Below, one piece after another: positions 1 to 64,000 of a stretch of 64,000 nucleotides of DNA. The position numbers and the translations under genes were made by a program. Numbering within the stretch: position 1 is the stretch's first letter; each line of letters opens with the position of its first letter. Below the pieces are notes generated by a model. That model did no database searches. It was not told the origin of the DNA and saw nothing but the letters and a program-made list of their open reading frames with translations. The DNA comes from Eutreptiella sp. 'Long Island Sound 2002' (taxonomy: Eukaryota > Protista > Euglenida), in the NCBI GenBank assembly GCA_964036045.1, contig OZ038378.1, positions 162,688,001-162,752,000 on the forward strand, given 5' to 3'.

Positions 1-258
1 GATTGGACTCGCAAGCTTTTTGGAAAGCCAAGAGTTCAAAGGGACCGTGTTGTATTGCAGAGTCTCAGGGCCGCTCGTGGTGCCCAGCCTGCCATGATTG
101 ACATTGACGACGTGGGTCGCCATATGCCAGCAGGGCAGTCTGTCAGCCCATGGGACAACGTGGCACCCCCAGACGTCGACCCTGGGCTGTTCGTTTCCAG
201 TATTGAAGACGATGTCTGTTCGTTGGAGTCTTTTGAAGGTGTGCTCTTTGCAAAGTGA
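1..258 (+). pseudogene. Possible C-terminal tail of another PLE-like RT ORF, cut by the window edge
   Basis: Frame 1 is open from base 1 (DWTRKLFG...MIDIDDVGR). It loosely resembles the end of the 52080 RT (DWWKNSVK...TDIDEGK). Similarity is weak. Confidence 0.2.
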
Positions 259-2104
259 ACGCAAACACATGGACACGGGTGGTGCGGATGCGGTGCTTGA
301 TCCTGAGTGCTTCGGGCACCGGCGTGCGGTTCACAGTGTGGCGGGATGCATGGATTTTTGACCATGTCCCTGTGCCTGGGTGCACAGCTGGTTTTCATGT
401 CAAACCGCTGCTGGCGATCTCTTGTCCACTCATGCTTGTTTTCCGGCGATGAATCCACCCGGCGCATCAGAATGTTTGAGAACGCCGAAACCACAAAATG
501 TTGCCCGTGTGAGGGGAAGGGAAACATTTGGGAGAGGCACTGCAAGCTAGAAACCGCAGGGCCGTGCAAGGGAAACAGAACCTGCGCGGGGGAAGAATGA
601 AGAGCCACACCTGTTCAAGCAAGCCAAGCAGTCGATTGCAATTCTGCGAAGACGTGATTTGGGCCGTTACGCACGCATGTATGCACCAACACGTTAACAA
701 GTCAGGAAAGCGCGACAATCAGAACGACCAGGAGGGATGCCTGGGACACGGCGAAAATTTCGCCACCGCTGAGAGTCCCAACGTTTGGAACGCAAACGGG
801 TGCGTTTGCAGAGCACGCCCACCATCATTATCATGATAAAGCCACACAGCCCATCTCATCACCATCCCCGGCCATACCCACACCATGCAGCCCCTGCCAG
901 TATCAACCCGCACAGCCCATGCCATGCAGTCATTCTGCCACATGTGCCCAACACCGTGCGGGGGTGTGCCCCTGGACATGATCGCACAGGCGCAGGATGT
1001 GTGTTGCCGGGACCAAAGCACGCCTCCGAACCCGCCTGACCCATCCATTTCAGGAGGGAACACGTCGGCCACCGCAAACTTCGCACCGTTTCCTCCCGCC
1101 GGGAATGCCCCTGCGGCGTTGTCCGTCCCAACTCTCCCCTCCGTTGCGCGTTCCTGTCAGGGAGGCTGAGGGTCGGCTGGGACTGCACCGGAGGAGGGAT
1201 CTGATGGGGACGTCATGATTCGGTTGGGGCCTGTTGGGGGCCGTGGTGACGCCTTTGGAATTACAAAACGCCCACAGGAGTCCTTAGAAAAGGGCAGTCT
1301 GAGGACCGCTGATGGCCTGGCCCCAGAGTTTTGCTTAACACCTCAGCATCTCCGGGGGGACCCGGATTTCATTGTGGGAAAAATAGAAATTTGCAAAAGG
1401 AAATATTGATTTTTTTTTTTGGCTGTTTTTGGACTTTTGGGTTCCAGACCCCCCCCCCTTTATTGTGGGTGTTAGAAGCCCCTGTCAGGAACATTGTCCT
1501 GCAGATGCACACCCCAGTGCGCTCAAGTCAGTGCTGGAGTCGGCAAACCCAGCAAACCCCAGCTCACTGCCCACCTCAATCCAGGCGTGCTCACACAACG
1601 CACAATGTGAGTCTTCACGTTCGTCAGCATCGGTGTCGTCAGCATTGGTGTCATCGGGCCCATGACGCGGCATCTGAGGCATCCTGTGCACTGCCACCCC
1701 ACCCACTGCAGACACTACAACCCGTCCACGTAACACTGGACGGTGGTGAAGGGACGCGTGCCCTGACGCCCGCAAGAAATTGCTGCGGAAGGAAGTAGCC
1801 ATTGAGGGTCAGTGATGGATGTACAGGAGCCACCCGGCCCCCAATGGCCCTTGACGAATTACGCAGTTCGCCGGACGAACAAGAGTCCCCCGGATGTGTC
1901 AGGGGCCGGGGGGTGTTGTCCTGCCCAATCACCGATGGCTCCCGTATCATTGTGTGGCGACCTCCTGCCGCTGCCGCCACCTCCGCACATCCTCCACCGC
2001 GCCCTCTGTGCCATCCTGCGGTTGGCGAGCGCCGGTGGTGTTGCGCGGACCGCACGTCCCTTGCACCGCGGGCCACCCGTGTTCATTTAGGTCTCACCGG
2101 AGGC

Positions 2105-3010
2105 ATGAGCCAGCCCTCCTCCAGGACGGGCTCCAAGCCCTCCTCCAAGGCGACCACCCCCGTGGCAGCGCAGACCAGAGGACGGGCCTACACCGACCCC
2201 CAGCGGCTCATGGCACGCCCCAACGGAGGCCGCGCCGTCAGCGTGAGCCCGCGGGCCTCCGAGCGGCAGAGCGGCATCCCGCGGGCGTCGAGGAGCCAGA
2301 CCAGCACCCCGAGGGCCCAGGCCGCACCCCCGTGTGAGTTTGGCGCGGGCTTCCCCATGGCCTCCAGCAGCCCCATGTCCCACATTCCCGGGGCAGGCGT
2401 GATCCTGCCGCTCCCGACACCGGATCCCATCGGTGCCCGCCCCACCGCGCCGGAATGGGGCGGCGCCGCAGTGGCAGGCGCGCCAGCAGCGGGAGCATCG
2501 CCCGCGCCCGCCCCAACAGAGGGGAGGTTAGCCCGCCCTCCGCCCGCGGCGCCCCTCGATATGACCTCGGCGGAAGCCCCATGCGATGCATCGGAGCACG
2601 GGACAAGCGCGGCGGGGGAACCCGCGGGGCTCGGGGACCCTGCGGAGGACGATCATGGCGAGGTGCGCGTGTGTGTCTTCTGCACCGCAATCGCCTGTGA
2701 GAGTCAACCCACGAGAGAAACCGAAAGAACCCCAACAAGCAACTGGGCTTTTGGGGTGGCAAGTGAGTTTAATTGCTACATTGATGGCATCCATGCGATA
2801 AGAATTTGTGTTGAGGGGGTTTACAGAAGGTGTGTTTGGTGGTTGTCGAGGTGCTCGGCCAACACAAGTAACAGATGGTTGCTGTACGGCCGCGTTGGGG
2901 GGTGCGCACCACGCGCTTTGCACAATTTTATCCTTTTTTCACCCACTTTCACCCCATGTTCACCCCCTTTCACCTCTTTGTGTTCTTTGGAGGTGAAGAT
3001 TGGAGTGTGA
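2105..3010 (+). CDS. Low-complexity Pro/Ala/Ser-rich ORF or exon of unknown function
   Basis: Within the 1802-3010 ORF. ATG at 2105 starts a very GC-rich segment (MSQPSSRTGSKPSSK...) that changes composition near 2670. No recognisable domain. Confidence 0.3.
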   Translation: MSQPSSRTGSKPSSKATTPVAAQTRGRAYTDPQRLMARPNGGRAVSVSPRASERQSGIPRASRSQTSTPRAQAAPPCEFGAGFPMASSSPMSHIPGAGVILPLPTPDPIGARPTAPEWGGAAVAGAPAAGASPAPAPTEGRLARPPPAAPLDMTSAEAPCDASEHGTSAAGEPAGLGDPAEDDHGEVRVCVFCTAIACESQPTRETERTPTSNWAFGVASEFNCYIDGIHAIRICVEGVYRRCVWWLSRCSANTSNRWLLYGRVGGCAPRALHNFILFSPTFTPCSPPFTSLCSLEVKIGV

Positions 3011-4389
3011 TGATGCGAAATCACCTCACGGCTGGAACATCCACAATGCATCTCAAGGATGTACCACCAGATGTCCATCAAAAGGTCATGCAGGGGTGGA
3101 GAACACCTTGGCACATTTGAATTGAGGCATCATGGCAAACGCCCCTTCCTTTTGGCACGTCACCAACGGCACCTGCGCCGCTGCCGCCCCTGTCACTGCC
3201 ATGTCACTTCCATTGCAAGTGTCACCGTTTGCCACGGCCGTGGCCACCGCTTCCCCTGCGCCCTTGGACGTCCCCCGCACTTTGCAATGTGCTGTTGCAC
3301 AAAGGCATGGGCGCTCCACCGTGAGGGGGTGCGTCCTTCAGGAACTTGGGGCAGAACTCCTGCAAACCGCAGTTGGGATTCGCTTTGATTCACCGACCCC
3401 CCGTTTCTGTGGGGGGCATTGCACACCCTCCGTAGCTACGACCGATGGCGTGTCATTCATGGAGGGGGCGCCAGGAGGCAAGTGTTCTGGTTGACCAACA
3501 GAGACGGGCAACCCTGTCCATTTCCATGGATCCTGCGGGGGCGCTTGCGTCGGAAGGTTGGGACGTGGTTGGGTGACTCCCTGGCTGAGCCCCCTCCCTC
3601 CCCCTCTGCTGATGTACCCTGAAGAGCCCTGAGCGCCAGTATGGAGAGCAGATGCAGGGACGAGGGCTGAATTTGGCAGCACACTTTGTACTGTGACAGC
3701 GCCGTACACCGGCGGGATGGGCAGAAGGCGATGACAGCCGTGGGGCAAGCGCGGCCAGAGCCTAATGCAGGCACTGCACCCTGACCGTTTGAGGCCCTCT
3801 GCTGATGTGCACCAAGTGCTGTGCCTCAGGCCCCAAACACGGCTGAGCTCCTTTTCGATTTGCCCCTCGGCCCCGCTGCCAAGAAAACGCGCCGTGGGTG
3901 TCGAACAGCAGCCATTCAAACGTATTGACGCTGCTCCCCTGAAAATGGATCACAGTCCCCCACTCTACCCACTACCGCCGGGGGTGCCGTCGCTCTCCTC
4001 ATGATACCTGTGGTGCACTCAGAGGCTGCAAGCGGTAATGCCGGCCTCATCCCGTTGCTGCATGCGCCTGCACGCCCTGGGAAGTGTAGGGGAGGAGGTG
4101 CACTGTGCCATGCAGGACATGCGAGGGAAACTGCCGGCGAGAAGCATTCGGTGCCCGTTTGGGCCCTCGTTTGCTTGGGCTCCACCCCCGGCAGCACGGG
4201 TTTGGGCCCAGAAACTGCGCCTCAAAGGACTCCAAATTCCCAAATCTGCACCATTTGGGGGGCGTTGGGCCGAACCCCTTTGCGGGCATTGGGGGGGCGT
4301 AGACGGGCCCGCCTGCGGATGCGCTTGATGTTTGCAAAAGGGACCCTGCCCGATGGGGTGGTTTGGGTCTGGACCGAACTACGGTTCAG

Positions 4390-4390
<1 letters not shown>

Positions 4391-4480
<90 letters not shown>
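4391..4480. repeat. (TG)45 microsatellite
   Basis: Perfect TG dinucleotide run of 90 nt, read directly. Confidence 0.98.
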
Positions 4481-4482
<2 letters not shown>

Positions 4483-5177
4483 GCCAGTGCTCTGAGCTCG
4501 CCCCTGTTCTTGCCTTTAGGCCCCCGAGACACAGCCAACGGGTGACGACACGGAACTGTTTTTATCACTATCCCCAAATTCACCGTTCGGTAACGACGGG
4601 GAGCCCTCATGCCTCCTGCCCTCCGACTGTGATGCCAGCGGCGTGTTGCACGATGATGAAACCCTCAGGTATCGGAGGGGCAGGTCGTGGGGGGGCTGGA
4701 GCTGGGAGGAGGGTGGAACGAGGTTGTGGGAACAGGGTTTGGAGGGGGAGGCGGGGGAAGAGGTCGGCAGGCAGAGGCGGTTGGAGGAGATTGGCACGGT
4801 CCCATTGGTAATCCGCACGAAGAAACAGCAGCCACAAACATAGGCTCGGAAAGGCAGACTACCGGTATGAGCAGCAGCAACTCTAACGGGGATTTGGTCG
4901 GGTCCCGGTGGCGAGGGGTCCCAGAGATGTGCGAGCGCCCGCGGCCCATGCCCGGAACCATCGAAGATCGGAGGGGCCCATGCTCCGGCATGCCGTGATA
5001 TTCCCGGGGGCCAGCCCCCAGTCCATCGAACCCCATCCTCCCTGGACTGCAACCAATTTATTCATTCAAACCCAAACTAGTGCATACACCCGGAAGTACC
5101 AACTGGCGCACTTAGCCTTTGCAGCAACCTCGCCCCTCCCCCACCTTTTTTTCCCCTCAGAGGGTCAGAATGAGCAG

Positions 5178-5240
5178 GCAAGAGGTCAATAGGCGCCAAA
5201 GGCAAACAGCCTAATACCGAGGCCTTGTGCCAAACCCCCC
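5178..5240 (+). repeat. Short interspersed repeat, second copy at about 18918-18985
   Basis: gaggtcaataggcgcc...gaggccttgtgccaaacccccc matches gaggccaataggcgcc...aaggccttgtgccaacaacccccc. Confidence 0.65.
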
Positions 5241-5965
5241 CTCCCGCCCGCCCCTGCAGTGGTGCGGCGCTGTCTACGCGCGGTGACCCCGTCCGACTCT
5301 ACTATCTCTGACCGCAATGTTTGTAGTTAGGAATGCTGCGTGACATGTTTGCGGTACGGTGCTGCATTTGGGGCTGGTTCCGCTCATAACAGTATCAACA
5401 GCATTCTACTTGGGAGTGCAACCCACTTCTATTCTTTGTGAGACTGTAGCTATCATGGGCCCCAAACCACCAAAGAGCCGATTGCCTGTGAGTCACCTGT
5501 TCTTGTACAAGCGCAACATCCCTCGAATTGAGCAACGTAAAAAATTCAACTGTGGAGGGGGGGTGGGGGGCGTTTGAGCCACTTTTTTGGGAGGGGGACA
5601 AGGGGGGTTTGAAAAAAGGCTCCTGTGACCAAAGGTGTATCTACTCAAACAATGCACTTGGGGTTTGGCTTGCCCCCTGGGCAACGGCAAAGGGCGGCAC
5701 CCCGCAGGACAGGGCGTCGCCGTTTGCCTGAGCCCCCCCCCCCTCCTCCGGTCGCACTGAGCACCTCATAAAAGAGGGGAGAAACGCCACCAGCTTGTGT
5801 GTTTGTGTGTTCACCTGCCCACACCCCTTACCCCCGCCCTACCCAGACCCGCCCACATGCCCGCCCACCTACCCAGACCCTCGCCTCCCTCTGCTGCTCA
5901 CAAGCCCATCCACACGCCCGCCCACCCAACTAGACCCTCACCCCAACCGCCCACACACACGCCCA

Positions 5966-7025
5966 GCCGCATGTGGTGTCCGGAGGACGTGAAAAAAAGT
6001 ATCGGTTCAGAAATATTTTCATGAATGAATTAAATCTTAAAGGGTGCGTTTCTGCAGCGTGCATTGGCCAAAAATGCAGCTTGGGTTACCCCCGAGGCAA
6101 AAGCAAATGGCCACACCCCTTGGGATGGTGCTTCAGCTTGCCCCCCTCCAATTTCATTAAGCATGTCACAAAAAGTGGGGGGTTAAGCACCACCAGTTTT
6201 GAGATATTTGGGTCGCAAAGTGCTGGCTTAGGGCCAAGCATGGCATGGTTTGGTATGGCGTGTTTTCAGATGATCATCCGTGTCAGCAAACTAGAAGCCA
6301 TTTTCACCCGATTGGTACGCACACATTGCTTCCCAATTGGCGTACACATGTGTATTGGTGACGGATTGCTGGACTGCTGTAGTTCTAAGGGCGATTTTCA
6401 GATTATCTCAAGAGAAAGAGAGCGTTCACCTGCCCAGCCGGGCGCCTGCCTACCTGCCCGCCCTCCACCCACCGGCCCACCCGTCCACCTACCTTCACCC
6501 CTACCCCGCGTGCTCCCACGCCCACCCACATGTCCGCCAACCTACTCATACCCTTACCCCACGTGTCTAGCCGCCCCGCTCACCCATCAAGACCCTTATC
6601 CCACTCACACACACACCTGCCCACCCACCCACCCAATACCCAAACCCTTACCCCGCCTGCCCACCAGCCAAACCATGTGCCAATGGGATACAGGCCAGCA
6701 CAAAACATGCATTTGAGGCTGTCCGGAGGACTTGAAAAAATGTATCGACTGAGAATTATTTTCATGAATTATTTCTCAACTGGTGCATCTTTGCAGCTGC
6801 ACCGGTGTGCGAAAAATGTGGTGTTGATTGCCCCTTGAGCAACGGCAAGGACCGCACCCCTTGGGACATGGCTTCACCGCTTGCCCAACAGGGCCCCTCT
6901 CTGCATTGAGCTCGTTGTAAAATGGGGGTAGCACCACCAATTTTGAGATATTTGTGGTACAAAGTGCTAGCTCGGGGCCAGGCATGGCATGGTTTGGTAT
7001 GGCGTGCTTTCGGGTTATCATCTAT
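5966..7025 (+). repeat. Two diverged ~315-bp direct repeats (5966-6280, 6708-7025) separated by C-rich tracts; partial third copy at 5665-5730
   Basis: Shared blocks tgtccggaggac.tgaaaaaa, ttttcatgaat, gcaccacca.ttttgagatattt and gcatggcatggtttggtatggcgtg. Confidence 0.85.
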
Positions 7026-7305
7026 GCGACATGGATCCCCATGGCTGTATATGCACTCCCATTGTCACCAAATGATCACCCAACAACGGCGCAAGAATCC
7101 CTGGAGGCCGTCAGAGGCCATCCCAAAATGGCAATTTTTCAGCCAACCCATGACGGCCTAGAAATGGCTAAGTCCTCACTGGTGGGGCCCCATAGGGGGG
7201 CCAATCATAGAAACTTGGATATCGTTTAGCCATAGGTGCCTATCGATTGGCCACAGGTACCTATTTCTTGGCCGACGAAGGCTATTCGTAAAATGTGCGT
7301 GCGGG

Positions 7306-7448
7306 GTATGGTATAGGCTGTTGGTGTAGAACGGTTGGTGGGTATGGTTAGGGCTGTTGGTGTAGTACGGGTGGCGCGTGTGGTAAGGGCTATTGATTTA
7401 GTATGGGTGGTGAGCATGGTAAGGCTGTTTGTGTAGTACGGTTGAAGA
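7306..7448 (+). repeat. 36-bp minisatellite, about 4 copies
   Basis: Unit approximately gtatggtaagggctgttggtgtagtacgggtggtgg, tandem with no spacers. Confidence 0.85.
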
Positions 7449-7487
7449 CATGCAAGTAAGGAAGGGGCACTACTGTATACTCATGGG

Positions 7488-8063
7488 TCAGACCACATCG
7501 GTACCCATGTCTAATGCAATTGTCACCCACACTGCCACTTCTCTCCACAACACAGTGAGATGATCATGTGTTTGCTGCCCCATACCGCGGCCCTGTGGGA
7601 TCACTGACCTGCCAAAAAAAAAGCCAAATACTGCCCACAAAACATGATACAAATGTGATGGTCTGACATACGTTTGGGCAACCCCTTGGGGACAGTCCTT
7701 TGGGCCGGCGGTTAACTGCCAACCGCCGGTGGCTAAGCCCAAACACTTGTTCAGTAAGCACCGACTGCGAGTAAAGGGACCACCAGTGACAAACCTCAGA
7801 TGAATGTATTGCTGGATGATTTGAGACTTTGCCATGTGGTGCCTGATTACTTTCTCCGTGTTCTTCTTGTTGGTCCAGTGAGAACCCCCCTGGATCAGGG
7901 GGGCGCAGCCACATGGGACAGCATGGAGAGTGGGTACGTCAATGGAACCGAACAGGATTGAGGCGAGACGCGTGTGGGCACGCCAGGGGACCGTACCCGT
8001 CCCATCGTTGTCGCATCCCTGTCGCATCCTGTACTCAGTGCATGGTGCCACATCTCCGCCCAC
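7488..8063 (-). pseudogene. Remnant of an unnamed protein family (GGx[FL]TRS...PQG)
   Basis: VTGGPFTRSRCLL...GGWQLTAGPKDCPQGVAQTYVRPSHL aligns by eye with KCGGHFTRSPQ...AGCLLLADSGVCPMPQGFCVQHDVGPDRL (31358-31825) and GGWLTRS...APKG (34396-34683). Confidence 0.5.
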
Positions 8064-8727
8064 TCATTTCTCACCCCCGTACTCCCACTTTAAAACGCTC
8101 TTCTCTGTTGTGTAATCCCCTTAGTAATTCGGAACCTCCTTCGATGGCGTTGGACAACTCACCGGCCGGTGTTGACGGGCGCAGCACCGCGTTTCCTCTA
8201 CTCTCTGCACTGTCCGTCTCATGCAAACCGCTGGGGGCACCAGAGCCCTTGCCAAGCAACCGTGAACTGCCAGCGCGCCCGCGAGCCCAGTCGCCAGGGC
8301 CTGGGTACGCTGCAGCCACCGCCAGCAGCCTGAGTTATGCCTCTGCCACTGCGGCCTCTGTGGTATGTTTGTGTTTACGCCGCAATGGCACCTTTGAAGT
8401 CTGCGAGTGTTGCATGGAGCATCAAGGGGAAGTTGCTGGTTGTAGGCTTCAGCTGTTGGTTCATGCACATGTGCATATTTTCTGATGCCCTGCCCACAAA
8501 AAGGCCCATGGCCTCCGCCTTGGACTTGAAGCTTGAACTGATGTGCCGATCAAATGTGCAATTACGTGGCGATTTTCGTTCCACAAGGGCGGCAGGTTTT
8601 CAACTCTGGGGGGTCATGGGGGGGGGGGTCAATCGAGCTCTCCAAATTGGGGAGGGGGGGGGGTTGGGGAAAAGGGCTCAATTGACAAGACCCATTATTT
8701 CCATTGGCACCAAAGGCACCAGGAGGA

Positions 8728-9310
8728 AATTCTATTGCCTTCAGCAAGTCCACCTTGTTGAGAACCTACCCCAAGCAACACACATTCAAAATAGGGTAAA
8801 AACTACATCAATACGGGCTAAAATATGCTTTACATATCTTGGATGGTCATTTTAGGTGACCACTCTATCAAAAAGATAAGTTTCGGAAAATTCTATTGCC
8901 TTCGGCAAGTCCACCTCGCAGAGAATCTGCCCCAAGCAACGCACACACAAAATAGGGTAAAAAACTACATAAATACCGGCTAAAACATGCTTCAAGTATC
9001 GTGGATGGTCATTTTAGGTGATCACAATATCAAAAAAAACAACTTTCGAAAACTTCGATTTTTGAGCTGCCCAGGGTGAAAAGCTGCATAAGCAGGTTGT
9101 GTACCAATCCCTTGGGAGACCCCCCCCCCTGGAGCTAATACCCAAATAGGGTGAAAAACACATAAATACGGCCTAAAACATGCTTTACATACCTTGGATG
9201 GTCATTTTAGGTGATCACAATATCATAAAAACAAGTTTCGAAAACTTCGATTTTTGAGCTGCCCATGCCCAGCGTGAAAAACTGCACAAGCAAGTTGTGT
9301 ACCGGCCCAT
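8728..9310 (+). repeat. Interspersed repeat with internal tandem subunits; same family at 63633-64000
   Basis: Core aaatacggcctaaaacatgctttacataccttggatggtcattttaggtgatcacaatatc occurs three times here and twice at the window end. Both copies begin aaattctattgccttc. Confidence 0.92.
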
Positions 9311-9689
9311 TCACTAGGCCATTATTGGTGGAAACAGTCATTTCGCGTCTTAGGCACGGGTTGTGACCGGCTCTCAGCAAGGCTAGAGACTGCAAAAAAA
9401 CGTCCTTCCGTGTCCTAGTAGGCATATACTGTCACAACATCCCCACTCACACCCCTCAGAGTGGGTACCACGGGGTCACCGAGGTTGCCAAAACCGCCAA
9501 CATAGCAAAAATGGCTGAAAGTGCATAAACTGCATTAGCGCTCGTCCCACTCCGCCCCATACAAACCCCATGGAGTCGGGACCCGGAAACACTTTTTCGG
9601 CTCAAAATCCAAAAAAACCAAAAGATTCTCGATTTTCAACTCAAAAAAAGGGGGGTCATTTTTTTTCGACAATTTTGACCCCCCTTTCA

Positions 9690-10640
9690 CCCCCCCCCAT
9701 CCCCCTCCCTCAAAACCTCAGAAAAGTGGGTTTCAAGTGGGGGGGTTTGGGGGGGTCCGGACCAAAAACTCATTGGGGGGTGCATTTATTGGACAAAATA
9801 ATGATTTTACAAGGGATTAAACTAACAATTCAACCCCTTGGGGTAGGGTACGCGAATAGGCCCAAAAAGGCCCAAAATGGGGTATGTGGCGTTTTCCCCT
9901 ACATACGCCTGCCTAGCTTTGATCTAACAACCTCTGCGAGGTGATTTTGGTCAATGGTGGCCTACACAAAAATGTCCATGATGCATGCATGTCCACATGC
10001 TGCTAGAATAATGCAAGGTGTGGTTGCCCCCAGACTATGTGCATGGAAGCGTGCCATTGACCCCAAACCCGACACACAATGAATACCGTGTAGGTGGAGC
10101 ACGCGTAGTTATCCCAATCCACCACATACTGCATACCGGTACAGCATGCAAATGAACCTCTGTCCCCAAGGCAAGCAGTGGCCGAATGGTAATGCAGCAT
10201 ACTGCAGAACTTTTGGTCGGCGGTTTGAACCCAGGTCCGGCAAACATGGCAGTGCCGCCGCCGAGGACAGTCGACCGACCGGCATTCGAATCACCGACCT
10301 AAAACTCTGCAGTCGGGTGCGTTACCATTGGACCGGGGTTTGATGTGACAATTATGGGCCACCCCACTGCTTGGAGCCTCCTGAGCAAAACCTTTTGACA
10401 CCCCCCCCCCCCACCCCCACCCCCCACCTCAAAAAAGTGATATCCAGTTTTAGTGGATAGAGGCCTCAGAATCGAAAAATCCATTGGGGGATGGTCTTAT
10501 TGGGCAAAATAATGATTTTACAAGGGGTTGGACATCAAATACCATGCCTTGGGGTATGCTACGTGAATGACCCAAAAAAGGGGGGGTATACGACGCCCGC
10601 GCCTGCGCTTGATCTAACAACCTCTCCTCGAGGTGATTTC
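9690..10640 (+). repeat. Pair of ~250-bp degenerate direct repeats (9690-9950, 10400-10640) flanking a tRNA-like segment
   Basis: Shared ttattgg.caaaataatgattttacaaggg, ccttggggta.g.tacg.gaat and ttgatctaacaacctct..cgaggtgattt. Confidence 0.8.
10172..10243 (+). other. tRNA-derived (Cys-GCA-like) pseudogene or SINE head
   Basis: A box TGGCCGAATGG (10179), loop CTGCAGA and B box GGTTTGAACCC (10222) are at tRNA spacing. The acceptor and anticodon stems do not pair, so it is not a functional tRNA. Confidence 0.6.
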
Positions 10641-10891
10641 TTCTCTATACACTGATTCCGAGCCCTTCGGTATGTTCAAACAAGTGCTTTTACCGTGCTT
10701 TGAGCCGTGGTTACCCGTTTTAGCCACAATTAATTCTTGAAAATGGGCCATTTCAGGACGGAATCAGGGTCCAAAAGGATTGAAAAATGCATTTTTTCCA
10801 AAAGTGACCACTTGGGATGCTGATGCAAGTATTTCGTACCCTTTTCAGCATTTCAGCCCATGCGTTGATACATCTGAGGTGCACCAATATG

Positions 10892-11015
10892 TTGCAGTCA
10901 TCTCCAGTTACTATGCAGGATACAGACAGGGGCACAAACAAGGATGGAGACCAGGGCACAGCAAAGTGCACGGTTTGCTGTCTGTGGGGTGCATGGTAAC
11001 TGGAGATGACTGCAA
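10892..11015. repeat. Foldback hairpin / MITE-like element
   Basis: ttgcagtcatctccagttactatgca (10892-10917) is a 25/26 inverted match to 10990-11015. A further inner stem acagacag/ctgtctgt is present. Confidence 0.85.
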
Positions 11016-12079
11016 TAGTGTCAAATGCTCCTATTCTCACCAGCTGGGTCCCAATATTCAGTCCTGGTTAGCCCTACCCTGGTGAGCCCTACCCTGACCC
11101 TATGTAAGTGTCGCCCTCCCCTTCTAACCCCGTGGAACCCCCCCTTCTGCGGCCCCCCTGCCCTCTCCTCTATTGAAACCCTGGACGTTCTGGGTTGGTT
11201 TTGGGGGGTCCTGTCAATTGAGCCCTTTTGGGGGCGGGGGGTGGGGCAATTTTCATTCATCCTGCGTTTTAGATCTTGACGCCGCCAGCACAGCAAATCA
11301 GAATGAAAAGGCTTGGATTTTCAGTGGTGTCTGGATTTGACTGGGAAGATCCTGTTTTTGGAAACATCTAATATGGGGCACAACACTTTCTTTTTCCCTG
11401 CCCGATGGGATTTGCCGGGATTAGTGATAGGCTGCCTGTTTCGGGCCTGTATGGCCCCACTTTGGGCTATGAAGTTGGTGACACCGCAAGTCTTGTTCTT
11501 GACTTCATCACATTGAGGATTCCAATATGACAAACAAAGATCATTTTTTGACGAATTTCTGACAGCTGTGTTTCGATACTGTCAGCACCAATTATCATTC
11601 CCCTCGGGCTTGATGAACAGCAACTGGATTGCCCGCAGCATTCTCCTGGCCTGCTGTTGTGGGGGCTGATCATGAGAACACCAATGCGCTTGCAACCACC
11701 GCCTAGCCTCCGCCTGGTCGTCAGCGGCTTTCAAGCGTCGACGGTTGTGATGCTGTTCCGTCTGTCTATCTCAGGCCAACCGCAGCAAGGACGGCACGCG
11801 AGATCCCAGCCATGGCATTTCATACGGGAGAAAGTATGTGGTGATGAACTTGTGCACCTGCCCAGAGGCTGGCAACGGTTTTGGCGAAAGAGGGCACAAC
11901 AATCATGCCAAGCTGGGGGCCACCCTTTGCAACTGTTTGCACTGGGCGGTTCGAGCGCCCAGCAGCACACCACTGGGCAAACATTGGGCAGATGAGGCTG
12001 CAGGACAGGGATGCTTTTGTGGTGGCTTCCGACGCCTGCTTCCTCCCTTGCAGTGGGCCCGGGATGATGAAATGACTGC

Positions 12080-13558
12080 CGATTTGATTGGGTGCCCGGA
12101 CGGCGGAAGTCCAGAGAGCACACTTCCTGATCAAACGGCTGTCCAAATACCGCCATTTGGCTCCAAAATGGGGCCGCCAAGGGGCCTAAACAAAAGTCTT
12201 TCAAAAAAACAATCGCTGCCTCGTGGTACGCGGCTCAAAAGGGAGTGGAAACAAGGTTTGCCAGCACACATCATAGTGATGGGCATAGCAGTGATGCATG
12301 AAATCCCTCCACAGCACAGGCCCTCGGGTGAAAGCGGAGCAAGGCTGTGGACTTGGCGCAACCCGCGGGTACCCATGCATACAAAGGGGAAACAGCCCCC
12401 CAGTTCCGACCTCTTGGCTGCCGGCGGGCACTACAGCAAGGCATACCACCGCCGCTCCAGCCAAAGTAACAACACTGGTTTGCTCATGAGTTTGCTCCTA
12501 GTGCATGTTGGGATATGTGGCCCAGCAGAAGCAAGTGGCCGAACCCGCATCTCCTACTGCAACACCAATCTCCACCCATCGCCCTGGGTGGCACACATAC
12601 TGCGCAAGGGGATGGACATATGGTACACGCACTACGGACATAGGTACATGGGGTGGGGGTGGGGGTGGGGGGAGTGAGGCGCTCGCCACAAGGAGGCCTG
12701 GGCACGGAAAGGGCAGGTTGAAGGTTGTTATGTGCCGTCAAGAAAGTGACCCTGGCAGTGGACCTAGGGCCCAGCACCCGCTGTTTGGGAGGGTTTTGGA
12801 CCGGGAGATCAAGGGCACTAGGTGATGAGAGGCCAACGGGCCATGCTACCTACGGAAGGAAAGGGTTCAAGGAATGGACAAGGATACGTGGCAAGAGGCC
12901 GATAGGCACCGCCAGCTTCAGACAGCGACCCAGGCATCATGCCATCCCCCCCCCCCCCCCCCCGGTTGTAGCAGCACCAACCCTCCCATCTTCCCTGGAC
13001 ACATGGTGGCACATGGGCTTTGGCCTTCGGGCCATGGTTGTCGCAACCAGGAACCAAAGTGTGGCCCTAGGGGGGTTTCCAAGGTTCCATGGGGTTGGCT
13101 GCTCCTGCACAAGAGACTGGGCGGCCCTGCCCATGGACACACTGCCAAACCACCCCTGCGTTTCCTTTGGAGGTAAAATGCCTGGATGTGCTGCCACTGA
13201 TGTGTACTATTTGGTGAAAAGGAAGCCCGTGGCTTTGTGTTATATTTCCCACATCAGCAGTGGAGTGCACCCTGAACATCTTTATGAGTGCCGTAGAGTG
13301 CACATATGCAAGGAGAGTCCTTTACACGGGCAGTGCAACAATATGTGCATGGCTCCATTAACCAGCTCACTGATAGTATTTGGCTGGGAAGAAAATGGAA
13401 GCCCCTTTTCAATTCATTGGTCACACACCTGCCCGAAATCAAGTGCATACCCAATGTTCGATCTACGGTTGTGGCAATGGCCAAATGTGAAGGCTACCAG
13501 TGCCGGCACAGGAGTGAACATCACAGGGACCCGCAACCTTGAAGCATTTGGGCGCTGA
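12080..13558 (+). pseudogene. Degraded PLE-like reverse transcriptase (copy lacking the B-C insertion)
   Basis: Across frames: RTRISYCNTNLHP (~RREVIAFCNVPL), NQSVALGGF (13058, motif B), PLRFLWR*NAWM (motif C remnant, ~13150-13190), HLYEC (~AQLCEC), IPNVRS (13453, ~RMNVRS). Confidence 0.5.
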
Positions 13559-14089
13559 AAAGGGGGTCTATAAAGCGGCCCACAGAGCGCCCAACAACCA
13601 CCCAGGGGTGTTCATGGAGTCTGCATTACGCGTTTTTGCAATGTGCAACGCATTTCATTTCAGCATTTCTGTGCAATAGCCCACTGCACAGAGTCCTCCA
13701 GACGTGTGAATGTTCATCCACGATGCAGAGTGGAATTGCTGAAGCAATGAAGTCGTTTGCTCTTCTGCCCCTCCCCTGCAATTCTGACCAATACTGCCGC
13801 GTTGCCATACATTTCAGCCTGCACAGCTTTCCTTTTGGGCCCAGGACACGGCCACCCCCGACAGTCCCACTTCAAACGAGCCGATTCATGAACTCCACTT
13901 CCTCAAGCGCAATGAAATGCCAGTCCCCAGCGCGACCTGGGAGGTATGTTCAATGGGCACGGCGGTAGGGTAAATGGCAGCACTACCCTCGAAAAGACCT
14001 CCGTGTGTTTGAACACCTCACGTCCGGTTTGTCCCTGCATTTCAGGCACACACACAGTGAGTGTCTGTCTACCCTGTGAGCCACTGTCA

Positions 14090-15667
14090 GTGGTGGCTGG
14101 CAATCTCACAAGCCACTGCCCCAATCGCTTGCCACGAAACGCTGGCCTGTTTGCGACAACCCAGACACAACAACAAAATAGAAATGTGCAGCAAACTGTA
14201 TATTGTACAATATCCGCTCTGCATTCCCCTGCAAACAGTACAGGTCAGCAACGAATTCTTTTTGGATAGTTTTGGTTGAACACAATGAGTCCCGAAACTG
14301 CATAAACACAAAACCACCAGATTGCACCGAATTTGCGTCTCAGAAGATACGGTGAGAATGCTGGTTGTTGCATAGGCGCAAGAGTGAAGCCGCGAAAGTG
14401 GGAAGGGTTGGTCCAAGGGGGAGGGGGGGCGAAGCCGATATGCACGGTTGTATTTTATGACCTGCGAGGCAGGACCTTGTTAATCTGGTTGTTAACCTTG
14501 CAGTCTGCCTCTCCAATGACCATACAGTCCCAGTTGTCACGGTGAGAAAGCTCGTGCGCCGCAGTGGTTGTGTCATGATGATGAAAACATGCAGATAACT
14601 CACAAGGCAGGAAACATGTAAACGCACGCATCGCTTGGTGCAATTTCCAAATTGGAATAACAGGGGCAGAAACAGCGCATATCGGATGCCGAGTTTGTTT
14701 TTGGTATCCCCAAAGACTTACCTTTACCAACGAGCAAAGCAAGCTTGGCACGAGGCAAAAGGCACCAATCTTCATCATACACCAGCTGTTGTAGGTCCGT
14801 TACCATTCCAATGGGAGGTACAAAGCGATTTGTGTGTGTGCAGAAGGTGCCACACATGAGGAAGAGATGTCTAATTCGTGTGGATGAATCTTCCAGGGGC
14901 TTGACCGCTCGGAGAGTCTGCAGACTGTCCACTGGGAGGCACACCACTGACATCACTTGCCCTGTTTTGTTTTTTTTGGCACCCAAGAAGGGGCGGAGCC
15001 GGAAGGGCACCACCTCGGATCATCTGAATCGGACTCCGGCATCCCCGTGTCATGATGGGCCCGGGAGGCAAGATGTCTGCCGCATCCACTGCGACACGAG
15101 CACATCGCAGGGCAGGTGCTGGTCCCATTGAGGCAAGGAACAGTCATCCACATTTTTGAACAGCTGCCTCGGGAAAATCCCCCAATTTGGTGTCTCTAGA
15201 CCGTCTGTCCCCTTGTTGATTGATGTTGGGTTGGCAAGTAGTAGAGGAGGAGTCGATGATTGCGCTTCGCTTGAGCTTATAGAGGAGGGTCATTAAGCCT
15301 CGGTGCCTACCTGACTGGGCCTGCTGGCGCTGGCCCTAGTGCTGCTGCTCACTCCCTTCCGTCAGAAGTAGGAGGCGAAGGCAGGAAACCATTGGAAAGC
15401 CGAACTAGCAGCCTCTCTTTGGGGCCTGCGGCTGAATATACGTTTTTTGCATTTCCAAAGACCCAAGTGCTCGTGCCATGAGTGAGGGATTTCGGAGCCC
15501 CCCGAAGTTGTGTTGTTGCGTGCGTTGATGCCTGTGACCTCTGGGGGGGTCTGCCTGTCCACGACATGTCGCAGGATTATGGGTGACAGCATGATATCCC
15601 TGAACTGCACTTCCCCTGACGCATCCCGAATCTCAAATGGAGAGGTGTGTTGTTGGACAAGGGACAT
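14090..15667 (-). pseudogene. Degraded PLE-like reverse transcriptase
   Basis: Across frames: LWKCKK...RPQRE, AQSGRHRGLMTLLYKL (~ARVIGRCLQLLVKAL), FVPPIG (motif B, ~14810), LSHRDNW (motif C, 14533-14541), SLLHISILLLC (~SLLHKSLLYCC). Confidence 0.5.
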
Positions 15668-15685
15668 CCCAAGGGACTGAGCGGG

Positions 15686-15840
15686 GAAATCACACAGTCC
15701 TTGATTTAAAAAATCCTTGATTTTAAATCAAGGACTTCTCAAATCAAGGATTTTTTAAGTCAAGGATTGCTAAATGAAGGACTTTTTGAATCAAGGAGTT
15801 TTTTAATCAAGGACTTTTCAAATCAAGGAATCGCACAGTC
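15686..15840. repeat. 16-bp AAATCAAGGA array (2 inverted + 7 direct units) between 12-bp direct repeats
   Basis: tccttgattt at 15698 and 15714. aaatcaagga-like units at 15725, 15741, 15757, 15772, 15788, 15804 and 15820. Flanks aatcacacagtc / aatcgcacagtc. Confidence 0.9.
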
Positions 15841-16193
15841 TGCACATTCCCCGCAGAATTTCAACAGCCCTTGCAGACGTGCAGCAGCACCGCAGACAGC
15901 CAACGGTGCATTCCGGAAAGTTTAGGTCACTGCAAACTCTTGGGGCGGGTGTGGCGATTTTCAATCCATTTCCGGAACACCGCACATTTCTGCACACTTC
16001 TGAATTCTGCGCAAATCTGAAATTTTCTTGGCCTCTGCAGGTTCTACCGGGTGCAAGGGCACTAAGGACAGGCGGGTAGTCCCTAAACTTCTGCCGAAGG
16101 GGTTTTCGTTTTTGGTGGTATCAGGTGCCCCACCCTGGCGGCCGACGACCGTTGTTTCTGTGGCGTGCGCTGCAGCTGCAACTTCCGCCTGTA

Positions 16194-16870
16194 TGGCTCT
16201 GGCATCCAGCCCTGCGCTGGCCCTGCGTGCGCAGTGGTACGCAGACTTATAAACCCACCAGCCAAGCCCGGATGCAGTGCTGCTCTGAGAACCTGGCACC
16301 CACGTTGAATACTGGAGGTTATAGTGGTCCCCGCCGAGAGTTCAGTGCATGTCTTGCTCACGCCACCGTGTCTCGTCCCGGGACCCCAGGAGCACCACCG
16401 GCCCAGCGCCATGTGGCGTTCTGGCCAGCCCAGGGCGGCGCCCCCCCCCCCCCCCCCCAGTGGCGGGGGCCGTGTAGCACCCAGCCCGGGGAGCATGGGG
16501 AGGGCGCCACGGGGGGTGACGGGGGGAGGGGGAGGGGGTGTGGGGGGAGACGAGAGCGAAGCGATGGACGTTGCGCCCGCCGCAGTGTGGCGCCCTCCAG
16601 CCCAGCCCGGCCGGGGCAGCCGTATCCGGTGCGTCTGGTGGAATCGGCTCCGGGCACAGCAGACACCAGACACCAGACACCCTGCCAAATTGAACCATGC
16701 CAGGCACTACCCTCTGCAAAGACCTGTACTGGGACCGCTAAAACCTCCAGTATTCAACGTGGGTGCCAGGTTCCCAGAGCAGCACTGCATCCGGGCTTAG
16801 CTGGTGGGCATATAAGTCTGCCTGCCACTGCGCACGCAGGGCCGGCGCCAGGGCTAGTGCAAGAGCCATA
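16194..16870. repeat. ~150-bp inverted repeat pair (16194-16345 vs 16715-16870) around a G/C-rich spacer
   Basis: atggctct...ggccctgcgtgcgcagtgg...cccggatgcagtgctgctctg.gaacctggcacccacgttgaatactggaggtt is present on both strands at high identity. Confidence 0.92.
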
Positions 16871-19602
16871 AATTTGGCAGGGGGGGGGGGGGGGCAAGGG
16901 GGCTGTGGGCATGTGGGCGGTCTGAAGGGGGTTGGGGGATGTGGGGTTGGGAGCGGATGGGGATGTGGGGTGTCTGGACCCCCTGGACTCTGTTTGCACC
17001 ATCCACCGTTGAGCTCCGGGTTGTCCTGCAAAACGCTTTGCCGCACACCCTGTTTTGCTTCCGTGGAATCCAACGGCACCCAAGGATTTGGGTTCGGTCG
17101 ATGGATCCCCTTCTGCGAGTGGGTTTCTGGTGGGCACACACGGTTTGGGTTGGGTTGGGTCTCAGCTTGTAGCAACGGCAGGTCATTCCAGTCTTCTGGG
17201 AGGAGGGGGGGCGTTGGACTGTGGACAGTGCCTGCTGCGCGACATTGCACTGCTGCTTCATGTGTTCTATGCCACAGTACCCCGGATGGCATCCTGTCTC
17301 ATTGCCAGACTGAAATCAGATGCATTTGGCTGCTGGTGCTCATTGCTTGCTGCCCCCCACCTCCTCCTACTCGTCCCTCTTTGCTCACTGTGCCTTCCTG
17401 GCTGTGCCTCAACATTGCCAATTGGTCGCTTCTCTGCCTCATCACCCCCGTGGCTTGTGGCTTGTGCTTCTCTGATCTGACGCCAATGTGACTTCTTGCC
17501 AACCGTCGCGGGCCTTCTGGCTTGGCCTTGCTCCCCCCCTGCCCTCTCCCCCCTGCTTGCCCACTGCAGGAGGGGCCGGCGAGCGGTGTAGCCCTCAGCG
17601 TCGCATCTCGTCTGAGGTGACCACGGCGCGGCGGGCCCCGCTCCCTCGAGTGCTCCCGGGGCAGGGAAGTGCTCTGCACGCCCCAGGACCTTTCATCCAC
17701 CAGGACGCCCCCAGCCGGTCTTGCCCTCTGTGCCACGCCACCTGTGCCCCTCTGGGTCAGTCAAGGAGCGCCACAGGCCACACGTCCTGGCTACACCCCG
17801 TGCACCCCTCGGGGGTTCAGCCGTGGGCCAGAGGAAGCCGCAGGTCACCTGACCCACAGTCTCCACCAGCGGCCTTGGAGTAGGGCTCCCCTGCCCCCTG
17901 CCCTGCCGCTCTGGGGCCTGGAGCACTGGGTACACACAGCCCCCCCCCCCCCCCCCACACAACAGCACCCCCCCCCCCGTGCAGCCACAGCACAGACGGC
18001 ACCGCTGTGCGCACGCCAGAAACCCCACCCCCCCCCCGCCCCCGCCAACACAGACACTGGGCCAGACACCTCCCTGAGATGAGACCCCCCCCATCCACCC
18101 ACCACAAGCGCACACTGACAACACACACAGGGACGGCGGTATCTCCCTCCCACCAGCGCCTCGGGGGGGGTTTGGGGATGTTCAGCAGTCTGGGCGGCTG
18201 TGAGACCAGGCAACTGAAGCCGGGGCCCAGATGCGTCAACGAATTAAGATTACACAGGCCTGGGGTGGGTCCCTAAACGCGGTGTGATCAAACAACAGTA
18301 CACAGAAAGCAGAAAGAGGGCGGAGACCTCTGAGGGACTCCATTATGATACAGGGGGACGCCGATGGGCCGTGCACACCGCATGCCTTGTGTTCTGCAGC
18401 ATGCTCATGAGGGGCCTGCCGCTGCCGTGCCCTCACCGACTGGAAGCCCCAAAGCCGGCACCCCCGGCACCGGAAGCCCGAATGCCGAAAAGAAATTGCC
18501 GAAGCCGGACCAGTGGAGTATGTGTCGTTGAGTTTGTCTTGCCCGCACCCTCGGGCCACCCACCTCCTTTCTCGGCCTCAATGTGTGTCACCATGTTTGC
18601 TTTCGTCGCCGCACCCGGGGGAGACGCCCTCCAAGTCCGCCTCCACCAGCACGACTCCGCAGCCCCCAGCCCAAGTTCCCCTCGCCTTTGTTCACCACCC
18701 CCTCCTTTCTTCCTTCCTGCATCCGTAACCCCCTCCCAGACCTCATCCCTCTGAAAATGGTTGTCTCTCCCTTGTTGTGGCCATCAATAAGTACCGAACT
18801 AACCCGCCCATTGATAACAGTATTTTTGTCAGCTATTCGAGACTCGGGTCGTGGATGCCTGCAGCTCGGCTCAAAGCTACCCAATGCCCCCCCCCCCCCC
18901 CCAAGAAGGTTCAAGGGCGAGAGGCCAATAGGCGCCGCCACAGGCTAACAGAGCCAACCACCAAGGCCTTGTGCCAACAACCCCCCCCCCCCCCCCCCCG
19001 CGCATATTGGCACTCTGGTTGTGCACGCATGCGAACCTTTTGAACGGGTTCTGAGGCTGTTTTGGGCAAAAAAAAAAACGGCTATTTTTGGCCCAAAATG
19101 GCCCAGTTTTTGGAGGGCACCTCCCGACTTGGTCGATGGCATCCTGGGGCCCCATCGGTTTTTGTTCAAACCTTGGATTTGGCAAGGCTCCAGGATGGCT
19201 AGAGTAGAGTAGAGCTCGAAGGATTGGGATCGTTGCTTCCCCTATCCCCTTCCCCAGGGGCTGGAAGCAATTTTTTCTGAAGTGGTCCGCTGCGTTGGCC
19301 GGCCAGGGCTGGCCTGCCCCGCCCCCCGAGACCCCCGTAACGTCGCTGGGCAATGGGCTCGTCGGTACCTCCACCAGCGCCGTGCCCCGGCTGGCCACCA
19401 CTCCCCCAGTGGCCTCGGTTTGCCACACTCTTTCCTGCACAGGCATCTACAACATGACCACCGAGTGCATGAATGAACGCTTCCGGTACTACAAACCTGC
19501 CGCGCCGGTCTCTAATGGGCCACCCCCATTGAAACTGTGACGCTGTCGCCCGGTCGCCCTTCGTGCAAATCCCGCGGGGGCCTTAGTGACGGCGGTCAGT
19601 GC

Positions 19603-20050
19603 AACCGCCCGCGAAGCGAGTCAGCGAGTGTGCACAGAACTGTGCCCTCAGCAAAGAGGATCCGCACTGGTCAGGAGCAGGAAGTGGCATACCAACACGA
19701 TGGGCTGGCCTGGTTGACACAGGGGGTGACGCGTTCCCCCAGAAAGCGTCTTCCTATTACGAACTATCGCCGTGCCCATTGTGTGTGTGTGTGTGTGCGG
19801 CGTCCCCTGTACTTTAAAGCACCGACTTGATGGCTTTTCCACGTCTGTTTTGGTCGTAACGAAGTGCGCGCGCGCGCGTGTGTGCGCGACTGTGTTTTTG
19901 TGTGCCTCTGCGCCTGCGCCTGCGTGAACTGTGTGTATGTGTGTGGCTGCTGCGCGCCTTCATCCTGCAGAAAGGCGCCTCAGGTGAGGACGGTTGGTGC
20001 AACCGCCGACAGAATTAGTGAATATGTGTGCACAGAACTGTGCCCTGTCC
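19603..20050 (+). repeat. Short degenerate duplication (caaccgcc...gtgtgcacagaactgtgccct) about 400 bp apart
   Basis: An identical 21-mer gtgtgcacagaactgtgccct occurs near 19627 and 20026, with a similar lead-in. Confidence 0.65.
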
Positions 20051-23000
20051 CTCGTAACACAAGAAGCCTCACGGACAATCAGCGTGGATGCCTGGGAGCA
20101 TGCCCCCCTCTGGCAGGCTCCTTTGCTGAGAGCGTACAGAAGTGGCACGCCAGGTGGATGTGCTGACCAGTCCGGTTCGTGTACACTGGGGTAACACATC
20201 TCTCCGAGTGCTGCCCATAGATGCGTGTCCGGCTGCTGGGTAGTTACAGACACGAATGTTCGTCACCACTTTGAGTGGCCAGTCCACTTGCTCTTTTGGC
20301 GTGCAGAGGTGTGTGACCAACTCACGGTCTCTGTCAGCACTGGTTTGTCGTCACTTCGGTGGGTTTCGGTGCTCAATGTCCCTCGGAGTGACAGTGCATG
20401 GTTCTAAGGCCATCACAGTAAAGTCAACAACGAGCTTGAACGTGCGATTGGCCCAAAAATCGGATCTGAGGCAAAAAGCAAATCACTAGATGACCATCAG
20501 GGCACACGGCCAACAAGCAGCAGGCATGGGTGCTGGTGAAGCATCCAACCAAGCGAATGATCCTGATGTTCTTCCGTGTGGTGATTTAGAGCTTGTCAGT
20601 GATATTGTCCTCGATTAATTCTGACCCATGGGGCCAACCCAACAATTGGTTAAAAGTACAAGAAAGCACCCACAATATACTCTTTCTGGTCCCTGCACTG
20701 TGGCTTGCTGGATAGGTGTCTGATGTTTTTGCACCGTTTTTCGGACACTGTACTTGTTCTGCAAAGTCCCATCACCATGTGGACCTTGGCCACCACCATG
20801 ATATGGCAGCATTGCGTAGGTTGAGGCAGAATTGAAATGTGCAGGTTTATAATAGAGGTCTCATATTGTAATGCGACACATCTGCAGGTTGGGATTTGCT
20901 TAAAACAGCGTTCCTAATGTGATCAAATTGCTTGAATGGGGAGCAAACCCCTCAGCCCCTAGTCTACCAATTTTACTCCCCTTTACCCCAGAGTTAGATT
21001 TCTAATCTATCTACAGTGCCCAATTAAGGCTGCTTCTGACTGTACATATGTAGACTGGCATCAGTGCTGGTAGGTTGCTGTTCCACGTTCTCTTGTCAGC
21101 TGTCCTTTGCATCCCTTTTTGTTGGTTTTTTGGCTCTCGTGAGAAGCTCATTTCCGGGTCTTGTTGTTTACATTCTTGACTGTAGAGTGAATGAGGCGAC
21201 TCACTGGTGGCATTGCCACCCACATCACCTCTGAGGTCTCTTCCAACCCGAGGGCGGTCATGCTGCGTGTTGTGCGCAAGCACGGCCTTATCTAACCACA
21301 GGATCTCGCTCCGGCTGTTGTTTTGCCTGACTGTGGCCATGCTTACGCAAGGGCCGGGGGTAACACCCACAGCCTGAATGGCCTCACCCACTTGCATTCA
21401 TGGTGCTGAATACCAATTTCTTCATCCGCCTCAGGTCGCTGTGTGAGTTGTTGGGTAGACTGCGTTCCACAAGGCATTTCATTCCACAAATATCCTGTTT
21501 AACCTTCTGCTGTGCAAGACTACGCGAGAAGCAAGCACGATGACACATTGAAGTTGAGCTTGAGATGCTTCTACAGGGTCAGCCTCGGAGATAATTTGTT
21601 ATTTCTAATGCATTTCACATGAAGCACAGACCCAAGTTGCAATTATGGTTGCCTTCAGCAGAATGTCCTCTGACCATGCAACCGCCAAAGTAGAGGTGTT
21701 ATCACCTCAAGGGGGGGTGGATAGGGGTGAATGATACTGAAACAAGGGTGGGTGTGTCTTTTGCAATGGAGCTGTAGTGGTTCTTTGGATTGGCAGCAAC
21801 CTCGATGATGTCATATTTTGTCTGCAGACTGTGCGCTGTGAACATGCACTACCCTGGCTCTATTTTTACATTTGTCTCATTTGTTGTGTAGCGCAGCAAA
21901 TTTTGGTGACCTACTACTTCTACTTGCAGAGGCTTCACTACAGTCAGGATATGCACCATACTACATCAGGTCCTAATTTTGTGTGTTGCTACTTGTAGCT
22001 GCACACCCAGACTCGAGGGCTAGGTGGCGTTGCATATTTGATCGACAGATTGTGGATGAATGACACGCAAGTTGCTAGTTTATGCCTGTGTACTGCCCCC
22101 ACCTTCAACTCGACGCTACGCTCTTGCTCCTAAATCAACGATGCTCCTTGGCTTGTCGGCTGTTGCTAAATGGGTTTGAATAGCCCTAGGCACCACATCC
22201 TGAATCTTGTCGACTCCCTGTCGATGTCCTTGGGATGCACCACTGCCGCTGCGTCCTGTTCCATGTGTTCTGTCATTGTTGATGCAATGCAATGGTGGCG
22301 CACTGTGGGCGAAAAATGAAAACCAACCTGTCTGCAAAATGGAAAGCTTATGTTTTTGGCAAAACATTGGTTCTTTTTTGTCCAAACCATTTGTACAACT
22401 CATACTTGAACACTCATGGTATCAATAACCAGTGCCTGTTTAGGTACATAAGTCGAAACCAATAATTGGTTTTGATTTTTGACGCTGGCAACAATGACCG
22501 GTTTTGGATGTCCAAAAAAACTCCAAGTGTTACCTCATCCTCACCTTGAGGCTTGGAATCTTTGACCACATTTGACACCGTTGATTGCTACAACAAAAAT
22601 TACTTTACCATGGGTTCTTGTCTTAGTAAAAATTTCAAACTGATTATTAGTTTGGATTGCTTCAGCTAAATAAGTGCCGGAAATTGAGAAATTGAATACA
22701 ACATTCCAAGCTTTGATGGCAGATTTTGCCAGCAGCATCAGTTGGGGCATATGGACACGATCTTTGGCACGCTTGTGAACATAAAGGTTGTTGCGGTGGG
22801 AATATTCCAAGTGGGAACAATTCGGGCCCTAAGGGAACACCGGAACAAGCTGAAGGGACCAGATAGCGAGGTCCGCCATAAGTTCAGAAGTTTGCAAATG
22901 ATGTTATTGGTCCGTTTTTAGGGTCAAGGGCGTGTCTTTGTCATTGAGGCATTGCTAGCATGCTATGCCGCATTGGAGCCACCTTCATATAGGTGTACAC

Positions 23001-24040
23001 ATTTCGAACTACTGTCCATCTTCAATCGTGCGGTTATTTGTAGTTCACAGCAATGCCTCTAAGTCTTTCCAAGGGTGACGCACGATGAGTCCTGTTACAT
23101 TGGTGCTTTTTGGTTGTGCTTCGTGCTTCTGCTTAGTGTTGTTCTTTTGCATTAATGCTACCTACATCCAAAGGTATTATCTACTAGGGTTATGCATTTT
23201 GAAGATTGGTCATCTGTTTTCATTTTTCCTAGATCACCATGCTTACGAGATAGACCGGCGTCAAGGAAGTGACCACACGTATTGTCCAGTTGGCGAATAC
23301 TCTAAACCTTTAAGATCACACTCTCGTTAAAAAGTACTTGGCGGAATGGGCTGTCTCCTCCTTAGACGCCCGGCGCGAGTCAGCTATGGCCCCCCGTACA
23401 ATGCTAGCACACACCTGCCCAAACGTGTGCCCGAGCATTCGTTTCGATGCCTCCTTGTCAAATTACAAGGGAGGGTTCAATTCTCTGTCATCACCGCCGC
23501 GTCTGTCTTTATTCTTTCGTGTGAAGGTGATACCGCTCCGCCGCCACCGCTTTGGGTGCTGCTGAGATGCTGTGCTATGGCCAGTGCACAAAAAGCGGGG
23601 GGCGGTGGGAGCAACCGGTATGTTGCTTGTCTTCTGACCTGCTTCGGACCAGGTTATTGTATTTTGGCATGTATGTCTTCTTCGGTGATATTTTGACACC
23701 AACTCGGATCGCCTGTAGGTTGTGCATTGCGGTGTGCTCGTGTCGGATTGTGCACTGTGGTGAGCCCTGTGTCGGGATGTGCACTACCAACGCCCTCAAG
23801 ATTGGCGCCAGTGGCAACAAGTTCACTATTTTGTCACCACTTGCAACACCAAGCACTATCTCAAGGTGTGGTGACGCACAAGCAAAATTCCTTGACCCCA
23901 GAAACTCCTGCTTTCCGCCGATTTTGCCCATGAAAAGTTCAGAGAAACAATGATACAAATTGATTGAACGAGAAAAAACAACTTCATGCCAGCAACCTCG
24001 TGCTTTGCAGAATCATTTTGCACAGTGTCAGGTTGTTGTG

Positions 24041-24470
24041 ATAGGTTTTGGGCAATTTTACATCCAAATGTTTGAAATATCCGAACTGACTCATGTCACC
24101 CTTTTGTTGTTCTTGCCATTTTGGGGTTCAGGCACCACCAAACAGCCAAAAAAAAGAATCGGAGCAGCCGGGTCTTCATAGTTTGGCCCTGTTTTGATGG
24201 GTTTTGGGCTATTTTACATCGAAATCGTCGAGATATCCATATTGACCCCTAGGAGTACCCCTTTGTTCTGCAAGTATGGGGTGCCCTGTATCCAGGCACC
24301 ACCAAATTTCAAACAAAAACACACGATCAATTTTCATATTTTGGCCTTGTTTCTGACGAGTCTTGGACCAATTCAAATCCAACTGGTAGAAATATCGCAA
24401 CCGACTCTTGTGAGCCCCTCTTTGTTTTGCAGTTTTAGGTTACCTTGTATCCAGGCAGTAGGTGTAAAGC
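24041..24470. repeat. Three degenerate ~160-bp tandem repeats in an AT-richer region
   Basis: Units start near 24041, 24197 and 24360 (ggttttggg.c.attttacatc.aaat...gaaatatc...ctttgtt...caggcaccaccaaa). Confidence 0.7.
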
Positions 24471-26160
24471 GGTAGGTATCAAGTATCTGTAAAGTCAAGC
24501 ACGGCCGCCAGTTGTTTTTGTATCCGATACTGTATGGTTTTGCTTCCCTCTGCAGGCGCCGGAGTGAAGCCGGAGGCGGAAGAACTTGAGCAACAAGAAG
24601 TCATATGATGCAGAGCCAGAAAAAATTAGAAGTGGGCTTGGTTAAAAGTTGATTGTCTACGAAGTCAACGGTTAATTGAAGCCTTGAAGAGTTTAGAAGT
24701 GGGGAGTTGTACAATATTTTTAAGTTCTGATGGTCAAGATTTCAGTTTTCTTTGAAGAGATTGTTCCATATTGGCTTTGTGTGTGATTGTGTCCTTTTGA
24801 CGTCTGAGATTTTACTTGATTTTGACATTGGAATTGGTACTGTGTTTCAGCAGTTTTTAGCGAACAAAAATTGTCACAACTCCTCTCATCCTCACCAATA
24901 TTTAGTGTTGCAGGGGTGCACCACACCACACTAAATATTTATTTATGTGATAAATCGGCTCCACAACAATTAATGTTCCTTGAAATTTGGTATTTACCGG
25001 GTAGATCATCATGCAATGGTTTTGGCACAGGCAGAAATCTATATGTTGGTTAGGATGATTGGGTGGTGTGTATGTGCCCTAAAGGTTGGTGTTTGGTGAG
25101 TGGAGTAAACCTTATTCAATGAAGAGGGGCCGGTGTTCTGAGAAGAAACAAACGCATTTGTAGAAACTTATCTGTGTCGTCTATTGCACATAGCAGAAAG
25201 AAAGAAAGATGAAATGTCACCCAAAATACCAAAAGCATATGTGCCATCAAAAAGATGAATTCCTCCAATGGTGTGTTTGGGATCACCTGTACATGATAGT
25301 GAACCTGATCGGATCTACCGCAGCATCCAATGGTTGCTACTAGCTGCCCCTTTGTGGGGTGTAGACATCGGTTTTGGATGTTTTCTAATTTTTCACAAAG
25401 ATCGACTCTGCGTTTTGGGGAATGGATGGCACTGTTCGTTGATCTTGCAGTGAGGTTGTCGTTTTTCTGGGCACCACATAAATCCCATATACACCAACCA
25501 GCTCTATTTCCGGCCACAAGTCTCTAACCATGGTGGGCAGATGGTCGAAAGCACACGCAGATTGACCACGTTGTGACATATGGGTTAAAAAAAAAACACT
25601 TTGTGCGCAGTTCACCACAATGAACGGTTAGCTGAATATTATTAAGAAGTGATATCAATACTAGAAATGGCCTCTTTGTTTGTATGTATGGATTATTTCT
25701 CAAAAAAAACTGCAAATACCCTAGACTTGCATTCATATGAACAGCTTCTCGGGCCACCTAGATCTCGGCCTCTCTGGAACAGTGGCTTCTTGACGAAAGT
25801 ATTTCTTACTACTAACAACACACGGTACGGAACCGTGACATCACAATATGATTTCTCCCAGCCCTACCGCCCAACTCCAATGCGCCTACCCCTGTCCATT
25901 GCATGGCCAAAGTGCCAACCTATGCATCATGAACAATTCCCTCTAACCCTATCCCTACACCGAATACTTTGTACAAACAGTAAAAATTTTGTTACACCCC
26001 ATAGGAGGGACAGCGTGGTAATACAATGACACAATCTATAAAAACAATCTTTTAAAATGTGTCGCAAAATAATCCTGCCACAATTAAGCAAATGTTTTAG
26101 AATGACAAGTGCAGGCTGCACCGTTGGTTTACAAACACTGTGCAATGCTCGCATTTGATC

Positions 26161-26186
26161 ACTTTCTGGGTGTCTATTTTTTTTAT
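26161..26186 (+). other. Genomic relict of the euglenid spliced leader (SL)
   Basis: ACTTTCTGGGTGTCTATTTTTTTT matches the first 24 nt of the Euglena SL ACTTTCTGAGTGTCTATTTTTTTTCG at 23/24. It is not followed by a recognisable SL-RNA intron. Confidence 0.85.
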
Positions 26187-26199
26187 GTCCCTAGATCCG

Positions 26200-28282
26200 C
26201 AATGAATTGGGGTCCTGGGCATGACCAATCACTAAAAACTGCACCCATTTGTTGAAGAAGCAGTACAGAACGCCCGATCACAGCTTCAGGCGTGCAAGAG
26301 CGTGATTACCGCAACATTACTAACAGCTAAAGTCACAGACGATTTTACGAAGCGCCACAGGCCCTTTTTGCGTATTTCAGGTGGGTTTTTGAGGTAAAAC
26401 GACGTCTTGGTGGTCAACTTGTAGCCCAACGCCTTTCTATCTGCGAGTTGAGTAGTACTGGAATAGTCCAAGATCTGCAAATATGTGTCCGTCGATACTG
26501 TGCAGTAGGGCACCTTTGGCACCGTCAACGACGATATGTTTCAGGGGACCTTTGTGCCCGTATCTAGCCGCTGACCGCTGCATGTTCTCTCACGCCTTTT
26601 TTAACAAATCTTACAACGTCGACAGTCCCAATGGGTTCGCCGCAAATGAAATGGAGCCGTTGTTCCCAACTGCCTGTTGTGTTGTCTCGCCGCACTCTCA
26701 CGCCTTCTTTCAGAACTCTTACACCGCCGACAGTCCAAATGGGTTCGCCGCAACTGAAATGGAGCCGTCATTCCCAACTGCCTCCTATGTTGTCTCGCCG
26801 CAACAATATCATTCACTCCCCAAAATGTGAGAATTCATGAAGTACCACGGCCTGACCAATCTGAAGTGGAGCCCTTCTTCCCCACTGCCTGTCCAACTAT
26901 TTCGCCGCAACAACGTCTATCACAGTCAGAGACCTTTAGCCAGGATGAGAACACTCATCATGGTCTCGACAGTCTATTGGATGATACCCATGTGGACGTC
27001 AGTATGTCAAAGGTCACCGAACTCTATCACACACGCGCAATTTGCTTTACGAGCGAGCTGACGAGTTTGTCTGTGAGATTCAAAAGTCAACAGACTCCAC
27101 CGCAAAGCATGAGATGCATGTCATCGCCTTCCAAAGCCGAGAAGCCGCAACCGCACCATCACCGCAACCGCACCGTCACCGACGGTGTCCAGAAGTTCAT
27201 CATCAACATACAATCTGGTCCCATCTTTCGGATGAGTGCTCCGAGGAAGAAGATGACGCGTGTAATCAAGACTACCTTGCAGAGCCACCGAAAGTGGAGC
27301 GCAGCCACGCCCAGTCCAACACAGTTTTCAGTGCTGATGAGAAACTTCACTTCGTGGAACTCTCAATTCTCTCTGAATCCTGGGCCTCGCAATTTGAGAA
27401 CGAACTCCGAAAATCAACAGACCAGTACATTGCGCCTTTGCGCACACTGTCACACGGCTTTGCCAACAATCTCCCAACCTATGTCGAGGAGCGCCGCTCA
27501 ACACCGCCTCCGCCCTCACCCTGGCAGCTACCATCCGCCGGCACTTCGGCATCACTTACTTCGGCAAATTCCTCCATCCCAACCTTGCAGTCATCGACTG
27601 AGGAGTCCACACTCTCGGGGCGTTTTTGGAAAGCATCGCCAACGTCTTCTTTGAGCTCCAGTACCGGTTCTTGTTTGCGGCCTTATGACATGCCTTTCAC
27701 CCTCTCCACGGTTTCCAAAGATCTAGACTGGCTGGTCGACCATAGCGAATGTTGGACGCCAGGTGCGGCTCCTAAAGCCCCAACTCCCATCACTGCCGCG
27801 ACTCATGCGGCGAACGTAACTAAATGTCTCTCGGTGCGCACTTACACAGCACGTGCCTCCTGCTGGGGGTCTCACACGTCTGTGGTCGGTCTTTTCTTTG
27901 CTCGAGCAGTCTGTGACGATACGCAAACAGCTTTGTCAGCCTATATAACAAAACACCCTTGGCCAGCACTGCGGCTGAAGGCCATCATCAGAACTCCGAT
28001 GAGCATGCCCCCATTCGACAGGAATTATGTAGTCCACACCACATGTGGCGCCCGCGGTCTGAGGTCTGGGTAACCCATTGGGAAGGACAACGAGTAGTGC
28101 AATGTCGGACAACCTCTCCGTGCCCTGTAGCGCCCGTCACACTCACGGCACCTCCTACAGACCGCACTACTAGTTTCCTTTGCTCTGAGCACCGGAAACA
28201 TCGCACAGAGCGCAACTTGGATTTCCAGCACTGGGCCTCCACTGGGGTCTCTCGCTGTAGCCGTTCCAGTCCATGCCAATGA
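26200..28282 (+). pseudogene. Processed (retro)pseudogene downstream of the SL relict
   Basis: ATG about 14 nt after the SL, then a chain of same-strand open frames joined by frameshifts (26200-26560, 26483-26830, 26827-27060, 27042-28073, 27959-28282). No obvious introns. Confidence 0.6.
26594..26915 (+). repeat. 108-bp (36-aa) coding tandem repeat, 2 full + 1 partial copy
   Basis: FFNKSYNVDSPNGFAANEMEPLFPTACCVVSP / FFQNSYTADSPNGFAATEMEPSFPTASYVVSP / QSEVEPFFPTACPTISP. Units start at 26594 and 26702. Confidence 0.9.
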
Positions 28283-29219
28283 ATTTTTCTTGCCCCTACA
28301 CGGGAGCTTTGAGCCCGAGGCAGTCATATATCACCCAACCGAGCTCGCTGTCATACTCAGGAATATGTGATCCCAGACACATCCCTGAACCATGCCCTGT
28401 GAATGCCTGACCGTGCTGTGCTGCCCGGATGTTTTCCCCTAGGGGTGAAGCGCAAGGGTTCGCAAAACCAGCAAAATTTTTCAATGGCAAAACAACAGCG
28501 CTTGAGTCACTTCATATCTTTACTCCCCATTTCAGGGCATTGATTTTCAGTGCCCCCCTGTTTTTACCTCAGAGCAAATCACTTAGGTTTTCGGCCTGAT
28601 TCCACACACGCCTCACCAAATATAGTATTGTAAACATAGACTGAACGGCCCATGATACAAATACACCCGGAACGCCTCATGTAAATAAAAAATGGGGAAG
28701 CAGCCCATGGACAAGTTGTGAGCATTTATCATCATCATCATGCTCGCATTTGATTTGAATTTCTTGGCAATCGCAGTTTTTTGAATCACCATCCAAGCTT
28801 AACGGTGATTGAATAAAAATACACACCTGGTTGGTACAAATAACCCTGGTCTGGCAATAATCTACCCCAAAACAACGTGTGGAGGACTCCTTGCAGGGTA
28901 GGGTAGATTTAGCTGGGTTGTGGGTGGAAACAGAGGGCAGATTTGCACCAATTGGGGGAAAGGATTTTTTTGCTTTCTCAGCCTCAATAGGTTGCCATCA
29001 CCTTGCAAACATCATTTGTGAACATATTACAACACAGAAATCTTTATCAACAACTTTGCTTCCATGACTTTAAATTTTCATACACAGGGCTTTATGGTTT
29101 GCTCCTGTGTCCCTTCAGATTCAAGAACAACATGGATGCAATGTGCAAAAATTCTCCAAGCATCAGCGTGCTGCTGAAAGTGTGTACGTGCTTTTGAGCC
29201 ATAATGTTGCCCTTTTTTG

Positions 29220-29550
29220 CCTGAGGCTGAATGTATCTCTCCACCCCTGTCCCCATCCCTCTGCCTCTCCCTGCCTTTCTGTGGCCATCACCCTCTCCCT
29301 TCTCTTAGCATCCCCGGATGTCTCTCTTGATTCCTTCTTGCGTGCCTCCCCCTCTCTCTCCTTCTGCTTGCTCTCTCCTTCCGGTACCCCCAACTCTGCC
29401 TGTCTCTTTCCCTCTTGGGCTGCCCTTACCGCTGGCCCCATACTTCTAATCTTTCCGCTCCCTCTCCCTTTCCTTCTTCCTCTCCCTCTCCCGATCCCAT
29501 CCCATCTCTCTCTCTCTTTCCTTCTTTCCCTCTTGGTCTCTCTTTGCCCC
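29220..29550. repeat. Polypyrimidine (CT-rich) low-complexity tract
   Basis: Strong C/T strand bias, read directly. Confidence 0.8.
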
Positions 29551-30170
29551 CGCCCCTTGCTGGGCTGGGATCACCAGGAATGTTGTATGGGCGATTGCTT
29601 AGAATGGGGGATAGGTGAACTCAACAACTTCAGAAGGGCAGGAATTCTGAGTCCAAAGGATTTGCGGTTAGCAAGATTACAACTCTGGGGAGGGCTCAGA
29701 CAGCCTCTGCTCCGGATGCTGAGTGCAGAGTATGGCTTGCATGCAATATGCTCGCCCGTTGGTCAAGGAGGGGTCAGCCCAAAAGAGAAAATGGAGGAAA
29801 CGAAACTCGGAGGCTAAACCGGGGGTTAGAAAGATGAATTTCAGACAAATGCAAAGGTAAATGCTGGACAAATGTACACTGAAATCACTATGGACACTGT
29901 AATATACTAGACATAATTGGAAATCCGGCCGAACAAACTGCCGCAAGTTATGCCACATGGTACCTGAAATTGTTGTTCTTGCTCCTTGGGCCATGGGTTG
30001 TGAAAGCCCACCACAAGAGAGCTAGCAAAAGACGTATGCTCTCTGCTAGGCAACTAAGATATCAACTCCTTAAGCAGCCCTAGAAAATGGACAGACCCAT
30101 AAGGGGGATGGCCCTGAGGACAAAAAGGTCAGAAAAAGAACTCCACGTTAGATGTGTCAAAAAGCCAAAT

Positions 30171-30310
30171 CACTCTCCAGGTCAAAGAGTCAAAGCAGTA
30201 TTCTTATGCGCCAAAACATTGGCTGCTACCAAAACGAAAATCCAAACCACTCTCCAGGTCGAAGAGTCAAAGCAGTATTCTTGTGCACGAAGACATTGGT
30301 TGTTACCAAA
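30171..30310 (+). repeat. 77-bp tandem duplication
   Basis: cactctccaggtc.aagagtcaaagcagtattctt.tgc.c.aa.acattgg.tg.taccaaaa at 30171 and 30248. Confidence 0.9.
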
Positions 30311-30681
30311 ATATGTAACGTACTTGACCACTTGTGGACTTTAACTTCATGCGGCCTGTGCAGCCCATTTCCAAAAAGAAAAAGTATAATGTCACAAAAA
30401 CTCATCAGCCAAGTGCATTGTTCAGTAGAAGTGAAGTGGACATAGAATTGAAGTTCTTTGTGACGTATGAAGAATTGTTGAGGGTAGATGATCGCATATT
30501 TATGTCATCTGTCACGAAACTCGATTGGTCATTTTTGAAACCAAATAATACCGAAAACGGTCCATAAAAAAATGTCCTGAACACAAAGAGTCACGAAGAG
30601 AGACCTTTCAGTTTGCCAAACGAAAAATCCACTTGTCTCATGAAATCATCAACCGTCAAGTGTTACTGTTCAAAACCCTTG

Positions 30682-31825
30682 TCAGGGCTGACCAGGGAAT
30701 CTACCCATTGGAGTCATTCCCTGCAACATCACCCCTGCTGCCATCCCGAGCTGCACCGCAGGCAGAATCTGGCCTTGCATCAACTGCACACCAGGCACAA
30801 CCTGTTGTGGCATCCCCATTATGCCCATATTGCCCACGCCCTGCCCCACCATCTGAGGAAATCCTGGTTGTCCAGGGCTGCCCAGCTGTCCCGCGAACCC
30901 CATGCCAGTTTGTTGCTGCTGCTGTTGCTGTTGTTGGTAATGAAGCTGCTGGTGCTGGTGCTGCTGGGACAGCAACTGTGGTGCAGGAGCCATAGGGATC
31001 GTGACAGTAGGCCCCGCAGGGGCCAGGCACCCTGCCAAATCCGTTCGGCCATTGCTTACGAGGGCCTGTCTCATCAGCTCGTGGAGGATGTTCACAGGGC
31101 CGGTGGGGTGCTCCCATTGCTCTAATACCTGCAAGGACACAAGGCAAAAACCAGCACGTGCAGCGAGACCGCCCCGTAGTGTGCCCTGTGGGCAGTCTGG
31201 ATCATCTGTGGCCAGTTGTAATGGCAGCTCAAGACGACTTGAACGCATGCTGAGGACTGGAATGATGTGTGTCCACACACTCAATGTGTTGCTCGTGGGA
31301 CACAGGCCTAATGTGAATTGTGTGCTCCGGCGGGTGACACTGGGGGTCTCTTACATTTCAGGCCTCAACCAGCACAAGGCTGGCGGGCTGAGAGTGCACA
31401 AGGCCCGCACCATCGTGCCAAACGTTGACGCAATCCGTGGGATGGAAAGGCGTTTGCGGGCAGCAGTGTCTCCCGCAGGCGGAGAGTGCTGCCAGGAGGC
31501 GGTCTGGACCTACGTCGTGCTGGACACAGAACCCCTGGGGCATGGGGCAGACCCCCGAATCTGCCAGCAGCAGGCACCCCGCATTGCTGCAGGCCACGGT
31601 GAACCAACAGTACCCAACGGTTGTGGGAATCTGTGGACTGCGCGTAAAATGCCCTCCGCATTTCCAACGGCGGCCCACGACCTGACAGAGTTTGTCGGTT
31701 TGCAGCCCCGAAGTGACGTAGACCCTGCGCTTCTCAGTGGGTGACGCAGTGAAATGACTGGGCGATTTGATTGCGCTAATGGGGCCGAGATGTGGGCCCT
31801 GGTTGAAGTACGGGGCTTTAGCCAT
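30682..31825 (-). pseudogene. Unit A: GGxFTRS domain + LRGGL/WxHPT domain + Gln/Gly/Met-rich tail, interrupted
   Basis: Two consecutive minus-strand ORFs (31358-31825, 30682-31284) share motifs with unit B (33194-34683) and with 7488-8063. Confidence 0.5.
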
Positions 31826-33193
31826 CAGGTGTACGAGTCATCAACAGCACAAAGAGTCAAACTGGCCGCACCACTCTACAACACGGAGATACTGAGCGAA
31901 TTCCACCCGAATTCGTTCCTGGCAAACACCGAACGATTTGTAGGCGTCGCACCGCATGGGCGTGTAGGCGAGATCAATCAGCCAAGGGCCATATTCGAAC
32001 CATTTGGGTGTAGTGCGGGGGGGCCCGAATTTGACTCATAATTTCAAACACAATTTTTTCTCCGTTTCTAACGAAGCCGATTCTACTGCGAACCGAAAAA
32101 TAAACCGCAGAAAAGCGGAAGTGGCACGAGCAACAGGATCGACTCGAGCTATCGGACATGAATGGGACCATCCCGCCCGGGAAGTGCCCAATGTCTTGAG
32201 AAGGTACTTGGGAGTCCCCATGTGGATTCAGGCGTTCAGGCTAGAATTAAATCAGCTGGGAGCCCCCCCGATGTTGCCCTCTGAGAGCCCTTCCTGTGGG
32301 TTCTCGAATGCAGTCCTTTGGGTGGTGTATCGTGGTCCGAACTTGCAGCTCAGCCCATGCCAGTGGGCCAGTATCACACTGTGGACCCTGCGGCCCGGCA
32401 CCTGCTTGGGTGGCATTGGGGGCTGCGTCGACCTGTTGTCCACACCGCACATTTCATTGTTGCACAATGGTCCCTCCCCTTACAGGTCGTCGGGCACGAG
32501 CGGTTTCCTGCAGTTACATATGGCCCAACAGACGGCTCGCATGCTGCAGGGCCGCCAGTCGTCGCAAGCCCGTGCCTCTGGAATACCGCGGACTGCAGTA
32601 CAGCTGCGTTTGCCGGTTGCCGTCTTGACAGGGACCTGCTTCGGCCCTTACCGCCCATCCAATCACAACGCGGAAGACTCTGCCGAGGCATGCGGTTCAA
32701 CTTCAGTCACATGTTGGAAGGCACGATGGCCCGTTTTGCTGAGGTTTGTAATTGACGACCGTTGGTGAGGGACGAGAACATGTGGCACACGCTTTTCGGG
32801 CGCCAGCTATCTTCATGAGACACCCCGGGCCATCGCTCGTGTGGTCGCACGTGGTGTTAAAAGGCAATCAGCGGAAGTGCCGCTGCGTCGCGGTTGCACA
32901 CTGACCTGAGCGAACGCCGGCGAGCGCTTCGGACGTTTCGGCTGTCAACACCGGCAAAGTCTGTGAGGGGGGGGACACCACCTCCGGGTGTTCCGACCGG
33001 GGCCGTGCCTATCAGATGACATCGGACTTCGATATCGATATATCCGCATGTATTTCCCCGCTCTCTTTATGTGGAGTCTAGTGTGTGCGGTCCCACAACG
33101 CATTGCATGTCACCCATGCGGTCTGGACAATACATCCCGCAATGCTGGTGGCCACGGCCAATCATCGTTTACGCCTCAACCTGAAGTATCATG

Positions 33194-34683
33194 TCACTGT
33201 GCCTCCAGGCGGTGCCAATGCCGTGGCAGGCTGGTCCGACTTACCGGAGCGCGATTATCACTTCCCTGTCGCGTGTACCGGTCCGTGGTAACTGAGCCGC
33301 CCAAGGGCATTGTGTGCGGTGTGCACGCTTCACTGCACAGGACGTCTGCGGAATTGTACGTGTTTTTAGCCGCACCACGTTTTCCTTCATATCGGCAGGT
33401 GCAGGGATTTGAAGGGTTCAGGCAGCAGACCTGTGCAATGTATCCGAACCACCTTCCCGAAACGAGAGGTGTCGTAGACACCGCAGATTGGTGCTGGTCG
33501 GCAGGTGCGCACGCGCGTGTGTCTGTACCACATTGGTGTCGTATTTGATGCAGCACGTGGTTGAAAAACGCCAGTTTGACCGCTGGTATGTTGAGCGCAT
33601 ATAGACACACGCACACCTTCTGAAGAATTGCAATAGAATCTGCCGTGCCAATGGCCCGCAGCGTCTCCAACACGTCTGCACTGATTGCATTCCGCATGGT
33701 GTCGCCCCCCAAGGTCAGCAGTAGGTCCACACAGGACTGGACATCGGGGTGGAGGGGTTGCGGGACCACAACTGGCGGTTGCATTTGTTGCTGCACTGCG
33801 CCATCGATCGTCTGCAGATGGGGCTGCAGCATTGGGTGCTGCACTTGGGGACATACGTGCTGCAACTGCTGCTGCACTGGTTGGGGCTGCATGTGCTGTT
33901 GCACGTTTGGCTGCAATTGTGGTTGCATTAGGGGCTGCATCTGCTGATGCATTTGAAGCTGCATTGCCTCCTGCATGTGCTCTTGCGGAGCATGAAGCTG
34001 CATTGGCTCCTGCATGTGCTCTTGCGGAGCATGAAGCTGCATTGGCTCCTGCATGTGCTCTTGCGGAGCCGCACTCGGCTCGGCACCAGCTTGTGCGATC
34101 TGGGTCCCAGCCTGTCCCCCAAGCGCAGTCGGATGCGTCCAACCAATGCCTTGTGCCCAGACGGCCTGGATCAGGAAAGAGGCACGAGACAGAGAGGCAG
34201 GGGTCCAGCGGGTGAGAGGAGTAGGCGGGCCAAGCCCCCCTCGCAGAGGTACTGGAGGATTTTGGGTACCGAACTGGATGAACTGGATGAGCGGAATGAC
34301 AATTCACACAAATGACTGTACTGCTGAAAGAATGGTGAGCATACACTGCACAGTGCACTGCATCGTCATCCCTGGACAGCCCATTTCCTGGAGCCTCAGT
34401 TGTGACAGTGGCAGCTCTTTTTTTTTTCAATGCTGTGCACTTCGCATTTCGAGCTCGTTTTTGTGTGGGAGGCCCCCTTGGGAGCTCTCGCTTCGTCAGC
34501 TTGCGCTCTACACAGCCACGACCTGGTCAGCCAACCCCCCGGACATGCCAGTGGATTTGCGACGTCTCGGGTGCAACAGCTTTCAAATGATGTATCGGGC
34601 AGCACGTCGGGGGGATCGGTACACGGCGTGCACGCCGCGTGCTCGTGTTGGGGCCTACCTTCGCTAAACCAACGCGCAAACAA
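33194..34683 (-). pseudogene. Unit B: GGWLTRS + LRGGL/WTHPT + Gln-rich repeats + hnRNP Q/R acidic (NURR)-like domain
   Basis: The frame of 33194-34054 is open upstream to ~34300 (PVPLRGGLGP...GWTHPT). LHPDVQSCVDLL...VLETLRAIGTADSIAILQKV...KLAFFNHVLHQIR (33539-33754) parallels hnRNP Q LPQKVAEKLDEI...AIEALKEF...ALAVLQQF...KSAFLCGVMKTYR. Confidence 0.55.
33968..34070. repeat. 39-bp tandem repeat (MQEPMQLHAPQEH), about 3 copies
   Basis: tgcatgtgctcttgcggagcatgaagctgcattggctcc is repeated. Confidence 0.9.
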
Positions 34684-35526
34684 CCCCTCTTCTAGAGGGG
34701 AACCAAATGAGCCTCACCTGGACCAAGCCGCGCAGTGCTGAAGGACAACAAGCTCCTAACGTCACGGGAGAGCACCCCTCGGAGGGCAACAGGCAGCGTG
34801 TGGCATCCCAAGGAGGACTATGAGGGGATGGTGACCAGGCCTGAATAGCCTCACGGTCTGGGGCATCTGGATACAGGCGCGCCTGGGCATCCACACTACA
34901 CCAGATGTTCACGTAAAATGTCACCTCCTATGATGCCCCTGTGATTGTAGCGAAGATGATTCTTGTTGTGGAGTGCCAACCAAAAGTAGAGAGGAAGGCG
35001 TGGATAACTAAACAATACTCGGAAGAAAGACAGAAATAAAGACAGAAAGACAGAAGAGCTGCACCCACAATCTTGGACCATCCTCTCGAGGGTAGAAATA
35101 TACAACACCACGTTTACAGCCATTTTTCAGTGGTCGAACACACTCCTATTTTGTCCCACATGTGATGCCAATTGTTGGCGCTCATTCTGCCGCGGTGGCC
35201 AAATCATTGCCGTGCACTGCACTCGAGGTGTCCCCCTTGAAATGCGTCCAAGGCGAGTTTTGGGAATATGCGACAGTAGTTCATGACCCCTCGCCACAAC
35301 GCAGTCGTTGTGAACGCTTAAGAGGGGCGGGGCGTGGGGCAATCAGAAGTTGGGTTGGCGAAGGGGTGCTGCCCCCCGCCCTCTCCCCACCGACCCCCTG
35401 CAGAGCAGCGGAACCCAGAGTGAGACCTCCACCATTTTTCAGCCGATGCTTTTGCTCCAGAGCACACATGGGACACCCTGATTTTGGTGGGCAGCGGGGG
35501 GGGGGGGGGATGGCAAATTCAAGCGG

Positions 35527-35586
35527 ACAACGGCGGCAGAGCTCGTGCACAATCACAGCCTTTGACAAACACTGCGGACAGCCCCA
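35527..35586 (-). other. RanBP2-type zinc-finger-like motif inside the 35281-35880 ORF
   Basis: W-G-C-P-Q-C-x10-C-R-R-C has RanBP2 spacing but lacks the conserved Asn. Confidence 0.35.
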
Positions 35587-38500
35587 TGGCACTGTTGTTG
35601 CCCCCTGCCCCTGACGGACAGAGCCGTACCTGTGTGACCTCCCCCCCCCCCTGGCCCGCATGCGCTCCTTTGATTTACGGAGCTCTGAGCAATGGTCCTC
35701 AGGATTTGTTGGCTCAAGTAGAATCCTGTTGCTCATCGTATTTCGGTGAACGGCACCCATTTCTCCTGCGGGTCTGTCTGTTGTGGTGGACTTTGCGTTG
35801 CTGTTACCATTGAGTTTGCATGGGGATTCAAACTTTGAGTGGGCCTGGGCACCCGAAGCCCCCCAACCCAAAGGATGCATTCAAAGGGGGGGAGGTACCC
35901 CGCCTCGGGGCGCCCGGCCCTATGCCCAGCCATTGTCCCCCGAACGGCAAATGCCGGCGCAATGGCATTTGTAACCGACAGTAGCCGCCCCCAACCGCTT
36001 TGGCAACCTCCTCCAACCGCTCATCTAAGCGCTTCTGGGCCCGCCTCTGAAGTCCCTTCCCTTTTAATGCATCCGTGCCCCCAACCATCCCCCCCACCCT
36101 CTCGATGGTGCATGGGGACAAACACAAAGTGAATGCGTCTGTCCTGAGCCAACCCTTGCCCCATGGGTGACGACAGAGTGGGACGGCGCATGGCGCCCCC
36201 TCCGAGCACCCATCAAACCAGTCCTCACCTTGGCCTACCCCATCACCACAGCATTGGAGCCCCCCCCCGCCCCGCCCCGCCCCGCCTCCCCACTTTACCC
36301 AGCGTTTATGGCAGCCCCCCTGAGTTTGGCCGACGCATGTCTGCGTGGCTGTGTCGAGCAGCAGGTGGACGTTTCAGAGCAAATGGAACAAGGACATGAG
36401 GACACGGAGGGGGTGCGGACGTTGCACGTGAACGACGGAGGGCATGCTCTACTCCCCTGCTACGGACTTGGTTTCGGGGCCGGGAAATTGCACCTGCGGG
36501 GCAGAGGGGAGTGCGGCCTCTGCCATGGGGCCTGCCATGGCGTGGGGCGAGTCGGAGGCCATCTGACTTGCGGCGCGTATACCGGCGGCTGCAGAAAGAG
36601 GCCAAACAGGTCGGACCGACGCAGAGGCACAAGCGAGACAACACGGCCCTCAGGCAACACTCAAAAGAATGCCGTGTGCCTCCCAACCCGTGAGACTGAG
36701 GGACACAACAGGCGGCAATGGGGGTGGCTGCTTGGGCAATGCGGGGGGGGGGGGAGGCGGGGAGACGGGGGCTGCGCAGGTTCAAGGGGAGGGGCTTGCA
36801 CGTGGAGGGCACGCACCGCAGCTCATGACGCCTGCCGGTACATCGCGGGACCCGTGAACAAACCCCGGATGACTGCCCCGCAGTGTGTTTTGCCGTTGGC
36901 ACCCACTTAACCCGGAGCCGCCCGGCGGGCGACACGGGCACGATTGGCCATGACGGAAGGCCACACCCGAAAGGCTCCGGGATCTCACGATGCAGAGCAC
37001 TGGGCACCAGCGCGCTGCCGCAACACTCGTGGGTGCATTCAAAGGGCCGAGCATTTCATGGGGAAGTCAAGTATGCCCGAAAAAAGGGCCCACGATTGTG
37101 CCCCCCACCCCCCCTCCTGCGCGGGGGTCGGGGTCCAGAACCGAAGTGCACACCCCCCCCCCCTTCCGGTGGTTTCACCCGCGGGTTTGCCTCCAGCGGG
37201 TGTCCAACAGCCACGGAATGGACAGACATTGCAGCGTTACGTTCCTGCGGTGGTTTTGCTTGTGCCGCATTCCGCCAGCGAGATCGCCAAACCAAAGCAG
37301 GCGCTTTCCGCCCGTCGATGCTGGCGTTGAGGTTGTGGCCACCCCTGTTCTCCGGATCGTCTTCGTCCATCCCAGACACGTACCTCCGCAACAGATCATT
37401 CGCTGTGTCCAGAATCACGTGTGACGACTGATGACCCCCCACCCCCCCGCTCCACAAAGACCATGTGTATGCAGTTGCCGATGACCGCCCACGCGTCCGT
37501 GTCAAGCGACCTGCCCGGCGTGCGCCGGGGCAGGGCATGGGACGGGATCACCCCCGGCCCGTGGGCCCGGTGGGGGGGGCTGTGCCGCTCCACGGCCCCG
37601 TCCCGTCCTTGGGGCTGGCGCCCGCCCTGGTCGGGGGAGGGGGCTCCGCATTCCATGAGAACACAAACAAGTCATTTTGTGGCGCCCGCTTCCCCTCGGA
37701 AAGAGCCCCAGGCCATGGGGAGGGACAGGCTTATGAAGGGGCTGATGCCGTACCTGCGAGGCCCGACGGTCACCGGGTCCGTGCCGACGAGGCATTTTGG
37801 GGGAGCCCACCAGCAGCCGTTGACCGTGTGGCTTTGTGCCCAGAGCACCGACTCATGTTCATTCGTTTGGTGACCGCACGGCGCTCGCTGTTCATGTGTT
37901 TCGTTCCCATCGCACGCCGACGATTTACGGGGGTTTACGGGGCTTTGGGCCCCCGTCCTCCAGATTATGTAAATGGGCGGAAATGCCCAAAAGAAAAGGG
38001 TGCAAATGCCCAAGAAATGGTGCAAATTTCGTCAATTCAAAGAATGGACGGTTTCATTCAACCGCTCAACCAACCACAAAAACCCATCACACAACAATTT
38101 GGTGTGTTGAGGATTGGTTGCTTGGGCCGTGCGACCCCAAGCGGCGAAAGTTACGTTCAAGAATGCGCGGAATTCTCGGCCACAAACATCCACAACTGCA
38201 GGTGTCAGCAGGCAAACCACTTGAAATCCCCAATCTACACCGAACTTGCATGAATGTACAGGAATGTACGCGATTGTCTGCGCGATGTACGAGGATTCAC
38301 GTACTTTTCAGCGTAGATTGCCTCACCCCGCCCCATTCGGAATCAGCCTGTCCCATCGTCATGGCAATGGGGCTCATGCCCCCACACAACCTGATGTTCA
38401 TTTTTGCTTCGCCTACAAACCCATATCCAAAAGCTTCCAAAAGGATGGGGCATGCCAACCCGCTCTTGCCAAGCTTTCCCCACCCACCCGAATCCGTAGA

Positions 38501-40538
38501 CTGAGCGGTGCCCGGAACGAAGAGCTGGACACAGGCGCGAATCACGCAAATCATTTGTTCGCAGCACCACAGTGACACGTGAAGCCGGATAAATATGGCA
38601 AGGGGCCGGGGGCTTATTGCTGCTGATCTGCACTTGGTTTCGGAAGGCGTGGACCAGCACTGGACTGCGCGTGATCTTGAGGAGCCGTTGGGTCGCACAT
38701 GTTCCGTAGATATGTCTGGTCCCTCGTCGGGCACGGCATGTCCCTGGGGTGACGCTGCCAACCGTTGTTTTGGCAAGACGATGGGGTACTCAGGCTCGTA
38801 CTCACATTGTCCGATCCCCCTCCCCCCCATTTCCTGTGCGGTTCGCAAAACCACGGCGAAGCGCCGAAGTGCGTCATGGCCTCCTCAGCTGCCAAACTCC
38901 CGAGCCCCATCACCCACCCAATTGGGGGGGACCGGAGGGACGCAAAATCGGAACCCTGGCCCATCCACCGGACCCATCCACCGACCCACACCAGAAAAAA
39001 AATTCCGCAGGGGAAAACTGGAAATTCATTGAAGGCCCTGGAAAATTGAGGCTAATTTTTGGGACACAAACTTTTTTGGGGGTCTCCACTTTCCCCCGGG
39101 GGGTCGGGTAGCAAGTTCACCAAGCAACGGCCTGGTCCCCGTAGCCCTACCCCATACCACGCCACCGCCGGTGTTTTCTCTGAGGGAGCAACGCGCGCGG
39201 TACACGTACTTCAGTACATCCCCTGAACATGTTTCGGTCCGTTTGGGCGACCAATGGCAGACCGCCAATCCCTCACTCTTTTCCTCCGGCCCCCATATCG
39301 TTATGCCCCCATGACCGCAGATCTCGTGTGTCACAGGCCCGAAACACAACGTCGTGTCCTGGCCCACCTCGTCCTCCCGGCCCCTGGGTCGGGACACAAG
39401 ACAAACATCAGACGCATGCAACAGGGAAACACGAGGCATCATCACATGAATCGGGGATAATCAGAAAATTGCAGCCGCGGAGGTCAACAAAAGGCAGGGG
39501 TCGAGGTTGCTTTGAGCTTGGAGCACTGTATTATGGGAAAGGGTCCAGACCCTGAGTTGCGGCTGACGTGACAGCTGCAGCCCCGAGGGCAGCGGCCACT
39601 GCCCTGGCTACAGCCGGCGCGGCTTTCGCAATCTTCGCTAAGTCCTTTGCAACTCTGCAGATTGCTATGGCGGGTCTTGGGTACTCGGTGATGTACGTCT
39701 GCACCTGTTGGCCAGGCAGGGCGTGGGGCTGAGGATGACACAGTGAAAGGAGCACGGGTTAGGGTCAGTGCCTAGATCTATACGTCGCTGCAAAAGCTGG
39801 TGGGCCATGTGGCCAACCGTCCGCCTGAAGCCGTACAAAACGGTTCTGGGTCCCTTCGTTCCCTTATCATATTCTGTTGCACGTCGCGTAAACTACATGC
39901 AGCACATGGAAGACACTGCCCGACACGGGGTGCGCTGGTTGTCCCACAGCGGCTCCCTTCTCAGAGACTACTCAGAATGGGGGCAAGCCCCTGAAAAAAG
40001 GCTTTGCGTCAAACCTGATCTCCGATGAACCGTCAATGCATGATGCTGATACTTGTGCGGTGTCATGGGGGGGGGGGGGGGGCATGGCAGAGCCCCTACG
40101 GAAATGACACGAAATCAACCCATTACATAGAGGGTCGGTGCAAAAGGGGGGGGGGATCAACAGTCTCACAGAGGCCCTAGGGCTGCATCGCTGCACATGG
40201 GTCACTTTGGGACCCAAAGAATCTATTTTGGAAAGAATTAGACTCATTTGAAACGATATCTTAGAGAAATCTTGGCACAATGGCACCCTGTTTGCCGAAA
40301 AAACGGGAATTTTCGATACTCCGCAGAAACTGGCAGATCCTGTCTTCGGGGCAACTTGGCGGCCGCGCCCAGCCCCTCCACTGTCTAGTTTGCCTCCGAA
40401 ACCTTGTTTAACGCGTTCGCGATGCGTGAAATAGGGGGGGGGGGATACCCCAAAGGGCCCACGTGCCAATAGCCTCCGACCGGTAGAGGCGAACTTTCAT
40501 GCGACAAACGTCGGTTATGCCGTACGTATGTATTGGAC

Positions 40539-40760
40539 GCACACACACGCGCGCGCGCGCGCGCGCGCACGCACGCATACATCCAGCCCCCAAATGATGG
40601 AGACCCAGACAATCCAGCCTCCCTTTACTCCCAACACCTGTACCACATTGCATGCAAGGAAGTGAAGGGCCCAGCATGGCAGCCCCAAGGGACCAAGTGT
40701 GTATGTGTGTATGTGTGTGTGTGTGTGCGCGCGCGCGTGTGTGTGTGTGTGCGCGCGTGT
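40539..40760. repeat. Alternating purine-pyrimidine tracts (CA/GC and GC/TG) in inverted arrangement
   Basis: cacacacacgcgcgcgcgcgcgcgcgcgcac at 40540-40570 and gtgtgtgcgcgcgcgcgtgtgtgtg at 40700-40760. Confidence 0.85.
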
Positions 40761-41129
40761 TTGGGCGCGGTGAATGGTTGCGCTCAAAAGTCACGCGGGC
40801 TCTATCACAATATGCATCGTTTCGAGTGCTCGCAAGAAAGAGGGTGCCCAGTGGCTTGTGGATACCACACACCACTACGAGACCATCACATTTTCACAAC
40901 GTTTCCACAACTTTGGGCCCGTTGTGCGCATTGCCATGTTGTTTACTCCGAACTGTACGTCGGACGTTTGTCTTGGTGCACGCACTTACTCCTTACGCTT
41001 ACTTCAACAGGAAAAGATATTCTCGGGCTCGAAAGCCCAGACCACCAACCAGGAGCAGGAAAGGCGTCTTTGGGAGCCGCGGTGATCGATCTGCGAACTT
41101 TCTCGCCTGCCAATTCGTTGTCGTCTCCT

Positions 41130-41400
41130 CTTAATCGATCGGGGTTGAGGGGGCGGGAGCCGGGACTCACATGCATTAAACACCTGCAGCAGCGCCTTCA
41201 TCGAGGTTTCAATGGGTAAACTCCTCAGCTCTGGAAGGATGATCCTACTGACGTCCATGGGTTGAAGGGTCTTTGTATTGACCATCTCTTGCAGGGCCTC
41301 ACATACTGGAGCGCGCCGGAGCAAATCCGTAAAATATTCGCACATATTGGGCTTTTTGGGAATCGACGAGAAATATATGAGCACATTCCTGCACCATATG
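41130..41400 (-). CDS. Exon or ORF with a NURR-like domain
   Basis: IPKKPNMCEYFTDLLRR followed by PVCEALQEMVNTKTLQPMDVSRIILPELRSLPIETSMKALLQVF, matching the hnRNP Q acidic-domain helical pattern. Confidence 0.45.
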
Positions 41401-41758
41401 TGGACAGGCAGAAGAACGCAGCGCGTGCGGTTTCTTGCGAGGGCACATGAGAGGCGGGAGGGGTGATGCAAGGATACCCCCCGCCCGTCCTGATTTTACA
41501 AACTCAAAAACAGACAGGGGCTGGCGGGGGACTTCGGGGGACTCCAATACAACTTGCAAAGCATGTACAAGGAATGTACAAGGGGACAAAATTGTATGGG
41601 ACTTGTTCACCATCCGTGAAAATCTCAAATCTTAAACTTTCACTCACCCACCCTGACGGGCAGACGCATACTCCCTCCGACACAGTGGCACTTCAGGAGC
41701 GGGCTGGGCAACGGTGCAAAAGCACCGCCCTACCTCTGATGCAAATGCCACAACGGAG

Positions 41759-43432
41759 CTACAAAGGCCGCCCAATGCGCTGAAATGATGCGACCCCAAG
41801 ACCAACGTCGAATCCAAACCTTCCCACCATCGCATAGCACATGCGCCGCGTTATGCCACAAGTGCAACATCTCACGGGGACAGTCGTGAAATCAACCCTG
41901 AAAAAAATGGCGCAATTTCGTTGAACTTTTTGGCAGGGATGCCTGGCACCAGGTTTCCTCACTCCAAGCTTCGCGCGCTCCAAGTTTCGCCTCCCCTCGG
42001 GTGCGGGGGTGGGGCGGGGCGGCGGCAGCGGCGCAGGAGCAACAAACCGTGCGATGCTAGTGAACAGCTGCGGCCCAGTGCTTTGGCAATACGCGAGCAG
42101 CTCGTCCGTCAAGTTCCCGGCGTCCACCGCGCCCGCCGCGAGCAGCTCATGCAATACCCCCCTGCACTCCTCGGCCACCGCTTCCCACTGCTCCCGCACG
42201 CCTTCTGCAACAGGCAGACTGGGCGGGGCAGGCGCCTCATCCTGGGGCCCGGGCTGTGCGGCGACAGCGGTCGACGGGGTGACTTCGGGCGATGCCGCAG
42301 GGGCTTGTGCCGCGTGGGCCCGATAGGCTGACTTCCGCACGGGGCCAGAGGGGCCGACCGCGCCGCCGGCCGGTGTGGCAGCGTCACCGACGGCCCCGGG
42401 ACTGTGCTGGTCGCTGGGAGGCGGCCACTCGCTCACCGCCTCCCTCCGGTTACCAGGCGCAACTCCATCTCCGTCAGAGCCCAGAGCCGCCGGAGGCGCG
42501 CCAGCCCGGCCCGCCTGCCAGTCCCCCCCGGGGGTCCGCCCAGCACCGTCGGAGCCCAGGGGCGTGCGCTCCGCAAACCCTTTGCCCTTGCCTTTGCCCT
42601 CGGCCTCGCCCATGCCCTCGCCCATGCCCATGCCCTTCCCCTGCGCGGGGTCCGCAGTCCACTGCTGCCCCCAGGGGTTGTGCTCGCCCCAGTGCCCCTC
42701 CCCCATGCCGTTCGGCTGGCCCGGCCACCCCCAGGCCCACCCCTGCTCCCCGTCCAGTAGGCCCCCCTTGCCCTGCCCCATGCCCGTGCCCGCATCCCAC
42801 CACTGCTCGCTACCTCCGTATCCTTCCCATTCATTTTCCCAGCCGCCCTGGCCCTTCCCCTGGCACCATGGGTCCCAACTGTCCCCCCCTTTCCCCTGCG
42901 CCCCACTGTGCACGTCGTCCTGCGGCGGCTGCGGGGGAGGCTCCAACTTGTCCACTTCAGCCTTCCCCACACTCGACAATGATCTGAAACCCGAGTTTTT
43001 GCTCTGACTGTCGGGGTTCTTCGACTTGGCTGAAGACCCCTTGTAAACGACAGGGTTGAGCCTCGGCTTCTTCGGTGCGTTCGCTTTGGGCGGGGTAGAC
43101 TCCCTCTTTGCAGGGGATGACTCCTGCAGTTTGGGGTCCTTCACTATGCTCGGAGCGGGCGGAGGCAGAGGAGGGTATTCCATCGCTGGTGCCGGAGCGC
43201 GCGCAACGGCCGGAGGGGGTAAAGGAGGAATGGTGCCCAGAGAAGGGGCGGGAGGTGGCAACGGTGGCGGTGGCAGCTCTGCCCAGGGTGGCTGGTTCAC
43301 ACCAGCCGTGCGCGGGTCAGCCTGGCAAACAAAAGGAAAAACAGGCACGTCTGGTGCAGAGGACGGGAACGCAACAGGAAGACCCAGTGCGATCTCTGGT
43401 GTGTGTCCGGGATGCAGGAGAGCATCATTCAC
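41759..43432 (-). CDS. 557-aa Pro-rich, GKGKG/Trp-Gly-rich low-complexity protein with a C-terminal NURR-like domain
   Basis: Long open frame with coding-like GC3. CRGVLHELLAAGAVDAGNLTDELLAYCQS at 42043-42195. A possible GTGAGG donor near 41960 suggests the last ~60 aa are intronic. Confidence 0.6.
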   Translation of the reverse strand: MNDALLHPGHTPEIALGLPVAFPSSAPDVPVFPFVCQADPRTAGVNQPPWAELPPPPLPPPAPSLGTIPPLPPPAVARAPAPAMEYPPLPPPAPSIVKDPKLQESSPAKRESTPPKANAPKKPRLNPVVYKGSSAKSKNPDSQSKNSGFRSLSSVGKAEVDKLEPPPQPPQDDVHSGAQGKGGDSWDPWCQGKGQGGWENEWEGYGGSEQWWDAGTGMGQGKGGLLDGEQGWAWGWPGQPNGMGEGHWGEHNPWGQQWTADPAQGKGMGMGEGMGEAEGKGKGKGFAERTPLGSDGAGRTPGGDWQAGRAGAPPAALGSDGDGVAPGNRREAVSEWPPPSDQHSPGAVGDAATPAGGAVGPSGPVRKSAYRAHAAQAPAASPEVTPSTAVAAQPGPQDEAPAPPSLPVAEGVREQWEAVAEECRGVLHELLAAGAVDAGNLTDELLAYCQSTGPQLFTSIARFVAPAPLPPPRPTPAPEGRRNLERAKLGVRKPGARHPCQKVQRNCAIFFRVDFTTVPVRCCTCGITRRMCYAMVGRFGFDVGLGVASFQRIGRPL

Positions 43433-45789
43433 TGCGTTCGCCTCTGCATGGGCGGGTCAATCTCATGAGTGTGTGGGTCGGAGGTCGCCATGTGCGAAAC
43501 AGACTTGTGCCATGGGTCCGTACGTCTGGGGGCATCGTGTTGGGTTGTCCTTGACAGGGCAGATAGCCCCCCACCCACGAGAAGGAGGTTGCAGGCTGAA
43601 GGTGCGATTCGAGCCCATTTTGCGGAGCCCTCCTCCCCGCTTCGGAGCTCAACCGTCCGGTGGCTCCCGAACCCCTCCCCCCCCAGAGGAAACACTTTTA
43701 CCCCAACATCGAAACCTCAACAGGATCGCCACATCGCAGATCATTTTCAGGAATATTCATCGGTGGAAAATGTTGTCCTTGGGTGGGGGTGAGAGGCCAC
43801 CGTTCACAGAATGTTTCTCCCGGCGCCTTCGGCCCCAATGGGCGTCATGTGGACAGTTGGGGCACTTGCGCCCCTTTTCCAGACCTCCCAACAGACAACC
43901 TTAGCCCCTGCAAACCATTTTTCAACCACCCCATCAAAGATCCGTGGGGCAGCGGATCCATGCCTCGAACTCTCTCGGAGGTCCGATGCTCCGTGTTTGG
44001 CAGCCCCCTGTCGAATCCCTAGATCTTGCCTACTAAAATATATCGTGGAAGACCAACCGATCCGACCAACGAGTTTGAGAACCTCACTGACAAATGTAGC
44101 GGAAACATGGGGAATCTGCGAGCCCAGTCCAACGTCGTACACGCTGTGCAACACGTGCCTGTGTTTACTCGAGGGAGTTCATGTGCCCCCGCTCCTAGAC
44201 ATGAAACACCTGTTGGTGCATTTCCTTGGCATGCAACTCTTTTGCCAACGCAATCAAGTACATGGTCGGATCTTTGGGCACCTACGCAGAGGATGTAGGG
44301 GCTGAAAAATATCAATCAATGGCGTGCTATTCTTGGACCCTCATCCCCCCCTCGGCGGCGGCGTGCCATGGAAAATGCACAACTTCGTGCACACATGCAC
44401 GGGTGCATGGGCACACAGCATCAACTCCCCACCCACGGGCAACCCTATGCAACCTCAAGAACAAAGCAAGCACCACACGGCACATGCATGATTTGATTGT
44501 TCTGCGTACCTGAAAAAACCCTGCCACCGGGATGGGGAAAAGGCAGCCGCCAAACCTGAGGCCAAGGCAGCGCCCCAGCCTAAGGCAGCGCCCCAGCCTG
44601 CCCTCAAGAGACAATAGAGGGCACTTTTTTTTTTCGCTTGAACGACCCTGTGGTCGTCAGCATACCGCTCTTTCGACACACTTTTTCGACCCCTTCCACC
44701 GAATATCCCGCACCAGACTTCTATCTTTAAGAATGTGAGCCCTGTACCCAGCTGCTCGAAGTCCAGTTCAGCACTGGACAGGTTGGTGAGGAAAGTTTTC
44801 TCGGCGTGTCTAAGGAGACATAAAAACATGATATTACCCTTGAACCTTGCAGGTTTCAGGGATTAGTGGACCCGTGGTACCCCCCGGTACCTCGCAGTCA
44901 ACTGCTCGGGGCCACAGCACCCTCCCCACTAGATGGCACGACTCCGAAGCAGTGAAGCAGCAGCCACCACCTATCCGCGAGCGAATCAAGGTTTCATTCA
45001 AATCTCCCTCGAATTAATGGTTGAGGTGGTGCACACTCAAGTGGTGGAACCAGCCAGAGAATACTGGACAGATGGGGAGGACGCGCCATGGTCACAACCA
45101 CAGGTCGCACGGTGGGTTCACAGCAAGTGAGCAAAGGTGTCGGGAAATGTTGTGAGGAAATCAGAATCCAGTGACGCTTCGCCGCCACGAAAGGGCACCG
45201 CAACGAACTCACACCTCGTTATTCATACTCCTCATTTCAAGGTCCTGGATCGCAGACATGATGCAATGTTTCGGTATCTAGGAGAAGAATTCCGTCCGGT
45301 TGGATGGCAGTGATACCGTGACACACGGCGACGCGACAGCGCCTCGGCTGAAAAACCCAAACGCACTACTCCTTGCAGCGATGTTTCATGCAAAGCAGTA
45401 CTTTTGCCTCTCGTGTCGCCATTGCCGAGAATAGTCATACACATTGCCGTTGCATTTTCGCCCATCCACCCGCTGTACCGTGCAGCTCAGAAAGCCCCGG
45501 GCCCAGGATCATTATTCGACGCACAATCATTGGGGGTGTTCCTGTCCTACTCCAGTCTTGTATCTTCTGTAGACCCCAGACGCCTTCAGTGCGCACACAT
45601 GCAACAACAATGGCAGCAGCCCATGGATGATTGGACCCCACACCACGCCTCCCCCAACCCCGCCGTAGCGGTTGCCTAGATATGGCCAGCTTGTTGGGCT
45701 GGCAACCACCGGGACCCGCCGGTTGGTCGGCGACTGGGCCAAAGCAAGCCACGGCCAGCCCAGCTGAGTGGCGGACCCAGCTGGAGCCC

Positions 45790-46212
45790 TCAACCCCCTC
45801 CCCCGCGTGCCCCGAACACTCTCATTGTTGAGCAAGGGGTCCATGGCCGTTCCTCCATGACAATAGAACGGACCTGAGACAATGTTGGCAACAAGTTGCA
45901 TTCGATAATTTGACTCCGCTCAATGGCTCCAATATCCACCAAGCAGTTGATCCTTTCGAACACCTCATCGTCCAATTGAGGCGTTGATCTTTTGAGGAGA
46001 GAGCGAAAATGAGCAATTGCAAGACTGAACGACGACATGAGGGAAGGAGATGAACCAGTGCGCCGGTGGAGGGGCGATCCACACAAACATGCTTGCGGGT
46101 TGAGGCGGTCCGGGTCCCACACCTTTTGGGAGAGGGAGGTGGCTCTCCGGCAGCCGTTTCCCACGGCCTCGCCAAGACATGGTTCAGGTAGGTTCCATGC
46201 GGAGGAATCCAC
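45790..46212 (-). pseudogene. Fragment with a NURR-like domain immediately downstream of the 46.4-48.4 kb RT
   Basis: LDDEVFERINCLVDIGAIERSQIIECNLLPTLSQV at 45861-45990. Confidence 0.4.
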
Positions 46213-46448
46213 CCAGACATGGCCTCAATGCACTAGAACATGTCTAGACAGTAAGTATGGAATAGGAGGAGGACGTCGTTTGACAAGGGGGAGCAACGCC
46301 ATCCGATCCACGGCGGATGGGTGCAGCCTCTCCCAAAGATCGGCGCAGATCGCGGATCGGAGGTGTGGGAACGCCGCCTCCCCAAGGTTTGGTGCCTAGT
46401 CAAAATGAATCCACACAAAACCTTTCACACGGTACTTGTTTGTGCTTC

Positions 46449-48398
46449 CTACACTATCATGGACCGCCATCGTTGCACCGGTGTGCCACCTCCCGTGACA
46501 CCCTTGAGGATTGTCCTCAGGACCCGTTGCGAAGCTGTGAGCGCTCTATCTATAACAAGGCCAAGTCCGGCCACTTTGGGCTCTGTGGGCCGGTGCGAAG
46601 CGCGCAGCACAAGGCGGCCCGAGGGCCCTTCCCTCCCCGACGACGGGATGAGCTGGTCAAATTGTGCTGCAACCACGCATGTATGGAAAGGGGCACCACC
46701 ATTGCTTGCAGTAGCCTTTGTCCGCACAACCCCTGACAATGGAGGCCAGATTCATTTGCTTGTGTAAAACTCAATTCCAAGCAGTGTGTCTTGAAACGGG
46801 GACATCCGTGCCTTATCAATTATGGTAGGCAGCATTGACTGCGAAACGCTGATACGCAATGGCGTTCATCAACATAGCCGGAGTGGGGTTGGTGACAACT
46901 TGGCACTCACACCAATCAACGATAGGGCCATTGAGGTCATGGTATATAATGTATTGCCCGGCAGGCGGCCTCCCAAAGGCTTCGTTTCACGAAGCATGAC
47001 TCTCTGGTGATTCAATAGTGCAAAATGCGTGTTCAAGAGGGGCCTGCTTCGTTTTGGTGCCGCATTCACAATGAAGCCGAAGCTCCCTTGAGGGTGGGAG
47101 TCCCACAACTGAAGCATCAAGATGTCACACTCAATACCATGCAGAGTCACGGACCCTAACTTCTTGTTGGTTTGATCAAACCAACCACGCACACCGTATG
47201 ACTCAAAGAACTGCACATTTTTGGGAATCAAGGCTGGGTTCTGAACGAAAAAAACTTGGTCTTGTGGTGTAGGAGAGCGGAAGGAGGTCCTTCTTGCGGC
47301 AACCACCTTTACTTTTTTCACATGTGCTAACATACCATCACGGCTCATCAAGGGTATCTTGACAAGATTTGCACACAATACAATAATTGGGCAGAAAGAA
47401 ACCCCCCCAATTTTGAAATCCCCTTGGCTCCTTGCCTCATGAGCACTCGATCAACAGAGAAAAAAGTGTTGTGCATGCAAACAACATATTCGTATGCTGG
47501 CTCGAAACACATTGTGTGAAAAGACGCCCCGCGATCTCGGTGGCGATCGCCCCCCCGTGCTATACGTATACGTGCTATACGTACTAAACCACGGTTCACT
47601 TCTTGTGGAGTCTTGCCCCACAGTGAGTTTGTTTACAAACAACAACGCATCAAAAAAAAAAGGCTTTTTTCATCGATCTTCAAGTACCAATTCCACAAAT
47701 CTCTTTCATGTACCATTGTGGGATGGGTAGTAACATCAAACGTCAAGAGGGCTAGGTACATATCACGGACTCCCATGAAAGAACGGAGGGGCATATTTGG
47801 GTACAATCGGATGGCTTCACGCATCATCAGGGGAAGGCACTGGCCCATCGCTTGGGCTAAAGGCTTCGCCAGGTGGTGCGCAAAAGCAATTGCATTTTCC
47901 CAAAGGCAAAAAGTTTCTATCTCTTGTGGTTTCCACTTGGGGTATTGGAAAATGGAAGGCGGCGCTTGTTTGCGCTTGGGGACTTGAAGGATAATTAGAA
48001 TGGGGAAAGGGAGCACGACCCACAAGGACCGTGGGACAAAGTGTGTCACCACGAAGATCGACCTATGTTGGGGATTTGGAAAGCTGTACACAACAACCAC
48101 AACTCTAGAATGTGATGCCTATCTAATGACTGTAGAGATAATAGCATAGCTTGGCATTGCCAATCGCAATCACACACCCGAATTACATCATACTCCTTGG
48201 CAATTTTATTCCATCCCATGTATGCTCAAGCAGTATACCACAACCCCCCCCCAAGTTTATGTAACTTCTTGTAACAAGGTGTAGCGACAATGCCCCACAG
48301 ACGTTCACTGATATTCTCCAAGGAAGTTGTGCTGTAGACATCCTATCCTTGTCGGGTAGACATCCTAACAGCTTGGGCTCTGTCTGTGTTTTGTGCAA
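46449..48398 (-). pseudogene. Frameshifted near-full-length PLE-like reverse transcriptase with B-C insertion
   Basis: Collinear with the 52080 ORF: GCLPDKD (~48350), PSIFQYPKWK, IAFAHHLAKPLAQAMGQCL, HERDLWNWY (motif A), KLGGFLSAQL (motif B, ~47400), insertion GWFDQTNKKLGSVTLHGIE...PKRSRPLLNTHF, frameshifted R-YVD-NAI (~46865), LRTILKGVTGGGTPVQRW. Confidence 0.8.
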
Positions 48399-49139
48399 CT
48401 GCGGATCTGTGCGGTGTGTGCCGCCAAGATTGTCTTGTCTCTTCTGCCATCACGCACACAATTGTAATGAGGGCACGTTCTTTCATGAAGTCCCACGAAG
48501 AGAAGTACCACTTCTGTTGATACATGTACATTTGGTTTTCACCGACCTGCAGGGGACATGAACATTGTCTTGCAACGGTAGGCACAAGACGTGCACACCA
48601 CCAAAATTTACCCTCGGTTGTCAAGAGGTCAAAGAGGGCGCAAGCAAACACAACACTGCTCACAAAGAACGCGTGTTGTGCACCTTAGTACTTCACACAG
48701 GACTCCACACGAGTTCGACTACCAAACTCCCTTTAGTTTTGCGGTCTCAATGACCTATGGACATGCAACATACAGAAACGCGTAGTGAAGCGGGCACAAA
48801 GCGTCTTCCGTGGTTCAGTGACCAAAACAAACATTGTATGAAGAAAGAGTTAACAAGGGTCGCTTTCTACTTTGTCCCTTCAACACTTGACCTTGAATCA
48901 CAAACAAACATTAAGCGGTCTCACATGTTCCCCCCATGTGGCTCCTACCTTTATCCTGCATTTGTCATATCTACCATCTTTTGTGGGGAGTGCCCGTGGC
49001 GTTCAGGGCAATGTTATCATGGGTGCATGGTCGCCACGCCATGCTACCCACAAACCCCACAGTGAGGGGTTATCGCATCGGTTGAGCCCGACGGGCCCCC
49101 GCCGATCGCAATTCCCTGGGATATGCCCTCAAAAAAGCC

Positions 49140-49600
49140 GTGTACGGCCATTTCTTGGGGTGGCCCTTGACCAACAACTCATTCACCTTTAATGCCGTCG
49201 GGGTATTATGGTACAATCGGTGTCATACTTTGGAAATTACGCCCTGCATTTAGGCTGAAATAACCAACAAATCGTATTACACGTGCCCAAAGCCAATAAT
49301 AGCTTTGGCTTCAAAAACATCTCCAAAATTGTTTGCCCCGTGGCACTATGTACTAAAGCCAACAATGTCATGCGGGTGTCAATTCCTTCACCCTCCCCTT
49401 CCACTTGTAAATCTAGCTCATACATAGTCTGATAAACACGCCATGCTGTGGACATATGCGTACACAAACCACAGAGGAAAAGGCTGTTAGAGGAAAAGGC
49501 TGCTGCGAAGTGCGCGGCACGACCCACCCTGGCTTTTCCTAGCCGACAAAATCTCCTCCTCCCACATAGACACGCGGCCTTCCTGAGGGGTATTACACAT
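49140..49600 (-). pseudogene. Palm/thumb fragment of a further PLE-like RT
   Basis: YQTMYELDLQVEGEG ~ LKAMYQIGLKWENHG, and ELLVKGHPKKW ~ the ...RYPPDW thumb motif. Confidence 0.45.
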
Positions 49601-49923
49601 TGAGGATGATTTTTGGCGATTTTTTTCAGAGCTGAAGGGGGCTTGTTTCGGGGGGAGAATGAGCGACAATCTGAGAACTTTGGGGGGGGGGCTCCGGCGA
49701 TTCCCATTCTCAAGTCCGTCATCGGGGCTGCCGGAAACCCAAATACGACCCTCTGTAACCTTGTTCTTTTCTGCTACGTGTTTGCTTGCTTGTAAGACAA
49801 CGAATCAATAGATCAACATAATTGTGATTTAATCGGCCCGTCGACAGTGTTGTATTGCCTTGTGTTTCCAACCCTTTTGGCTAGTTTTGGAAAAAGTCGT
49901 TTTTTCGTACTTTCTTTGCGTAG

Positions 49924-50200
49924 CGCCAATATGGCGCCAATTTTCACACTATGAAGACCAAGTTGGACACTGTAGCCACTGCTGCAATCTGTAAATCTAG
50001 TTGGATGACTTGTTGTAAGGTTCCAAAGTGTGACGTCATTGTGTTACAGGAAATGTATGACACAGCTCGTAAAATTGAGAACAACTTGGTAATGTATTGG
50101 TGTTTGAGTAGGAATGACAAGAAGGTTACAGACTTTCGAAAGGAGATGCAGTGTGTTCAGGATGTTGGTCTTTCTCTAGTGCTTGTGTCTTTTGCTACGG
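49924..50200 (+). pseudogene. N-terminal fragment of an APE-like (EEP) endonuclease
   Basis: ANFHTMKTKLDTV...KCDVIVLQEMYD...YWCLSRND resembles the non-LTR APE pattern NVxSLxNKLDEL...DIIxLQE...YxxxRxD. Confidence 0.45.
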
Positions 50201-52079
50201 GGGTATACGGGGGTAGCAGGGAGTGTGGGGCCACCGACCTGTGTTGGAGGGAGGGAGGGAGGCAGGGAGGGGGGGGGGGAGGGGGGGTGTCCGGCCATTC
50301 CTATTCTCAACCGAAAATTCTCACATTGTCGCATATTCTCTCCCCTTCGATCTGCGCAACATCATGTACCCGCCAAAACCGCTGTACGGTGTAACTGCTT
50401 TGTAACGTTTTTGGAAAACAACAATTTGCAAGTAGTAACAATGAGATGGGTAACCATGTCATCCCGGCGCGCTAGGGTGATTTGCCGAACTCCGAGCGTT
50501 TTCCGCCCGTGGGTCACAGTCGCGTCGATTTCTCAAGATTTTTTTGGGATCTGCAGGATTTTTCTAGATAGATCTACAGATTGAGAGCCAGGCTCTCGAT
50601 TGATGTAAAAAAATCCAGATTTGGTGGTAAATGGCGCCGCAGGTCACAGTGACGGCTCGTTTGAGCGCTACATAGCACCAAATCTTGTAAATCCTGGTTC
50701 TACGGGTAGCTACGGACCCAGGCTAGGTAGGAGGGACGGATCCTGTGGGTTTTTTCTGGTTGGGCTCTTTTTCTGCCTTGGGCACTGGTGGTACCTCGTG
50801 CTTTTCACTACGGTTTTCTTCTTTTTCCTAAGGGTGTCCATGGAAAACAGCCACCTTGGTCTTGATGAAGGACAGTTTTCTTTGTCCTTCAAGTGGACAG
50901 ATTCCACGAGTCTCTGGTTAGCTCAAAAAGATCCTTTTGTGGCTACTTCGGAAGCGACTCCTCCCCGCGCGAGGCCCGGGACGTCGTATTACGATTCTGC
51001 TCGTGGCAACAACTGATGAAGGTCAATACTGGGTACCGGAGCCGCCAGAGGCGCGTACAGCGGTGTAAGGAGGGATAGCCGGATTCTGTTGTTCCACGGA
51101 ATTTGTGGAGGGTTCTGGCCACCTGGGAAGAGGGATGACCACGCTCTTCCTTCTTTACACTTCTTAAAGGCCCTTAGGTGGAAATCGCAGAAATCCACAA
51201 ATCCACGGGGACATTATGTGGTTGGCCAAGTGGATAAGAATGCCCCCACGTGCCCCACACCCAAACCTGTGGTTACATGATGAATCGTAGCCCGTTTCAT
51301 AGATTCATCTTCATCTTCATGCGGCCCTAAGAAAAAAAGGCACCAAGACCAGTGAAATGCACAAGGTGAGCAAACAACATGAACTTAGTACATCGATGGG
51401 CAATAGACATGTGAACACAGGCACCCAACACAAAGGTGGAAAATGCCCCCCCCCCCCACTTCTACGTTGTGTGAATTGAACCGCACCACACCACAACATA
51501 ACACAACTTGACACAACATAAAACCAAACATAAGATAACACAACACGCTGGCTTGACTTCCTCCATCTCTAGTGCAGAAAGGCACAACCCAACGAAAGGT
51601 CATTGACGTCCCTCCCCTCCCGAGTTCCGTGAATACAATAAAATGATGGGCACACCTTCATTGTCCGTCCTCGAAGTAGAAGAAATGAACAACTGTAACA
51701 ACTGTAACAACAACGCACAAGAGACCGATAAGAGCAATCCGACGCCAATAAATAAGAAGTTCGAGATCCCCATGCCTAGGAAACAAAAGATTCATGACTT
51801 CCGTTTTCGTGCCGCCCCGCACGCAACCGACCGCATCAGGCACATACCTTAGCAACTTCTCATTGGTGAGGCGTGCCACCACTCGTCAACATTGTGTACC
51901 CAAGATAAACTACAGGTGGGACAACGTGACACATGAAACGTGACTCTTCCAATTCGCAGGAAGCACTAGTGGTTATGGAGAAATGGTATGGCTCCTTCAG
52001 TACCATGAACTCCTTTGATAGATGGGATGGCACGGTCCGGTGAAACCCACAAAGACAATGACAACTGCCCGCTAAAGAG

Positions 52080-54095
52080 ATGCCTGCTTGCAGGGACAGG
52101 CCATCAGAAAACAGAAAACACAGGGAGAGGACTTGGGTCGTGCGTGCTCCAGAGGACCAGGGTCTTCACCTGCTGGTATATGGGAAAGTGTGCCCAAAGA
52201 AAACTGTCATGTCGTCTGACACGAAAATGAAAATGAAAATGATGGACACACACCTCCTGCTTGATGTGATCCTAGGGCCCAAATTTAAGGTGTGGGGTTG
52301 GGGCTCATCAGTGAAGAGGGCCAAGGTGCTGGCTGTCAAAGAGATTGTTGGCCGTGCACGCCAAGAATGGGTCCTGGCACAGGCATGTTCGCTAAACCTG
52401 GGACACCCAGACCTACTCCTGGAGAGCTCAGCAGAGCAGTTTTTTGCGACCCTTCTTGACCCTGACGGTGTCACTGTACACCTGACCCCACCCCTGTGTG
52501 CCCCCACGCTCTTTTCCATGCTGAAATGGAAGTCAATTGAGACAGGTGTGCACCCCCTTATTAAACGGCGCGAAGTTATTGCCTTCTGCAACGTGCCATT
52601 GAAGAGGTATGCCCGGGTCATAGGGAGATGCCTCCAGCTTCTAGTGAAGGCCCTGTACCTTGAGTGTACGACGCTGGGGTTCCCACTTATGCTTGGGACC
52701 TGCGACTTTTCTCAGGCCTGCATCAGGTTATCCTCCCACACGTCCGCGGTCCATGTATGTGAGCAGGATATGCAGGATATGTATTGGGAGATCCCCAAAG
52801 TACAGGTGTTGGAGTCCTTCAATTGGGCTGTCAAACACCTGGGTGAACAGCGTAAACGACCTGTGTCTTTTTTTGCCATACATCGTGGTGGAGACAAAAT
52901 CCTGGACAGGCTGGGTAAGGGTTCTGAGGATATGTTCTGGAACGTCCCTGTCTCCTTTGTACTGCAATATGTCAGCTGGGAGTTGTACATGAACACCATT
53001 TTCACACTAGGGCCACTAATCTTAGAACAAGGAAGCTCAGGAGTACCCATTGGTGGCTGCCTGTCAGCACCAAAATCTGAGCTCTGGGCAATGTGGCGTG
53101 AACACATGTCTCTCTCAGAACAGACAGAAACTTTTCAGCAGGAGTGGCAAGAGGCGCTTGACGCGACAGCAGTAGGTGCAGTGTGCGTTGTACCGGGGCC
53201 GGGGCAGTTTACCCCACTGAGTGGGCAGGGAGACTTTGTTCGTTTCAGTGGGATCTGGGCGCACAGAGACAGGCAGCAGGCGCCAGACAGGTCCCCTCTG
53301 CATGGCCACACCTGCCCAGCTTCAGGTTTCTGGGCCCCCAGCGAGCAACTCGTGGCTTGGGTGCACATTGATGGGTGGGAAATTCCGTTTATATACTCCA
53401 CACCGTGGGATGGGGCTGCGCTGGGACGCACTGAGTCGATCCTGAGGTTCTCCCCAAGGAGGGATAAGCGGCTCCTGACGAATTTCTTCAGTCAGTTCAC
53501 GCTGGCTGATTTTGTCATTCACGAAATCTATTGCCCCAACCATCACACGCCTACACCCATTCCTTGTGTGTTGCTTGCGAGGTTCAAGGATAACGTGCCC
53601 ATGGCAGCGATTCATGTGCCAGAGGCAATAAAGCCGAGGCTTTTCAAAGCCCTTGAATGCTTCCTAAAGGCTATGTACCAAATAGGCCTAAAATGGGAAA
53701 ACCACGGTGACATTGCACAGCTGTGCGAGTGCGAGTTTGTGCCAGGTGAGGACGTATTCCTGAGACGAAAAGGTATTGTTCCTAACCTACAAGAGCCACT
53801 GAGACACGACTTTGAGTGGCAGAGGTGGCTGCCTGTGTCCTCCCCCAACGCCAAGCAAGTCCTGACGTCCACTTTCCCCTCATTGTTGCACAAGAGCCTC
53901 CTCTATTGTTGTAATCTGGAAGGATTCAGGATGAATGTGAGATCACTGGTGTGGGGGGCAGGATGGCACAGATATCCCCCAGACTGGTGGAAGAATTCAG
54001 TGAAAGGGTTCCTCCAGGAACTGAAACTGGTGGACTGCATCCCTTTCACTGACATAGACGAAGGTAAGGAGTTCCGTGGAGCCATGCCGACATGA
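52080..54095 (+). mobile_element. Intact 671-aa Penelope-like reverse transcriptase ORF, no endonuclease domain visible
   Basis: PLE-type motifs: RAPEDQG (~KPADKG), PTLFSMLKWK (~PxFYxLPKxHK), RREVIAF (~RPII), DMQDMYWEIP (motif A, D at 52767), QGSSGVPIGGCLSA (motif B, 53040), LARFKDNV (motif C, 53580-53594). Confidence 0.85.
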
Positions 54096-57000
54096 AGTGT
54101 ATGTATGCACAGGACGACCCAGCGTGTGTGGGTGCAGCGCGTGGGTAGGAGTAACTGTGTGTATGCGTGCGCCTGGTGTCCTAGGAATGGACTGAGCACG
54201 GTGCAAACACCTGTACTTGTGCACTGGCCCAGTCAGAAATGACCCCTGCTGCTGTATGGGAGGGCAGTTAGGGGGCCAGGGGGAGGGATAGGGTGCTGAG
54301 CTGTGTGCATGCCCCTGTGGGATCATTTTTTAAGCTCCCGAACTCATAACAGGTGCTTGTGCCGTGCATAGTCTGCTCCTATCAGAAAATGGTACTAACA
54401 GTTTTTGGCAACACCACGAAAGGGATGGGGAGAAATAGGTGAAGCATCATACACAGAAAATTTCCACATGTGTGTGTATACTAAAGCATGTGTGTAGACA
54501 TTAATGCAATGAATGCAGTGCATGCACCCTATTTCACACCCTACCATGTTCAATTGATTTTGGCTAAGGAGTTGGTGCTTGTTTGCCTGTTGGAGTAGTT
54601 GTACAGCGTAGGCCTACGATTCAGGTACTCTAGCCCACCAAGGGTCCTGGGTTACCAGACAACGTCTCCAACGATGTGCACAATGAGGACAAGCGACAAG
54701 TGACATGCACAACCAAGACGCGTTTCCTTTTCAGAGTTGGCAAAACTCAAGCCCCTAAATGACATCTTGCCGGGAAAGGAAGAAAGTAAACCCATGAGAA
54801 ATTGTCAAGAGGTGAAGGCGTGTTGACAAAGGGAACACCAATCACACGGCAATCAGCTACTAAAACAATGCAAGCAAAGGATGTTCCGTGGCGCTCTGGA
54901 TTCCAAAGATCTTGGCCTAGAAGGGTAGGGAACTCTTAGTGCCCCGTCCCCTCCCCTTCCCTTCCTCCCTCGTCTCGTTTGCTAGAGGCAGTACCACTAA
55001 CCCCTCCCTCCCCACTCCATCTTTGTGTGTGGTCGCGAGCGCCATCATTGGTCCGCGAGGTCGATCCATTTAGCGTGAAATTCAGGGAGTGTGCCGTTTC
55101 ATTCCCTTTCCTTACATATAAAATCTTCCATTGCCGTGAAGTAGCACTTCGCAACTGACGGCCACGAAAGTGCTAGAAATTTAGCATCGATCGATCCGCA
55201 TCAATATTCTCTACATAAACATATGCTTAGATCGTGCATAAACCCGAATCTACTTTATATCTAGGTGATGAATTTGGTGAGTGCGCAGCAAAGCAAAGAA
55301 AACCAATGCGGCACACGCCCAATATGTGTCGATACGGCCCCGAGAGCTCGTTTGCACTTCGTTGTTGTGGTTTGGAAAAATTCACCAGCATTCGTTTTGT
55401 TGTTTGAGGTCGTCGACGGCGACGGTGGAGCGCACATCGGGGGGCAATTCCATCCATGACGACCATCCACACACCCCCACCGTCACAAGAAGGGAGCGTC
55501 CGGGATCGTGACCTCAATTATCACGTCAATGGTACAACGGCACAAGAGGGGATTATCCGGTACCATGACGTACAATATCACATCAATGGCAGCATTACTA
55601 TTAATAGTAGTACAGACCATGCCGTGCTTATACCGGCGTATTATTGCTGGGCAACACCGTTTTGTGCAAAAATGGTGGGGAGGAGGCAATGTCACAAAGA
55701 CTTTGGCCTTAATTCCACGGAACGCCCATTTGCCAAGTATGTATGCATGCATCCAGTGAATCGTAGGGCATCTCCAACCGTCCGGTGGATTTGTTTTCCG
55801 TAGTATGGTCTCGGGAAGGAGCCATGCGCGCTTTGTTACCATTGAGGCCGCAACAAGGCGAATAGGTGTTGTTGACATTACATTTGGCGTGGGGTAGGGT
55901 GGAAGGGGGCCATCGCAAGATGCGCCTAACTGGTGGGAAACGAAACGTTGTGGAATGTGCAAGTGGTGGTTGTTTGGGGGATGGGTCGTCATTTGTTCCC
56001 GCAGAACGCCGTTTTTTTTTTGGTTGTGCGTTGCTCGCTGGTTCCATGCCGGAGCACATCATCCATTTGGTCATCCAATCATCCGATTTGTCCAAAGGTG
56101 ACCGCGCCTCGCGTGGTTGGGGTTTCACGGGAGGGCACATGCACACGCGCACGCGTGTGCGCACGCACAAGAGTAAGTGGTGGAGGAGGGTTACGGTTGG
56201 TGAGGTGGGATGTAACGAGGGAGCTTTTACAACTACCACGAGGGGGAAGGGGGAGGGGTTGCCGGCTCCATCGCTTCGACCAGTTGACTGCACTAGGTTG
56301 CTAGACATTTTGACTAGACAGCTTGGCTAGTTCAGACTCGGGGGGAACGGCCGTTGTGCCGCTTGTGCCGCCGCTAAATGGAAGGGGGGGTTCAAGGGGC
56401 GTGCCGCCGCGCCGCGCGTGCCACGGACGGGGTAACCACGATACCAATGGCGAAACCCACATACTCATCCCACCCAGGCTTCTTTTCAGAGTAATCTCGA
56501 TATGTTTCATGGGCAACAAGTTCGTCAAAGGAAAAAGCCCCCACAAAGAAATGTAATTGACCGACCATCAAACTATGCTCGGCAAGATTGGTTGCGACGC
56601 AATGCCAACGTGAAAGTGTGCCGGGATAACATCGCCGTCGATCCCTTTGGGGGTCGAGCATCCCAAAAGCAGGGAAGCCCTCAAAATGGCGGCGTAACAG
56701 CTGCCGTGCCCGGGTCCCAAGAATGTCGACTCCAATGAGGGGATAGTAAGGGGTTGTATGCCTGCACCACCCTCGTGTGCAGGTATGCAACTGGATTCTC
56801 ATTTGCAATTATTGGCGGTCGGTGTATAGCGTCTAGGTATCTGAATGTCTTCCTCGCCTAGCGGGGATGATCCAACGAATCAGGTTGCCTTCCAACTCCG
56901 CATGTCGTTGCACCACGCCTTCGCACCTTCCTATCCAAAGGCGAGATCATCGGCCGAAGGAGGGGACCCCTCTGCAAGGGGGGTGCTTATTGTGCGGCGC

Positions 57001-58028
57001 CTGCGGCGCGACCTGCGGCGGCAGTTTGGGTACCCTCCCCCCCTTTGTAATAGCCACTCCCTTGTCCAAGCTACAGGAGGCGTAGGGACCGTATTAATTT
57101 GGTACCTAATTTTAATTCGGTACAAATGCAATGCAACCACATAAGACATGGGTTTGGTGATGAATTTGCTAGTTACATAGGGTCATGGACACATTCGTTG
57201 TGAGTGTTTGAACCCACTTGAACCCACCTAGCTCTGATTTTGGGAATATTTCTTCACTATATCCCCCTTTCTTGCACCAAGTCCTCATGCAATCTACCCC
57301 ATTCTGGCCCCCCCTATACGGCAGGGGTTTTGTAGCCACTTTGATTGTGACCTTCCCTTATTACTTGTAGCAACATGGGTGTGCACCCGAAATTCCATGT
57401 TTCAAACACTTTCTTGTGTTTACATGGCTTTGGGAACGTGGGCGAAGGCTAGGGTGCACTCACTCTCGTGCGCGTCAGGAGTTGCATGCGTCAAGCCACT
57501 TATGCTCACTCCGGCGAGAGATGCCGCCCTGCGACGGACTGCTGGCTTTCTGGTGGCAACGCCGGAAAGACCGACATGGCAGCACAGTGTCCAAACGGCT
57601 GGGAGTCGGTCGACGGTAATGAGACCGAACATGCGCGCCGTCGCGCGCTCGATCTGAGCTGTCTAAGTAGCGGCGCCCAACAGTGCCGTCCGGCCGCGCC
57701 ACGGCGGCTGCAAGCTCGGCCAGAGGGACGGACACGCCATTCTGCCGACTTGAACGCGATGAGCCTCGATAATTTATCTCAGGTAATTCCAATATGATCA
57801 GATTTAGATTCCTATGGAATCTGCATCTTTAATACCAAAACCAAATGGAATCATCAACCTAACGATACCCATAATGACAAGGCCACGTGAGGGATCAGAC
57901 TTTAAGTGTGTCTCTATTCATTTTTTTGGAACTTACATTGAAATATAACCGCCCATCCCTCTACCTACGCCCTTACTTCAACATACGTTTTCAGAATAAA
58001 GAGCCTACGGTATTCTGCAGCAGCTCGG

Positions 58029-58961
58029 ATGTCCGACGAGCAGCCGCCGGCGCCAGCGCCCGCAGCGGCCCCGTTCTCGTTGTCGGCGCTGCCGGTGGCC
58101 ACAACGCAGCCGCAGCTCACGGTGGGACCCGCTTCGGAGGCTTTCATCAAGGCACTGGTCACGCACTGCCTCGAGTCGCTGTACAAGCAGCGCCACCTGA
58201 ATGACGTGGTGGGAGGGACGGCAGCATGGACACTTAACCTGGACGATCCCGAGCCGCGCCTGCGCTTCAACGACCTCGCGCTCGAAATTCAGTACCTCGG
58301 ACAGGAGACGTCCACAGGAGCATGGGTGCAGCCGTGGGCACACGTGCAGATGCGCAACGACGCTGCGCTGCTGCGAGGCTCCATAGTTCTCCGGGACAGC
58401 GTCGACATGACTGAGTTCACAGCGCCTCGGCTCAACTGCCGCACTGAGCCGCTGTGGCAGGGGCACGCCCTCGCCATGGCCGCGATCGGCCTCCAAGGCG
58501 CGCCGGCGTACTGGCGAGAGCCCACCGGCCAAGGAGCCATGTACTACACGATCTGCGAAGGGGCGCTCCCGCAGCGGCGCGCGGAGCCGGAGGAGGAGCG
58601 GGAGCGCCTCCTTGAGATCATCAACCATGGCCATGCCGCGCTGACCGAATTCGGCCTGTCGGACGAGTTTATCCCTGCCTTGTCCTCGTTCGTCGAGGGG
58701 CGCGGCGGCGAGATGGTGTCGGAAAACCGAGGCACGCAGATTGAGTACACGGTGCGTTATGGAGGCGAGAGGGTGATGGGCTTCCGAGTTGAGACCGAGG
58801 AGGAGGAGGAGGAGGGAGAGGAGGAGGAGGGAGAGGAGGAGGAGGGAGAGGAGGAGGAGGGAGAGGAGGGAGAGGAGGAGGAGTCGGAAGGTGATGGCCT
58901 TGACAGCAGCGGCGACGAGAACCCGAATCCATGTACATCTAAGAAGCAGCGAAAGAGCTAA
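58029..58961 (+). CDS. DUF6882-like protein with Glu-rich acidic tail and C-terminal basic NLS-like motif
   Basis: Intact 310-aa ORF with high GC3. WTLNL...IQYLGQE...WVQPWAH...EFTAP...GHALAMAAIGLQGAPAYWREPTGQGAMY matches my recollection of DUF6882 (W.W.WAN) proteins. Ends in E-rich repeats then SKKQRKS. Candidate acceptor ttctgcag just upstream. Confidence 0.65.
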   Translation: MSDEQPPAPAPAAAPFSLSALPVATTQPQLTVGPASEAFIKALVTHCLESLYKQRHLNDVVGGTAAWTLNLDDPEPRLRFNDLALEIQYLGQETSTGAWVQPWAHVQMRNDAALLRGSIVLRDSVDMTEFTAPRLNCRTEPLWQGHALAMAAIGLQGAPAYWREPTGQGAMYYTICEGALPQRRAEPEEERERLLEIINHGHAALTEFGLSDEFIPALSSFVEGRGGEMVSENRGTQIEYTVRYGGERVMGFRVETEEEEEEGEEEEGEEEEGEEEEGEEGEEEESEGDGLDSSGDENPNPCTSKKQRKS

Positions 58962-59628
58962 CTATTACGTTTGGGCCGCGGTACACAATTTTTGCGGATG
59001 CACCGCGGTTTGTGCTGTCGCCATCACCATCCACATGCGTAGTCCCAGCTACAGGTATCACAATCTGTGGCGCTGCAAAATTTGAGGGCATTGCAGTACC
59101 GTGCACCTGAGTTCTTGATTTCGTAGTGCTCACGTCTATTTAGGTGGCGAGACAGCCGGCTGGTGCAATCCATCGCCCCATGCAACAATGGTGCCACCCT
59201 CCGGAGATGAGTATCCGGTCACGCATCTCACATCCCATATTGGTGAAAGTGTGGTGACGGAACTAGGAGGTGTACACAGTGTGGGAGGGTCCGCACACCT
59301 AGTACAGCGGAGTACTTGCTTCGCTGCTGCTTGCTTCTCCACCGGCCCCAGCACCGGAGGCCAAGAATGGTGGTCCCAAATAACAACCAGATCGCCGCCG
59401 CAAGCTTGCAGCAAGAGTGCTAGGTGATATAGGGTAGCTGCTCATACTTGAGTAGCGCCCGAAGAAACTTCTGCAGCTCGATAACCCCACCCGGTACCAC
59501 CGCTGTTTTGCTTGTTTTGCCCCGATCCACTGCCCCGCTCGCCGTCCCCGGCCTCCCCACCCTCTGTCACCCCTGCGGCCCTCCCTCACAGTCCACGCAC
59601 ACACTCACAATGCAGCAAAGCAGCATAA

Positions 59629-60216
59629 TACAAAACAAGCAATAGGGTAGTCCATCTAGCTGAGGTGGGCTTGATTTTGCACCATTTTGATGGCTTTGAA
59701 TCGAAAGGCCGCGAGTGGCAACCCTGCGACAAGCATGGCAACGGGCCTCGCTGCGGCAACAACGAGATTGCAGGTCGTATGTCGTGCTCCATTTCGTGGG
59801 CCGGGCTGCACCAGAGGGCTGATCGAGTCGCCATCACACTCATGAACAACAACGGTGGCATCATCGTTCGCCCAAGCGAGGTATCCTTGGACTGCCTGTA
59901 CGCCGTCGACGGCAATACGGCATCGTTCAACGGAGCTATCAGTCCTGGCTGTTCTAGCGCTTTCAGTTGGTGCGATCCCAAGAACCCGCTGGATCAAAAT
60001 GGTTTACCATCGTGCGGCTTCCGGCAGCAGGGCCGTGCGTTTCGGCCCGAAAATCTAAAGGAGGCGCGCCTCTGTCTGCCGCGGAGCGATTTAGACGCCC
60101 AAAGCGCTGATGAGTCACGCGTGTCCTGCGGACAGGCGCTCCAGCTGTACGCGCAGTACGGTGCACCCTATCAGACACCAAGCTTCAATTCGGGCTACAA
60201 TGAGGTCACAGATTGA
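59629..60216 (+). CDS. Cys-rich uncharacterised protein (exon or truncated gene) resembling a haptophyte-expanded family
   Basis: The frame is open from 59629: LAEVGLILHHFDG...WQPC...RMSCSI...DRVAI...GGIIVRP...LDCLYAVDG...WCD...C...SGYNEV. No in-frame ATG start. Confidence 0.5.
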   Translation, partial: YKTSNRVVHLAEVGLILHHFDGFESKGREWQPCDKHGNGPRCGNNEIAGRMSCSISWAGLHQRADRVAITLMNNNGGIIVRPSEVSLDCLYAVDGNTASFNGAISPGCSSAFSWCDPKNPLDQNGLPSCGFRQQGRAFRPENLKEARLCLPRSDLDAQSADESRVSCGQALQLYAQYGAPYQTPSFNSGYNEVTD

Positions 60217-61483
60217 TCCAATCGCTGCGATCACGGAGTCCCGCACAAGGCACATATAGCACGAGCAATTGGTGCACGGCAGGGCGATTTCACCACAAGA
60301 GCGAGACAGCTTTTGGCCCCTGGGTGAGGCCTTGCCACTCACCCCTTGCACAACTTTTGATGGACCCCATGCCGCATGCACCAGTAGAAGCCTCAGCCCT
60401 AGAGTAACTGGAAAGCTTTGAATCAATGGTCAATGAGGTGGGTGAAGGGGACAAGGGTGCATTCTGAAACTACTCCCACCGGCATGCAAGCATGCGGCAG
60501 TCAAGGGATCAGCTTGTGTGAGGCTGTCGTCTAGTTCTTACAATTTCATATGGTGGCACAAGTGACAGTAAGAGAGGGCGCGGGCCCCTCCGGTGGTGCC
60601 ACCACGCCGAAGCCTTCTGGGGTGCGCTACCACTCTTTCAATCCGTGCCTGTGCTTCCCGCTGCTGGTGTCGCCAGAGGCCAAGGATGGATCCAGTACAG
60701 AATCTGTATCAGCTTGGGCACCCGGGACAGGATCCTGTTCAGCAGCAGCAATTCATCAAGGAGATTCCGGACTGTGATATGCCAATTATTTATAAATACC
60801 TGCAGCCGTCCTTCAGGGAATTTCGGCTCGCCGTGAATACGGTGTTTGCCCGTGATCAAGCCGCTTCTGTTTGCATTATCTATCCACATAGCCATCAAGT
60901 GAATCATCACAGTGAATAGCGGCCTATGCTCTACGGCTTTGTTACCATCAAGACATACCACAAATGGTTTCAATAATTAGGTGCAGTTGTAGCAGTATTT
61001 GATGAAGTGCCCGCCGCACCTTTTGGCAATATGATCCATGAAACTTTGAACCATGATGAGTAAAGCAAGGGTACCGAGTTTTTGAAAGCAAACTGTGCCA
61101 ATGGTGATTTGCCGAAGGAAGTGCCCCGCCACCTGATCCCGAAGCATTGTCGCACAATTTGGCAATCTTGTTAGCGAGGATACAAGATGGGTGATGGTAG
61201 ATCATTAGATCGGGGATCCAGTAGCTCACGAAAACAGCGCACGGGCATTGTTCACAAAGGAAAATTCCCCGATTTCTCCCTGCGACATGCGCGCTGTGCA
61301 CGCTGTGCGCGCGCTGTGCACAAACGCCCCCTTCGGGGCACAGGGTGGCACGTTGGGTGATTGTGAGTGGGTGATTGGGTGAGTGTTGGATGGTGCATGG
61401 GGACAGATACCATTGGTAGGTCCACGCCTGGTGGGCTACAATGGGACGGCCTCCAACTTAGTCTGGGAAGCTGGGAAGCTTAT

Positions 61484-61680
61484 GGGCGTGGCAGTCTCCC
61501 ACTGCATATCCTGGTTTCAGACTCAGCTAATCCTCACTACGTGTCAGATCCGTTACCACAGTCATTTGTGGGATCATCGTAGCACCGGACAGCTCTGAAC
61601 CTTGATTCCGAGACGCTGTCTCGAGTACCATATGATGAGCAGGGTACGCCAGCTCATCTTGGTCTGGACCAAAAACAAAA
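61484..61680 (+). repeat. Left copy of a degenerate ~190-bp direct repeat (right copy 63434-63620)
   Basis: Collinear shared blocks gggcgtggcag.ctcccactgca, ctcactacgtg, gattccgaga, tctcgag.accat and cttggtctg.accaaaaa. Confidence 0.75.
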
Positions 61681-61956
61681 TGGGACGGCCTCCAACTTAG
61701 TCTCCTTTTTGTTGTTGCTGGTTCCTCTATGGCACCCTCTTCCATGCAGCCCTTGAGCTTGGGGCCCAGGGCGACCTGCTTCCTAAGTCTGCAGCTAAAT
61801 CCTTACATACCAGTGATCCTGACCTGAGTGGGCTAGTGGCCTCTTTAAATGATACCCCACCACGCTTAAGTCCGCTTGCAAGATTTGGAATGATAAATTA
61901 AGTTGCTTGATAATTCATCCAGCGCTGCCGCCGCACACCTGCTTTTAGCTGGCAGA

Positions 61957-63150
61957 ATGGATACCCTTGTCGACGGGGGACTTGAGGACGTGCTCCAGTC
62001 GATTCTAGAGGCGCCGCCTCCGCGCGATCTCATCGCCTTTGGACTTTGCAGCAAGGTTCTGCTACGGCCTGCTAAGGTCGGGGCACTCAAGGCGCTGGAA
62101 CGTTTGTTCCCGGGTTCGGCGGCGGCAGACAGCTGCTCAGTGATGTTCGAGCTGCTGTGGCGCTGGGAGTTCAAGTACTCGTGCACGGCTGCTGCGCTGG
62201 ACCAGGCCGACAAACAGGCTGTGCGGGCGCTCGTTGCATCACTGGACCTGGCCGACCAGTTTGCATCGTCGGAAGCCTACGGCGCAGGCGACGAGGAAAA
62301 GTTCTTTGCGCATTGGGTTCCCAGCCTGCGGATGGAATGGGGAGAAACCGACGACTACTCTCGTCTGGGTGCGTCGCGTGTTCAGGGGATCCCGGACTTG
62401 CCACGGATTTGGGAGTGGCCTACCACGGATACGGATACGGATACGGATAATGTCAAGCCATGGGGGGCAGAGGTCGACCAAGCACAGGGGGTGAGCTGCG
62501 TTGAGGGATTGAAGGAGCGTGCGAAAGTTGCTCAGATCGCAGAGGGCAGGACTCCGATGATGTTTCTAGCTCAAGTGAAATTAGCAGAAGCGAAGGTAGC
62601 CTGGGTGGAGGGGGATAGCAGCCGGCCATGGCCGCTTCCGTCCAGAGGACTATTGTACTACTTCGCGGGTGTGTGGGGACAGCAAAAGGTGCTCTTCTAT
62701 GATGGCAACGTCGATGGCGATCAGCTCGTTCCCACACATCCCTCTGTGTTTGGAGGTGAGATGGCATCACGTGCCCTTTCCCGGCACTTGGGTGCCAAAC
62801 GTTACATCTTCTCTCGGGCGTACACACTTTTGGCCGACCCGGATGACGAGGACTACATACACGAAGACCGTGGCCCAGCAATATCACCGAGCCATCCTAA
62901 AGGCGCAAAGAGTGGGGATGGTGACAGTGGGCTCTGCATGATGGGACCCAATGCCGATGATGATCAACCCATGGCGACAGTAGTCCTCTTGAGGGACAAT
63001 TGTGGATTCCAGTTTGGGGACTGTCAAAGCCTGTTCGTGACCATACCGATACAAGACTTGCTCAGAAGGAACTTTGATGTTGTTGAAGAAAGGCCGTGCT
63101 ATCCGAAGGATCTTCAAACAGCGTATTTCAATCCGGGAGCGGTTGAATGA
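61957..63150 (+). CDS. F-box-like N-terminus fused to a DUF1963/YwqG-like domain
   Basis: Intact ORF; ATG at 61957 is in frame with the 61903 call. LEDVLQSILEAPPPRDLIAFGLCSK is F-box-like. SRLG...GIPDLP..WEWP, PMMFLAQVKLAE, LPSRGLLYYF and FQFGDCQSLFVTIPIQDLLRRNF are DUF1963 hallmarks. Confidence 0.75.
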   Translation: MDTLVDGGLEDVLQSILEAPPPRDLIAFGLCSKVLLRPAKVGALKALERLFPGSAAADSCSVMFELLWRWEFKYSCTAAALDQADKQAVRALVASLDLADQFASSEAYGAGDEEKFFAHWVPSLRMEWGETDDYSRLGASRVQGIPDLPRIWEWPTTDTDTDTDNVKPWGAEVDQAQGVSCVEGLKERAKVAQIAEGRTPMMFLAQVKLAEAKVAWVEGDSSRPWPLPSRGLLYYFAGVWGQQKVLFYDGNVDGDQLVPTHPSVFGGEMASRALSRHLGAKRYIFSRAYTLLADPDDEDYIHEDRGPAISPSHPKGAKSGDGDSGLCMMGPNADDDQPMATVVLLRDNCGFQFGDCQSLFVTIPIQDLLRRNFDVVEERPCYPKDLQTAYFNPGAVE

Positions 63151-63280
63151 TTGCAACCTTCATGCAATGATTTCTGTCAATTGTGATATCCGTTCAGGAT
63201 TTAGACATTTTTGAGACATGTTTGGCCTCCATGAAGATTGCCAAGTTTGCAGTAGCTTCCAAGTCCGATGCAATTGGAAT

Positions 63281-63431
63281 GCCTTGTAGCTGATTCATCA
63301 GAGCTCCTCCGTGTCTGATTTTACTACCATAACAAATCCAATTGCAAATTACATGCTATTACCTTGTAGCTGATTCACCAGAGCTCCTCCGTGTCTGATT
63401 TTATTACCATAATGAATCCAATTGCAAATTA
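63281..63431 (+). repeat. 80-bp tandem duplication
   Basis: ccttgtagctgattca.cagagctcctccgtgtctgatttta.taccataa..aatccaattgcaaatta at 63282 and 63362. Confidence 0.92.
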
Positions 63432-63433
63432 TC

Positions 63434-63620
63434 GGGCGTGGCAGCTCCCACTGCACTATATGGTCTCAGCGTATATATCCGCGCCCTCACTACGTGCTGT
63501 GTCTGCTACCACTAGCACACAGGCTGCCCTGATTCCAGATTCCGAGAACTCTCTCGAGCACCATACGGTAAGAACTTTGCTGGCTATGCCAGATTACCTT
63601 GGTCTGTACCAAAAAAAAAG
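63434..63620 (+). repeat. Right copy of the direct repeat flanking the F-box/DUF1963 gene
   Basis: See 61484-61680. Confidence 0.75.
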
Positions 63621-63632
63621 ACTTCAATTGCA

Positions 63633-64000
63633 AATTCTATTGCCTTCGGCAAGTCCACCTCGCAGAGAATCTACCCCAAGCCACACACACCCTAAATAGG
63701 GTATAAACTACATAAATACGGGCTAGAACATGCTTTCCATATCTTGGATGGTCATTTCAGGTAATCACGATATCAAAAAAACAAGTTTCAAAAACTTCGA
63801 TTTTTGAGCTGTCCAGAGTGAAAAACTGCATGAGCAGGTTGTTCACCAACCCCTTGGTACAACCCCCCCCCCCCCCCGGACCTATTACCCAAACAGGGTG
63901 AAAAACATGTAAATACGGCCTAAAATATGCTTTACATACCTTGGATGGTCATTTTAGGTGGTCACAACATCAAGAAAACAAGTTTCAAAAACTTCGAATT
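63633..64000 (+). repeat. Second copy of the 8728-9310 interspersed repeat, running off the window
   Basis: aaattctattgccttcggcaagtccacctcgcagagaatct.ccccaagc is nearly identical to 8888-8940, with the same downstream core subunits. Confidence 0.92.

Follow-up and report, generated by a model that had tools for sequence, protein, structure and literature searches.

A truncated retroelement copy in the window

The stretch of DNA analysed here (the window, 64,000 nucleotides) holds on its forward strand an uninterrupted ORF of 671 codons, as the first-pass annotation had claimed, most of which lies within a truncated copy of a Penelope-like element (PLE) with a predicted reverse transcriptase (RT) domain. 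The features of this copy, and of a degenerate relative on the opposite strand, are as follows.

52080..54095, + strand: uninterrupted ORF of 671 codons; codons 1-52 (52080-52235) are flanking DNA that stays open by chance, codons 53-671 belong to the element
52223..52240, + strand: three tandem GAAAAT units, (GAAAAT)3, at the 5' boundary; the third overlaps the first bases of the element
52235..54602, + strand: PLE-like retroelement copy, truncated at its 5' side and retaining RT core, thumb and 3' UTR, delimited by identity, read branching and depth
52761..52787, + strand: RT motif A, E228-Q-D230-M-Q-D233-M-Y235-W (aa 228-236), from motif pattern and conservation
53025..53072, + strand: RT motif B, EQGSSGVPIGGCLSAP (aa 316-331), modelled as a loop leading into helix 329-347
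53112..53564, + strand: insertion of ~150 aa between motifs B and C, found in 'short' subfamilies only and missing from long forms
53580..53594, + strand: RT motif C, R501-F-K-D504-N505 (AGG TTC AAG GAT AAC), located where hairpin 496-499/505-511 turns
53688..53699, + strand: RT motif D, L-K538-W-E (aa 537-540), with K kept in 81/87 members
53814..54083, + strand: helical thumb or C-terminal extension (aa ~579-668), from model helices and TERT alignments
54096..54602, + strand: 3' UTR, at a read depth of 126-763x against 2.9x in unique flanks
46660..48118, - strand: degenerate, frameshifted paralog, P0005-like at ~24-28% amino acid identity, detected by tblastn and the family HMM

The ORF had been described as intact, but the element copy that it covers is truncated at 52235 and its first 52 codons are unrelated to the element. 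A sibling protein of 1162 aa (P0172) is 99% identical to the window protein from residue 53 on and bears no relation to it upstream of that residue, while DNA homology to another copy (L002) begins at 52236. The read contigs branch at 52235/52264 and many of them diverge past 54602, and read depth over the RT is ~20-35x compared with 2.9x in unique flanks, a ~7-10x excess. The window copy is 98.1% identical at the nucleotide level to positions 4857-7260 of a sibling locus (L006) and, judged by this 98% identity, is a young insertion. The overlap of the (GAAAAT)3 run with the element start suggests microhomology at the 5' junction or a microsatellite target. Neither pseudo-LTRs or other terminal repeats nor poly(A) were found around the window copy.

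Comparison with P0172 places the truncation point just downstream of a DK motif, and the window copy is without the N-terminal region, GIY-YIG endonuclease (EN), CxC linker and DK motif that full-length siblings possess. The absence of an EN is due to 5' truncation; full-length siblings carry this domain at their N-terminus. Conserved sites are also substituted in the window copy relative to P0172 (W to R163 and R to C208), and this copy cannot itself be autonomous. Taken alone, it resembles the RT-only ORFs, without a C-terminal GIY-YIG domain, of EN-deficient PLEs such as Athena and Coprina. An Athena/Coprina-like reading is ruled out by the EN upstream of the RT in P0172, and the family also differs from these elements in that no telomeric-repeat tails or hammerheads were seen in it.

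Three paralogs of the ORF had been proposed within the window. The minus-strand sequence running from ~48118 to 46660 shows real homology, with profile positions 122-625 scattered across three frames, but the motif C reported near 46865 spans frameshifts (...SPTPLRLC followed by two stops, then GYVDE, then MNAIAY) and is compatible with R-Y-V-D-N as the reading of a pseudogene. The strings at 14533 (LSHRDNW) and 13170 (WR*NAW) gave no tblastn or family-HMM signal (--max, six-frame translation) and are attributed to chance.

Predicted fold and motifs of the RT domain

No sequence method connects the window protein to any RT, and its homology to RTs rests on predicted structure, motifs and architecture. 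With a cutoff as loose as E<=10, Pfam assigned no family to the window protein; of 119 aligned family members scanned at E<=1, a single one gave an RT match, a noise-level hit to RVT_1 (E 0.22). Pfam searches with ten long relatives yielded nothing useful. PDB searches, by phmmer and with profiles A2 and A9, produced no match, and searches for annotated or D-D relatives with the P0069 RT region and the A9 profile returned unnamed family members only.

An AF2 model of the window protein reached a pLDDT of 86.6 and a pTM of 0.87; a model from just five sequences (pLDDT 43) was set aside. The top Foldseek matches in the PDB were TERTs, followed by G2L4 and group II RTs, with DGR and retron RTs also among the top matches. 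VIA-align gave Z scores of 13-15 against TERT over ~350-385 residues and of 9-11 against other RTs, while the structural neighbours in AFDB and Atlas fell in RT, GIY-YIG, HTH_animal and DUF8422 (PLE) clusters. The protein is therefore predicted to have an RT fold of Penelope-like or TERT-like type. The Penelope-like identity given by the first-pass annotation is supported both by this fold and by the architecture of full-length siblings.

Motifs A to D occur in order and on the expected strand, helix and hairpin elements of the model, with RT-like motifs A (EQDMQDMYW) and B both present. Motif A comprises the catalytic Asp230 (D in 94/99 members), which lies at the end of strand 224-231, a family-specific Glu228 (93/98), D233 (D or E in 88/103) and an aromatic 'steric gate' at Y235 (F or Y in 103/106). 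In motif B every residue of G-V-P-I-G-G is kept in 81-97 of ~98 members. The A-to-B spacing of 93-114 aa, compared with ~40 aa in HIV-1 RT, may reflect an IFD-like insert, a likeness by spacing. Within the B-to-C insertion, the model is disordered at 380-410, confident for a hairpin at 422-440 and helical over 449-484. P0069 and P0101 are without the insertion: in these proteins the residues at profile positions 332-343 adjoin those at 483-485 or lie ~13 aa from them. The thumb helices of the model span residues 591-608, 613-629, 634-647 and 656-668, and structural alignments with TERT extend to residue 671.

TERT is the best solved structural match from fingers to thumb and has an insert between motifs A and B that the long A-to-B spacing here may parallel, and its motif C, L-L-R-L-V-D-D, agrees with the R-x-x-D-[DN] context of the present family. 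The family differs from TERT in showing no TEN or TRBD signal, in being multi-copy, truncated and linked to a GIY-YIG domain, and in having D-N in place of D-D.

Asp-Asn as the family state of motif C

The motif A aspartate and both aspartates of Y-x-D-D are treated in RT enzymology as a near-universal requirement. The first-pass annotation had read motif C as R-F-K-D-N, and this reading stands: in the context LLARFKDNVPM (aa 498-508) the second catalytic Asp is replaced by an Asn whose AAC codon is one transition away from Asp. Motif pattern and secondary structure, rather than model coordinates, would place D230, D504 and N505 at the metal site.

It had been proposed that D-N is shared across a diverged family, and the wider sample supports this. 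From 217 fetched family proteins, 78 cover D504/N505; position 504 is D in 71/78 and position 505 has Asn in 71/78, and 75 of the 77 members that cover position 501 have its Arg. Two of the three catalytic aspartates of RTs are thus in place, and the third position is occupied by Asn. Six intact full-length proteins (1307-1613 aa) have RFRDN or RYRDN, and the lone clean D-D, a natural N-to-D change, belongs to one truncated copy (P0167); the intact copies in this sample accordingly do not show the Y-x-D-D that would mark Asn505 as a private mutation. D-N also occurs in copies from a second, AT-richer organism (GC 38-40%, compared with 52-58% here), and at least one organism besides the euglenid-type genome carries the family. 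Sequence comparison therefore indicates that R-[YF]-x-D-N, instead of R-Y-x-D-D, is a trait of the whole family.

This family is large and diverged, with 1094 representatives at 50% identity (E<=1e-3), hundreds of fragmentary copies in one assembly, and clusters of 14, 20 and 115 members. Siblings are 98-99% identical and subfamilies ~25-30% identical. A pN of 0.22 against a saturated pS of 0.755 between subfamilies indicates that the RT is under purifying selection.

Element architecture and marks of mobility

The long forms and P0172 share one order of domains: a nuclease region reading GIY...YVGQTGG...R...H...Y...E...N, then CxC, then DK, then RT. Six long forms carry the GIY-YIG motif set, as do P0172 and the upstream ORFs of L001 and L002. 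Pfam GIY-YIG matched 2/7 EN segments at E 0.0035, below the curated cutoff, and was the only family to match more than one segment; I-TevI was the top PDB match of the EN profile (E 0.68). In the CxC linker C844 and C846 are invariant in alignment A4, with the variants HCDCP (L001), KCLCM (L002) and ACFCP (P0172). D965 and K966 of the DK motif are invariant in the same alignment, and the pattern [FWLM]DK[KRNG] is found in both long and short forms. Against Atlas, the first ~1000 aa of the long forms scored no higher than 0.70. The architecture matches that of N-terminal-EN PLEs of the Naiad/Chlamys type.

L001 has a single in-frame TGA between EN and RT. Selenocysteine insertion or readthrough at this codon was considered, but L002 has four stops in the same interval, so that decay is the simpler reading.

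Element units are ~5.4-6.7 kb long. In L004 a 294-nt pseudo-LTR at 100% identity flanks a 6.7-kb unit that lies within a 31-nt minisatellite, L001 has an older pseudo-LTR (182 nt at 91%), and assembly of L008 gave a circular or tandem unit. The last ~70 nt of the 3' UTR (~54530-54602, ending GGAGTAGTTGTA) are common to subfamilies and form the most abundant part of the element in reads, over-represented up to ~260x relative to unique flanks. Four such tails were aligned, one of them a solo 70-nt tail in L006, and their structure is a weak hairpin almost without covariation. Rfam and hammerhead searches gave no match at the gathering threshold for the whole window and none at E<=1 for the 3' UTR. 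Near-identical pieces were present in two metatranscriptomes at a depth of 2-6, and may be DNA carry-over of multi-copy sequence.

Discussion

The fold, architecture, copy structure, family-wide D-N motif and purifying selection described here are directly supported, and from them we infer catalytic activity, target-primed reverse transcription and any compensation for the missing aspartate. The explanation that we consider probable is that an autonomous N-terminal-EN PLE (Naiad/Chlamys-like), whose RT would work with a D230/D504/N505 triad, inserted recently, in 5'-truncated form, at 52235-54602. Full-length elements encode, in this order, an N-terminal region or ORF1, a predicted GIY-YIG nickase, the CxC linker, DK, and a TERT-like RT that has a thumb and a putative IFD-like insert. 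Target-primed reverse transcription is the likely mechanism: the GIY-YIG domain would nick the target, and the RT would recognise its own RNA by the conserved ~70-nt 3' tail and copy it from the nick. Frequent abortion of synthesis would leave 5'-truncated copies like that in the window, and tandem priming could generate pseudo-LTRs. Asn505 may be tolerated or exploited through compensation, for which the candidates are Glu228, which precedes the motif A Asp by two residues, and a Mn2+ preference.

The first-pass annotation had offered two readings of D-N, an active RT with altered catalytic geometry or a dead protein spread in trans, and the first suits the evidence better. The second, which we regard as unlikely, holds that the RT-like domain is catalytically dead, that the family spreads through the RT of another element or no longer spreads, and that the domain has a non-catalytic role in RNA binding or RNP assembly. 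Prp8, in which an RT fold persists without catalysis, would be a parallel, and the failure of any RT family model to recognise the protein is in keeping with such a loss. In addition, retroviral RTs need their second motif C Asp, as does Ty1 in vivo, and a change of this residue to Asn abolishes replication in both (PMC2148107). However, one would not expect a palm without catalytic function to retain D230, D504, K538, the motif A aromatic and G-V-P-I-G-G at the frequencies seen here, in two hosts and in lineages that are 25-30% identical. Purifying selection on the RT, the union of EN and RT in one ORF in full-length copies, and young copies with a conserved 3' tail specific to the D-N family all argue against it too. 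An active D-D-N RT is favoured because of this selection, the young copies, and the retention of the motif A Asp, the first motif C Asp, the steric-gate aromatic and the motif D Lys.

It is very unlikely that the enzyme is an active but unconventional polymerase, either an RNA-dependent RNA polymerase (RdRP) or a template-independent (terminal) transferase. A D-N motif C is otherwise seen in RdRPs, where natural x-D-N motifs include GDN in the L proteins of Mononegavirales and ADN in birnavirus VP1, and some RdRPs are among the weaker fold matches. Against this, TERT and PLE RTs are the closest folds, well above RdRPs, and motif A follows D-x-x-D-x-[YF] with an aromatic at what we take to be the position of the Y115 steric gate of HIV-1 RT, which excludes rNTPs. 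Genomic copies with 5' truncation and pseudo-LTRs also imply a DNA product. That these are domesticated host genes of a TERT-like or rvt-like kind, instead of a mobile element, is hardly credible. Long ORFs under purifying selection and a window copy without surrounding poly(A), hammerhead or terminal repeat would suit such genes, but the hundreds of fragmentary copies in one assembly, graded truncation, highly over-represented 3' tail, pseudo-LTRs, repeat-array target, linked GIY-YIG nuclease and truncation of the window copy within its coding region would not.

The mobile N-terminal-EN PLE that we favour has its closest described counterpart in Chlamys (Craig et al. 2021, PMC8557442), which has GIY-YIG, CxC linker, DK, RT and thumb in the same order, together with an IFD-like insert to which the long A-to-B spacing here may correspond. 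In both, the GIY-to-YIG stretch of the EN is free of the CCHH cysteines, the residue after DK varies, and a canonical hammerhead ribozyme is absent, as in N-terminal-EN PLEs and unlike canonical PLEs. Shared as well are heavy 5' truncation with abundant 3' ends, stop codons that detach EN from RT in some copies, pseudo-LTRs, insertion into repeat arrays, tandem repeats in UTRs and a unit of ~5.4-6.7 kb. The present family departs from Chlamys in its motif C, R-[YF]-x-D-N and not D-D (the D-D of Chlamys and Naiad being presumed), in the conserved E-x-D of motif A and in the ~150-aa insert between motifs B and C of some subfamilies. Sequence divergence puts its RT beyond the reach of Pfam RVT_1 and of every solved RT; Naiad RTs, by contrast, find canonical PLEs by BLAST (PMC8557442). 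A euglenid host is absent from the hosts listed in that paper, and among the papers searched there was no link between PLEs and euglenids and no natural Y-x-D-N RT. What had been put forward as an undescribed system belongs to a type of element already described (PMC8557442); new are the D-N at its catalytic site, how extremely it has diverged and the lineage of its host.

For the D-N motif itself the nearest precedent is the D211N mutant of Ty1 RT, in which the same change at the second Asp of Y-x-D-D leaves a D-D-N enzyme that still polymerises in vitro, with a 223-fold lower kpol and a preference for Mn2+ (PMC2148107). D211N is a laboratory mutant of an LTR-retrotransposon RT, defective in transposition unless suppressors partly restore it (PMC2148107), whereas D-N here is the natural, conserved state of a multiplied PLE-like family. 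D-N spans hosts and subfamilies at ~25% identity. We put forward, as a serious possibility that stops somewhat short of being probable, that this is the first natural retroelement lineage with a working Asp-Asp-Asn RT, ancient and kept by selection, and maybe compensated by Glu228 (E-x-D) or altered metal use.

Here we have described a family invisible to Pfam that keeps D-N under purifying selection and shows signs of having retrotransposed recently. Should its enzyme be active, it would be a natural counterpart of Ty1 D211N with built-in suppressors that could be mapped, RT detection based on RVT_1 or YxDD would be missing a whole PLE lineage, and the hosts of N-terminal-EN PLEs would come to include a euglenid-type genome together with one or more other organisms. 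All RTs have been held to have three conserved aspartates (PMC2148107). If the D-D-N triad proves true, this rule of 'three invariant aspartates' would have a viable natural exception, and the family would make it possible to study, in naturally evolved enzymes, how the chemistry of a polymerase withstands the loss of a metal ligand.

Reverse transcriptase identity of the window ORF

The first-pass annotation had described an open reading frame (ORF) with an aberrant reverse transcriptase (RT) motif C, and both were found as described, the frame running without interruption on the forward strand.

Features of the window ORF
52080-54095, +: ORF, 671 aa
aa 228-236, +: motif A, EQDMQDMYW
aa 316-331, +: motif B, EQGSSGVPIGGCLSAP
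aa 498-508, +: motif C, LLARFKDNVPM (RFKDN = AGG TTC AAG GAT AAC, nt 53580-53594)
aa 537-540, +: motif D, LKWE
53112-53564, +: insertion of ~150 aa between motifs B and C

The window protein matched zero Pfam families, even at E<=10, and nothing in the PDB by phmmer. A word-seeded search found seven homologues, all from megabase contigs belonging to a single ENA assembly and none named or carrying a Pfam domain, and an exhaustive profile search returned 1094 representatives (50% identity) at E<=1e-3 and 513 at E<=1e-10. Family sequence profiles matched no solved RT in the PDB, and Pfam RVT_1 gave nothing but one noise match over 119 family members. An AlphaFold2 model from a 119-row alignment (pLDDT 86.6, pTM 0.87) was disordered only at residues 1-44 and 380-410. 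Foldseek against the PDB placed telomerase RTs first (Candida, Tetrahymena, yeast, Tribolium and human), followed by G2L4 and group II intron RTs; VIA-align scored telomerase RT at Z 13-15, with ~350-385 residues aligned from fingers to thumb, ahead of diversity-generating, group II and retron RTs (Z 9-11). Neighbours of the model among AlphaFold DB clusters and in the ESM Atlas were RT, GIY-YIG, CCHC and HTH_animal/DUF8422 proteins, a combination that marks Penelope-like elements (PLEs). In the model, the motifs occupy the positions expected of an RT: D230 closes strand 224-231, G-V-P-I-G-G precedes helix 329-347, and R-F-K-D-N makes the turn in hairpin 496-499/505-511; from this we infer the metal-site geometry. 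By predicted fold and motif pattern, the family is an RT lying outside curated sequence models.

The B-C insertion, modelled as a confident hairpin (aa 422-440), three helices (449-484) and a disordered loop (380-410), is found solely in the window copy, P0002-5, P0172, P0192 and P0200, the short subfamilies; the long forms, which are the intact siblings of 1307-1613 aa, lack it.

Structure of the window copy and its paralogs

Read depth in the organism's own runs was ~2.9x in unique flanks, ~20-35x from roughly 52121-52264 to 54163, and 126-763x over the final ~250 nt to 54602, beyond which many contigs diverge. The related protein P0172 (1162 aa, same assembly) is identical to the window ORF at 554/560 positions (99%) from residue 53 onward and carries 602 extra residues upstream of the match. 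At the DNA level, window 52235-54617 is 98.1% identical to 4857-7260 of L006, a locus carrying a relative, and this identity sets in abruptly at 52235, within a (GAAAAT)3 run at 52223-52240. Such sibling identity of 98-99%, beginning abruptly at 52235, identifies the window copy as a young, 5'-truncated insertion whose ORF starts with 52 codons of flanking DNA open by chance. The earlier description of the element as intact therefore holds for the open frame and fails for the element, which sibling sequences match only from 52235 (residue 53). The window copy is also substituted at sites otherwise conserved (W->R163 and R->C208).

The element ends in ...GGAGTAGTTGTA at 54602, lacking poly(A). 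Its terminal ~70 nt are kept between subfamilies whose coding regions share only 68% identity, and L006 has a solo 70-nt tail downstream. Separately, read depth rises to ~470x in window 50484-51035 and to ~75x in 54900-55267 (flanks, 2.9x), and contigs break sharply there at 50631, 50944/50947 and 55158; these are unrelated repeats flanking the element.

Of the three paralogs proposed within the window, that near 46865 is genuine, being a degenerate, frameshifted minus-strand copy (about 48118->46660) whose motif C is broken across frames and compatible with R-Y-V-D-N; those at 14533 and 13170 are without homology support.

Conservation of Asp-Asn across the family

Conservation was counted over 217 family proteins, using only those covering each site.

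Conserved residues (window numbering)
E228: E in 93/98
D230: D in 94/99
Aromatic 235: F or Y in 103/106
R501: R in 75/77
D504: D in 71/78
N505: N in 71/78
K538: K in 81/87

Asp-Asn is thus a family trait, as the first-pass annotation had supposed, and exceptions at residue 505 are scattered singletons. The check proposed in that annotation, whether most intact copies carry Asp-Asp, leaves the trait standing: all six intact long forms have RFRDN or RYRDN, and the sole clean Asp-Asp protein, P0167 (RFKDD, same assembly), is truncated. P0167 falls in the window copy's own 90% cluster and represents an N->D change that arose naturally in a single copy. Two of the six long forms come from a data set with a GC content of 38-40%, against 52-58% here, and therefore from another organism. 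The Asn codon, AAC, lies a single transition away from Asp. Comparison between subfamilies gave a pN of 0.22, with pS saturated (0.755). Asp-Asn would, on these sequence comparisons, be the ancestral and selected state of the family.

Full-length siblings and insertion loci

The six aligned long forms (P0164, P0161, P0101, P0126, P0069 and P0158; 1307-1613 aa) share a GIY-YIG-type endonuclease (EN) core, V-Y-x(10)-V-Y-V-G-Q-T-G-G...R...E-H...L-Y...E-x-x-W-I...N, invariant C-x-C and D-K, and RT motifs A (E-[LF]-D-[VIL]-x-[DE]-M-F-P), B (G-x-[PA]-I-G-G-x-[LM]-S-A-Q) and C (R-[FY]-R-D-N). Motifs A and B are 93-114 aa apart, a spacing suggestive of an insert like the IFD. Pfam GIY-YIG was hit by 2/7 EN segments (E 0.0035), whereas no other family was hit by more than one of them, and the EN profile found I-TevI first in the PDB (E 0.68), aligned on the GIY...YVG core; the EN segments have no cysteine pair between GIY and YIG. 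At loci L001 and L002 this EN core recurs in the ORF upstream of the RT, which terminates at the CxC motif and shares the frame of the RT ORF; a single TGA (7983-7985) separates the two in L001 and four stops do so in L002, for which decay is the simplest reading.

Full-length long-form unit (6.7 kb) at locus L004
2661-3270 and 9694-10517: flanking pseudo-LTR (pLTR) regions
3492-4949: ORF1
5001-9743: ORF2

Directly 5' of this unit, a 294-nt block (ORF end and 3' UTR) recurs with 100% identity, and the unit sits inside a 31-nt minisatellite running on at both sides. L001 has a pLTR equivalent at 91% identity. In L008, a Logan contig (SRR23012402, GC about 40%) whose host is an organism other than the window's, the first and last 30 nt are identical (1-30, 5362-5391), so that the 5.36-kb unit assembles as a circle, that is, tandem copies or a circular form. 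No hammerhead ribozyme was found with Rfam in the window or in the element's 3' UTR. L004 also holds a 32-nt tandem array (1-1800; at least 48 in-register copies, 93-97% identity) and, adjoining the long-form element, a 531-aa minus-strand product (11496-13091) matching Pfam DUF5906 (PF19263).

Discussion

The best reading of these elements is an autonomous PLE moving by target-primed reverse transcription (TPRT). The GIY-YIG domain would nick the target, and priming by the RT would take place at the conserved 3' tail; where synthesis aborts, 5'-truncated copies would result, the window copy among them, and tandem priming would generate pLTRs. We argue that the RT is probably active despite Asp-Asn, because the remaining catalytic and dNTP-binding residues are kept, its sequence evolves under purifying selection, the copies are of recent origin and copy number is 3'-biased, as is typical for TPRT elements. 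The same substitution in Ty1 RT (D211N) permits polymerization in vitro, with kpol down 223-fold and Mn2+ preferred, and second-site suppressors regain 5-10% of transposition (PMC2148107). Glu228, which is family-specific and lies two residues ahead of D230 on the same strand of the model, is a candidate compensating carboxylate. A dead RT mobilized in trans explains less of this evidence, as does an RdRP-like activity; so does a domesticated gene.

Two estuary metatranscriptomes contained near-identical ORF and tail pieces at depth 2-6 and zero pieces from the unique flanks of the window copy; these may be transcripts or, since the element is multi-copy, DNA carry-over.

The element type is already known. 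The full-length siblings resemble in architecture the EN+ PLEs with an N-terminal EN (Naiad/Chlamys type), which are described with GIY-YIG, a CxC linker, RT, IFD, pLTRs, no canonical hammerhead ribozyme, DK without a fixed third residue, extensive 5' truncation and frameshifts that detach the EN, and of which Chlamys lacks CCHH (PMC8557442). UTR tandem repeats are reported for Chlamys, and long-form 3' UTRs here likewise contain them (L003 9868-10377 and L004 9987-10517; units of 33 nt, about 83 nt and 31 nt). What appears new relative to the literature searched is the host lineage, divergence beyond the reach of Pfam, the ~150-aa B-C insert of some subfamilies and, with Chlamys and Naiad compared by description only, a Y-x-D-N motif C that occurs naturally and throughout the family of a retroelement that has multiplied.
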